Virus record (IMG/VR): IMGVR_UViG_3300028585_000533
Coordinates: 1-44,095 of that record
Reading direction: 5' to 3' (one strand)
Source of the DNA: a virus
Lineage: Duplodnaviria; Caudoviricetes
Length of the DNA: 44,095 bases
Shown piece by piece: positions 1 through 44,095 of this stretch. Under the pieces are notes generated by a model. It saw nothing but the letters and a program-made list of their open reading frames with translations. It was not told where the DNA came from and did no database searches. The position numbers and the translations under genes are program-made. Position 1 is the first letter of the stretch, and every line of letters starts with the position of its first letter.

Positions 1-39
1 TTAACCGGCAGGTTGTTGGTTCGAGTCCAACTCGGGGAG
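1..39 (+). tRNA. 3' half of tRNA-Asn(GTT), probable attL region
   Basis: TTAA (end of anticodon loop), CCGGC anticodon stem, AGGTT variable loop, GTTGG-TTCGAGT-CCAAC T arm, TCGGGGA acceptor strand, G discriminator. First anticodon base is outside the window; Asn inferred from the GGAG end. Confidence 0.85.
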
Positions 40-309
40 CGAAGGCCCAGAGGCTCCACCCGCTGGGCCTTTTTGCATGCCCTCGAAGAGCTTCCAGACG
101 GGCACCCCGATGAGGTCTGCGAAGAGGACGATGTCCGCGGGCGTCAGGGGAGTGATGCCGCTCGTGCGCCGGTTGACGTAGGTCTGCGTCAGGCCGAGAG
201 CGCCGGCCATCTTGCGACCCGTCCACCGCTGGCGGCTCATCTCGGCCCGGAGGTTCGCGGCAACGACCTGGTTCGGGTCGAGGGCCGACTGCACATCTGC
301 GTTGGTCAT
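1..309 (-). CDS. Immunity repressor, XRE-type HTH (prophage form, 102 aa)
   Basis: HTH segment LRAEMSRQRWTGRKMAGALGLTQTYVNRR; divergent from the cro-like gene; ATG at 309 follows a leaderless promoter; stop lies in the tRNA anticodon loop. Confidence 0.85.
   Translation of the reverse strand: MTNADVQSALDPNQVVAANLRAEMSRQRWTGRKMAGALGLTQTYVNRRTSGITPLTPADIVLFADLIGVPVWKLFEGMQKGPAGGASGPSLPELDSNQQPAG
43..74 (+). terminator. Intrinsic terminator after the tRNA
   Basis: AGGCCCAG (43-50) / CTGGGCCT (63-70) stem followed by a T run. Confidence 0.85.
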
Positions 310-315
310 GGGGCG

Positions 316-345
316 AGCGTATCGCAAACACGCTGAGCGTATCAA
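316..345 (-). promoter_or_regulatory. Leaderless repressor promoter
   Basis: Minus strand TTGATA-N18-TACGCT-N6-ATG. Confidence 0.65.
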
Positions 346-379
346 GAAGCGCGCCAGCGATTTATGTGACGCGTTGGAG

Positions 380-433
380 TGACACGCGAGACGACTCATC
401 GGGGTTGCGCTGAGTCGCATTCTGACTCACACT
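380..433 (+). promoter_or_regulatory. Leaderless cro promoter with operator-like inverted repeats
   Basis: TTGCGC(405-410)-N17-CACACT(428-433)-N7-ATG; perfect TGAGTC-N7-GACTCA at 411-429 and degenerate TGACAC-N7-GACTCA at 380-398. Confidence 0.65.
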
Positions 434-440
434 GGCTCGC

Positions 441-704
441 ATGCCCACTCAACGAGTCGATGTCGCCGCCGAGGTCCGAGCGGCCCTCGCCCGGAAGCGC
501 ATCTCCCAGCGCCAACTCGCCAACCTTCTGGGCCTCACGCAACCGGTCGTGTGGCGTCGCCTGCGCGGCGACGTCGCCTTCAGCGTCGACGAGCTACAGG
601 CCGTCGCGGAGGCGCTCGAGGTACCGGTGTCCTCGCTCATCGGGGGAGAGCAGGCCGCTGCCGTGCAGGTCGCCGCACCCCAGACGTCTGGAGACGCAGC
701 ATGA
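441..704 (+). CDS. cro: Cro-like HTH regulator
   Basis: ISQRQLANLLGLTQPVVWRRLRG HTH; first gene of the rightward operon, divergent from the repressor. Confidence 0.85.
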   Translation: MPTQRVDVAAEVRAALARKRISQRQLANLLGLTQPVVWRRLRGDVAFSVDELQAVAEALEVPVSSLIGGEQAAAVQVAAPQTSGDAA

Positions 705-889
705 GCGCCGCCGCTCGCCGCATCCGCACCGCCGTCCGAGCCGTCGTCGGACTCACCGTCATCGCGGTCAGCGTCCTCGTCATCGAGGCCGCAGCCCAGC
801 ATGCCGCCTCCGCCGTGCTCCTCGGCCTCGCCCTCACCGCGCTCGCCGTAGCTGTCGCCGTGGACCAGAACCGGGGCCGAGCGTCGTGA
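701..889 (+). CDS. Small two-TM membrane protein
   Basis: ATGA overlap with cro stop; two hydrophobic helices. Confidence 0.7.
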   Translation: MSAAARRIRTAVRAVVGLTVIAVSVLVIEAAAQHAASAVLLGLALTALAVAVAVDQNRGRAS

Positions 890-1146
890 CGACGGTCCTC
901 TGGGTGCGCGTCACGGGCTGCACCGTCTACGCCTTCCCGCCGAGCATGACCGGCTCGCAGCTCGACGACGAGCAGTACCAAGCCGGCACGTTCCGCGGCA
1001 CGGGCCTCGGCACCACCACCGCCAGCGCGAACACGACCGGCGACCCCGCCTACCTCGGCGAGTTCGACAGCCGCACCGACGCCATCCACGCCGTCCTCCG
1101 CCACCACGACATCATCCCCACCGACAACAGCGTCGGAATCCGCTGA
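886..1146 (+). CDS. Hypothetical phage protein
   Basis: GTGA coupling, GC3-rich codons. Confidence 0.65.
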   Translation: MTTVLWVRVTGCTVYAFPPSMTGSQLDDEQYQAGTFRGTGLGTTTASANTTGDPAYLGEFDSRTDAIHAVLRHHDIIPTDNSVGIR

Positions 1147-1955
1147 TGTTCGACACCGCCCGCCTCGCACGCCCGCAGCAGGCCGCCCCCACCTTTGTCG
1201 ACGCCGACCTCGTGCGCCGCCACCTCGCGCTCCTCGCCAGCCGCGGCATCGGCTACAAGCGCGCCGCCGAGCTCGCCGGCCTCTCGACCGAGTCCGTCCG
1301 CGTCATCGTCGCCGGACGACGAGGCTCCACTCGCGGTGGCGAGCTGCCCACGCGCGTCACCGCCCGCGTCGCCCGCCCCCTCCTCGCCGTCGTCGCCGAC
1401 GAGCCAGACCCCTACCTCGTCCCCGCCCTCGGCGCCCGGCGTCGCGTGCAGGCCCTGACACTCCTCGGCTGGACGCAGACCCGCCTCGCCGAGCGCTTGC
1501 ACGTCGACGCCCAGGCCGTCGGCCGTGTGCTCCGCAGCAAGCAGATCAAGTCCACCCTGCACTGGGCCCTCGTCGCCCTCTTCGACGAGCTCTGGGACCT
1601 CCCCGCGCCGGCCCTGACCGCGCACGACCGTGCCGCCGCGACCCGTGTCGCCGCTACTGCGCGCGCCCTCAAGTGGCAGCCCGCCCTCGCCTGGGACGAC
1701 ATCGACAACGACGACGAGCCCGGCACCGGCGAGCCCGTCGACATCGACGACCTCGCCGTTGACCTCGCCGTCGACGGAGAGCGCCACGTCCGCCTCACCT
1801 ACGCCGAGCGCCGTCCCGCGATCGCAGCCCTGAACGGCCGCCGTTTCACCGACGGCATGATCGCCGACCGCCTCGGCCTCCACATCGACAAGGTCGGCCA
1901 GATCCGCCGAGCCCTCGCCCTGCCCGCCGTCCTCGACCCGGAGGCCCACTCGTGA
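1146..1955 (+). CDS. Multi-HTH DNA-binding protein
   Basis: HTH-like segments GIGYKRAAELAGLS, GWTQTRLAERLHVD, FTDGMIADRLGL. Confidence 0.75.
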   Translation: MFDTARLARPQQAAPTFVDADLVRRHLALLASRGIGYKRAAELAGLSTESVRVIVAGRRGSTRGGELPTRVTARVARPLLAVVADEPDPYLVPALGARRRVQALTLLGWTQTRLAERLHVDAQAVGRVLRSKQIKSTLHWALVALFDELWDLPAPALTAHDRAAATRVAATARALKWQPALAWDDIDNDDEPGTGEPVDIDDLAVDLAVDGERHVRLTYAERRPAIAALNGRRFTDGMIADRLGLHIDKVGQIRRALALPAVLDPEAHS

Positions 1956-2248
1956 CCGAGCCCCTCACCCTCGCCCAGAACGCCATGCTGCGCCGCCTCG
2001 ACTGGACCACCGTCACCACGTGCCAACAGCGCACATCGGGCATGACGGCCTGCTCGGACCGCGCAACGTACCGCCTCCGCTGCCAGCGCTGCCCTCAAGG
2101 CATCGACCTGTGCGCGCGACACGGCGTCCCCTTCGCCTCGTTCCGCTCGGTCTGGAAGCAGCCCGGAGCGTCCCTCTGCTCTCTGTGCGGCCTCTCCGGC
2201 ACCTTCCGCGCCGTCTTCACCCTCGAGCCCCTCGCCGTGCCCGCATGA
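1952..2248 (+). CDS. Cys-rich, putative zinc-binding protein
   Basis: CQRC, CARH and CSLC motifs; coupled start. Confidence 0.6.
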   Translation: MTEPLTLAQNAMLRRLDWTTVTTCQQRTSGMTACSDRATYRLRCQRCPQGIDLCARHGVPFASFRSVWKQPGASLCSLCGLSGTFRAVFTLEPLAVPA

Positions 2249-2343
2249 GCGCCTGGCTCACTGACCCCGGCACCGCCGGCCTCGTCGTCTTCGTCCTCAC
2301 CTGCGCCGTCTGGCGCCTGACCGCCAGGAGCAACCGTGGCTGA
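2245..2343 (+). CDS. Micro membrane protein (32 aa)
   Basis: ATGA coupling, single hydrophobic helix, carries the AGGAG RBS of the next gene. Confidence 0.5.
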   Translation: MSAWLTDPGTAGLVVFVLTCAVWRLTARSNRG

Positions 2344-2533
2344 CCGCATCGTCGCTGGCTTCGCGCTCGGCGTCCGCGACGTGCCGCAGCGAGGCATGAC
2401 CGTGAGCGTCGTGCACACGATTCCGGGCCTGTACCTCGAGCCGTCGGACGCCGCCGACCTCGGCTACGCGCTCGTCGCGCAGGCCAACGAGGCCATGCTC
2501 GCCGAGCAGGCCAAGCGACGGAGCACCCGGTGA
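2336..2533 (+). CDS. Hypothetical protein
   Basis: AGGAG RBS, operon tiling. Confidence 0.65.
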   Translation: MADRIVAGFALGVRDVPQRGMTVSVVHTIPGLYLEPSDAADLGYALVAQANEAMLAEQAKRRSTR

Positions 2534-2982
2534 GCCCGGCGCACCCGAAGCCCGGGAAGCGCGGACCCAGCATCGGGCAGCGTTCGCGTCAGCAGGTGTC
2601 GGCACTCCGCGACATGCTCTACCTCCGCGACGACTACCGGTGCTGCGTCTCCGGCACCGACGCCGGCCTCACGTCGCCGTGCGAGGGGCCCGTCACCGTT
2701 CAGCACCGCGTCGGCAAGGGCGCCGGCGGCTCGGCCCTCTTCGACGGCCCCGAGTACCTCATCACGATGTGCCTCAGCCACAACGTGCGCGCCGAGTCCT
2801 CCGCCGAGTTCGCGCGTACCTGCCGCGCGAACGGCTGGTCGGTCCGCCGCAACGGCCTGGTCGACGTCGCGAAGGTCCCCGCCCTGTACCGCGACGGGTG
2901 GTACCTGCTCGACACCGACGGCTGCTCGCGCCAGCGCATCCACCCGAGTATCGCCGAGAAGCTGATGGAGCAGGCCGCATGA
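2530..2982 (+). CDS. HNH-like nuclease
   Basis: RDDYRCCV...C...QHR.GKGAGG...CLSHN pattern. Confidence 0.7.
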   Translation: MSPAHPKPGKRGPSIGQRSRQQVSALRDMLYLRDDYRCCVSGTDAGLTSPCEGPVTVQHRVGKGAGGSALFDGPEYLITMCLSHNVRAESSAEFARTCRANGWSVRRNGLVDVAKVPALYRDGWYLLDTDGCSRQRIHPSIAEKLMEQAA

Positions 2983-3326
2983 CCGCGCCCGTCGAGCATC
3001 AACCAAAGGTTGATGACGGATCGAGAACGGCGCGACCTGCGACCAAGCGCCCGAAGCGCACCCGCCACGAGGTCGAGACGCTCGACTACCTCAGCGCCGC
3101 TGCGCGCTTCATCCGCGCCGCCGGCATCCGCGTAGGCCAAGGCGACGAGGCCGAGCTGCAGAGCCTCTTGAACCTCCACGTCGTCCTCGACGAAGCCACC
3201 CAGGCCGCCGTCGACGGGCAGCTCGCCATCGGCAAGACGTGGAAGGACATCGCCGCCGCCACAGGTAAGTCCACCCAGGCCGCGCACAAGCGCTGGGGCC
3301 GCAAGACCGAGGGATCACCGTCATGA
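2979..3326 (+). CDS. HTH DNA-binding protein
   Basis: C-terminal TWKDIAAATGKSTQAAHKRWG; ATGA coupling. Confidence 0.75.
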   Translation: MTAPVEHQPKVDDGSRTARPATKRPKRTRHEVETLDYLSAAARFIRAAGIRVGQGDEAELQSLLNLHVVLDEATQAAVDGQLAIGKTWKDIAAATGKSTQAAHKRWGRKTEGSPS

Positions 3327-4165
3327 GCAACAAAGCGATCACGTGGGCCTACGCCCAGACCGGCACCGAGAAGCTCGAGAAGTTCGTCCTCGTCGCGCTC
3401 GCCGACATGGCCGACCAGGATGCGTCCTGCTATCCGACGAACAAGACGCTGTCGGCGATGACGGGCCTCGCGTGGAACGCCAAGACCGGCAAGGGTGCCG
3501 TCACGGGTCACATCGCGAGCCTCCTGCGCAAGGGGTACATCACCAAGGAGGAGCGCCGCCGACGCGATGGCGGGCAGGGCTCGAACCGCTACTACCTGCA
3601 GCTCGACCGGGTGGAGGACGACCGGGGGGTGGAAGACACCCGGGGGGTCGATGACGCCCCCGGGTCCCGGGTGGAAGAGACCCCGGGGCCCCGGGTGGAA
3701 TCCACCCCCCGCAATAGGAAGAACCCCCAAGAGAACCCCCAAGAGAACCCTTCTTCGTCGGCTGTCGCCGCCGAGACGCCGGGGCAGAAGTTCGCCGAGC
3801 CGCTCTGCAAGGTCCTCGCCGAGCAGATGCAGCGCAACGGCGTCAAGGTCCCGGAAAAGCTCTCGACGAAGTGGCTCGACGCCGCTCGCCTGATCGTGGA
3901 CCGCGACGGACGCGACCCTCGTGAAGCCCGCGACCTCATCATCTGGGCCACGCAGGACGAGTTCTGGCGAGCCAACGTCCTGAGCATGCCGACGTTCCGC
4001 AGCCGCTACGACCAACTCCGCATGCAGCGAGACCGAGCCGCCACGCGTCAGGAGCAGACGAACCGGCCCACGCCGATGGACCACGCCCGCAGCGTGCACG
4101 AGCAGCTCCTCGCCCGCAAGGCCGCACAGCAGGCCACCACCGACACCCCGAAGGAGATCCACTGA
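3323..4165 (+). CDS. Replication initiator (N-terminal winged HTH, lambda O analogue)
   Basis: KFVLVALADMAD...CYPT..TLSAMTG, L..KGYI, SNRYYL; central iteron repeats; C-terminal DEFWRANVLSM domain. Confidence 0.8.
   Translation: MSNKAITWAYAQTGTEKLEKFVLVALADMADQDASCYPTNKTLSAMTGLAWNAKTGKGAVTGHIASLLRKGYITKEERRRRDGGQGSNRYYLQLDRVEDDRGVEDTRGVDDAPGSRVEETPGPRVESTPRNRKNPQENPQENPSSSAVAAETPGQKFAEPLCKVLAEQMQRNGVKVPEKLSTKWLDAARLIVDRDGRDPREARDLIIWATQDEFWRANVLSMPTFRSRYDQLRMQRDRAATRQEQTNRPTPMDHARSVHEQLLARKAAQQATTDTPKEIH
3607..3750 (+). repeat. Iteron array and A-rich repeats, probable phage origin
   Basis: GGGT(G/C)GA at 3609, 3627, 3645, 3669, 3693, inverted copy at 3701-3707, then GAACCCCCAAGA x2.5. Confidence 0.7.
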
Positions 4166-4641
4166 TGGACGCCATCGAAGCGCACACGCTCCTCACCCAG
4201 GCCAGCCTCATCGACCCGCGCTCGAAGTCGCAGGTCGAGCGCGCCGAGGAGTGGGCTCACCGCCTCCACGACGTGAACTACGCGGACGCCCTCGAGGCGC
4301 TCAACGTTCACCAGCGCGAGTCGACGGAGCCGATCATGCCGGCGCACGTCCTCGCGATCCTCCGCCGCATCTACGCCGACCGCCGGGAGCGTGCTCAGCG
4401 GCAGCTGACCTACGCGCCACGGGGCGGGCACCCGGCACCGCCCCGCGAGCTCATGGACCGGTGGGTCGAAGCTCACCGCACCGACCCCGTCCTCGCGGCA
4501 GCGATCCACACCGAGTACAAGGACTGGCTCCGCGCGCAGGGCATCGACCCCGACGAGGGCACCCAGCGGGAGCAGCCCTCGACCGCGTCCTACTTCCGGG
4601 GCGAGGGCCGCGACATGGCGATCCCCAGGGGCGACCGGTGA
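4165..4641 (+). CDS. Replicative helicase loader/inhibitor-like protein
   Basis: Follows the initiator; W...L.DV.YADALEAL..H......IMPAHV pattern resembling the G39P-like family. Confidence 0.6.
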   Translation: MDAIEAHTLLTQASLIDPRSKSQVERAEEWAHRLHDVNYADALEALNVHQRESTEPIMPAHVLAILRRIYADRRERAQRQLTYAPRGGHPAPPRELMDRWVEAHRTDPVLAAAIHTEYKDWLRAQGIDPDEGTQREQPSTASYFRGEGRDMAIPRGDR

Positions 4642-4832
4642 CCGAGCCCTACGAGACCGCCCTCGACCGCCTCCTCGCCGAGCAGTACTCCCACCGGGGC
4701 GAGACTCGCGAGGAGCTCGTCGCCCGCCTCCGACGCGACGAGGGCAGCGGCAGCCTCCCCGACCTCGCCCTCCGACGCTCGACCTACCAGGCCGAGGTCG
4801 CCCGCACCGCCACGAGAGGAACAGCACGATGA
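4638..4832 (+). CDS. Hypothetical protein
   Basis: Coupled at both ends, GC3-rich. Confidence 0.6.
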   Translation: MTEPYETALDRLLAEQYSHRGETREELVARLRRDEGSGSLPDLALRRSTYQAEVARTATRGTAR

Positions 4833-5458
4833 CCAGCACCGCCGAGCACTTCGCCGCCGACGTCGCCACCCACCAGCTCGAGGTGGTTCGCGACGACGGC
4901 CTGTACCGCCACCTGCGCGCCCGCCGGCCGGGGACGGGCATGTACTGGTTCGACATCATCACCTGGCCCGGGAGCCTGACCATCACGGGAGACATGGGGA
5001 CGTACGTCTTCGCCCGCGAGGAGGACATGTTCCCCTGGTTCGGGTACGAGCGCGACGACATCAACCCGCACTACTGGACGCAGAAACTGCAGGCCGTCGA
5101 CACGAACTCCGGCGTCCGCGAGTACTCGCGCGACGTCTTCGTGCAGCAGATCCGCGAGCACCTCACCGAGGACTGGACCGGCCTCGGGCCTGCCGCACTC
5201 GTAGCGGTGCGATACGCCGTCGAGACCGAGCTCCTCGCCGAGTCCTGGCTCAGCGACTACGACACCACCACTGAGCACGGTGCTCGTGAGGCACTCGACC
5301 AGTACCGGGGTCCGGGTGGCTTTCGCTTCGAGGACGCATGGGAGTGGGTCCTGACCGAGTACAGCCACCAGTACCTCTGGTGCTGCCACGCGATCCTCTG
5401 GGCCATCAAGCGCTACCGCGACCAGCGCGACGGCCTCAGCCGGGGCAACGCCGCATGA
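4829..5458 (+). CDS. Conserved phage hypothetical protein
   Basis: GAGAGG RBS; RDDGLYRHL...YWFDIITWPGSLTITGDMG signature recalled from diverse phages. Confidence 0.75.
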   Translation: MTSTAEHFAADVATHQLEVVRDDGLYRHLRARRPGTGMYWFDIITWPGSLTITGDMGTYVFAREEDMFPWFGYERDDINPHYWTQKLQAVDTNSGVREYSRDVFVQQIREHLTEDWTGLGPAALVAVRYAVETELLAESWLSDYDTTTEHGAREALDQYRGPGGFRFEDAWEWVLTEYSHQYLWCCHAILWAIKRYRDQRDGLSRGNAA

Positions 5459-5868
5459 CCCGCCAGCAGTCGCGGACGCCGAAGCAGTCCGAGCAGGCGC
5501 AGGCCCTCCACCGCCTCGCCGACGTCCTCGAGCACGCCGTCGAAACCATCGTGGCCCCCGCGCTCGCCGCAGCCCCGCCGCCCGCGGTCGAGCAGGCCCA
5601 GGTCGTCGCCACCGCGGCCCGCTACCTCGACCTGCGGCACCTCGGCGACTGGATCGAGATCCCCGGCCGCCCCGCAAGGCCGATCGAGCGCACGGAGCCG
5701 AGCATGCTCACCACCGCCGGCGTCCTCGTCGGCATCAGACCGGGCGAGCCCGGCCGCGGCGACCAGCCCCCGACCCGTGTCCTCGTCATCGCGCAGGGCG
5801 GCCAGATCGCGCCGCACTCGGTGCGCGTCGACGAGCCCGTGAACACCTACCCCCGCGCGCAGCGCTGA
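5455..5868 (+). CDS. Hypothetical protein
   Basis: ATGA coupling, GC3-rich. Confidence 0.65.
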   Translation: MTRQQSRTPKQSEQAQALHRLADVLEHAVETIVAPALAAAPPPAVEQAQVVATAARYLDLRHLGDWIEIPGRPARPIERTEPSMLTTAGVLVGIRPGEPGRGDQPPTRVLVIAQGGQIAPHSVRVDEPVNTYPRAQR

Positions 5869-5881
5869 CGGAGAACCGACC

Positions 5882-7642
5882 ATGTCCGAGATCACCCTCA
5901 CCGACCTCTTCGCTGGCGCCGGCGGCTCATCCACTGGCGCCCTGCAGGTCCCGGGCGTCAAGGTCCGCATCGCCGCGAACCACTGGCAGCTCGTCTGCGA
6001 CATCCACGCCCTGAACCACCCCACGACCGACCACGCCGTCGTTGACCTGCACCAGGAGCGGCCCTCGTTCTTCCCGAAGACCGACATGCTCTGGGCCTCG
6101 CCCGAGTGCACGAAGTGGTCGCAGGCCAACGGGAGCAAGATGCCCGCGATCGAGGAGGGCCTGTTCGAGGACCCGCTGTCCGACGACGCCAAGAACCGGT
6201 CCCGGCTGCTGATGTTCGACGTGCTCCGCTTCATCGACCACCACCGGTACCGGCTCGTCATCGTCGAGAACGTCGTCGACATCGCCACGCAGGCGAAGTA
6301 CCGCACCGCGTGGGACATCTGGCGGTCCGAGCTGCGCGCGCTGGGCTACCGGTTCCGGGTCGTGTCCTTGAACTCGATGCACGCGCAGGCCTACGGCGCG
6401 CCGGCGCCGCAGTCACGCGACCGCATCTACGTCGTCGCCTGGCCCGAGGGCGCCGTCGCCCCGGACCTCGACCGCATCCTTCGCCCGAAGGCGTGGTGCG
6501 ACCGCTGCGACACCCTCGTCGAGTCGGTGCAGTCGTTCAAGCGGAACCGCACTGTCGGCCGGTACCGGCAGGCGTACGTCTACTGCTGCTCGCGCTGCGC
6601 CCAGATCGTCGAGCCCGGGTGGCTGCCCGCCGCCGCGGCGATCGACTGGTCGCTGCCCGGTGAACGCATCGGAGACCGCCTCAAGCCGAAGACCCGGGCC
6701 CGCATCGCGGCCGGGATCGCCCGCTACTGGGGGCCGCTCACGCTCGAGGCGGCCGGGAACACCTACGACGCGACGTCGCCTCAGCACCCCCACCACGGCG
6801 ACCCCGACGCGTACTACCGCTCCTGGCCGATCGCCGAGCCCCTGCGGGCCCTGCACACGACGAACTCGAAGGCCCTCGCCGTACCCACGGAGGGCCGCGA
6901 CGGCAAGGAGGCCGTGCCCGTCACGTCGCCGATGCGCACCCAGACGACCCGCGCGGAGACCGCCCTCGCGCCCGCCCCGTTCATCGCCGAGATGTACGGC
7001 ACGTCAACCGCTCGCCCCGTGTCCGAGCCTGCCGGGACCTTCACCGCCGGCGGCAACCACCACGGGCTCGTGACGACTGCTGGCGGCTCATGGAACGACG
7101 AGACCCGCACGACCGAGATGCCGTTGCGTACTTTCACCACCAGGGACGCGAACGCGCTCGTGCAGCAGCCGTTCGTGACCCAGTTCCGAGACCGCGACGA
7201 CCGCAACCTCGACCCCGCCGCCGAGCCCCTCCGCACGATCGTCGCCGACGGAGCAGCCCACGCCCTCGTCACCCGCCACAACACCATCCGCGGTGCCGAG
7301 CAGGGCAGCCTCACCACGCGCGCCGACGACTACCTACGCACCCTGACCACGACCGCGAACCAGTCCGTGATGCGCCGCCCCGGGACCGTCACGGCCGCGG
7401 ATCTGCGCGAGGCCGAGGACATGGTCCCCGAGGTCCTGTTCCGCATGTTCCAACCCCACGAGGTCGCCGCCGGCATGGCCTTCCCTGCCGACTACAAGTG
7501 GCAGCCCGCCGACCGCGCCCGCCCCGTCTCGAACCGCGACCTGGTCCGCGCGGCCGGCAACGCCGTCACCCCGCCCGCCGCCCGTGACCTCATCGCGGTC
7601 GCCGTCGAGTCCCTCGGCCACGACGTCGCCCTCGTTGCATGA
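5882..7642 (+). CDS. DNA (cytosine-5) methyltransferase with expanded variable region
   Basis: Motif I DLFAGAGG, IV SPEC, VI ENV, VIII QSRDR, IX RMF.PHE...M.FP, X GNAV. Confidence 0.92.
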   Translation: MSEITLTDLFAGAGGSSTGALQVPGVKVRIAANHWQLVCDIHALNHPTTDHAVVDLHQERPSFFPKTDMLWASPECTKWSQANGSKMPAIEEGLFEDPLSDDAKNRSRLLMFDVLRFIDHHRYRLVIVENVVDIATQAKYRTAWDIWRSELRALGYRFRVVSLNSMHAQAYGAPAPQSRDRIYVVAWPEGAVAPDLDRILRPKAWCDRCDTLVESVQSFKRNRTVGRYRQAYVYCCSRCAQIVEPGWLPAAAAIDWSLPGERIGDRLKPKTRARIAAGIARYWGPLTLEAAGNTYDATSPQHPHHGDPDAYYRSWPIAEPLRALHTTNSKALAVPTEGRDGKEAVPVTSPMRTQTTRAETALAPAPFIAEMYGTSTARPVSEPAGTFTAGGNHHGLVTTAGGSWNDETRTTEMPLRTFTTRDANALVQQPFVTQFRDRDDRNLDPAAEPLRTIVADGAAHALVTRHNTIRGAEQGSLTTRADDYLRTLTTTANQSVMRRPGTVTAADLREAEDMVPEVLFRMFQPHEVAAGMAFPADYKWQPADRARPVSNRDLVRAAGNAVTPPAARDLIAVAVESLGHDVALVA

Positions 7643-7995
7643 ACGGCCACGACGTCGCCCTCGCGCTCGCCGAAGCACAGCTCACCTTCATTACGGAGGA
7701 CGACCTGCAAGCCGAGCTCGCGCGCGTCCTCACCGAGCACGGAGCGGCAGCCGCCCGCGAGGTCGTCCTTCCGAGACACCTCGGTCGCATCGACCTGGTC
7801 GTCGACCGGGTCGGCATCGAGGTGAAGACCGACGGCGGGCGTGCCGACGTGCTGCGCCAGCTGCAGCGCTACGCGCACGCCGCCGAGATCGACGAGCTCG
7901 TGCTCGTCACCACCCGCACCAAGCACCATCACGTCCCCAACGAGATCGGCGGGAAGCCGCTTCACCTCGTCTCCCTGATCGGAGCAGCCCTGTGA
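7639..7995 (+). CDS. PD-(D/E)XK-type nuclease
   Basis: E..LQ...REV...RIDLVV...IEVK...QL.RY. Confidence 0.75.
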   Translation: MNGHDVALALAEAQLTFITEDDLQAELARVLTEHGAAAAREVVLPRHLGRIDLVVDRVGIEVKTDGGRADVLRQLQRYAHAAEIDELVLVTTRTKHHHVPNEIGGKPLHLVSLIGAAL

Positions 7996-9725
7996 CCCGC
8001 ACCTACGGCACCTACGCCTACCTGCCCACCGGGCCCGATGCGCGAGGCCTCGTGGCCTTGGCGGACGCCGGCAAGCCGACCTGGTCGCTTCGGCTGCAGC
8101 CCGCCGTGGCGATCCGCGCCAAGCGCGTCTTCGCTCGCGCGCGCTCGTCCGTCGCGGGCACCGTCACCGTCAGTGCCACCCCTGAGGCAGCTCACGACCT
8201 TGAGTGGTTCATGCAGCGCTTCCCGCTCCTGCCTGCCGATGAGCGCACCGAGCGTACCCTCGCCGCGCACGCTGCCGAGCACGCCCAGCTCGAGCAGCAG
8301 GTCGGCGAGATCCTCGCGGGTAGTCATCAGCCGCAGGCGCTCACCGTCGTGCCCGCCCGTCCGGCACGCGACTACCAGCGCGCGGCCGTCGACCTGCTGC
8401 GGACGACTCGTCGCCTGCTGCTCACCGACGAGGTGGGCCTCGGCAAGACGTTCACCGGTCTGCTCGCCCTCGCTCACGACGATGCTCTGCCCGCCGTCAT
8501 CGTCCCGCCCACGCACCTGCCGTCCCGGTGGGTGACGGAGCTGCAGGAGTCGTTCCCGACGCTCACGTTCGAGGTCGCGAAGGGCACGAAAGTGTCGCCG
8601 GCGTTCGAGGCCGGCCAGCGACCCGACGTGCTCATCGTCCCGTACTCCCGACTTGCCGGCTGGGCGCACCATCTCCGCGGCTGGGCCCGTACCGTCGTCT
8701 TCGACGAGGTGCAGGACCTCCGACGCGGCACCGGATCGCAGAAGGGAACCGCGGCGAAGATGATCGCCGACGCCGCGGAGTACCGCCTCGGGCTCACGGC
8801 GACACCCGTCTACAACTACGGCGGCGAGGTGTGGGAGCTGCTCAACATCCTCGCGGACGGGGTCCTCGGCACGCATGAGGAGTTCATGCGCGAGTGGGGC
8901 GGCAACTGGGGTACCCACACCACCGTGCGCGACCCTGCCGCGCTCGGCGCGTACCTCCGCGAGCAGGGCGTCATGCTCGGCCGCACCCGCAAGGAGGTCG
9001 GCCGCGAGCTGCCGAAGACGATCAAGGTGCCGCAGTTCATCGACGCCGACCCGAAGGCCCTCGAGCAGGTCGCGGGCGACGCCGCCGCGATGGCCCGGCT
9101 GATCCTCGACGACACCGCCACCCGGCAGGAGAAGTTCCAGGCCGCGGGCGACCTGGACTGGAAGCTCCGCGAGGCGACGGGGATCGCGAAGGCGCCCTAC
9201 GTTGCCGAGTTCGTGAGGCTGCTCCTCGAGGCGGAGGGCAAGGTCGTGCTCTTCGGGTGGCACCGGGCCGTGTACGACGTGTGGAACGAGCTGCTGGCCG
9301 AGTACCAGCCGGTCATGTACACGGGGTCGGAGTCGCCGAAGCAGAAGGACGCCGCCGCGGAGGCGTTCGTGCATGGTGACGCTCGGGTGCTCATCATGTC
9401 CCTGCGATCCGGCGCCGGCGTCGACGGCCTGCAGCTCGCGTCGAACGTCGCCGTGTTCGGCGAGCTCGACTGGTCACCCCAGGTGCACGAGCAGGCCATC
9501 GGCCGGCTGCGCCGCGACGGCATGGGGGAGGCCCCGCCCGTCGCGTACTTCCTGAACAGCACCGAGGGTTCGGACCCGGCGCTCATGGAGGCGCTGCAGG
9601 TGAAGCGCAACCAGGCCGAGCCCCTCGTCAGCCGCGACGGCAAGCTCCTGACGAACGCCGTGCAAGACACGACCCGAGCCCGGCAGCTCGCTGAGTACGT
9701 CCTCGCGCTGGCCTCCGCGTCGTGA
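7992..9725 (+). CDS. SNF2-family SF2 helicase
   Basis: RDYQ, DEVGLGKT, DEVQ, TATP, QAIGRLRR motifs; GTGA start at 7992. Confidence 0.9.
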   Translation: MTRTYGTYAYLPTGPDARGLVALADAGKPTWSLRLQPAVAIRAKRVFARARSSVAGTVTVSATPEAAHDLEWFMQRFPLLPADERTERTLAAHAAEHAQLEQQVGEILAGSHQPQALTVVPARPARDYQRAAVDLLRTTRRLLLTDEVGLGKTFTGLLALAHDDALPAVIVPPTHLPSRWVTELQESFPTLTFEVAKGTKVSPAFEAGQRPDVLIVPYSRLAGWAHHLRGWARTVVFDEVQDLRRGTGSQKGTAAKMIADAAEYRLGLTATPVYNYGGEVWELLNILADGVLGTHEEFMREWGGNWGTHTTVRDPAALGAYLREQGVMLGRTRKEVGRELPKTIKVPQFIDADPKALEQVAGDAAAMARLILDDTATRQEKFQAAGDLDWKLREATGIAKAPYVAEFVRLLLEAEGKVVLFGWHRAVYDVWNELLAEYQPVMYTGSESPKQKDAAAEAFVHGDARVLIMSLRSGAGVDGLQLASNVAVFGELDWSPQVHEQAIGRLRRDGMGEAPPVAYFLNSTEGSDPALMEALQVKRNQAEPLVSRDGKLLTNAVQDTTRARQLAEYVLALASAS

Positions 9726-9735
9726 CGGCGTTGAG

Positions 9736-10242
9736 TCAGGGCACGTCGAACGTGAACTGGAGCTCACGGAAGCCCGCGTCGTACCAATGCAACCCGATCG
9801 ACACGCTCGCAGGAGACTCGAAGTCCGCGGCGAAGGTCACGTAGATGCTCCCACCGGGTGGGAGCGTCTCGTCGACGGCCGCGCCGATCGTCGCCACGTT
9901 CGGCTCCGCGACGAGGTTCGTGAACGTCACCACGTAGCCGGTGCGGTTCGTCACCTTCCATCGACTCGAGCTGACTCGTTCGACGCTCCACGGATCCCGG
10001 GCCTCGAGCGCCGCCTCTGCCGCCGCCGCTTGCCGCTCAGCAGCATTTGCGCTCCGTAGGGACGCGTCCGCCGAGTCCTTCGCCGCCCGCAGCGCAGCCG
10101 CTTCATGCTCCCCGGCCGCGGTGCTCGCCGTCACGGCACGCCTCCGCGCTCGACGCGCGTCGATCGCACCGAGAACCGCAACCACTGCCCCGACGACACC
10201 GGTACCAGCCGTCACGAAGTCCACCCACGTCAGCTCATCCAC
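9736..10242 (-). CDS. Leftward single-TM moron protein
   Basis: N-terminal TM, basic patch, Ala-rich coil, beta-rich C-domain; TACTGT-N6-GTG leaderless start. Confidence 0.7.
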   Translation of the reverse strand: MDELTWVDFVTAGTGVVGAVVAVLGAIDARRARRRAVTASTAAGEHEAAALRAAKDSADASLRSANAAERQAAAAEAALEARDPWSVERVSSSRWKVTNRTGYVVTFTNLVAEPNVATIGAAVDETLPPGGSIYVTFAADFESPASVSIGLHWYDAGFRELQFTFDVP

Positions 10243-10267
10243 CCGCCGACAGTAGCGAGAGGCCCAC

Positions 10268-10597
10268 ATGCCTGACCAGCCGACCCATCACTCGGGGGGT
10301 ACCAACTCCGAGAACACCGACACGAACACCCCGGCGCTCGCCGCAGCCGATGTACGGCTCCTCGAGTTCGAGCAGCAATGGCCCACTCCGACGGCAGCAA
10401 AGGAGGGCGCGATCGTGACTGTGCTGCGGATGTCGCGGGTGCGGTACCACCAGCGTCTGCGCCTTCTCGTCGAAGATCCGCGCGCGCTCGCGGCTTTCCC
10501 CGACGTGTGCACCGGCTACCTCGCGAGCCTCGAGCGTGGGCGTGCGCGGCGCGCAGCGCGGTCCGTGGGGCGCGTGGAGGTGCCGGACGCCCTGTAG
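10268..10597 (+). CDS. DUF3263-like protein
   Basis: LLEFEQQW...AKE.AI......RYHQRL..LV.DP.ALA matches the recalled DUF3263 pattern; GAGAGG RBS. Confidence 0.75.
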   Translation: MPDQPTHHSGGTNSENTDTNTPALAAADVRLLEFEQQWPTPTAAKEGAIVTVLRMSRVRYHQRLRLLVEDPRALAAFPDVCTGYLASLERGRARRAARSVGRVEVPDAL

Positions 10598-10654
10598 GCG
10601 TCCCCCCTCGCGGGCACGATCCTCGCATGACCCTGATCGTGGACGGAGCGGCCC

Positions 10655-10918
10655 GTGGCTGACGAGCGCGTGTTCTTCGTGGGAGACCTCGGCACTGACC
10701 ACCTCGGCCACCACGTCGTGGTGGATGTTCCGGCCGAGGCAGCGTTCCCGTGCACGGTCGCGGGGGAGCTGCACGCCGTGCACCACGTGCGCGCCGTGCG
10801 CACCGGCCGGCTCACCACCGTCGTCGCGATCGTCGGGCACGACCCCGAGTCGCCGTGGGGTCCCGAGTGGCGGCCTTTCGTGGTGGACCCCGAGTGGAAG
10901 GTCACGGTGACCCTGTGA
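10655..10918 (+). CDS. Hypothetical protein
   Basis: GGAG RBS, GC3-rich, coupled to the next gene. Confidence 0.65.
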   Translation: MADERVFFVGDLGTDHLGHHVVVDVPAEAAFPCTVAGELHAVHHVRAVRTGRLTTVVAIVGHDPESPWGPEWRPFVVDPEWKVTVTL

Positions 10919-11934
10919 GTGCCCTCGACCGCATCGGTGACGACTTCCCGCATGGCACCCCGGCGGGCTTCGACCAGGGGTGCCGCTCGGGGGGCGGGTG
11001 CCCGGCGTCCCGGGAGACGGGGCAGTCGTGCAAGGCAGCGAAGACCCGCGCGGCCCGTGACTCGCAGTACCGGGACCTCATCGCGTCGGGTGCGCCCGTG
11101 GAGATCCTCGCCCGGCCGGAGCTGCCCGAGCAGGTGCCGACGACTCCTGCCGCGCCTCGCCCGGCCCCGCATGCTGCGACCCCGAAGCTGCTGCAGTCGA
11201 AGCCCACCCCGGAGAAGGCCGCGACGATCGAGCACGGCACCGCGACCGGGTACCGGGCCGGCTGCCGGACCGACTGCCCGGGCGCCGATGACGGCACGAC
11301 GTGCACGCAGGCCGCCGCCGCGGACAAGAAGCGCCGCCGAGAGAACCCGCCGGCACCCCGCCGCGTCGGACGCTCGCACGGCACCCAGTCCGGGTACCAG
11401 GGCGGCTGCCGCGCCCACTGCCCGGGCGGCGAGGACGGCCGCACGTGCAGCGAGGTCGCCGCCGAGGCTCGCCGTGCCGCCGCCGACCGCAAGAAGGCCG
11501 CTCAGGCCACCGTCACCCCTGCGCCGAAGGAGCCCGCATGGCCCGCCACCGACACGACTCCCACGCCGACGCCTTCTCCCGCACCGACGTCACCTTCTGC
11601 CACCGCCTCGACGACGACGCCGCCTGCCGCCCCACCCGCGACCCCGACACCCGCACCGGCTACACCTGGGGCGACGTTCCCCGGCGCCGGCACCCCGCTC
11701 ATCGAGCGGCTGGCCACCTCCGCCGCCACCAAGAACCCCGCCCCGACCCCGCCGGCGGCACCTGGCCCATCCTCCACGTCACCTACCAGTGGCACCCCCA
11801 CCGAGAACCCGCCGCGCTCGCCTCAGCCGGCGACTCCCTTCGATGAGCCGTCTGAGCTACTGCAGATGACGGTTCTCGCTCAGTTCCGGGCCGCGTGGCT
11901 CGACGGATACCGCTACGGAAAGGCCCACTCGTGA
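10915..11934 (+). CDS. Protein with three HGT..G(Y/F)..GCR..C...C zinc-binding-like repeats and a Pro/Thr-rich tail
   Basis: HGTPAGFDQGCR, HGTATGYRAGCR, HGTQSGYQGGCR. Confidence 0.7.
   Translation: MSALDRIGDDFPHGTPAGFDQGCRSGGGCPASRETGQSCKAAKTRAARDSQYRDLIASGAPVEILARPELPEQVPTTPAAPRPAPHAATPKLLQSKPTPEKAATIEHGTATGYRAGCRTDCPGADDGTTCTQAAAADKKRRRENPPAPRRVGRSHGTQSGYQGGCRAHCPGGEDGRTCSEVAAEARRAAADRKKAAQATVTPAPKEPAWPATDTTPTPTPSPAPTSPSATASTTTPPAAPPATPTPAPATPGATFPGAGTPLIERLATSAATKNPAPTPPAAPGPSSTSPTSGTPTENPPRSPQPATPFDEPSELLQMTVLAQFRAAWLDGYRYGKAHS
11538..11846 (+). CDS. Candidate nested (overprinted) ORF, 102 aa
   Basis: AAGGAG-N5-ATG; first ~45 codons almost all end in C or G. Confidence 0.4.
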   Translation: MARHRHDSHADAFSRTDVTFCHRLDDDAACRPTRDPDTRTGYTWGDVPRRRHPAHRAAGHLRRHQEPRPDPAGGTWPILHVTYQWHPHREPAALASAGDSLR

Positions 11935-12647
11935 GGAAGAGCATCTCGCAGCTCGTGACCGTGCTCGTGTCGGATCACGACGAGTTCGTCGGGGGAGTGC
12001 TGCGCACTGAGGAGGCACTTCTAGGGCGTCTGCGCGATGCGGTGACGTCGTCGACGGGCGGGTCCGGGTCGTCGGGCACGTCGTCTCTCGCGTCCGAGCG
12101 CACCACGTTGAACGATGGCGCGTTCGCCCTGTGGGAGGACATCACTGGCCGCATCGCGTCGATGCTCGAGTCCGCGACCGAGGGGGAGAAGGCCACGAAG
12201 GACCCCCGGCGGAACCTGCGCCGCTGGCTCAAGGCGTGGCAGGAGGCGGTGAAGCTCGAGGAGGTTACCGAGACGCAGGAGCTTCACCAGGCCGGGATGC
12301 TGACGCGCATGATCGAGCGCATCCGGGACTTGTTCGACCCGCCGACGGTCAAGGAGATCATGGGCACGTGCCCGTCGTGCCGTCAGCGGTGGTGGTTCAC
12401 CAGCGCCCGGCACGGCACGCGCACGTCGGTGATGCACAGCGTCCTCCGCACCGGGTACCCGGTCGTCGTGTCCTGCTACGACTGCGGTGAGCACTGGACC
12501 GGCGAGCACGAGCTCGCACGCCTCGGCCTCGTCCTCGCCCTCTGGCCCCGCGTCGAGGCCCTGACCACGCACCACGTCACCCTCGGCGGCACCGACCTTG
12601 TCGCCCTGCCCGACGTCCTCGCCCTCTTGCAGGACGTCGCCGGATGA
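11931..12647 (+). CDS. Zinc-ribbon protein, candidate late transcription activator/antiterminator
   Basis: DPP...GTCPSC...CYDCGEHW; function inferred from position upstream of the promoter-terminator module. Confidence 0.6.
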   Translation: MRKSISQLVTVLVSDHDEFVGGVLRTEEALLGRLRDAVTSSTGGSGSSGTSSLASERTTLNDGAFALWEDITGRIASMLESATEGEKATKDPRRNLRRWLKAWQEAVKLEEVTETQELHQAGMLTRMIERIRDLFDPPTVKEIMGTCPSCRQRWWFTSARHGTRTSVMHSVLRTGYPVVVSCYDCGEHWTGEHELARLGLVLALWPRVEALTTHHVTLGGTDLVALPDVLALLQDVAG

Positions 12648-12651
12648 GTAC

Positions 12652-13083
12652 CTACGCGGGGAACGTGGTCTGCGTCACGGGCAACCCGGCTTCCTGCACG
12701 AAGTACTTGCGCGCCTGCTCGGGGGTGATCTCGCCGCGGAGCCACGCCGTCACTGCGGAGTTCATCGCCCCTGCAGACTTTGCGAGCTGCGGCGACCGCG
12801 ACGGCTGCGCGGCGACGATCAGTGCCATTTCGCCCATGGGCCACTCGTCCGGCCGCAGAAGCACCTGGAACTGTGCGATCAACGCCAGGAAGGACGTGTC
12901 GTTGGGGCTGATGACACCCGCGACGACCTTGGGGAACACCTCCCGCAGCTGTTCCTTCCGCCGTCGCTCGCTGCGCAGACGCTCACCGAGAGTCGCGCTC
13001 ACCAGCGGCACCAGTGTGCTCACGACGAGCGTGCTCCCCGCACCGATTGCCGCTCCCCAGAGTGCCGCTTCCCCGCTGTCCAT
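12652..13083 (-). CDS. Leftward single-TM moron protein
   Basis: N-terminal TM followed by ERRRKEQLR; TACGCT-N7-ATG leaderless start. Confidence 0.7.
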   Translation of the reverse strand: MDSGEAALWGAAIGAGSTLVVSTLVPLVSATLGERLRSERRRKEQLREVFPKVVAGVISPNDTSFLALIAQFQVLLRPDEWPMGEMALIVAAQPSRSPQLAKSAGAMNSAVTAWLRGEITPEQARKYFVQEAGLPVTQTTFPA

Positions 13084-13134
13084 GCGCTCGAGCGTAGGGG
13101 ACCACCCTCGTCACACCACGGAAGGACACCGCCC

Positions 13135-13401
13135 ATGAGCCGCCCCCGCACCCCTGAACACTTCCCCCGCATGAAAGTGCGTGGTGGCCGCCGCCGGCAC
13201 CTGCAACGCGCCACCCAACGCGCAACCCTCGCACGTCGCGCCGCGCGCCTGGACTGGGCCACCATCGGTCGGGCCATTCTCGACGGGTTTGCGGCGCTCA
13301 CCGAGGGTGCCGGTGCCGCACTGCTCCTCATGGGCGAGGCGCTGCGACAGGAGCCGCGGCGAGACGATCACGCCCTCGCCGGACCGGGGGAGCGAGCATG
13401 A
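13135..13401 (+). CDS. Hypothetical basic protein
   Basis: GGAAGGA RBS, coupled to the next gene. Confidence 0.6.
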   Translation: MSRPRTPEHFPRMKVRGGRRRHLQRATQRATLARRAARLDWATIGRAILDGFAALTEGAGAALLLMGEALRQEPRRDDHALAGPGERA

Positions 13402-14042
13402 GCACCTGGCCCGACACCCTCAAGCTCGGCCCCATCCGCGAGTGGCCCGGCACCCTCACCGGCGCCGACGTCCGCCAGCGGTCGCCGTTCTCGGCGTCGC
13501 TCACGCAGACGCTGCAGCTGCTCGACCGCGAGATCTACCACCTTGCCCGCACGAGGGCGCACCAGGAGTCCGCCGAGCTCCTCGTCGCCATGCCGCCAGG
13601 GGCGTTCCGCCTCGACGGCCGGCCCCGAGCCGACGCCCGCGCCGAGCACCCCGGCGTCGTCTTCTCGATGGACACCCCGCACGGGCACCTGTCCTACCCG
13701 TGCGACCGGTTCACGACCTGGCAGGACAACCTCCGCGCCATCGCCCTCGCCCTCGAGGCGCTCCGCAAGGTCGACCGGTACGGCGTCACCCGCCACGGCG
13801 AGCAGTACCGCGGGTTCCTCGCCCTCGAAGCCGCCGCCACGCCTGCGGGCTTCACCGCCGCCGACGCCGCCGTGCGTTTCATCCGCGAAACCGCCGACGC
13901 CTACGGGCAGAACCTCACCATCACCGCTGCGCTCCGCCGGGCAAAGCGACGCACCCACCCGGACACCCCCACGGGCGACGCCGCCACCTTCCACCGCGTC
14001 TCCCTCGCAGAGACCACCCTCCGACAGGCAGGACTCCTCTGA
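13398..14042 (+). CDS. Phage protein with C-terminal truncated J-domain (DnaJ-like)
   Basis: LRRAKRRTHPD...GDAATFHRV; DNLRAIALALEALRKVDRYG core. Confidence 0.75.
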   Translation: MSTWPDTLKLGPIREWPGTLTGADVRQRSPFSASLTQTLQLLDREIYHLARTRAHQESAELLVAMPPGAFRLDGRPRADARAEHPGVVFSMDTPHGHLSYPCDRFTTWQDNLRAIALALEALRKVDRYGVTRHGEQYRGFLALEAAATPAGFTAADAAVRFIRETADAYGQNLTITAALRRAKRRTHPDTPTGDAATFHRVSLAETTLRQAGLL

Positions 14043-14491
14043 TGCCCGACCAGCACGAGACCCCGGCGCTCGCCGAGGCCGGCCCGCAGCCCCTCGACCT
14101 CGCCGCGATCCGAGCCCGCGTCGACGCTGCGACACCTGGGCCGTGGGCCATCGTCGAGCGCAACGGCGACCCCATCCGCCGCAAGCTCCGAGGCGCTGAC
14201 AACCGCTTCATCCTCGGGCTCGCGGCTCTGCTCTACCCCGATCCCGCCGATGCCGACTTCCTCACCCACGCCCGAGAGGACGTGCCCGCCCTGCTCGCAG
14301 AGGTGGAGCACCTACAGGGACTCGCAATGGGTCTGTCCATCGACGCCGAGCGCGCCGCCGCTGAGCGCGACGAGCTCGCCGCGCAGGTGAGACAAGCGCG
14401 CGCCGAAGGCTGGGACGAGGGAGCCGAGTACAGCGTCGGCTACTCGACCGCCCCGCTCTACGACAACCCATACCGGGAGGGCCGCTCGTGA
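14042..14491 (+). CDS. Ead/Ea22-like protein
   Basis: LAAIRARVDAATPGPW...DADFLTHAREDVPALLAEVE. Confidence 0.7.
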   Translation: MPDQHETPALAEAGPQPLDLAAIRARVDAATPGPWAIVERNGDPIRRKLRGADNRFILGLAALLYPDPADADFLTHAREDVPALLAEVEHLQGLAMGLSIDAERAAAERDELAAQVRQARAEGWDEGAEYSVGYSTAPLYDNPYREGRS

Positions 14492-14967
14492 CCGGCTGCG
14501 ACGACACGGACAGCACGTCGAGGGACTTCACGGTCGACAACGCAAGCCGTCCCTGGGACGCGAGAGACGACGCAGGGTACGAGCACCTGGCCCTCCCTGA
14601 CGACGAGGACGAAGAGACTCTCGCGCTCGCCGAAGCGACCCCTGGGGCTCGTGTCTCGTACACGGGGACGCTGGACCCGTCGTTCGTGGCGTCTCGTCAC
14701 TGGGAGGCGGTGAAGGCCGCGGTGGTGGCACTGCTGGCCGGGCAGGGGGTGCACGTCGACTTGTCACGGGTGCCGCGGTACGCCGGTCTGAGGATCGACC
14801 GGGGGAGCATCACGGTCCGCACCGTGCGCCAGGACGACGGCGGGCACGTCGTTTTCGCGCCGCACGGCCCCGACGGTCCCGACTACGCCCGCGCCGGCGT
14901 CGTCACCGACGAGCACACGTACCCGCTGCCCGAGGGGCACACCGGCTGGATCGAAGTCACCGCATGA
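14488..14967 (+). CDS. Hypothetical protein
   Basis: GGGAGG RBS, coupled. Confidence 0.65.
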   Translation: MTGCDDTDSTSRDFTVDNASRPWDARDDAGYEHLALPDDEDEETLALAEATPGARVSYTGTLDPSFVASRHWEAVKAAVVALLAGQGVHVDLSRVPRYAGLRIDRGSITVRTVRQDDGGHVVFAPHGPDGPDYARAGVVTDEHTYPLPEGHTGWIEVTA

Positions 14968-15200
14968 CCAGCCCACGCCCCGCCGCCACCAGCGCACTCG
15001 TCCCCGGGCACACCCTCGTCGCCGAAGGCAAGCCATACCAGCAGACACCCGGGTACGCCGGCACCCCCGTCTGGACCCGCGTCACCACCTCCCGCCGCGG
15101 ACACGCCCTCTGCTCCTGCGGCACCACCTCCGACGAGCTCCCCTCCACCGGCCAACGCAAGCAGTGGCACCGTCAGCACAAGGCACGCGTGACCACATGA
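14964..15200 (+). CDS. Small putative zinc-binding protein
   Basis: H...CSCG...WHRQH. Confidence 0.65.
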   Translation: MTSPRPAATSALVPGHTLVAEGKPYQQTPGYAGTPVWTRVTTSRRGHALCSCGTTSDELPSTGQRKQWHRQHKARVTT

Positions 15201-15385
15201 CCCCACCCCGACGAACCACGGCGCTCGCCGGGGGTGCCGCGTGCATCCGTGCTCGGCATCGCACCCGGCAGGACCGCAACGTGCGCACGCTCGACGACGG
15301 GACGCAGGTCCACGCTGTTCACTGCGAGCAGCAGGGCTGTCCACGCGAGGGGCAGGTAATCGCGCACCGGCCGACCCGCTCGTGA
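15197..15385 (+). CDS. Small Cys/His protein
   Basis: ATGA coupling; C...H...HCEQQGC. Confidence 0.55.
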   Translation: MTPPRRTTALAGGAACIRARHRTRQDRNVRTLDDGTQVHAVHCEQQGCPREGQVIAHRPTRS

Positions 15386-15403
15386 GGATCTGGGCCGTGA
15401 GAC

Positions 15404-15434
15404 TTGACACGCGTCGCCATTTTCGTGCTAGCGT
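15404..15434 (+). promoter_or_regulatory. Probable late promoter
   Basis: TTGACA-N19-TAGCGT with extended -10 TG, in an intergenic gap. Confidence 0.65.
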
Positions 15435-15469
15435 GCACCTCACGGCCCAGGACTCTGTCTAGGGCCAGA

Positions 15470-15508
15470 AAAACCGCCTCGACCTCGTCGAAGGCGGTTT
15501 TGTCGTTT
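15470..15508 (+). terminator. Intrinsic terminator just after the late promoter
   Basis: AAAACCGCCTCGAC-CTC-GTCGAAGGCGGTTTTGTCGTTT. Confidence 0.85.
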
Positions 15509-15890
15509 CAGGGCTCCTGCGAGCATCCTCGCGCCCCTCCGGTGCTGATCCTCCGGACGACAGAGCATGGATCCGGCCGGGCGCAAGATTGCACGAGGCT
15601 GAGCGACCCGGCCCCCCCTCACCACCGACGCACCGCACGCCGACACACACCCCCATCGGCTGACTCTCTCGCCCAGCTCGGAGCTTCTCCGACGTGGCGA
15701 ACGCGGGCCCAGCACACCACGGAACCGCGGTGATGCGATCGTGCGTCGGCACCTCTTCGAGCAGGCCCGTCAACGGGAAGTGATCTCACCGAAGGCCGCC
15801 CATGACGCAGCCAAGGGCCGAGGCGGGCGCGCACTGCGCGCATCTGCGGGCCTGCTCGAAGCCACACCCCGCCACCTTGGAGGCCTGCTC

Positions 15891-16085
15891 GTGCACATCG
15901 TCCTCGTCATCTTCGGCGCGCTCCTCGCCCTCGTCGGCGTCGTGTTCACCGCAGCGTCCGCCGCCGGGTTACGGCAGCAACACCTCGCGGGCACGTCCAC
16001 CGCGGGCCCAGTCGTCGGCATCAGCCTCGGGGCGGTCATCGCCCTGGGCGGCGCGGCTCTCATCGTTGCCGGGGCGCAGTCGTGA
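15891..16085 (+). CDS. Two-TM membrane protein
   Basis: GGAGG RBS before GTG 15891; two hydrophobic helices. Confidence 0.7.
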   Translation: MHIVLVIFGALLALVGVVFTAASAAGLRQQHLAGTSTAGPVVGISLGAVIALGGAALIVAGAQS

Positions 16086-16396
16086 GCGACGACGTCGCGA
16101 CGTGCCTCCGCAAGATCGTCGCCGAAGAGCGTGCTCGCGAGATGGTCATGGACGGCGAGCAGGCGTACTACCACCTGCTGGACAGGGTCGAAGCGCTCAC
16201 GGGCCCCGATGCTCTCGTCGCTGCCATCGCGCAGCTGACGCACCAGGTCGAGCGCATCGCAGATCAGGGCGTCGAGGCTGACGTGCACGTCACGATCGAG
16301 AAGGTCCTCGAGGCGTGGGAGGCGATCGGGCAGCGGTCGCAGCAGCACTTGCCGGTCGAGTTCCTCGACAAGCTCGGGGTGGTGGTCGACTCGTGA
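16082..16396 (+). CDS. Hypothetical helical protein
   Basis: Coupled, GC3-rich. Confidence 0.65.
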   Translation: MSDDVATCLRKIVAEERAREMVMDGEQAYYHLLDRVEALTGPDALVAAIAQLTHQVERIADQGVEADVHVTIEKVLEAWEAIGQRSQQHLPVEFLDKLGVVVDS

Positions 16397-16698
16397 CCGT
16401 CACCGACCCCCTCGGCCGCCCCTTCCCCGAGTACATGCGCAAGCTGCAGGACGCCGTCGCGCGGCAGGGCTACACGCAGGGGTTCTTCAAGCCGGCCGAC
16501 ACCGTCGAGGTCATGACGGTGCAGAGCGCCGACCCCGTCCGCGTCGCCGTTCAAGCGGAGGTGGTTCCGGCGCGCCTGTCCACGGACCCGCCCGTGCCGC
16601 CGACGTGCGCGCACGTCGGGCACCGGTGGCTGTCGAGGTCCGACGCCGGCGGGGCCCGCGAGTGGCAGACCTGCGCACGATGCGGGGCCGACCGATGA
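16393..16698 (+). CDS. Hypothetical protein with C-terminal C..VGH.W...C.RCG motif
   Basis: Coupled; motif resembles DUF1660-type zinc ribbons. Confidence 0.6.
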   Translation: MTVTDPLGRPFPEYMRKLQDAVARQGYTQGFFKPADTVEVMTVQSADPVRVAVQAEVVPARLSTDPPVPPTCAHVGHRWLSRSDAGGAREWQTCARCGADR

Positions 16699-17027
16699 TC
16701 CGCCGCCTCCTCGACCTCATCGGTCACCAGCCACAGCCCAATGGGCGGCCCTACCTCTGGTACATCGGCCGCCACGGATCGGTCGTCTACCCGCGCACCG
16801 ACCAGCGCGCGTCCCTGCGCATCCGCCTCAGCAAGTGGCATCCCGCGCCCGTGCGAGCAACGCTCGGACGCGTGGCCTTCTGGTGGGACCGACAACGGGA
16901 GTGGCCGCGCGTGCGCCGCGTGTGCGGTCAGCCCTTCCCGGGCGACATCCTGGGGCCGGTCATGGCGTGCGGCCTGTTCGTCGACCACCCCGGCGCGCAC
17001 GACGCGGACGGCATGGTGTGGCGATGA
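16695..17027 (+). CDS. Hypothetical protein with C-terminal Cys2His2 module
   Basis: Coupled; CGQ...GPVMAC.....H.G.H...GM.W. Confidence 0.6.
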   Translation: MIRRLLDLIGHQPQPNGRPYLWYIGRHGSVVYPRTDQRASLRIRLSKWHPAPVRATLGRVAFWWDRQREWPRVRRVCGQPFPGDILGPVMACGLFVDHPGAHDADGMVWR

Positions 17028-17212
17028 TCGGCAGGTGGCTTACCCGCCGCCGCGAGGCCGCCGCCAACGCCTACGTCGCGGCGTGCGGCGCTGACCGAGC
17101 AGCCTTCTCTCACCGCGCCGTGCTCGCCGCGTCGCGCCGCCTGTCCCGCGCCGACCGCATCCTCGACGCGTGGACGTGGCTGCCCCGCCACCTGACCCGC
17201 AAGGAGGACTGA
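17024..17212 (+). CDS. Hypothetical protein
   Basis: Coupled; carries the AAGGAGG RBS of the next gene. Confidence 0.6.
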   Translation: MIGRWLTRRREAAANAYVAACGADRAAFSHRAVLAASRRLSRADRILDAWTWLPRHLTRKED

Positions 17213-17649
17213 TGACCGGCCGCACCCCCGAGCAGGACGCCGCCGTGCAGGAGCACGCGACCGCCGCCCGCGAGGCCCGCACCCGCATGCTCGCCCTCGA
17301 GGGGCTGCACGCGGCCCACCCGAGCGTCAACCGCGCCCGCGAAATCGACGCCGCCCGAGCCGAGTGGCGCGGCCACGTCGAGGCTGCCGGCGTCATCCTC
17401 CGCGCGACCCGCACCGAGCCCGCCCACGAGCCGCGCCCCACGGTTGGCTCGGTCCTCCGCGGCCTCGCCCTCACCTGGCGCACCCACTACCGGGCCGCCC
17501 GCGCCGAGCAGGAGCGACGCCGCCGCGAGGCGTTCCGCTGCAGGGCAGCGTCCCCCGCGGCCATGCCCGGCCCGGTCGTGCACTGCATCCGCGACCGCGG
17601 GCACGACGGCCGCCACGGCTACGCCGGCATGTTCTGGGACGCACCGTGA
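17212..17649 (+). CDS. Hypothetical protein with C-terminal Cys2His2 module
   Basis: AAGGAGG RBS; CRA...GPVVHC.....H.G.H...GM.W. Confidence 0.7.
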   Translation: MTGRTPEQDAAVQEHATAAREARTRMLALEGLHAAHPSVNRAREIDAARAEWRGHVEAAGVILRATRTEPAHEPRPTVGSVLRGLALTWRTHYRAARAEQERRRREAFRCRAASPAAMPGPVVHCIRDRGHDGRHGYAGMFWDAP

Positions 17650-17999
17650 GCGGCCGCGAGCTCGACCCCGACGCCTACCACCCGCAGCACCCGTGGGAGC
17701 AGGTCGGGCACCCGCTCTACCTGCCGCCCGCGCGGCGGTCGCGGGGGAACTGGCCGCCCGAGGACGCCACCCCCGCGGGCCCGAGCGAGGAGCAGGCGTG
17801 GCGCACCTGCCGCGTCACGCGACCGCCGAGCCCGAGCGCCGCACGTACCGAGGGCTCGACCTGTGAGGCCGGCACCGTGGGCCCCGATGGTCGCCCCGCC
17901 GTTGCCCCTGCGCAGCGACGCCGAGTGGGACACCTGCCCGCACGCCTACGCCGCCGAGGACTGCCGCCGCTGCGACGCCGCCCTCGTCCCATGACGTGA
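17646..17999 (+). CDS. Hypothetical protein, 3' half of uncertain frame
   Basis: GTGA coupling; codon bias moves to other frames downstream. Confidence 0.4.
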   Translation: MSGRELDPDAYHPQHPWEQVGHPLYLPPARRSRGNWPPEDATPAGPSEEQAWRTCRVTRPPSPSAARTEGSTCEAGTVGPDGRPAVAPAQRRRVGHLPARLRRRGLPPLRRRPRPMT

Positions 18000-18052
18000 C
18001 CCCGGGGGCCTGACCACCCGGTCCTCGGGGCCACCCCCAGGAGGGACACCCC

Positions 18053-18388
18053 ATGCCCCGCCACCGCCACCCCTCAGGGCCCCGCCCCCAGGGCACCCCC
18101 GACGGGCGCGACATCGCACCGTGGACCGGCCGCGCGCGCGCACGTGCCCTCGCCCGGGTGAAGGCGCAGGGCGCCCGGCACCGCACCCCGTGCGTCATCT
18201 GCCACCAGCCCATCGACTACTCGCTCGAGTACCCGCACCCCGACAGCTGCTCGGTGCAGCACATCATCGCCCGCAAGGTGCGCCCCGACCTGACGTGGGA
18301 CCCGAGCAACTGGGGTCCCGGTCATCTGGTGTGCAACCAAGCTGCGGGACCACGACCGGTGCTGGACCTCGGCATCACCGACACGTGA
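18053..18388 (+). CDS. HNH endonuclease (terminase-associated)
   Basis: CVICHQPID...SVQHII...DPSNWGPGHLVCN; AGGAG RBS; upstream of TerS. Confidence 0.85.
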   Translation: MPRHRHPSGPRPQGTPDGRDIAPWTGRARARALARVKAQGARHRTPCVICHQPIDYSLEYPHPDSCSVQHIIARKVRPDLTWDPSNWGPGHLVCNQAAGPRPVLDLGITDT

Positions 18389-18399
18389 GGAGCGACACC

Positions 18400-18603
18400 G
18401 TGCACGACCACGACCACGCAGCAACCCGCACCGCCGCCGCGAAGGCGCACCGCCGCGACGCTGCCCGCACGCACGAGGCCGAAGCCGCCCTCATGCGACG
18501 GGGCAAGGGCACCCGAGACCCCCGCACCCTCGGGGCCCGACCCACACCCCAAGCCGCACACGACCAGTGCACCGACGACACCCACCAGGACGAGCACCAC
18601 TGA
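18400..18603 (+). CDS. Small His-rich hypothetical protein
   Basis: GAGGAG RBS before GTG. Confidence 0.55.
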   Translation: MHDHDHAATRTAAAKAHRRDAARTHEAEAALMRRGKGTRDPRTLGARPTPQAAHDQCTDDTHQDEHH

Positions 18604-18689
18604 CCACCCCGTAGAGGCCCACCACCAGGGGCACCCAGCACCCCCACCGCCCGCCAACCACCCACCAGACCCGCGCCCACCACCACCGA

Positions 18690-18820
18690 AGGGGTAGGGG
18701 GCCTCCAAGATGCACGCCGTGCACCCTGACCTGTTCGCCGCCGGAGAGGCCTCCCCCCCCGAGCTCCGCGACGGGAGGTGGGGGTCGCGCGTGTGCGCGT
18801 GTGCGTGCGCGTGCGCGCGA
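18690..18820. other. Probable genome terminus (cos) region
   Basis: Non-coding gap between HNH and TerS, GGGGTAGGGGG tract, CCTCCC/GGGAGG inverted repeat, C-rich to G-rich strand switch; exact cut site not determinable. Confidence 0.5.
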
Positions 18821-18999
18821 GGGACAGGCTAGCGCGCCGCCTGGGTCCACCTGGGTCTACTGAGGGGTTCGGGCCGGGAGAGGGGCGCACAGCGCGCCGG
18901 GGCGGTCGTGAGCTGCGTGCAGGCGACCGGGCGGGGTAGACGGACCGTCCGGGTGCCAGGAATCACGAGCTGAGACCACAGGACGACGAGGTGAGTGCG

Positions 19000-19482
19000 A
19001 TGAGCGAGGAGCCGACCGAGCCGCCTGCGGAGGCTGCAGAGCCCGCGGCGCTGGTCGACCTCGACCTCGACCTGTCCCTCGTCGACGCCACGCGTCGCGC
19101 GGTCGCGGCTGAGCCTCGTCTGCGCGACCCGCGCTTCCATGCGGCGGTCGTGAACCTGATGCGCCTCGCTCGGAAAATCGACGCGTGGGACCAGATTGTC
19201 GAGTGGGCGCTGGAGGATGTCGCCGGCAAGGGCCGCGGCGGGCGGCCGGCGGTGCCGCAGAACGACAACGTCAGCGCGTCGGCGTACGCGAAGCAGCTCG
19301 AGCAGCTGGGCCTGACCCCGACGGGCCGGAAGGCGCTGGGCCGCCCCATCCGTGACTTCAACGAGCCCGAGCGCGAGACTCCCGCGACGGCGGCTGACGA
19401 GAAGGGCGGCGTCGGTGGCGGAGCAGGAGGCAAGGTCAGCAAGCTCGACGCCTACCGTGGACAGGCGTCCGCCGCGCGGTGA
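19000..19482 (+). CDS. terS: Terminase small subunit
   Basis: LARKID...Y.K.LEQLGLTPTGR, SKLDAYR; directly upstream of TerL. Confidence 0.85.
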   Translation: MSEEPTEPPAEAAEPAALVDLDLDLSLVDATRRAVAAEPRLRDPRFHAAVVNLMRLARKIDAWDQIVEWALEDVAGKGRGGRPAVPQNDNVSASAYAKQLEQLGLTPTGRKALGRPIRDFNEPERETPATAADEKGGVGGGAGGKVSKLDAYRGQASAAR

Positions 19483-21271
19483 CGGCTCCGACCACGACAA
19501 CGTGGTCTACGCCGGGTGGGAGGACCTGCCCGACGGTGTCCTCTACGGGCACGCGGTGCCCCGCATCCACACGAAGCCGCTGCGCGAGCTGCACGCGGGT
19601 CGTCATGACTCGTTCGGCCAGATGGTCGAGGCGCCGACGTCGCTGGGGTTCCTGTTCATCACGTGGGCCCGGGACATGTTCGGCATCCGTCTCGACCCGT
19701 GGCAGCGGTGGCTCGTCATCCACATGCTCGAGACCCGCCCCGACGACCGGCTGAGGTTCTCCACGGGCCTCGTGCTCGTGGCCAGGCAGAACGGCAAGAG
19801 CACGCTGTCGCAGCTGCTGTCGCTGTTCTTCATGATGGTCATGTCCTGGCCGGTCGTCGTCGGCACCGCGCAGGACCTCCCCACCGCCGAGGAGGTCTAC
19901 GAGGGCGCCATCGCGCTCCTGGAGGACGACGACGAGCTCGCGTCGCTCATCGCGGACCGCGGCAAGACCAACGGGAAGAAGTTCATCCGCCTCACCAGCG
20001 GTGAGCGGTACCTCGTGAAGGCCGCGAACCGGAAGGCCGGCCGCGGGCTGTCGGGCAACTTCGTGCTGCTCGACGAGCTCCGCGAGCAGCACAACTGGGC
20101 CGCGTGGGCCGCGATCACGAAGACCACGAACGCGCAGCGCAACCGGTTCATCCTCGGCCTGTCGAACGCCGGGGACCTCGCGAGCATCGTGCTGCGGCAC
20201 CTGCGGGAGGTCGCGCACCGGCAGCTCGGCGACCCTGACGGCATCCTCGTCCTCAGCGACGTCACGGCGCCGTCCGAGTTCGAGGTCGAGACCGACGGCG
20301 CCCCGGACCTGCTCGTCGACGTCGAGGACGGCGAGGAGCCGGGCGAGGACCAGCCGGTTACCGTCGCGGACCTCACGCAGTCGCCGGTGACGCTGTTCCT
20401 CGCGGAGTGGTCGGCGGAGCCCGGCATCGACCGGCGCGAGCGTCTGGGGTGGCAGCAGGCCAATGGGTCGCTGGGCTACCGCGGCATGCAGGAAGAGACC
20501 CTCGTCGAGCAGGTCGAGATCGACGCCGAGTGGACGTTCCGCACCGAGGTGCTGTGCCAGTGGCCGAGCACGTCTCTCGCGGGCCCGTTCCCGCCCGGGT
20601 CGTGGGAGGCGGGCGTCAACACCCTCGAGGACACTCCTGCCGGGCCGCGGGTCCGGGCTGAGGACCGCACGGTCGGGCCGCTCGACCTCTGCATCGACAT
20701 GAGCGAGGGCCGCGCGTTCACCTACGTTGCCGCGGTCGGGGTGCGCCCGGACGGGAAGCACCACGTCGTGATCCTCGCCGCCAGGCAGGGCACCGGCTGG
20801 GTGCGGTCGTTCATCATGCAGCACGCCGACCGGAAGCGGTTCCGGTACTGGACCGGGCAGGACTCAGGTGCCCCGGTGTCGGGCCTGGTGAAGACGCTCG
20901 TCGAGGACGGCACGTTCACGCTGCGGCACCGGCCGTGGAAGGGCGGTGACCTCATGGCCGCCTTCGGGTCCCTGTTCGATGCCGTGCGTGACGAGACGAT
21001 CCGCCACCACCGGCAGGCCGTGCTCGACATGGCCGCCGGCACCGCGGTCACGAAGCGGCTCGGTGACGCGTGGGTCATCGACCGCAGCGCATCCGAGATC
21101 GACGCGGCGCCGCTCGTGGCCGCGTCCGGTGCGTACTGGCTCGCGACCGCCCCGCCCCTTCGAGAGCTGCCGCCGCCGCCGGCGCCCGTGGCGCTCTCCA
21201 CCATCACGCCCGCCTCCGGACGCTCGCCCTCGACGACGGGTGGTGGTCGCTCGCGGCGGTTCGACTTCTGA
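19457..21271 (+). CDS. terL: Terminase large subunit (start uncertain)
   Basis: LDPWQ, Walker A ARQNGKS, Walker B VLLDELRE, SNAGD, nuclease acidic residues CIDMS and IDAAP. Confidence 0.92.
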   Translation: MDRRPPRGDGSDHDNVVYAGWEDLPDGVLYGHAVPRIHTKPLRELHAGRHDSFGQMVEAPTSLGFLFITWARDMFGIRLDPWQRWLVIHMLETRPDDRLRFSTGLVLVARQNGKSTLSQLLSLFFMMVMSWPVVVGTAQDLPTAEEVYEGAIALLEDDDELASLIADRGKTNGKKFIRLTSGERYLVKAANRKAGRGLSGNFVLLDELREQHNWAAWAAITKTTNAQRNRFILGLSNAGDLASIVLRHLREVAHRQLGDPDGILVLSDVTAPSEFEVETDGAPDLLVDVEDGEEPGEDQPVTVADLTQSPVTLFLAEWSAEPGIDRRERLGWQQANGSLGYRGMQEETLVEQVEIDAEWTFRTEVLCQWPSTSLAGPFPPGSWEAGVNTLEDTPAGPRVRAEDRTVGPLDLCIDMSEGRAFTYVAAVGVRPDGKHHVVILAARQGTGWVRSFIMQHADRKRFRYWTGQDSGAPVSGLVKTLVEDGTFTLRHRPWKGGDLMAAFGSLFDAVRDETIRHHRQAVLDMAAGTAVTKRLGDAWVIDRSASEIDAAPLVAASGAYWLATAPPLRELPPPPAPVALSTITPASGRSPSTTGGGRSRRFDF

Positions 21272-21286
21272 CGAAGGGACACCCAC

Positions 21287-22612
21287 ATGGCCGACGACGA
21301 CAAGACCGGGCCCGTCAACACGACGGCGAAGGGCTACGTGAACGGCGGTGTCGGGTACTACGTCAGCGGGTTCGACCCGAACGAGAAGAACCCCGCGTGC
21401 CAGTGGCCGGCATCGATCGGCACGTACGACGCGATGCTGCGGCAGGACGCGCAGGTCACGAGCGTGCTCCGTGCCCTCGTGCTGCCGATCCTGCGGACGT
21501 CGTGGAAGCTCGATGCGGCAGGCGCCGACCAGGAGGTCGTCGACATCGTCGCGGACGACCTCGGCCTACAGATCAAGGGGCAGGAGAACAGGCAGCCTCG
21601 CCGCACTCGCGATCGGTTCGACTTCCAGGAGCACCTGCGCCTGGCGCTGACGAAGCTGCGCTACGGGCACGCGTTCTTCGAGCAGGTCTACGAGGTCCGC
21701 GACGGCCGCGCCCGCCTGCGGAAGCTTATGTGGTTGCCGCCGCGCACGATCCGCGAGATCAAGGCCGCCCGCGACGGTGGCCTCGTCGGCATCCGCCAGG
21801 CCGAGACGGCGACGGGCGACCTCATCCCGGTGTCGCAGCTCGTCGCCCACATCAACGACCGCGAGGGTGGCAACTGGATCGGGCAGTCGCTGCTGCGGCC
21901 GGCGTTCAAGTTCTGGCGGCTCAAGGACATGGCCCTGCAGACCGAGGCGGAGACCCTCGAGCGGCAGGGCATGGGCGTGCCGAACTACACAGCGGCACCC
22001 ATCCCCGACGGCATGACCGACCCCGCCGACATGCTCAAGTGGCAGGAGAACGAGATCGCCCGAGGCGCTGCCTACGCGCAGGCCTTCCGCGCCGGTGAGA
22101 GCGCGGGCGGAGCCATCCCGAACGGCGCCGCGATGGAGCTCATGGGCGTCAAGGGCCAGCTGCCCGATGCCGACAAGGCGCTGCGCCGGTACGACGAGCA
22201 GATCGCCGGTGCGGTCCTCGCGAACTTCCTCAAGCTCGGCGGCTCCGACTCGACCGGGTCCTACGCGCTCGGGACGACGTTCGCGGACTTCTTCACGATG
22301 AGCCTGCAGGCCGTCGCGAAGGATCTCGCCGCGACGATCAACGCGCACGTCGTCGAGGACCTCGTCGACCTGAACTGGGGCGTCGACGCCGTCGCGCCGC
22401 GCGTGGTGTTCGACGAGATCGGCACGACGCACCCGGTGACGGGCGAGGCCATCCGCGCGCTCATCGAGTCCGGCGCGATCCGCGCGGACGACGACCTCGA
22501 GCGCGACCTGCGCACGAAGTACGGCCTGCCGCAGCCCGACACGGCGTCGACCCGCACCTACAAGGGCAACACCGGCAAGGGCGCCGCCGAGGACGAGGGG
22601 GTGGCCGCATGA
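21287..22612 (+). CDS. Portal protein (DUF935/Mu gp29-like)
   Basis: YDAM..D..V.S.L, GHAFFEQVY, G.SLLRPA...W..K, GSYALG; position after TerL. Confidence 0.9.
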   Translation: MADDDKTGPVNTTAKGYVNGGVGYYVSGFDPNEKNPACQWPASIGTYDAMLRQDAQVTSVLRALVLPILRTSWKLDAAGADQEVVDIVADDLGLQIKGQENRQPRRTRDRFDFQEHLRLALTKLRYGHAFFEQVYEVRDGRARLRKLMWLPPRTIREIKAARDGGLVGIRQAETATGDLIPVSQLVAHINDREGGNWIGQSLLRPAFKFWRLKDMALQTEAETLERQGMGVPNYTAAPIPDGMTDPADMLKWQENEIARGAAYAQAFRAGESAGGAIPNGAAMELMGVKGQLPDADKALRRYDEQIAGAVLANFLKLGGSDSTGSYALGTTFADFFTMSLQAVAKDLAATINAHVVEDLVDLNWGVDAVAPRVVFDEIGTTHPVTGEAIRALIESGAIRADDDLERDLRTKYGLPQPDTASTRTYKGNTGKGAAEDEGVAA

Positions 22613-24384
22613 CGGTCACGATCGTCGTCGGCGCCCCATGTGCCGGCAAGAGCACCTACGTGGACGCGGAGCACGCGGACGACGACGTGGTCGTCGACTT
22701 CGACCGGCTCGCACAGGCCCTCGGCTCGAGCACCCCGCACGACGCGACCGACGACGTGCGGCGCGCCACGCACGCGGCCCGGTACTCGGCCATCGCGCAG
22801 GCCCTCGAGGTCGAGACGGACTCCTGGGTCGTGGAGACGTCGCCGACACCCGAGCGGGTCGCGCTGTACGTCGACGCGGGCGCCGAGTTCGTGCTGCTCG
22901 ACCCGGGCATCGACATGTGCCTGCAGCGCGCGGAGGACGACGACCGGCCCGAGGGCACGGATGACACCATCCGCGCCTGGTACGAGGACCCGCCGGTGCT
23001 GCCCGACACCACACGCCGCGTCGAGGACGTGGCCGCCAGAGCCGCCCGAGGGCGAGAAGGAGTCACCATGTCCGACCGCAACCCCTACGGCGCCCCGCAG
23101 GCCGACCGGCCCGAGTGGTACCGCGTCGGCAACGTCGTGCGCGACGAGGCCCGCGGCACGTCATCGGCCGAGATCTGGGTCGACGACGTCATCGACCCGT
23201 GGTGGGGCATCAACGCGTCGACGTTCCGGCAGGAGCTCGCCGCGCTCGACGTCGACCGGATCACCTTGTACGTCAACTCGCCCGGCGGGTCGGTGTACGA
23301 GGCCATCGACATGATGAACAACCTGCGCCGGCACGACGCGCACGTCACCGCGGTCGTGAACGGTCTGGCCGCGTCGGCGGCGTCGTTCCTGATCCTCGGC
23401 GCGGACGAGGTCGTCATGGCCCCGCACAGCGAGCTGATGATCCACGACGCGTCGACGATCGTGTGGGGCAACGCCGAGGACATGGAACGCACCCTCGCGG
23501 ACCTCAACCGCATCAGCGACAACATCGCGTCGATGTACGCCGAGAAGGCCGGCGGCGCCCCCGAGGACTGGCGGGTCCGCATGATCGCGGAGACGTGGTT
23601 CACGGACCGCGAGGCCGTCGAGATGGGCCTCGCCGACCGCGTCGAGGGCACCACCCGCACCAACGTCGAGGACCGCTTCGACCTGTCGGCCTTCGCCCAC
23701 GCGGGCCGCTCGCACGCACCCGCTCCGGAGTCGACGTCGACCGTCGCCTCCCTCCGTGACCGCGTGATGCGGTCCGGCACCGTCTCCCCGGCCGACGCCG
23801 TGCAGCAGGTCGCTGCGCGCCTCGTCGCTCGGGCACCGAAGCCGCCGACGCCGTCGGAGGACAGCACCACCACCCACGACACGAGAGGAAGCGACCGCAT
23901 GGACGCGACCATCCGACAGGGGTTCATCGACGCGCTCGGCATCACCGATGCTGACGCGACCGACGAGGCGATCCTCGCCGCGACCCGCGAGGCGCTCGAC
24001 GAGCGTGCCGACGCGGACGCACCCTCCGCCCCGACCGCAGCCCTGCCGGGCACGACGGTCATCGACAGCACGCAGCTCGAGCAGCTGCAGCGCGACGCCG
24101 CCGCCGGCCGCGAGGCCCGCGACCAGCAGAACGCCGACCGTCGCACCGCGGTGCTGAACCGCGCGATCGACGAGGGCCGCATCGCCCCCGCGAACCGTGC
24201 CGCGTTCGCTGCGCTGCTCGACGCCGACGAAGCGGGCACGACCGCCCGCATCGCCGACATGGCGCCCGTGTTCAACACGACGCCGAAGGGCTACCAGGGC
24301 GGCGTCAAGGAGTCCAGCGACGCGGGCTCGGTCACCTACGACATGTTCTGGCCCGAGGCCGACACGACCACGAAGGGGGCCTGA
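22609..24384 (+). CDS. Fusion: P-loop kinase-like domain + ClpP-type prohead protease + scaffold
   Basis: GAPCAGKST; NSPGG, AASAAS, MIHDA; helical C-terminal scaffold; internal in-frame RBS+ATG at 23068 and 23899. Confidence 0.85.
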   Translation: MTVTIVVGAPCAGKSTYVDAEHADDDVVVDFDRLAQALGSSTPHDATDDVRRATHAARYSAIAQALEVETDSWVVETSPTPERVALYVDAGAEFVLLDPGIDMCLQRAEDDDRPEGTDDTIRAWYEDPPVLPDTTRRVEDVAARAARGREGVTMSDRNPYGAPQADRPEWYRVGNVVRDEARGTSSAEIWVDDVIDPWWGINASTFRQELAALDVDRITLYVNSPGGSVYEAIDMMNNLRRHDAHVTAVVNGLAASAASFLILGADEVVMAPHSELMIHDASTIVWGNAEDMERTLADLNRISDNIASMYAEKAGGAPEDWRVRMIAETWFTDREAVEMGLADRVEGTTRTNVEDRFDLSAFAHAGRSHAPAPESTSTVASLRDRVMRSGTVSPADAVQQVAARLVARAPKPPTPSEDSTTTHDTRGSDRMDATIRQGFIDALGITDADATDEAILAATREALDERADADAPSAPTAALPGTTVIDSTQLEQLQRDAAAGREARDQQNADRRTAVLNRAIDEGRIAPANRAAFAALLDADEAGTTARIADMAPVFNTTPKGYQGGVKESSDAGSVTYDMFWPEADTTTKGA

Positions 24385-24385
24385 C

Positions 24386-24745
24386 ATGGCCGAGCAGGAG
24401 TACACCGAGCGCTTCACCCCGGGGCACGACGTCACGTTCGCTGTCGGCGACGACGTCCGCGCCGGCCGCGTCGTCGAGGTCACCGGCAACCGCCAGATCG
24501 CCGAGACCAGCGGTGCCTCCGCGAAGGTCGCCGGCGTCGCCGCCGAGGACCGCAAGGCCGGCGGCGACGTCGTCGTGAAGCACGGCAAGTGGCACGACCT
24601 CATCGCCTCGGGCGCGATCACCGCAGGTGACCGTGTCGCGTCGGCCGCGGGCGGCACCGTCGCCACGGCGACCCAGAACACCATCGGCCTCGCGATCGAG
24701 GGCGCCGCCGACGGGGCAACCGCCCTCATCCGACTCGACCAGTAA
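24386..24745 (+). CDS. Capsid cement/decoration protein (DUF2190-like)
   Basis: GVAA.D...G..V.V...ASGAITAGD.V; between protease and capsid. Confidence 0.75.
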   Translation: MAEQEYTERFTPGHDVTFAVGDDVRAGRVVEVTGNRQIAETSGASAKVAGVAAEDRKAGGDVVVKHGKWHDLIASGAITAGDRVASAAGGTVATATQNTIGLAIEGAADGATALIRLDQ

Positions 24746-24756
24746 GGACAAACGAC

Positions 24757-25695
24757 ATGGGCACTCAGTACCCGGCGGAGCCGGTCACCCTCTCCCAGAA
24801 CAACACGGTGCAGGAGGTGCACCACCTGCTCGACCAGCCCGAGATCATCGCGCGTCGAGAGCAGACGCTCACCGACCACGGCTTCATCGCCGACTACATC
24901 CTCCCCGGCCGCTACGAGGCGGTCGGCGGAGCGATCGTCTACGAGACCGGTGGCGAGACCATCTTCCCGACCGGGTCCCCGGAGCGCGTCGCCCCCGGCG
25001 GCGAGTACCCCCTCACGTCGTTCAACAACGGAGCGCTGGCCACCGCGCGCACGGTGAAGTGGGGACAGGACGCGTACGTCACCGACGAGGCGATCAAGCG
25101 CCAGCGTCTGCAGCCCGTCGACCGGGGCCTCCGCAAGCTCGCCAACGGCATGATCCGCCACATCGACTCGGTGGCACTCGGGCTCATCGGGTCGGCGGTC
25201 AAGACCACGTTCAAGGCGTCGGGCGCCTGGTCGGACATCGAGCGCGCCGTCGAGGACATCCTCGTGAAGACGGCGCAGCGCGAGCAGGACCTGATCGGCG
25301 AGGGATTCGACTTCCAGACCGTGCTGCTGACCCCCGTGCAGCACGCGCAGCTGACGGCGTGGCTCATCAACAGCGACAAGCTGCCGCGCGAGGCGGGCAA
25401 CCCGCAGTTCACCGGCGTCGTGTCCGGGTACCTGGACAAGGACTGGGTCAAGAGCAAGTACCTGCCGTTCAACGACCCGATGATCCTCGACCGCAACTTC
25501 CTCGGCGGCATGGCCGACGAGGACCTCGGCTCGCCCGGCTACGTCCGCAGTGCGGAGGGCGTCGGCGTCGAGACGAAGGTCATCCGCGACGACGACAACG
25601 ACCGCTACCGCCTCCGCGCGCGTCGCGTCACCGTGCCCGTCGTCATGGAGCCCCTCGCGGGCTTCACCATCACCGACACCGGCCTCGCGGCCTGA
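24757..25695 (+). CDS. Major capsid protein
   Basis: 312 aa, V.PGGEYP, KWG....TDEA, C-terminal V.EP.A; position; TAAGGA RBS. Confidence 0.88.
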   Translation: MGTQYPAEPVTLSQNNTVQEVHHLLDQPEIIARREQTLTDHGFIADYILPGRYEAVGGAIVYETGGETIFPTGSPERVAPGGEYPLTSFNNGALATARTVKWGQDAYVTDEAIKRQRLQPVDRGLRKLANGMIRHIDSVALGLIGSAVKTTFKASGAWSDIERAVEDILVKTAQREQDLIGEGFDFQTVLLTPVQHAQLTAWLINSDKLPREAGNPQFTGVVSGYLDKDWVKSKYLPFNDPMILDRNFLGGMADEDLGSPGYVRSAEGVGVETKVIRDDDNDRYRLRARRVTVPVVMEPLAGFTITDTGLAA

Positions 25696-25709
25696 GAGAG
25701 CAGGACAGC

Positions 25710-26129
25710 ATGAGCACCAAGCACATCGTGACCGCCGGCGCCGTCATCGTCGGCATCGGCCATGAGGGCGAGAAGCCGATGCCGGTGACCGTCTACCGCG
25801 GCGAGTACCTGCCCCTGGGCGTCATCGACAGCGACATCGAGCACTGCCTGCGCCTCGGCCTCATCGCGGCCGAGGACGTCGCCGAGGTCGAGCTGTCGGA
25901 GGCGCACGTCGTCGAGGGCCGGGTAGTCGAGACGGTCACCGTCCCCTCGGGTGAGCCGAAGAAGGCGTGGTCCCTGCCCGAGCTGAAGCAGTACGCCGCG
26001 AACCGCAGCGTCGACCTCGGCGAGGCAACCACGAAGGACGACATCCTCGTCGTCCTCGCGGACGCCGCGCAGGCGGAGCAGGCCGAGGCGGAGCGCCAGC
26101 GCGCCGCCGACGCGCAGGCGCAGGCCTGA
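25710..26129 (+). CDS. Head-associated protein with C-terminal HeH/LEM-like motif
   Basis: WSLPELKQYA...VDL...TKDDIL; AGGA RBS. Confidence 0.65.
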   Translation: MSTKHIVTAGAVIVGIGHEGEKPMPVTVYRGEYLPLGVIDSDIEHCLRLGLIAAEDVAEVELSEAHVVEGRVVETVTVPSGEPKKAWSLPELKQYAANRSVDLGEATTKDDILVVLADAAQAEQAEAERQRAADAQAQA

Positions 26130-26144
26130 GACAGGGGGCGTCGC

Positions 26145-26606
26145 ATGGCTGACACGTACACCACCCCGGATGACGTCGCGGCCGTGTGGCGCCCCCTCCG
26201 CCCCGACGAGGCGACGCGCGCCGAGGCCCTCATCGGGTCCGTCGAGCGTCTCCTCGTCGGCCGCTGGCCGAGCATCCCGAAGTGGATCGACGCCGACCGG
26301 CTCGACGAGGACACCCTGAGCGACGTCGTCGTGTGGCTGGTCCTGCCGGCTCTCGGCACGGACGCGCAGCTGCCGGTGAACGCGAAGTCGTGGCAGGTGA
26401 CGGGCGGCACCGAGTCGCAGCAGGTCACCCTCGCCGACACCGGGTCCGGGGCGTTCTTCACGGTGCTGCCGTGGATGGTCGACATCTTCGAGCGCCTGGC
26501 ACGCGAGGACGACCCGACCCGCACCCGGCACGCGGGCGCCCCGATGTTCGGCGGCGGCCGGGCCCCGCGCGTGGGCGGCATGTTCCCGTCGCCGACGAGG
26601 TGGTGA
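26145..26606 (+). CDS. Head-to-tail adaptor
   Basis: Y.TPDDVAAVWRPL..DE..RAEALI. Confidence 0.8.
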   Translation: MADTYTTPDDVAAVWRPLRPDEATRAEALIGSVERLLVGRWPSIPKWIDADRLDEDTLSDVVVWLVLPALGTDAQLPVNAKSWQVTGGTESQQVTLADTGSGAFFTVLPWMVDIFERLAREDDPTRTRHAGAPMFGGGRAPRVGGMFPSPTRW

Positions 26607-26947
26607 CCGTGCCAGTCAGCAGCATGCACCCGGACACCGTCGTCGTCCGCCGCACGGTCGCGACCAACGACACCGACGACCACGGTCTACCCATCGTCGA
26701 GGTGACGGAGCAGACCATCGAAGGTGTCGCGGTCGAGCCGCTCGCCGCTGGCGCCGCATCTGACGCGCTCGACGACGGCGAGGCCATCGAGGTCTTCCGT
26801 GTGAGCACGTCCGTCGTTGCCGACTGGGTGTCGGAGAACGACACGTGCACGTGGAACGGGCAGCAGTTCGTCGTGAACCGCCCACCTCGCACCTATCGGC
26901 GGTACAAGCCGCACACCGAGTTCAACCTCATCGAGGCCAGGGGGTGA
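26603..26947 (+). CDS. Head-to-tail stopper
   Basis: TVVVRR...DDHG...G..VEP...D....G..F.V...P...H.E; synteny. Confidence 0.75.
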   Translation: MTVPVSSMHPDTVVVRRTVATNDTDDHGLPIVEVTEQTIEGVAVEPLAAGAASDALDDGEAIEVFRVSTSVVADWVSENDTCTWNGQQFVVNRPPRTYRRYKPHTEFNLIEARG

Positions 26948-26951
26948 CGCC

Positions 26952-27254
26952 ATGAGCGGCGCCTACGTCGACGAGAAGTACCTGCAGCAGCAGGTGTTCA
27001 ACTCGCCCGTCGTCGCGCGGGCCCTCGCCGGCCGCGCGCGCATCGCCCTCCCGGCTGCGCAGCGCGAGGCGATCGCCGCCGGCGCCCCCGGCTGGGCGCG
27101 GAAGCTCCGCATCGAGGAGGGCCGCCGCCCGGGCACGAAGTCACCCCGGGGCATCCGCCGACCGTTCGCGCGGATCATCGGCCCGAGCGAGGTCACCGAG
27201 GGTGACAAGCCCATCGACCGGCAGCGGGTCCTGCGTCGGGTGGTGAACCTGTGA
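26952..27254 (+). CDS. Neck/tail completion protein
   Basis: Size, basic composition, synteny. Confidence 0.6.
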   Translation: MSGAYVDEKYLQQQVFNSPVVARALAGRARIALPAAQREAIAAGAPGWARKLRIEEGRRPGTKSPRGIRRPFARIIGPSEVTEGDKPIDRQRVLRRVVNL

Positions 27255-27637
27255 CGGGCCTCCGCGATCCCGACACTGAGAGCGCTGTCATCCAGTGGCT
27301 CAAGGCCTGGATGGGCGAGGGCTGGTACGTACACGCCGAGGGCGAGCAGCTGACCACCCGCCCCGTGCCCGCGATCGCCGTCGCCCGCGCCGGCGGCACC
27401 GGGTACGACGTCGACAGCGACGACACCATCGAGGTCACCGTCGTCGAGCGCGACCGGGCGGCCCTGTGGCCGGCGTGCGCGGAGGTCACCGCCGCGATGC
27501 GCGCCATCGTCGGCCGCGGCGTCGCAATGGTCGACGAGGTCGAGGTCACCGGCCGCTTCGCGATCGCTGACCCGAACCCGAACCCCGACACCCGTCGCGC
27601 GTCAGCCCTGTTCCGGCTGACCGTGCGGCCCCAGTGA
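27251..27637 (+). CDS. Tail terminator
   Basis: D.E..VI.WL...P.I.V.R.GG; precedes the major tail gene. Confidence 0.75.
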   Translation: MTGLRDPDTESAVIQWLKAWMGEGWYVHAEGEQLTTRPVPAIAVARAGGTGYDVDSDDTIEVTVVERDRAALWPACAEVTAAMRAIVGRGVAMVDEVEVTGRFAIADPNPNPDTRRASALFRLTVRPQ

Positions 27638-27731
27638 CCCGGGCGGCACCCGCCGTCCGCCCGCCCCGGCGCCTGCCGGCGGCGACGTCAGCCGACCGCT
27701 CGTGCGGCGGCGCCAACCCCAGGAGGTACAC

Positions 27732-28388
27732 ATGGCCGGAGCGTCCGTCGCCGATCAGATGGAGATCGGTCTCGACAACGGCAACATCCGCAAGCACGGC
27801 ATCCAGCTGCTCGCCCTCGCCGACATGTCCACGCCGTGGCCCGCGGCGTTCTTCGAGGAGGTCACGGCCAACGGGTTCGTGACGACGCTGCCCATCGCGC
27901 TACCCACCGGGTTCCGCAACATGGGGCTGATCACGACCGACGGCATCGGGCACTCGCAGGACATCAGCACCAGCGACGTGAACGCCGTGCAGTCGACCGA
28001 GGTGCAGCGCAGCGACGTCGACAGCGAGACGAACACGTTCTCGGTGACGTTCCTCGAGCAGTCCGCGTGGACGCAGGGCCTGGCGCACAAGCTGCCCGTG
28101 TCCGCGTGGCCGGCGAAGAACGGGCCCGAGTTCGACTACGCGGACGCGCCCGGCGGCGCCTACCCGCGCTACCGGGGTCTGATCTTCGCGCAGGACGGTG
28201 TCGGTGACGACCGCGTCTTCCGCGTCGAGGGCCTGCCCGAGATCCAGGTCACGGGCGCCGGGGACCGCACGCAGAACCGCAGCGACACCGAGAACACGGA
28301 GCGCACGTTCACGCGCTACCCGAACAGGGCGGCCGGGTACTCGATCCGACGGATCAGCAAGAAGTACAAGCGGGCCGTCTCGGCCTGA
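27732..28388 (+). CDS. Major tail protein
   Basis: AGGAGGT RBS; LP.GF..MG.IT.DG motif. Confidence 0.85.
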   Translation: MAGASVADQMEIGLDNGNIRKHGIQLLALADMSTPWPAAFFEEVTANGFVTTLPIALPTGFRNMGLITTDGIGHSQDISTSDVNAVQSTEVQRSDVDSETNTFSVTFLEQSAWTQGLAHKLPVSAWPAKNGPEFDYADAPGGAYPRYRGLIFAQDGVGDDRVFRVEGLPEIQVTGAGDRTQNRSDTENTERTFTRYPNRAAGYSIRRISKKYKRAVSA

Positions 28389-28491
28389 CCCACAGGGTCG
28401 GCCGCACCATCCGGGGCGGCGGCGGCGTGACGAGGTCCGCCGTCGCCCCACCTCACCTCGTTGACACCTCGTCAGACCAAGGAGCAGCACC

Positions 28492-28911
28492 ATGACCACC
28501 CAAACCGACGCGAAGCGGAACGGCGCCTACACGCGCGCGAGCCTCCGACGGAAGACCATCGAGCGGGTCGGCACCGACTCGATCGAGCTGAAGTTCCTCG
28601 CGGACGAGTCCGACGACGGCCAGGAGCACACGTTCACGGTCCCGCACCCGTTCTTCTTCGACAAGGAGACGAAGGCGGCGCTGAAGGCCCTCGAGGACCT
28701 CGACGACGACGACGTGCCCGAGGGGTACGACGAGGAGACCGACGGGCCCTTCGATGCGGAGGACTACCGGGCGCGGATCCTGCTCGGCGAGGAGCAGTGG
28801 GCGGAGTTCGTCACGGCCGGTGGCACGGGGACGGAGATCCAGCACCTGGTCATGGACGCGAACCTCGAGACCCGTGACCGGCTGGCGGACGGGACCCCTA
28901 CACGGCGGTAG
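28492..28911 (+). CDS. Tail assembly chaperone (G-like)
   Basis: AAGGAG RBS; between major tail and tape measure. Confidence 0.8.
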   Translation: MTTQTDAKRNGAYTRASLRRKTIERVGTDSIELKFLADESDDGQEHTFTVPHPFFFDKETKAALKALEDLDDDDVPEGYDEETDGPFDAEDYRARILLGEEQWAEFVTAGGTGTEIQHLVMDANLETRDRLADGTPTRR

Positions 28912-29309
28912 ACCTTCTCGGCGACTACGCGGAAGAGCTCGAAGCGGCACTGTGCGCGACGTACGCCCCCCGGGACCCCCTGGGGGAGTACATCGACGGC
29001 ACGATCTCGCTTCGAGCTCTTCGCGTTCTCGTGGAAGGCCTGCCGCCGGATTCGGCGTATCACCGGGCGATGCGCGGGCACGACTGGTCGACCCTCGAGT
29101 ACCTCGTGCACTCCGTCGACTCGCGCCTGCGGGAGCTGCTGACGTTCCTCGGGAACTTGTTCCGCAAGGAGGGCGCCTCGGCCGACAAGCCCAAGTACCT
29201 GCCGACGCCCGACGAGGGCGACGTCGCCGACGCGGTCGTCGACGAGAAGACCGCCGCGCAGCAGCGCGAGGAGTTCGACGACGTCACCGCGCGCATGTTC
29301 GGCGGCTGA
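28878..29309 (+). CDS. Tail assembly chaperone extension (T-like), reached by -1 frameshift
   Basis: -1 frame open from 28878 to 29309 with no good start of its own; VEGLPPDSA, W...EYL. Confidence 0.75.
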   Translation, partial: PAGGRDPYTAVDLLGDYAEELEAALCATYAPRDPLGEYIDGTISLRALRVLVEGLPPDSAYHRAMRGHDWSTLEYLVHSVDSRLRELLTFLGNLFRKEGASADKPKYLPTPDEGDVADAVVDEKTAAQQREEFDDVTARMFGG

Positions 29310-29325
29310 CAGACAGGAGGCCGCC

Positions 29326-32300
29326 GTGGCTCGCAAGGGGAACGCCATCTGGATGGACGTGCTGCCCTCGATGGGCAAGCTGTCCAGCTCGATCGTCAAG
29401 GAGGCGAGCGACGCCGGCCGGAAGGCCGGGCAGGCCGCATCGAAGGCGATGACGTCGGGCATGCAGACGAAGGGCAAGAGCCCCGCGTCGAGCATGGCCG
29501 ACGAGATGGCGGCGGCGTCGAAGCGGGTCGAGAAGACGATCAAGCAGCAGACCGCTGCAATCGTCGGGGCCCGGTCCGCGGAGAAGGCAGCAACCCTGCA
29601 GGTCGAGGCCGCCGAGGCGACTCTGGCGCAGCGGCGCACGTCGCAGGCTGCGGCTGTCGCGAAGGCGGCCGCGGCGGAGGCATCGGCGGTGAAGGCGCGC
29701 ACCCAGTACGGCGCGACGTCGCAGGAGGCTAGCGCGGCCGAGCTCGCCCTCGCGAAGGCGAAGGCGCAGGCCGAGGGCGCGACGGCGTCGTCCCTGCGTG
29801 CCGAGGCGTCGCTCGTGACGACGCGCGAGAAGGCCGCCACGGCGGGCATGAAGACGACGTTCGTCGAGGACCAGCTGCGTGCGGCGCACAACGAGCAGAA
29901 GGCGATCCTCGAGGAGCTCAACCGCACGGGCACCGAGAGCGTCAAGGTCGTGGACCGCCTCGCGGGGGCGTACAACGCGACGAAGGGCGCCGCGGACGTC
30001 GCCTCCCGTGCTGTGTCCGCCAGCGTCGACGCCGTCAAGCGGGTCGGCGGGGCGCTCGGCGACGTCGTCAAGGGCGGTGCGACGGCCACCATCGCCACCG
30101 GCGCGACCCTCGCCGGCGTCGCCCTCACCAAGGGCTTCTCGCGCCTCGCGAACATCGACAGCGCCCGCGCGAAGCTCGACGGACTTGGCAACAGCGCCGA
30201 GACCGTCGACATCATCATGGGCAACGCGCTCGAGTCGGTTCGCGGTACGGCCTTCGGGCTCGACGTCGCCGCGGCCGCTGGCGCGAACGCGGTCGCAGCC
30301 GGCGTCAAGCCCGGCGAGGACCTGCAGCGCACCCTCAAGCTCGTCGCCGACGCCGCGACCATCGCGGGCACGGACATGGGCTCGATGGGCGCGATCTTCA
30401 ACAAGGTCGCCGCGTCCAACAAGATCCAGATGGACGTCATCAACCAGCTGCACGACGCTGGTGTCCCGGCCCTCGCGCTGCTCGCCGACCAGATGGGCGT
30501 CACCGCCTCCGAGGCGTCGAAGATGGCCTCCGAGGGCAAGATCGACTTTGCGACCTTCCAGGATGCGATGGAGGCCGGACTCGGTGGCGCGGCCCTGTCG
30601 TCTGGGAAGACCTTCACGGGTGCCCTCGACAACGTCATGGCCGCCCTGGGGCGCATCGGCGCGAACGTCCTCTCGGGACCGTTCTCGCGCATGGCGCCGC
30701 TGTTCCAGGCAACGTCGGCCGCGATGTCACCCCTCGAGGACGCCGCGAAGGTCGTCGGCGAGACGGTCGGCAACTGGGTGAACCCGGCACTCGAGCGGCT
30801 CACCGGCCTGCTCGAGAACGGCGGCATCGGACAGCTCGCACCGATGTTCAGCAGCATCGGCGCCGCTGTCGGGCCGCTCGCCGGCGCATTCGTCGCACTC
30901 GGCGCCTCCGGGCTCGGCGGGCTGCTGTCCAGCGTCCCGATCCTCGGGCAGATGGTCGGGCCCCTCACCGCGCTCGGCGGCCCACTCGGGATCGTCCTCG
31001 GCCTCCTCGGCGGCCTCGTTGCCGTCTCCCCGGAGCTGCGCGGGGCGCTCGGGGGCGCGTTCGGCGACTTCGGGTCCACGGTCACCTCGACCGTCGTTCC
31101 TGCGGCACAGGCGCTCCTGCCGATCCTGTCGGAGTCGGTGACCCTCATCGGGTCGTCGCTCGCCGACGCGATCGTGCAGTCGGGGCCGGGCCTGGCGGAG
31201 CTCGCCGCGACGGTCACGACAGGACTCGTCGCTGCGCTGACGACGGGGGTGCCGCTCGTCACGAGCCTGGTGCTGTCGCTCATCGACCTCGCGTCGTGGG
31301 CGTCGCAGAACATGGGCATCGTCGCAGGCCTCGCCGGCGCCGTCGGCGGGCTCATCCTCACGTCGAAGGGGCTGCAGGCGGCCCTCGTCGTCCGCGAGGC
31401 CGGCGGGCTCCTCGCCTACGCGAAGGCGCTCCCGATCATCTCGGGCGCGACGAAGGTGTGGGCGGCGGCGCAGTGGCTGCTCAACGCGGCGATGACGGCG
31501 AACCCCATCGGGCTCATCATCGCGGGGGTCGCGGCGCTCGTCGCGGGCGTCGTGCTCGCGTACCAGAACGTCGGGTGGTTCCGCGACGGCGTCGACGCTG
31601 CCTTCGCCGGCATCAAGGTCGCCGTGCAGGCCGTCGGCGACGCCGCGGTGTGGCTGTGGGAGGAGGCCATCAAGCCCGCGTGGGACGGGATCGCCTCGGG
31701 GGCCACGTGGCTCTACGAGAACGCGATCCGGCCAGCGTTCGACGGGATCGGCGCCGCCATCGGCTGGGTCGTCGACCTCGTCACCACCATCGTGTCGCGG
31801 TGGATCGCCGTGTTCCGCACGGTGGGCGCCATCGCGACGTGGCTGTGGCAGAACGTCATCTCGCCGGTGTTCAAGGGCATCGCCGCGGTCGTGAGCTGGG
31901 GCTGGTCGGTCGTCTCGGCGATCTTCGACCTGATCGTCCACGTCGTCGCGTTCGTCCTCGCACCGGTGTTCCGGTGGCTCTACGACAGCGTGATCTCGCC
32001 CGTGTTCGACTGGATCTCGGACAAGATCTCGATGTTCTGGCTGGGCGCGCAGATCGTGTTCAACGCGGTCGTGTCGTTCTTCCGCGACACAGTCGGTGGC
32101 GCGTTCATGTGGCTGTGGAAGTCGGTCATCTCGCCCGTGTTCACGTGGATCGGGGCACTGTTCTCGACCTGGTGGAACTCGATCGTGCTGCCGCTCTTCA
32201 ACGGCGTCGTGGACTTCGTGCGGAACACGCTCGGGTCGGCGTTCTCCTGGCTCTACGTCAACATCGTGAAGCCCGTGTTCGACAACATCGGCAGCGCGAT

Positions 32301-33687
32301 CTCGTGGGTCTGGGTGAACGTCATCAGCCCGGCGTTCAACTTCCTCAAGGACGCCGTGCAGAAGGACATCCCGGCGGCGTTCGAGGCGGGCAAGAAGGCC
32401 ATCGGGACGGCGTGGGACGGGCTCAAGGAGATCGCGAAGACACCCATCCGGTTCGTGGTGGACACCGTCATCAACGACGGCATCATCAAGAACTTCAACA
32501 AGGTGGCGGACTTCTTCGGGTCCAAGACGATTCCCGAGATCAAGCTGCCCGAGGGGTTCGCGCACGGTGGTGTGCTGCCTGGGTACGGGGCGGCGAAGCG
32601 TGACACGACGCTGACCCCGATGCGCGCCGGCGAGGGCGTGCTCGTGCCCGAGGTCGTCCGCGGTCTCGGCCCGTCGTTCGTGCACACGCTCAACGACGCC
32701 GGCAACAGCGGCGGACCGAGAGCGGTGCGAGACCTCGTCGCGGGTCGCGGGTACGCGACCGGTGGTGTCGTCGGAGACGCTGTCTCCGGGGTCATCGACT
32801 GGGTCGGGAACGCCGCGAACACGGCGTCGATGTTCATCGCCGACCCGGCTGGGTCAATGGCGAAGGTCATCGATCACCTCGTGGCGAAGATTCCTGGCGC
32901 GGGCGGCATGCTCGACGTCGCCAAGGGCATGAGTACGAAGCTCGTCGACGGGGCGGTCGAGAAGATCAAGGCCGTCCTCGGGGCGCTCGGCGGTGGAGCG
33001 TCGGGCCCGAACGGGCAGCTGCCGGTCGGGTCGCTGATGCAGGTGCCGTTCGCAAACCCCGGTCCCGGGGTGGGCACCTACGGGTCCTACCTGCGCCGTG
33101 ACGCGGCTGCGGCACTCATCGCGGCCAACACTGCGGCGAAGGCGGCGACGGGGCAGTCCCTGTCGCTGACCGAGGGGTACCGCGACCTCGCCGGGCAGCA
33201 GTACCGGTGGGGCCTGTACACCTCGGGCCGCGGCAATCTCGCCGCGCGTCCTGGCACGTCGAACCACGGGTATGGCCTCGCGGCTGACCTCGGTGCGTCC
33301 GCGCGCGGGTGGCTGACGAAGAACGGTCCCGCCTTCGGGTGGCACCCGACGGGGCTCGGCTTCTCGCAGCGAGAGCCGTGGCACTTCGACTTCAAGGGCA
33401 AGGCGGGCGGGCTCTACGGCACCGGTGGTGTCGACGAGCGGCCCTCCCTGTACGACGAGGGCGGAGTGCTGCAGCGGGGCGTGTCGCTCGTCGCCAACAA
33501 CACGAAGGCGCCCGAGTACGTCCTGCCGCAGGAGCGGCTCATCGACATCGTCCAGCGCGCGAGCAGCGAGGGCGACACCGGCCCGCTGATCGGCGAGCTG
33601 ACGATGGTCTCGAGCGGTGACACCCGCGAGGACCTCAACGAGATCACGCACGAGCTGCGGAAGATCAGGAGAGGCGGTCGCAAGTGA
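29326..33687 (+). CDS. Tape measure protein with C-terminal M15-type peptidase domain
   Basis: 1453 aa Ala/Gly-rich, NPIGLII motif, Trp/Phe repeats; EGYRD...PGTSNHGYGLAAD...EPWHF. Confidence 0.93.
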   Translation: MARKGNAIWMDVLPSMGKLSSSIVKEASDAGRKAGQAASKAMTSGMQTKGKSPASSMADEMAAASKRVEKTIKQQTAAIVGARSAEKAATLQVEAAEATLAQRRTSQAAAVAKAAAAEASAVKARTQYGATSQEASAAELALAKAKAQAEGATASSLRAEASLVTTREKAATAGMKTTFVEDQLRAAHNEQKAILEELNRTGTESVKVVDRLAGAYNATKGAADVASRAVSASVDAVKRVGGALGDVVKGGATATIATGATLAGVALTKGFSRLANIDSARAKLDGLGNSAETVDIIMGNALESVRGTAFGLDVAAAAGANAVAAGVKPGEDLQRTLKLVADAATIAGTDMGSMGAIFNKVAASNKIQMDVINQLHDAGVPALALLADQMGVTASEASKMASEGKIDFATFQDAMEAGLGGAALSSGKTFTGALDNVMAALGRIGANVLSGPFSRMAPLFQATSAAMSPLEDAAKVVGETVGNWVNPALERLTGLLENGGIGQLAPMFSSIGAAVGPLAGAFVALGASGLGGLLSSVPILGQMVGPLTALGGPLGIVLGLLGGLVAVSPELRGALGGAFGDFGSTVTSTVVPAAQALLPILSESVTLIGSSLADAIVQSGPGLAELAATVTTGLVAALTTGVPLVTSLVLSLIDLASWASQNMGIVAGLAGAVGGLILTSKGLQAALVVREAGGLLAYAKALPIISGATKVWAAAQWLLNAAMTANPIGLIIAGVAALVAGVVLAYQNVGWFRDGVDAAFAGIKVAVQAVGDAAVWLWEEAIKPAWDGIASGATWLYENAIRPAFDGIGAAIGWVVDLVTTIVSRWIAVFRTVGAIATWLWQNVISPVFKGIAAVVSWGWSVVSAIFDLIVHVVAFVLAPVFRWLYDSVISPVFDWISDKISMFWLGAQIVFNAVVSFFRDTVGGAFMWLWKSVISPVFTWIGALFSTWWNSIVLPLFNGVVDFVRNTLGSAFSWLYVNIVKPVFDNIGSAISWVWVNVISPAFNFLKDAVQKDIPAAFEAGKKAIGTAWDGLKEIAKTPIRFVVDTVINDGIIKNFNKVADFFGSKTIPEIKLPEGFAHGGVLPGYGAAKRDTTLTPMRAGEGVLVPEVVRGLGPSFVHTLNDAGNSGGPRAVRDLVAGRGYATGGVVGDAVSGVIDWVGNAANTASMFIADPAGSMAKVIDHLVAKIPGAGGMLDVAKGMSTKLVDGAVEKIKAVLGALGGGASGPNGQLPVGSLMQVPFANPGPGVGTYGSYLRRDAAAALIAANTAAKAATGQSLSLTEGYRDLAGQQYRWGLYTSGRGNLAARPGTSNHGYGLAADLGASARGWLTKNGPAFGWHPTGLGFSQREPWHFDFKGKAGGLYGTGGVDERPSLYDEGGVLQRGVSLVANNTKAPEYVLPQERLIDIVQRASSEGDTGPLIGELTMVSSGDTREDLNEITHELRKIRRGGRK

Positions 33688-34571
33688 GCATCAGTGACTG
33701 GCGGCTGACGTACGACGGCCAGGGGGTGTGGCCGGGCGCGGACATCGCGTTCGGCGCACCCCTGTCGCCGTACATCTTCACCGGCATGCCAGACACTGAC
33801 GCCGCGCCGACGCGCTCAGACGACACCGACCTCCCTCGCGAGGACGGCATCGTCATGGGCGTCGACAGCAGGGGCGGGCTGACGATCCCGATCAGCCTCA
33901 CCGTGAACGGGCGCACAGAGGACGAAGGCGACCGGCTCGAGTCCTCCCTCGCGCGTGCATGGCGCGCCGACGCCGTGCGCCGGACGCCCGGTGCGGTCGC
34001 AACCCTGCGGTCGCACCGGGGCCGGCGCACGTTCGGCAGGCCACGCCGGTACTTCGCCGACGGCCGGCGCTCGCACCTGGGCCGGTACGACGTCACGGCG
34101 GACTTCGCGACCGTCACGGACCTGTGGTTCGGCGACGACCGGGCGTTCGAGGCCAGCATCGTCGCCGCGTCGTCAGGTGGGTTCCGGGCGCCGTTCCGGT
34201 TCCCGCTCGTCACGACCGGCTTCGGTGCCGGCAGCCAGTCGGTCGTCGTCGACGGCGACGTACCGGCGTGGTGCCGAATCGAGATCGACGGGCCGATCCT
34301 CAACCCGGACGTCGAGATCTTCGGCGTCCTCCGCGAGCAGTTCACGACGTACGTGCCCGAGGGGCAGACGCTCGTGTTCGACCCGCGGCCGTGGTCGCGC
34401 GGAGTCCTCCTCGACGGCATCAACGTCAGCGGCCGACGGCTGCGCACGTCAACGCCGCTCGCGTCGGCCGTGCTCCCACCGGGCGAGCACCTGTTCACCC
34501 TGCGGGGCCAGTCCGAGACCGGCACCGCCCGGGCCCGTGTGATCGTCGCGCCGGCCTTCACCCGCTACTGA
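33684..34571 (+). CDS. Distal tail (Dit-like) protein
   Basis: Follows tape measure; DG...G.D, FGRPRR, GD.PAW..I.I.GP..NP. Confidence 0.75.
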   Translation: MSISDWRLTYDGQGVWPGADIAFGAPLSPYIFTGMPDTDAAPTRSDDTDLPREDGIVMGVDSRGGLTIPISLTVNGRTEDEGDRLESSLARAWRADAVRRTPGAVATLRSHRGRRTFGRPRRYFADGRRSHLGRYDVTADFATVTDLWFGDDRAFEASIVAASSGGFRAPFRFPLVTTGFGAGSQSVVVDGDVPAWCRIEIDGPILNPDVEIFGVLREQFTTYVPEGQTLVFDPRPWSRGVLLDGINVSGRRLRTSTPLASAVLPPGEHLFTLRGQSETGTARARVIVAPAFTRY

Positions 34572-34582
34572 GAGGACACGTC

Positions 34583-35563
34583 ATGGTCTGGGACCCGACA
34601 GCATGGGCGATGGACGGCGGCGCACCCAACCCGGTGCCGATCGCGCGCGCTCTCGCCTTCGCCGCGACGAAGGGCGCCGAGGGCGTCATCGCTCCGCTGG
34701 ACTGCAAGGTCACCGCGCTGGCGACCCCGGGCGGGTCGGTGCGCGTCCTCCCGGGTGTCGCGACGGTCCGGAACCGTGTCGCCGGTGGCGCGAGCGAGAC
34801 CTACATCGCGCGGAACCCCACCGAGGACACCGTCGCGGTGCCCGCCACCGACGCTACGGGCGCCCGCAGTCACCTCGTCGCGGTGGTGGTCGAGGACCCG
34901 TACGCCGCAGGCTCGGGCTTCGCCAAGCCGTCGGACCCCAACACCGTCGTCGCCGTGAGGACCCGCGTCATCCCGAACGTCCCCGCCGGCACCACACGCC
35001 TGCAGGACGTCAACGGCTACGCGAGCCGGACTGGGTACGCCCTCGCTCGCATCGACATGCCCGCCTCCACCGGCGCCGTCACCGCGGCGATGATCGTCGA
35101 CCTCCGAGCCCTCGCCCTCGCCCGCACCGAGCGGTTCCTGTCGGTCGACGTCGCCCAGGGCGGGCGCCTGACGTCCACCGCCGACGTGCAGTGGCCGTCG
35201 AACACCCGCTCGCCGCTGGTCCCCGCGTGGGCGACCCACGTCACCGGGAAGGTCGCCGTGCACCAGGCCGAGATCTCTGGGGGCAAGGGGTACGCGAGCG
35301 TGCGCGTCGCGCTCGGCCCGACCGGGTCGGCGCTGAACTCGGCCGAGACGTTCCTCGACTTCGACACGCCCCCTGGCGGGTTCGAGCGCGTGGGCGTCAC
35401 CGTGCTCATCGCCGACCGCATCCCGGAAGCCTGGCGCGGGTCGCGGCAGCTGCTGCAGGTCATCGGCAAGCGTTTGAACCCGGCTAGCGACCCCGGGGTC
35501 TTCGCCGCCAAGGCGGGCACGCAGATCGAGTGGGACCTGCAGTTCGAGGAGCGCATCGCGTGA
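34583..35563 (+). CDS. Minor tail protein
   Basis: GAGGA RBS; V.A..TPG.SVRV.PG, ALARID.PAST..VT.AMI.DLR. Confidence 0.75.
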   Translation: MVWDPTAWAMDGGAPNPVPIARALAFAATKGAEGVIAPLDCKVTALATPGGSVRVLPGVATVRNRVAGGASETYIARNPTEDTVAVPATDATGARSHLVAVVVEDPYAAGSGFAKPSDPNTVVAVRTRVIPNVPAGTTRLQDVNGYASRTGYALARIDMPASTGAVTAAMIVDLRALALARTERFLSVDVAQGGRLTSTADVQWPSNTRSPLVPAWATHVTGKVAVHQAEISGGKGYASVRVALGPTGSALNSAETFLDFDTPPGGFERVGVTVLIADRIPEAWRGSRQLLQVIGKRLNPASDPGVFAAKAGTQIEWDLQFEERIA

Positions 35564-36621
35564 CCGAGGGCCGCTACATCGCCCGACGCGTCCTGACGAA
35601 CGAGCAGCTGGACCTCGAGGTGCCGCTCATCACGAACGGGCCGGAGCGGTCACTCTCGGCGGTCAGTCAGCTGTCCGCGACGGTGAAGCCCGACACCGGC
35701 CGCCTGCGCGCCGCCGACGGTCGTCTGCTGCTCGAGGAGTGGGGCACGCTGCTCTATCACGAGGTCGACGGCGAGATCCGGTGGGGCGGCATCGTCACGA
35801 CGTCCGAGTTCCAAGGCGCCGAGTGGGTCGTCGAAGCAGCCGGGCACGCGACGTACCCACACGGCGCGATCTTCTCCGGCGACTTCACGTCTACGGGCAT
35901 CGAGCCGGTCGAGGCGATGCGCATGATCTGGGCGAACCTGCAGGCGCAGCCCGACAGCGACCTCGGCGTCCGCATCGTCGGCGACGTCACCGACCAGCTC
36001 CTCGGCTCCACCGAAGAGCCGTACACGCTCTCGTGGCACGCAGCTACCGACTGCGGCAAGGAGCTCGACGACATCGTCACCCAGTCAGGCGTCGACTGGG
36101 TCGAGCGGCACCGGTGGGACGGCGAGGCGATCATCAGCGAGATCGTCGTCGGCTACCCGCGCCTGGGCCGGCCGCTGCCGGACCTGTCCTTCGTGCAGGG
36201 CGAGAACATCGTCGAGGTCGTGAAGCCGAACCTGAACGGTGACGACTACGCCAACAACATCTTCGGCCTTGGCGCCGGAGAGGGCGCCGGCAGCGTCCGC
36301 CGCAACGCCTCGCGCAGCACCGGTCGGCTCAGGCGCACCCGGGTGCTGTCTCGTAAGGACGTGGAGACGTCCGCCCGGATGGACGCGCTCGTGAACGACG
36401 AGCTGCGCCGGTCGCTCGACACGACCGCCGTCGAAGAGATCGTCGTCGTCGACCACGCCAACGCCCCCTTCGGGACCTTCGACCTCGGCGACGACATCAC
36501 GGTCGAGGCGTCCCTGCCCTGGTACGGCGAGCTGCTGCTCCCGTTCCGCATCGTCGGCATGGTCCCGCAGGGCGGAGGCCGGCTCACCCTGCGCCTCGAG
36601 CGCTCTGACGCAACACCGTAG
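35560..36621 (+). CDS. Minor tail/hub protein (ReqiPepy6 Gp37-like)
   Basis: DG.I.WGGIV, GYPRLGR, F..GENI, GAGEG, F.LGDDI.V. Confidence 0.75.
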   Translation: MTEGRYIARRVLTNEQLDLEVPLITNGPERSLSAVSQLSATVKPDTGRLRAADGRLLLEEWGTLLYHEVDGEIRWGGIVTTSEFQGAEWVVEAAGHATYPHGAIFSGDFTSTGIEPVEAMRMIWANLQAQPDSDLGVRIVGDVTDQLLGSTEEPYTLSWHAATDCGKELDDIVTQSGVDWVERHRWDGEAIISEIVVGYPRLGRPLPDLSFVQGENIVEVVKPNLNGDDYANNIFGLGAGEGAGSVRRNASRSTGRLRRTRVLSRKDVETSARMDALVNDELRRSLDTTAVEEIVVVDHANAPFGTFDLGDDITVEASLPWYGELLLPFRIVGMVPQGGGRLTLRLERSDATP

Positions 36622-36630
36622 GAGGACCAC

Positions 36631-39600
36631 ATGGCGAGCACCCCGGAGCAGCGCGAGTTCGCGCGGACCCTGGCGAAGCTCGACGAGCGCGTGGAGCGCG
36701 CAGAGCGCGCCTCGAACCTGCGGCACTCGACGCTCGCGATCGACGGGCGCGAGGTGCGGGTGCCCGACGCCCTCGGTGACGGTGTCCGCGCAGCGTTCGA
36801 GATCCCTGGTCTCGACGACCGCATCACGCGGAATGCGGCGGCGCTCGAGGATGCGGAGCGGGCGGTCGCTGAGGCGAAGGAGCTCGCGGAGAAGGCTCGC
36901 ACCGACGGTCTCGCGGCCGCCGAGGAGGCTGAGGCCGCCGCCGACGCTGCGCTCGCTCGAGCGGTGTCGGCGATCAACGCCGCGCAGGGGGCAGTGCGGG
37001 ACGCGAACACGGCCATCGGTCGCGCCGACGACGCTCGCACGCAGGCTGCGAACGCCGTCTCCGCGGCGGGGACTGCACAGTCGAGGGCCGACCAGGCGGT
37101 CACGGATGCGGCGAATGCGCGCACGGCGGCGACCACGGCCGACAGCAAGGCCACGGCGGCCGACTCGAAGGCGGCCGCCGCGCAGATGGCGGCGGGCACC
37201 GCGCAGACGGCAGCGAACGCCGCGGCGACGAACGCGACCCGCGCGCAGACCACGGCCGACACGGCGAACGAGGCGGCGCTGACAGCGGCCGGGGTCGCGG
37301 GCAGCAAGGGTCGGGTGTGGTTCCAGCCGTCGACACCCCCTGAGGGGGGCGCGTACGCGTGGACCGCGGGCGTGGACGACAGCCCGTCGACCCGCACCGA
37401 GGGCAGCGTCGTTCGGACGCAGCGGATCCCGAACCCACGCGCGGTGTCGACGAAGTGGTGGCAGCCTGCCGCCGCTTCGGCCACCCCGACGGGCGACGGC
37501 GGACTGCGGATCACGCCAACCGGCACGACCGGCACGACGTACCTCTACGCGACGCCGACGGCCGACATCGCCAACCCCTCGCGGGGTCGATTCGCGATCA
37601 CGCCGGGCCAGTCCTACGCCCTGGGCCTCGTCGTGACGAACGTCAGCAACGAGACCCTGCAGGTCCGCGGTGGCGTCGCCTTCTACAACGACGCAGGCGC
37701 GGGCGGGGTGAGCACCAACAAGCTGACCCCGGCGTACACGCTCCTCGCCGGGGAGAGCCGCCCCATCGAGGTGCTCGGCACCCTGCCCGCCGCCGACACG
37801 GCCGCGACCGGCTCACTGCCGCTCCTGTACGTGTATGCAGCATCGGGCGGTGTCGCTCCGGCTACCGCGGTCACCGTCACGCGCGAGTGGCAGTTCGAGA
37901 TCGCTGACCAGCCCTTCGAGAAGGCCCCCGCCTTCTTCACCGGCGCGACCCCCAGTGATCGCGACCTCGACCTGTGGATCGACACAACGGGCGGGGCGAA
38001 CACCCCGAAGCGACGCAGCGGCGGCGCATGGGTCGCAGTCACCGACAAGGCTGCGACCGACGCGGCCGCTGCGGCGGCCACGGCGAACACCGCGGCGGGA
38101 ACTGCGAAGGCGGCGGCGGACGCGGCGCAGAAGACGGCGACCGACGCGGGGAACGCGGCGGCGGCGGCGAAGGCCGCGGCCGACGCGGCGCAGTCGACCG
38201 CGACGACGGCGCAGTCCACGGCCGACGGCAAGTCGACCATCCGCTACGGCACGAGTGCACCGACGTCGGGCACGCCCGGGTCCCTCGGTGACCTGTACTT
38301 CGTGCGGACCGCGCCGACGACTGGGACGCCGCAGATCACGGCCTTCTACGAGCGGACCGTCGGCGGGTACGCCGAGCGGCCGATGACGTCGGCCGTGTTC
38401 GCGTTCATCGACGCGGGCAAGATCACAGCAGGCATCTTGTCGGCTGACCGCATCGCGGCGGCATCGCTCACCGGAGCGAAGTTCGTCGCCGACGCCATCA
38501 CGACCCGCGAGTTGGCAGCGGGGGCAGTCACCGCGGCGCAGCTGTCGGCGGCGGCAGTGACTGCCGGCAAGATCGCGGCCGGAGCGATCGTCGCGGCGGA
38601 CATCGCCGCGGGAACGATCACGGGCGAGAAGATCTCGGCGGCGACGATCACCGCCGCGAAGCTCCTCGCGGACACCATCACGACCCGGGAGCTGTCTGCC
38701 GACTCGGTGACGGCCGCGAAGCTGGCGGTCGATGCGGTCCTCGCCCGCAACATCAAGGCGGGCGAGATCACGGCCGGGAAGCTCGCGGCGGCCTCCGTGG
38801 CGACGGGCAACCTCGCGGCCGGGGCGGTCACCGCCGAGAAGATCGCTGCGGGTGCGATCACCGCGGAGAAGATTGCTGCCGGGGCGGTGACGGCGAACGA
38901 GCTGTCGGCGGACGCGATCAACGGCAAGACGATCAACGGTGTCACGATCCGCGGTGGCACGATCATCGGCGGCACCCTGGCGTCGTCGACGGGCAGCAAG
39001 CGGGTCGAGATTCGCGAGCGGGAGATCACGTTCTTCGCCGCCAACGGGGCCCCGGGCTCGACGTACTCGGATGCCGTGATCGAGGCCGTTGGGGATTCGA
39101 CCCCGACGACTGACCCGATCGTGTGGCTCAAGCTCGGCGGCAAGGTGCAGGCCGGTGCCGCCCATTCGGTCGCGCGGGTCGGGCAGACGGCCCCGTACGC
39201 CTTCGTGACCCTGGACGCACCCTCGGCGGCGTTCGAGACGGTGATGACCGACGTGCTCTTCGACATGCGGGGCGTGGCGAACGGTGGCTCGAACCGCTCT
39301 TCCGGGAACGTGCTCGACCACATCCCGCAGAACGACCTACCCACGACGGTCCTCGCGGGACGCGTGCCCCCGGCCGGTACGCGGCTCATCACGCAGAGCG
39401 GCATCGCGCCGTGCAACACCGTCGGCAGTGGCGACTCGAACGTCGTCTACAAGACGCCGTTCCCGAACGGCGTGTGCTGGCTGCACCTGCAGCGGTACGA
39501 CTTCTCCGTCTTCGGGCAGACGTCGCACATCTTGAACACGACGCAGTCGCTGTCGCAGGGCAACTTTCGGGTCTTCCAGACCAACGGCAACCCACTGCCC

Positions 39601-39645
39601 AACGTGTCGGGCATCAAGTACCAGTGGACCGCCGTCGGCTGGTGA
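36631..39645 (+). CDS. Long tail fibre / receptor-binding protein
   Basis: Ala-rich coils, embedded beta domain, AGAITAEKIA decapeptide array, C-terminal F..PFPN...Y.W.A.GW. Confidence 0.85.
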   Translation: MASTPEQREFARTLAKLDERVERAERASNLRHSTLAIDGREVRVPDALGDGVRAAFEIPGLDDRITRNAAALEDAERAVAEAKELAEKARTDGLAAAEEAEAAADAALARAVSAINAAQGAVRDANTAIGRADDARTQAANAVSAAGTAQSRADQAVTDAANARTAATTADSKATAADSKAAAAQMAAGTAQTAANAAATNATRAQTTADTANEAALTAAGVAGSKGRVWFQPSTPPEGGAYAWTAGVDDSPSTRTEGSVVRTQRIPNPRAVSTKWWQPAAASATPTGDGGLRITPTGTTGTTYLYATPTADIANPSRGRFAITPGQSYALGLVVTNVSNETLQVRGGVAFYNDAGAGGVSTNKLTPAYTLLAGESRPIEVLGTLPAADTAATGSLPLLYVYAASGGVAPATAVTVTREWQFEIADQPFEKAPAFFTGATPSDRDLDLWIDTTGGANTPKRRSGGAWVAVTDKAATDAAAAAATANTAAGTAKAAADAAQKTATDAGNAAAAAKAAADAAQSTATTAQSTADGKSTIRYGTSAPTSGTPGSLGDLYFVRTAPTTGTPQITAFYERTVGGYAERPMTSAVFAFIDAGKITAGILSADRIAAASLTGAKFVADAITTRELAAGAVTAAQLSAAAVTAGKIAAGAIVAADIAAGTITGEKISAATITAAKLLADTITTRELSADSVTAAKLAVDAVLARNIKAGEITAGKLAAASVATGNLAAGAVTAEKIAAGAITAEKIAAGAVTANELSADAINGKTINGVTIRGGTIIGGTLASSTGSKRVEIREREITFFAANGAPGSTYSDAVIEAVGDSTPTTDPIVWLKLGGKVQAGAAHSVARVGQTAPYAFVTLDAPSAAFETVMTDVLFDMRGVANGGSNRSSGNVLDHIPQNDLPTTVLAGRVPPAGTRLITQSGIAPCNTVGSGDSNVVYKTPFPNGVCWLHLQRYDFSVFGQTSHILNTTQSLSQGNFRVFQTNGNPLPNVSGIKYQWTAVGW
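38410..38940 (+). repeat. In-frame 30-bp degenerate repeat array (AGAITAxKIA)
   Basis: Roughly 16-17 decapeptide units visible in the translation. Confidence 0.85.
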
Positions 39646-39698
39646 CTCACCGGTAGGGCACCCGTCCCGCCGGCCACACCCCCGAGGAAGGGAGCGAC

Positions 39699-40634
39699 AT
39701 GGGTCGCATCTTCGTCGGCGTCAGCGAGTACGGCTCGCTCCGAGGCGTGCACCAGTACGCCGAAGAGCGAGCCGGCCTGCAGCTGCTCGCCGTGCTCGCC
39801 ATCGTCAACCCGCAGCTGCCCGCCAACGAACGGGTCACGATCAACGAGGCCCAGCGACCCCGGGCAAGTCAGAGCGCGTTCTGGAACGACTACGTCCGAC
39901 GCGGTGCGCCCCCCGCCGTCGTCGCCGCCCGCCCGTTCACCTCGAAGCACGACGGCGGCCCGAACGACGACCAGGGGCGCGCGTTCGACCTCGGCGGGCC
40001 CGGCGGGTCCGTCATCAGCGACCGCGCCCACGCCCTCGTCAAGGCAGTCGGTGCCGAGTACGGCATCCACCACACCGGCGCGGGCTTCAACCCGCGCGAG
40101 AAGTGGCACTTCGAGTACGTCCCCGGCACCGCGCGGAAGCTCGCCAGCGCCGGCCCCACCCAGCAGGAGAAGAAGGACCAGGCCATGACCTCTCACCTCT
40201 ACCGCCACCCCGGCGGCACCATCGCCATGATCGACTGGTCGACCGGCGCGTACTGGGGCCTCGCCGGCCCCGCGTACGTCGAGCTGGTGCGCTCGCTTGG
40301 TCTCGTCTCCACCGACCCCATTCGCGAGATCCCCGCCAACCAGTGGGACTTCCTCATGGGCCGCGTCGTCGAGACGCGGCAGCACATCGCCGCCCAGGTG
40401 TGGGCCACGCCCCTGTCCGGTTGGAACGGCGCGCAGGGAGCCGGGACCCGCCTCGTCGGCGCTGACCGCGGTGGCGTCGCCCCCGAGTACGTCGACCAGA
40501 TCGCGACCGCCGTGCAGAAGAAGCTGCCCGTCGGCTCCGGCGGCGGCGTCGACACCGACACCCTCGTCGCCAAGATCACCACCGCCGTCGGAGACCTCCT
40601 CCGCGGCATCTTCACGAAGGCAGGCACCAAGTGA
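39699..40634 (+). CDS. Endolysin, M15-type zinc peptidase with C-terminal domain
   Basis: EAQR, SKH....GRAFD, EKWHFEY; first gene of the lysis cassette. Confidence 0.85.
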   Translation: MGRIFVGVSEYGSLRGVHQYAEERAGLQLLAVLAIVNPQLPANERVTINEAQRPRASQSAFWNDYVRRGAPPAVVAARPFTSKHDGGPNDDQGRAFDLGGPGGSVISDRAHALVKAVGAEYGIHHTGAGFNPREKWHFEYVPGTARKLASAGPTQQEKKDQAMTSHLYRHPGGTIAMIDWSTGAYWGLAGPAYVELVRSLGLVSTDPIREIPANQWDFLMGRVVETRQHIAAQVWATPLSGWNGAQGAGTRLVGADRGGVAPEYVDQIATAVQKKLPVGSGGGVDTDTLVAKITTAVGDLLRGIFTKAGTK

Positions 40635-41041
40635 CCACCACCGACCCCACCCTCCCCGAGGTGAAGAACACCATGAGCGACCTGCTCGCCAACGGCCGCA
40701 AGGCCGCCGGCGCGGGCTTCGCCGCCGCGTTCGCCGCCGGCATCCCCGTGCTCGGCACCGCCCTCGCCGACGGCGTCGTCACGGGCGACGAGGTCGGCAC
40801 CATCGCGGCCGCGTTCTTCGGTGCCCTGTTCTCCGTCGGGTACGTCACCTGGCAGACGGCGAACAAGCCCACGCCCGTGCAGGAGGCCGCGTTCGTGCAG
40901 GCCGTCGACCAGGCCGCCGCCGCCGTGCCCCCCATCGTCGTGCAGGGTGTCGACCCCGCGACCGTGGAGTACGTCGGTCCGCCCACCCTGCCGGTGGAGC
41001 CGCTCGTCGACGACGGCGAGCCCAAGCACCGGGCGGAGTGA
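40631..41041 (+). CDS. Holin
   Basis: Two TMs, RKA...DGVVT..E...VTW...N. Confidence 0.75.
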   Translation: MTTTDPTLPEVKNTMSDLLANGRKAAGAGFAAAFAAGIPVLGTALADGVVTGDEVGTIAAAFFGALFSVGYVTWQTANKPTPVQEAAFVQAVDQAAAAVPPIVVQGVDPATVEYVGPPTLPVEPLVDDGEPKHRAE

Positions 41042-41042
41042 C

Positions 41043-41531
41043 GTGGTCGCCACCGACCCGCGCGTGAGCCAGCGTCGACGCCGCTGGGAGCGCGTCATCT
41101 GGGTGCTCGACATGGCCGCGTACGGGTTCCTCGCCTTCAGCGGCTGGGCTGCCCTGTTCGCCCCGAGCGCGTACATCGTCCAGGAGGTCACCGACGGCCG
41201 CGTCATCCTCGTCTGGGGCAGCCTCCTGTTCGCCGGCGGCGTCTTCGGGCTCCTCGGTCGTCTCGTGCGCCTCTGGGCGGTCGAGATCCTCGCCAACGTC
41301 GCCGCCTGGTCGGGGGCCGTGATCTACGCCTACATCGTCGGCGCCGCCGTCGCCACGGGGTCGTCCATGATCCTGTTCGGCTTCGTCGTCGCCGCCGTCA
41401 TCGCGACGTTCCGCCGGTACGCCGAGCTGCAGATCTTCACCAGCGAGCCCGGCCTCGACACCTTCACCAAGCGCGTCGCGTCCCTGCTCCGCCGTCGCAC
41501 CGACTACGCCGTCCACCGCAAGCACTACTGA
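41043..41531 (+). CDS. Four-TM lysis-cassette membrane protein
   Basis: Four hydrophobic helices; GGAG RBS. Confidence 0.75.
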   Translation: MVATDPRVSQRRRRWERVIWVLDMAAYGFLAFSGWAALFAPSAYIVQEVTDGRVILVWGSLLFAGGVFGLLGRLVRLWAVEILANVAAWSGAVIYAYIVGAAVATGSSMILFGFVVAAVIATFRRYAELQIFTSEPGLDTFTKRVASLLRRRTDYAVHRKHY

Positions 41532-41541
41532 GGGGAGCGAC

Positions 41542-41871
41542 GTGCTCGACACCACGACCGTGACCGCGCTCGGCGGCGGCGCGGGCATCGCCCTCCTGCT
41601 GCGGGAGCTCCTCAGCGTCGTCGCGGCGCTCCGCAACGGCGTCAGCGCCCGCGAGGGCAAGCGGAAGGCCGACATCGTCCAGCAGCGCGACGAGGCCCTC
41701 GAGCGAGCCGCTGCCGCCGAGGCACAGACCCGCGCCGCCGACCGCCGAGCCGACACCGAGCGCGAGAAGCGCATCGCCTGGCAGGAGGACGCTGCGGCAC
41801 ACCGGCGGCAGCTCCTCGAGAACGGGCTCAGCCCCGGCTCACCACCGGACATCGAGACGACCCGCAGCTGA
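41542..41871 (+). CDS. Single-TM coiled-coil lysis-cassette protein
   Basis: N-terminal LGGGAGIALLL TM then charged coil. Confidence 0.75.
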   Translation: MLDTTTVTALGGGAGIALLLRELLSVVAALRNGVSAREGKRKADIVQQRDEALERAAAAEAQTRAADRRADTEREKRIAWQEDAAAHRRQLLENGLSPGSPPDIETTRS

Positions 41872-41892
41872 TCAACACCAGGACCACGAGAA

Positions 41893-41933
41893 CGGCCCCC
41901 CGGATGCTCACGCATCTGGGGGGCCGCTTTCGT
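41893..41933. terminator. Terminator between the late operon and the leftward cassette
   Basis: 15-bp stem CGGCCCCCCGGATGC-TCAC-GCATCTGGGGGGCCG then CTTTCGT. Confidence 0.85.
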
Positions 41934-41942
41934 GCGTCCGGG

Positions 41943-42176
41943 CTATAGGTCCTCGACCGGCCCGTACGTCGTCGACACGGTTCGCTGGTGGAACGCCAGC
42001 CGCGGCACCGTCAAGGGGTCCAGGCCGAGGGCCCGCACCTGAGAGTCGAACAGGTCCTGCTGCGTCTTCCGGTCGGCCTCTGTGCTGAAGTCGGGGCCGT
42101 TCACGCCGAACCACTTGGGCTCGCCGTTCGGGTAGGTGATGCCGTACTCGGTCAGTCTCTCCACCGTCTGCGCCAT
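41943..42176 (-). CDS. Small leaderless hypothetical protein
   Basis: TAGAAT-N6-ATG; GC3-rich. Confidence 0.75.
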   Translation of the reverse strand: MAQTVERLTEYGITYPNGEPKWFGVNGPDFSTEADRKTQQDLFDSQVRALGLDPLTVPRLAFHQRTVSTTYGPVEDL

Positions 42177-42215
42177 GCCCTCATTCTACGAGCGGAAGGT
42201 CTGATCGGCAGGGAG

Positions 42216-42809
42216 TCACTCGGCGGTTGCCTGCACCTCGTCCGTGCCGCCGGCGGGCTGCACGTAGACCGAGGCGACGGACGTGATGGGCTCGGCGAAG
42301 GTGAGCACGGCGGTGCCGGTTGCACCCGGTCGCAGGTCGAACATGCCGACCGTGTTGCTCAGGTCGATGAGGCTGTTGTACGTGGCCGTGTCCTCGGTGA
42401 GGCTGCGCCACTCGCTGATGACGTCGGAAACGGACGTGCTCGCCGCCTGCTGCCCGTCGAGGCTGACGAGGGTCATGCCGTACATGTTGATGTAGGACGT
42501 GCCCGAGGTGTTGTCGACCTCGACGGTGACGTACGTGGGCGCCTCGCCGCCGACCGACTCGCGGGCAGCCTCAAGCTGCTGCACGAGCTCGTTGCTGCTG
42601 TCGGTGGGGATGGTGAACGTGCCGGTGGCGCCTTCGTACTCGAAGGTCCACGTGTCGCCGATGTGCTCGACGGGCGCGGCCGCGGTGGGCGTTTCGGACT
42701 CGATGGCCGTGGCGTCCTCGGCGACGGGCGGCGTCTGGTCAGAGCAGGCCGTGAGGGTGAGGGCCAGGGCGGCGACGGCCACGAGGGCGGCGGCGGTGGT
42801 CTTGGGCAT
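42216..42809 (-). CDS. Lipoprotein (candidate superinfection exclusion)
   Basis: MPKTTAAALVAVAALALTLTA-C lipobox; AAGGA RBS; TAGGCT -10 upstream. Confidence 0.8.
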   Translation of the reverse strand: MPKTTAAALVAVAALALTLTACSDQTPPVAEDATAIESETPTAAAPVEHIGDTWTFEYEGATGTFTIPTDSSNELVQQLEAARESVGGEAPTYVTVEVDNTSGTSYINMYGMTLVSLDGQQAASTSVSDVISEWRSLTEDTATYNSLIDLSNTVGMFDLRPGATGTAVLTFAEPITSVASVYVQPAGGTDEVQATAE

Positions 42810-42882
42810 GCTGATCCTTGCTGTAGGAGTCGGGGTTGCCGCCAGCCTACGGACGTGCACCGTTCCGTCTAGGTCTTGACGG

Positions 42883-43173
42883 TCACGGGTGTGCATCGAC
42901 CCATGCCTCAACGGCCTCCCGCAGCTTGAACGACCCGAACACGGCAACGGGGGGCTGCTCTCCGCCGAACGTCCACCCGCGGTGCGGCTCGTGGTAGACG
43001 AACAGCCGCGCCTCGCGGTCGTTCGGCCGGCGCGTGTCGACCAGGAAGTAGATCCCCGGGCGTGCTGGCTGCGTCACGAGTTCGTACGGGGCGACGGTGC
43101 CGACGTGCACGTCGTACCATCCGCGCTCGCGCATCTGGGCATCAACGCCGCGGGGGTCCGGTTGCACTGCCAC
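42883..43173 (-). CDS. Small leaderless hypothetical protein (96 aa)
   Basis: TACAGT-N6-GTG; fills the gap downstream of the integrase. Confidence 0.6.
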   Translation of the reverse strand: MAVQPDPRGVDAQMRERGWYDVHVGTVAPYELVTQPARPGIYFLVDTRRPNDREARLFVYHEPHRGWTFGGEQPPVAVFGSFKLREAVEAWVDAHP

Positions 43174-43243
43174 GCGAGGACTGTAGACGCCCCCACCGAC
43201 CAGCACAGGTCGATGAGGGCGCATGCACAGTAGCTCCTGGTCC

Positions 43244-44095
43244 TCAGGCGGCTCTCCGTTCAGCGCCGGGCGGGCGATCCTCTGCCGGCACCAGACGCAG
43301 GTGTCCTCGTCGGGGGAGTGCTGTCGCGGCGGCGGCGGTGCGCACGGCATCGAGTCCGACGTGGAGGTAGCGCTCGGTGGTGGCGAGCGACGAGTGCCCC
43401 AGGAAGTCCTGAACCGCGCGCAGGTCGCGGGTGCCGTTGTAGGCGCTCGTGGCTGCGGCGTGGCGCAAGCTGTGGGGGTTCGCGCCCAGGCGGCGGGTGA
43501 TGATCTTGTTGACGGAGGCCGGGTGCATGTGGCCTCCGTACCGGCCGGGAAAGTAGTACCCGCCCTGCTGTTCGTCCTCGAGGTCGAGGAGCACATGCAT
43601 CAGGTCGTCGTTGATCGGCACGAGCCGCTGCTTCTCGCCCTTGCCCGTGATGCGGAGGACGTCGTACTCGCGGTGGCTGGTGTGCAGCGTCGCGATCTCG
43701 GTGAGGCGGAGACCGGCGAGGCGTCCGAGCAGGATCATCGCAGTCTCGTTCAGCGGTGCGCTCATGAGGGCCAGCTCGACTTCCCCGTCGGCGGCCATGC
43801 GAGGCATCTTGCGCGGTACTCGGATCGGTGGGAGCCCGTGCGCGGGATCGTCCGGGATCCTGCCGGTCTTGTGCGCCCAGCCGTAGAAGGCGCGGAACGA
43901 CGAGCGCAGCGACTTGCGGGCCTCGGCGGAGTGGCTAGTGCGCCGCTCGGCGAGGAAGCGCTCGAGGTCGCGTGCGGTGACGGTCAGCAGGTCGGCGTGC
44001 CGACGCTGCAGATGATCGATGTGCATGAGCCGTTGGCGCACGGTGCCGGGGGAGCGTCCGGCGGCGAGCAGGCTGTTGCGGTAGTCCTCCATCAT
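43244..44095 (-). CDS. int: Tyrosine integrase lacking the N-terminal arm-binding domain
   Basis: GLR..E, GKG.K.R, HSLRH, LGH, TERY; only 283 aa; ends ERRAA. Confidence 0.93.
   Translation of the reverse strand: MMEDYRNSLLAAGRSPGTVRQRLMHIDHLQRRHADLLTVTARDLERFLAERRTSHSAEARKSLRSSFRAFYGWAHKTGRIPDDPAHGLPPIRVPRKMPRMAADGEVELALMSAPLNETAMILLGRLAGLRLTEIATLHTSHREYDVLRITGKGEKQRLVPINDDLMHVLLDLEDEQQGGYYFPGRYGGHMHPASVNKIITRRLGANPHSLRHAAATSAYNGTRDLRAVQDFLGHSSLATTERYLHVGLDAVRTAAAATALPRRGHLRLVPAEDRPPGAERRAA

Follow-up and report, generated by a model that had tools for sequence, protein, structure and literature searches.

A P-loop kinase-like domain fused in frame to a ClpP-type head maturation protease and scaffold, with three nested start signals, in a prophage head gene

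Why should a prophage gene for a head maturation protease begin with a nucleotide-kinase-like domain, and what could such a domain do there? The question is raised by an open reading frame of 591 amino acids, open over positions 22609-24384 (+) of the window, the 44,095-nucleotide stretch of viral DNA (IMG/VR record IMGVR_UViG_3300028585_000533). The original prediction described a frame coupled to the stop codon of the portal gene and composed of a kinase-like domain, a ClpP-type protease and a scaffold, with three nested start signals. The frame is open, the portal stop and the kinase start share an ATGA overlap in the sequence, and the anatomy holds in the profile matches, the Shine-Dalgarno sites and the conservation among relatives. 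The predicted nested products are of 591, 438 and 161 amino acids. The ORF and its neighbours are arranged as follows:

18053..18388 (+), HNH endonuclease of the packaging region, unfused here (Pfam HNH, E 5.5e-4; PHROG 338, E 2.9e-18)
18991..19482 (+), terminase small subunit (Pfam Terminase_6, E 1.1e-10)
19352..21271 (+), terminase large subunit, longest open frame (weak match to Pfam TerL_ATPase, E 0.04; located between TerS and portal)
21287..22612 (+), portal protein (Pfam Portal_Mu, E 6e-54)
22595..22603 (+), Shine-Dalgarno-like site of start 1, GAGGGGGTG (duplex score -11.7 kcal/mol, the strongest of the ORF)
22609..22992 (+), P-loop kinase-like domain, residues 1-128 (AlphaFold2 pLDDT 95.7; VIA Z 13.7-11.8; conservation)
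22993..23067 (+), open linker, residues 129-153, containing the Shine-Dalgarno site of the protease (contigs, relatives)
23068..23898 (+), ClpP-type head maturation protease, start 2 at M154 (NF045542, 164 bits)
23899..24384 (+), Mu gpZ-like scaffold, start 3 at M431, with a Shine-Dalgarno-like site upstream (Pfam Mu-like_Pro)
24386..24745 (+), head cement/decoration protein (Pfam Phage_cement_2, E 2.6e-8)
24757..25695 (+), major capsid protein (Pfam Phage_capsid_4, E 1e-19; PHROG 1650)

The true start of the terminase large subunit is probably further inside than 19352. The HNH nuclease is the other frequent partner of the kinase domain among relatives. The cement/decoration gene product is named 'scaffolding protein' in PHROG 673 and in the records of the phages Nandita and Yeezy.

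An assembly error or a lost stop codon as the origin of the fusion was ruled out by contigs from two other runs. The contigs of run X2 (22857-23159) and run X3 (22703-23186) cross the junction without an indel, and none of the 20 differences listed within the ORF creates a stop. Near 23040-23067, where a lost stop was to be checked for, both contigs are free of stops and frameshifts, upholding the in-frame fusion. The linker is also conserved as an open frame in the relatives L002, P0002 and P0003. The contig of run X1 is identical and was left out of the independent support, since it may be the source of this DNA, and runs X4 and X5 (small shares) were likewise unused. The linker, residues 129-153, is likely the cleavage region. 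Single-sequence AlphaFold prediction of residues 1-364 gave an unusable model (pLDDT 42).

The protease and the scaffold, each predicted to have its own start (AAGGAG-ATG at 23068 and GAGAGG-ATG at 23899), were both confirmed by profile matches and by conservation of these starts in relatives. The ClpP part, encoded between the portal and capsid genes, scores 164.1 bits (cut-off 120) with NCBIfam NF045542, 'head maturation protease, ClpP-related'. Ser256 (AASAAS) and His279 (IHD) of the ClpP motifs are present, and the serine and histidine are invariant in alignment A3. Residues 431-591 match Mu-like_Pro with an E value of 1.5e-5 and 25.1 bits, just under the cut-off of 25.2.

The AAGGAG at 23057-23062 lies 5 nt upstream of the ATG at 23068, and the GAGAGG at 23883-23888 lies 10 nt upstream of the ATG at 23899. 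The Shine-Dalgarno site of start 1 scored -11.7 kcal/mol, and those of the two inner starts -7.6 and -5.8. Of 57 fusion clusters, 42 have at the kinase-protease junction an in-frame start whose Shine-Dalgarno site scores -5 kcal/mol or lower, compared with 89 of 391 control windows (p 9e-14). At the scaffold boundary, scores of -7 or lower occurred in 16 of 17 relatives and in 4 of 136 controls, and in all 17 relatives the position of the scaffold start relative to a conserved LG stays within -12 to -15 codons. In a replication set, inner starts of -5 or lower were present in 10 of 16 head-protein fusions and in none of five kinase-HNH fusions. The tblastn matches of relatives that lack the kinase start at residues 155-170. 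These signals suggest translation from all three starts. The long isoform had been expected to be of low copy number, an expectation to which nothing in the start signals points, since start 1 has the strongest Shine-Dalgarno site of the three.

Kinase-like character had been assigned to residues 1-153. The character stood and the extent did not: in the AlphaFold2 model the fold ends near residue 128, and residues 129-153 form the linker. The model has strands at residues 3-8, 27-29, 72-76 and 93-97 and a helix-loop-helix lid (101-110 and 117-126). Residues 3-115 match Pfam AAA_33 (PF13671) with an E value of 1.7e-5 and 25.6 bits, below the 27-bit gathering score, and many relatives of the domain pass this cut-off. 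The best VIA match was PSTK (Z 13.7, rmsd 2.8, 133 aligned), followed by the CthPnkp kinase (Z 13.5, rmsd 2.9, 136 aligned), a Mucorales RNA 5'-OH kinase (12.4), Pnkp1 (11.9) and T4 Pnk (11.8). Small-molecule kinases (10-11; shikimate kinase 10.4) scored only a little lower than these top rows. With family profiles, Pnkp1 and CthPnkp were the best matches among natural PDB sequences (E 2e-4 to 1e-3). A single-sequence PDB search with the domain returned chance matches only. When viral contigs were scanned for loci with single sequences, 0 were detected with the kinase domain and 0 with the protease, alignments being needed. NCBIfam has no model for the kinase domain, and the ESM Atlas, searched with the homologue P0069, returned 'AAA domain' clusters only, mostly viral.

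The key residues of the domain are the P-loop (G8-T16), D30-x-D32, H44, R58 and the lid residues R107 and R113-P114. The top 150 profile hits gave 151 aligned stretches, in which, for long and short forms alike, G8, G13, K14, D30 and D32 were 100 % conserved, S/T15 98 %, R58 90 %, R107 90 % and R113 98 %. The dN/dS ratio of the domain was about 0.2 in comparison with L002, indicating purifying selection. The four-stranded P-loop fold with a lid is common to this domain and to T4 Pnk, CthPnkp, Pnkp1, the Mucorales KIN and PSTK/Kti12, and the P-loop Lys/Ser, the aspartate after strand 2 and the lid arginines are shared with polynucleotide kinases and PSTK. Compared with these kinases, the family is small (about 125 amino acids) and 13-16 % identical; it carries an invariant D-x-D as well as H44 and R58, and its members usually come without an attached phosphatase or ligase. 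It also lacks the arginine at position D+3. In the sequence alignment D32 corresponds to the D of NRD in Pnkp1, the position of the general-base Asp35/Asp38. The arginine three residues past the catalytic aspartate (Arg38/Arg41) is described as essential in CthPnk and T4 Pnk in a passage of PMC3902929. The residue at this position is Ala35 here and alanine in 89 % of the family, by an ungapped reading of the alignments. R58 might stand in for the absent arginine. The domain is also strongly acidic (net charge -19), which is odd for a nucleic-acid enzyme.

The missing arginine and the acidity would fit a late counter-defence role in the cytoplasm, which we consider somewhat unlikely. The substrate phosphorylated in the producing cell would be an immune signal of the nucleotide type or else an antiviral metabolite, the fusion would set its timing and dose to those of the head proteins that alarm the host, and head entry would be incidental. 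Shikimate/gluconate-type folds score VIA Z 10.4-10.8, and the D-x-D with an arginine on the next helix resembles kinases of this type. The HNH-fused, stand-alone, fibre-fused and protease-fused forms share late expression, not a place in the head interior, and other small accessory domains occupy the same slot (RapZ_C in BFK20 gp4, L104 and L195; PHROG 5120). CBASS is activated late in infection by prohead proteases, according to a passage of PMC12991175. The best structural and profile matches, however, are nucleic-acid kinases.

The kinase domain is an accessory module found in about 2,000 clusters at 50 % identity. Among 116 clusters, fused and unfused, it was joined to an HK97-type protease (50), a ClpP protease (8, and one more with the kinase C-terminal), a scaffold (2), a collagen-like protein (4) or an HNH nuclease (20). 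The 56 new metagenome clusters added 16 protease fusions and 12 stand-alone copies just upstream of TerL. Four unrelated head-protein types carry fusions, across Actinomycetota, Bacillota and other phyla. Of clusters lying directly before the protease gene, 74 of 84 were fused, the protease's own start being mostly kept; cytoplasmic counter-defence would not need such a fusion. L154, with its kinase split over two frames, was excluded from trees and fusion counts. L002 and L036 have long upstream open frames, which were considered as fusions and read instead as GC-rich overlap with the portal gene. An NTP-binding domain on the maturation protease had been noted as unfamiliar. The search for the same architecture found it to be recurrent: PHROG 9644 contains it, and so do cultured corynephages. 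Enzymes carried as cargo by head proteases have been described before; a literature search, thin on subscription journals, found no paper that reports this particular domain on a head protease.

Frequent fusion next to the protease gene could also have arisen by tolerated read-through, an explanation that we find improbable. The kinase would act as a separate late protein whose stop could be lost without harm, since translation of the protease would still begin at its own start and the protease would cut the linker; exchange of genes at the start codon would preserve the frame. The stop is indeed kept in 10 of the 84 protease-adjacent clusters, and any fusion of this kind would be expected to retain an inner start. 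The clusters are also related: a fast tree of 141 rows gave 12 fusion-state changes, of which the starred branches force only 2 per protease type (47 of the 118 inner branches of the quick tree are open). Nevertheless, the linkers, of 6 to 39 codons and 23 different lengths, were all in frame and stop-free, while a stop was expected in 21.6 of 71 shuffled linkers (71 of 73 were counted, L093 and L126 being dropped as the anchor motif was absent), and the fusion recurs with the four unrelated types of head protein across phyla.

The original prediction had also offered nucleotide-dependent maturation. A domain that senses NTP and gates the protease or packaging would be consistent with the location of the kinase in the head/packaging module wherever its context was seen, and with the annotation of A2 ORF61 (E 6e-26) as 'small terminase subunit'. 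The kinase was, however, present at 1 of 80 sampled ClpP head-protease loci, the other 79 having none within the flanks taken, and it is not near the proteases of Nandita and Yeezy. Fusions to proteins other than proteases exist, and unrelated partners occur at either end of the domain (P0110, L117). Moreover, the inner start gives a kinase-free protease, and the general-base-type aspartate is retained, as in a phosphotransferase. Control of maturation or assembly by nucleotides is thus very unlikely.

The closest known systems are Corynephage BFK20 gp5 and phi673/phi674 gp4 (PHROG 9644, 'head maturation protease'), which carry this kinase-like domain at the N-terminus (32-41 % identity), fused to a prohead protease that is encoded directly after the portal region. 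BFK20 also has a Shine-Dalgarno site and ATG at the junction, and a Glu at the Asp32 position. Unlike in the window, the protease is of the HK97 type (S78) and there is no nested Mu-type scaffold. These proteins are annotated only as proteases, and the words 'kinase' and 'ATPase' have 0 occurrences in the phi673/674 paper. Lambda gpC/gpNu3 is a nested protease-scaffold gene with an inner in-frame start. A passage of PMC4378225 describes the same for the protease and scaffold gpI/gpZ of Mu. The order portal-protease-cement-capsid of the window is also that of Arthrobacter phage Nandita (gp8) and Gordonia phage Yeezy (gp4), with ClpP-related proteases. The window differs from Mu, lambda, Nandita and Yeezy in a third, upstream start which adds an enzyme domain.

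Other members of the family belong to the packaging region. Mycobacterium phage Tortellini gp76, CL31 clg01 and Lactobacillus phage A2 ORF61 match its profile with E values of 4e-36, 1e-61 and 6e-26. Tortellini gp76, Gordonia phage McGonagall gp27 and CL31 clg01 lie beside the packaging HNH and are named 'polynucleotide kinase' by annotation. A2 ORF61 (PHROG 4581), annotated 'terminase small subunit', is a stand-alone member in the packaging module, and its product reportedly binds the cos region. These cos-end relatives are stand-alone or HNH-fused and near-neutral, in contrast to the head-protein-fused, acidic domain of the window. Protease-fused kinases were acidic like their partners (net charge of -4 or lower in 64 of 74, against 7 of 67 unfused), a shift that was non-significant once kinship was allowed for (4 independent pairs, median p 1; underpowered).

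The reading that we tentatively prefer, at somewhat less than an even chance, is that the long isoform would load an end-healing kinase into the prohead, where the protease would free it to phosphorylate 5'-OH ends of nucleic acids. The 591-amino-acid product would likely be built in via its scaffold end and the kinase likely freed within the prohead. DNA of the phage itself would be the most likely substrate, either while it is packaged or shortly after it is ejected. Head targeting is suggested by the repeated fusion to unrelated head proteins, by the linkers kept open, by the inner starts, which mark head-protein fusions, by the record of BFK20 gp5 and by the acidity that protease-fused kinases share with their partners. 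The HNH fusions (20/116) and the stand-alone copies upstream of TerL (12/56) argue for a link to DNA; in other phages this enzyme may reach the packaging machinery by being fused to HNH or encoded in the terminase operon. The kinase would be an optional accessory, probably a safeguard against breaks inflicted by the host, since the healed ends could be sealed by host DNA ligase, and the window showed no phage ligase. That the kinase co-assembles, is released and is active, and on which substrate it acts, is inferred. Ala35, the net charge of -19, the Glu of BFK20 at the Asp32 position and the close Z scores of small-molecule kinases speak against this reading. So do the 5' ends of phi673/674, which are recessed because the cos ends are 3'-protruding, set against the need of CthPnk for a single-stranded 5'-OH end (a passage of PMC3902929).

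Two single cases carry partners that match known end-healing pairs, in line with the preferred reading: in P0037 a 2H phosphoesterase lies between kinase and protease, and in L127 a HAD-like domain (PHROG 1238; HAD read from motifs) precedes the kinase-protease. Kinase with 2H is the healing half of Trl1 and kinase with HAD that of T4 Pnk (passages of PMC11571804 and PMC7824862), which would suit injected RNA-repair cargo. The kinase would then stay in the mature head, enter the next cell with the DNA and heal 5'-OH RNA ends, such as those of cut tRNA, left by host defence RNases. Injection has been proposed for enzymes fused to MuF, portal and capsid-processing peptidase (Iyer et al., PMC9503650 and PMC5512222). 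We nonetheless judge RNA repair unlikely: no RNA ligase was found among the 44 ORFs of the window (PHROGs scan) or in annotated neighbour clusters, the window has no tRNA genes, few copies per head would do little against an RNase response, and the HNH- and terminase-linked forms are left unexplained. A link between T4 Pnk and evasion of Septu found no confirmation in the literature searched and is not drawn on here.

As for an enzyme inside the head that is then injected, as originally proposed, the repeated fusions to interior head proteins make head entry a possibility, and an enzyme on a head-assembly protein is also seen in T4 Alt and internal proteins and in the MuF, portal and peptidase fusions. 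Among the latter, passages of Iyer et al. (PMC9503650, PMC5512222) describe Nudix on the peptidase, 2H/ART on MuF/portal and a zeta-like kinase on MuF, not the Pnk-like family, and these passages do not mention retained inner starts. The record of BFK20 gp5 states 'experimentally confirmed presence among structural proteins', the part of gp5 being unstated. Against the proposal, many members are HNH-linked or stand-alone, and ORF57 of phage BH1, an HNH-kinase fusion, was absent from the 17 proteins identified by LC-MS/MS. The kinase-kinase-HNH protein of CL31 is unnamed in the virion section for that phage. Encapsidation thus does not appear to be general for the family.

In its widest form the idea is that minimal phage kinases of a widespread family have repeatedly been hitched to head proteins of unrelated kinds (two protease folds, several scaffolds, collagen-like proteins) by a two-start design giving cargo-bearing and cargo-free isoforms. 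Small temperate phages would in this way have a general means of bringing a counter-defence enzyme, either end-healing or signal-neutralising, first into the prohead and then into the next host, and the cos-side 'small terminase' or 'polynucleotide kinase' would be the same enzyme brought in by the packaging machine. We hold this to be doubtful. If true, it would assign a function to about 2,000 clusters whose present labels are protease, small terminase or polynucleotide kinase and for which no assay was found. Small temperate phages would gain a candidate counter-defence enzyme, and the protease-scaffold gene would prove to be a simple natural means of placing a folded enzyme inside the head. 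If the architecture alone holds, the result is an annotation fix. Cultured phages make the idea directly testable: phi673 and BFK20 (Corynebacterium glutamicum/Brevibacterium flavum), Tortellini (Mycobacterium smegmatis) and A2 (Lactobacillus casei).

The window is a provirus record (44,095 bases, 92 % complete), the plus strand of which carries replication genes, an HNH gene, and terminase, Mu-like portal, head and long-tail genes. Its host is probably an actinobacterium, since Arthrobacter and Gordonia phages are the nearest cultured relatives of the head genes. The feature under study is:

22609-24384, plus strand, kinase-protease-scaffold ORF of 591 aa, its start codon and the portal stop codon overlapping in ATGA

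The domain matches agreed with the original prediction of three domains in one ORF. The N-terminal P-loop domain matched Pfam AAA_33 (E 1.7e-5), PHROG 4581 (E 7e-30) and PHROG 9644 (E 2e-23) and its fold ended near residue 128 in the predicted model (pLDDT 95.7); the middle part is a ClpP-related head maturation protease (NF045542, 164 bits) and the C-terminal part a Mu gpZ-like scaffold. The kinase-protease junction was crossed without indel by contigs of two other runs, and none of their 20 sequence differences inside the ORF created a stop, so that a lost stop or assembly error was discounted and the in-frame fusion is real. The kinase domain is under purifying selection (dN 0.145, dS 0.705 against the related locus L002). 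The product of the following gene (24386-24745) matches Pfam Phage_cement_2, but its homologues are called 'scaffolding protein' in PHROG 673 and SEA-PHAGES records; of the two, the nested gpZ-like product more plausibly serves as the scaffold. A 586-aa DNA methyltransferase-like ORF (5882-7642, PHROG 116) far exceeds its profile-matched stretch, which suggests a large insertion.

VIA-align ranked PSTK (Z 13.7), CthPnkp kinase (13.5) and a Mucorales RNA 5'-OH kinase (12.4) first for the kinase domain, followed by Pnkp1 (11.9), T4 Pnk (11.8) and Kti12 (11.6); chloramphenicol, gluconate and shikimate kinases scored 10.9-10.4. Foldseek likewise placed CthPnkp first, adenylate kinases close behind. 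G8, G13 and K14 of the P-loop and D30 and D32 are invariant, and conservation at R58, R107 and R113 is 90-98 %, whether the family member is fused or free. The domain shares with T4 Pnk and CthPnkp the fold, P-loop, general-base aspartate and lid arginines, whereas the D+3 arginine, essential according to the part of PMC3902929 available on the CthPnk mechanism, is replaced by alanine. It is predicted to act as hydroxyl kinases of the Pnk neighbourhood do, without being classed as Pnk. Gating of maturation by NTP, also proposed originally for this domain, is very improbable. Protease-fused kinases had a median net charge of -8 (-19 for the domain in the window) versus +1 in other family members, in both GC classes, a shift without significance on independent pairs. 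This acidity fits life beside acidic head proteins and fits DNA binding poorly.

In-frame start codons were scored by pairing with the anti-Shine-Dalgarno word. The junction window reached -5 kcal/mol or stronger in 42 of 57 kinase-protease fusion clusters versus 89 of 391 control windows from the same genes, and -9 or stronger in 17 of 57 versus 3 of 391. All 16 kinase-protease fusions of an independent metagenome set had a junction start (10 at -5 or stronger), and none of its five kinase-HNH fusions had one that reached -5. The scaffold start was kept in all 17 relatives aligning that far, scoring -7 or stronger in 16 (controls, 4/136). Of the three nested starts first proposed, the inner two are Shine-Dalgarno-like and conserved; translation from all three would be expected from these sequences. 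The window's own starts scored -11.7 (kinase), -7.6 (protease) and -5.8 (scaffold), so these scores do not predict the rarity once assumed for the long isoform.

Residues 1-140, searched against proteins of 325-1035 aa, had 65 matches, of which 12 carried ClpP (query counted), 52 the unrelated S78 protease of HK97 type and one was unlabelled; a profile search gave 1,972 kinase clusters at 50 % identity (E up to 1e-10). The 80 best-scoring loci from viral contigs and the 80 best-scoring from genome contigs, taken together with BFK20 and the window, formed 116 clusters at 85 %: 50 kinase-S78, 8 kinase-ClpP, 1 ClpP-kinase, 2 kinase-scaffold, 4 kinase-collagen-like, 18 HNH-kinase and 2 kinase-HNH fusions, and 31 stand-alone or unresolved. 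Eighty metagenome loci added 56 clusters, including 16 kinase-S78 and 9 HNH fusions and 12 stand-alone kinase genes directly upstream of TerL. The top 150 profile matches included 78 longer proteins, and S78 was found on 41 of these (three also with capsid), ClpP on 3, collagen on 4, DUF4355 scaffold on 2 and HNH on 3; four further longer kinase proteins matched scaffold PHROGs. As the loci are the best-scoring part of longer match lists, located by P-loop patterns, and the clusters are related, these counts are not independent events; a quick tree needed 25 label changes, and for each protease type starred branches forced no more than 2. A kinase gene directly before a protease gene was fused to it in 74 of 84 clusters, through linkers of 23 different lengths (6-39 codons); 21.6 of 71 shuffled linkers would be expected to contain a stop. 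Tolerated read-through between the two is improbable. The module is optional, because it occurred at 1 of 80 sampled ClpP head-protease loci (79 of 82 loci had at least 600 nt upstream) and phages Nandita and Yeezy keep the identical head gene order without it.

Rare partners were a 2H domain (kinase-2H-protease protein P0037), a HAD-like domain ahead of kinase-protease (locus L127) and RapZ_C, fused to the kinase in P0200 and adjacent to it in BFK20 gp4, L104 and L195; these lean towards end healing. The latter three are stand-alone domains between portal and kinase-protease (L001:3494-3775 for gp4, L104:4633-5001); all four RapZ_C domains carry CxxGxHRS, the C-x5-R spacing of which is like that of cysteine phosphatases. 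In Rhodococcus-type loci the same slot takes a further small module, a domain of about 70 aa (PHROG 5120/1761) that follows the kinase; it is free in one case (L084:5390-5722) and in another is fused to the front of a protease-capsid polyprotein (L073:5393-7264). Other unlabelled domains seem fused ahead of ClpP head proteases (L322:2186-3373, L287:1940-3436), and in L322 a strong start lies upstream and the protease boundary has a second Met; a two-start cargo design may be general. Collagen-repeat proteins joined to the kinase lie directly before the head-tail adaptor (L034, L038, L045, L072), three of the four downstream of glycosyltransferase genes after the capsid gene.

Among cultured phages, the domain is on the head protease gene in BFK20 (gp5), phi673/674 (gp4) and the LGCM phages; the BFK20 record lists gp5 among structural proteins, its part unspecified. 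Tortellini gp76 ('polynucleotide kinase') is a stand-alone or HNH-linked member. CL31 clg01 (L245:1997-3268) and P0090 join duplicated kinase domains in tandem to an HNH-like nuclease, D-x-D being altered to GSD in the first of the two clg01 copies; clg01 is unnamed in the virion section and supplement of PMC8002715, as far as available. The HNH-kinase fusion ORF57 is absent from the 17 LC-MS/MS proteins of phage BH1 in the available part of PMC6950654. Lactobacillus phage A2 ORF61 (L244:2001-2435), a stand-alone member (E 6e-26) adjoining an HNH gene, is annotated 'small terminase subunit', though A2 has a separate putative terminase subunit in ORF1; the PHROG 4581 label, and the name 'terminase small subunit' in many records, may go back to ORF61.

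We tentatively favour a reading in which the 591-aa isoform would join prohead assembly by its scaffold end, the head protease would free the kinase by cleaving the linker, and the kinase would phosphorylate 5'-OH ends of the phage genome at packaging or right after ejection, for sealing by host ligase. DNA is preferred as substrate because the packaging HNH/terminase module is the other partner that the family consistently has and because no phage RNA ligase was recognised among the 44 window ORFs, which also argues against injected RNA repair, an unlikely alternative. Somewhat less unlikely is a late cytoplasmic counter-defence kinase with a small-molecule substrate, in favour of which CBASS is triggered by prohead proteases (PMC12991175, available part). 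Enzymes fused to MuF, portal or capsid-processing peptidase have been put forward as probable packaged cargo, and nested protease-scaffold genes are already known (parts of PMC9503650 and PMC5512222, and of PMC4378225, respectively). A literature search, with key BFK20 and A2 subscription papers outside its scope, found no paper on this kinase domain at a head protease, and the domain is unmentioned in the results of PMC6132909 and in PMC7824862, as far as each is available. What the window locus adds is the three-start ClpP/Mu-scaffold form of the fusion, together with its recurrence with unrelated head proteins and its tie to HNH-linked kinase genes.
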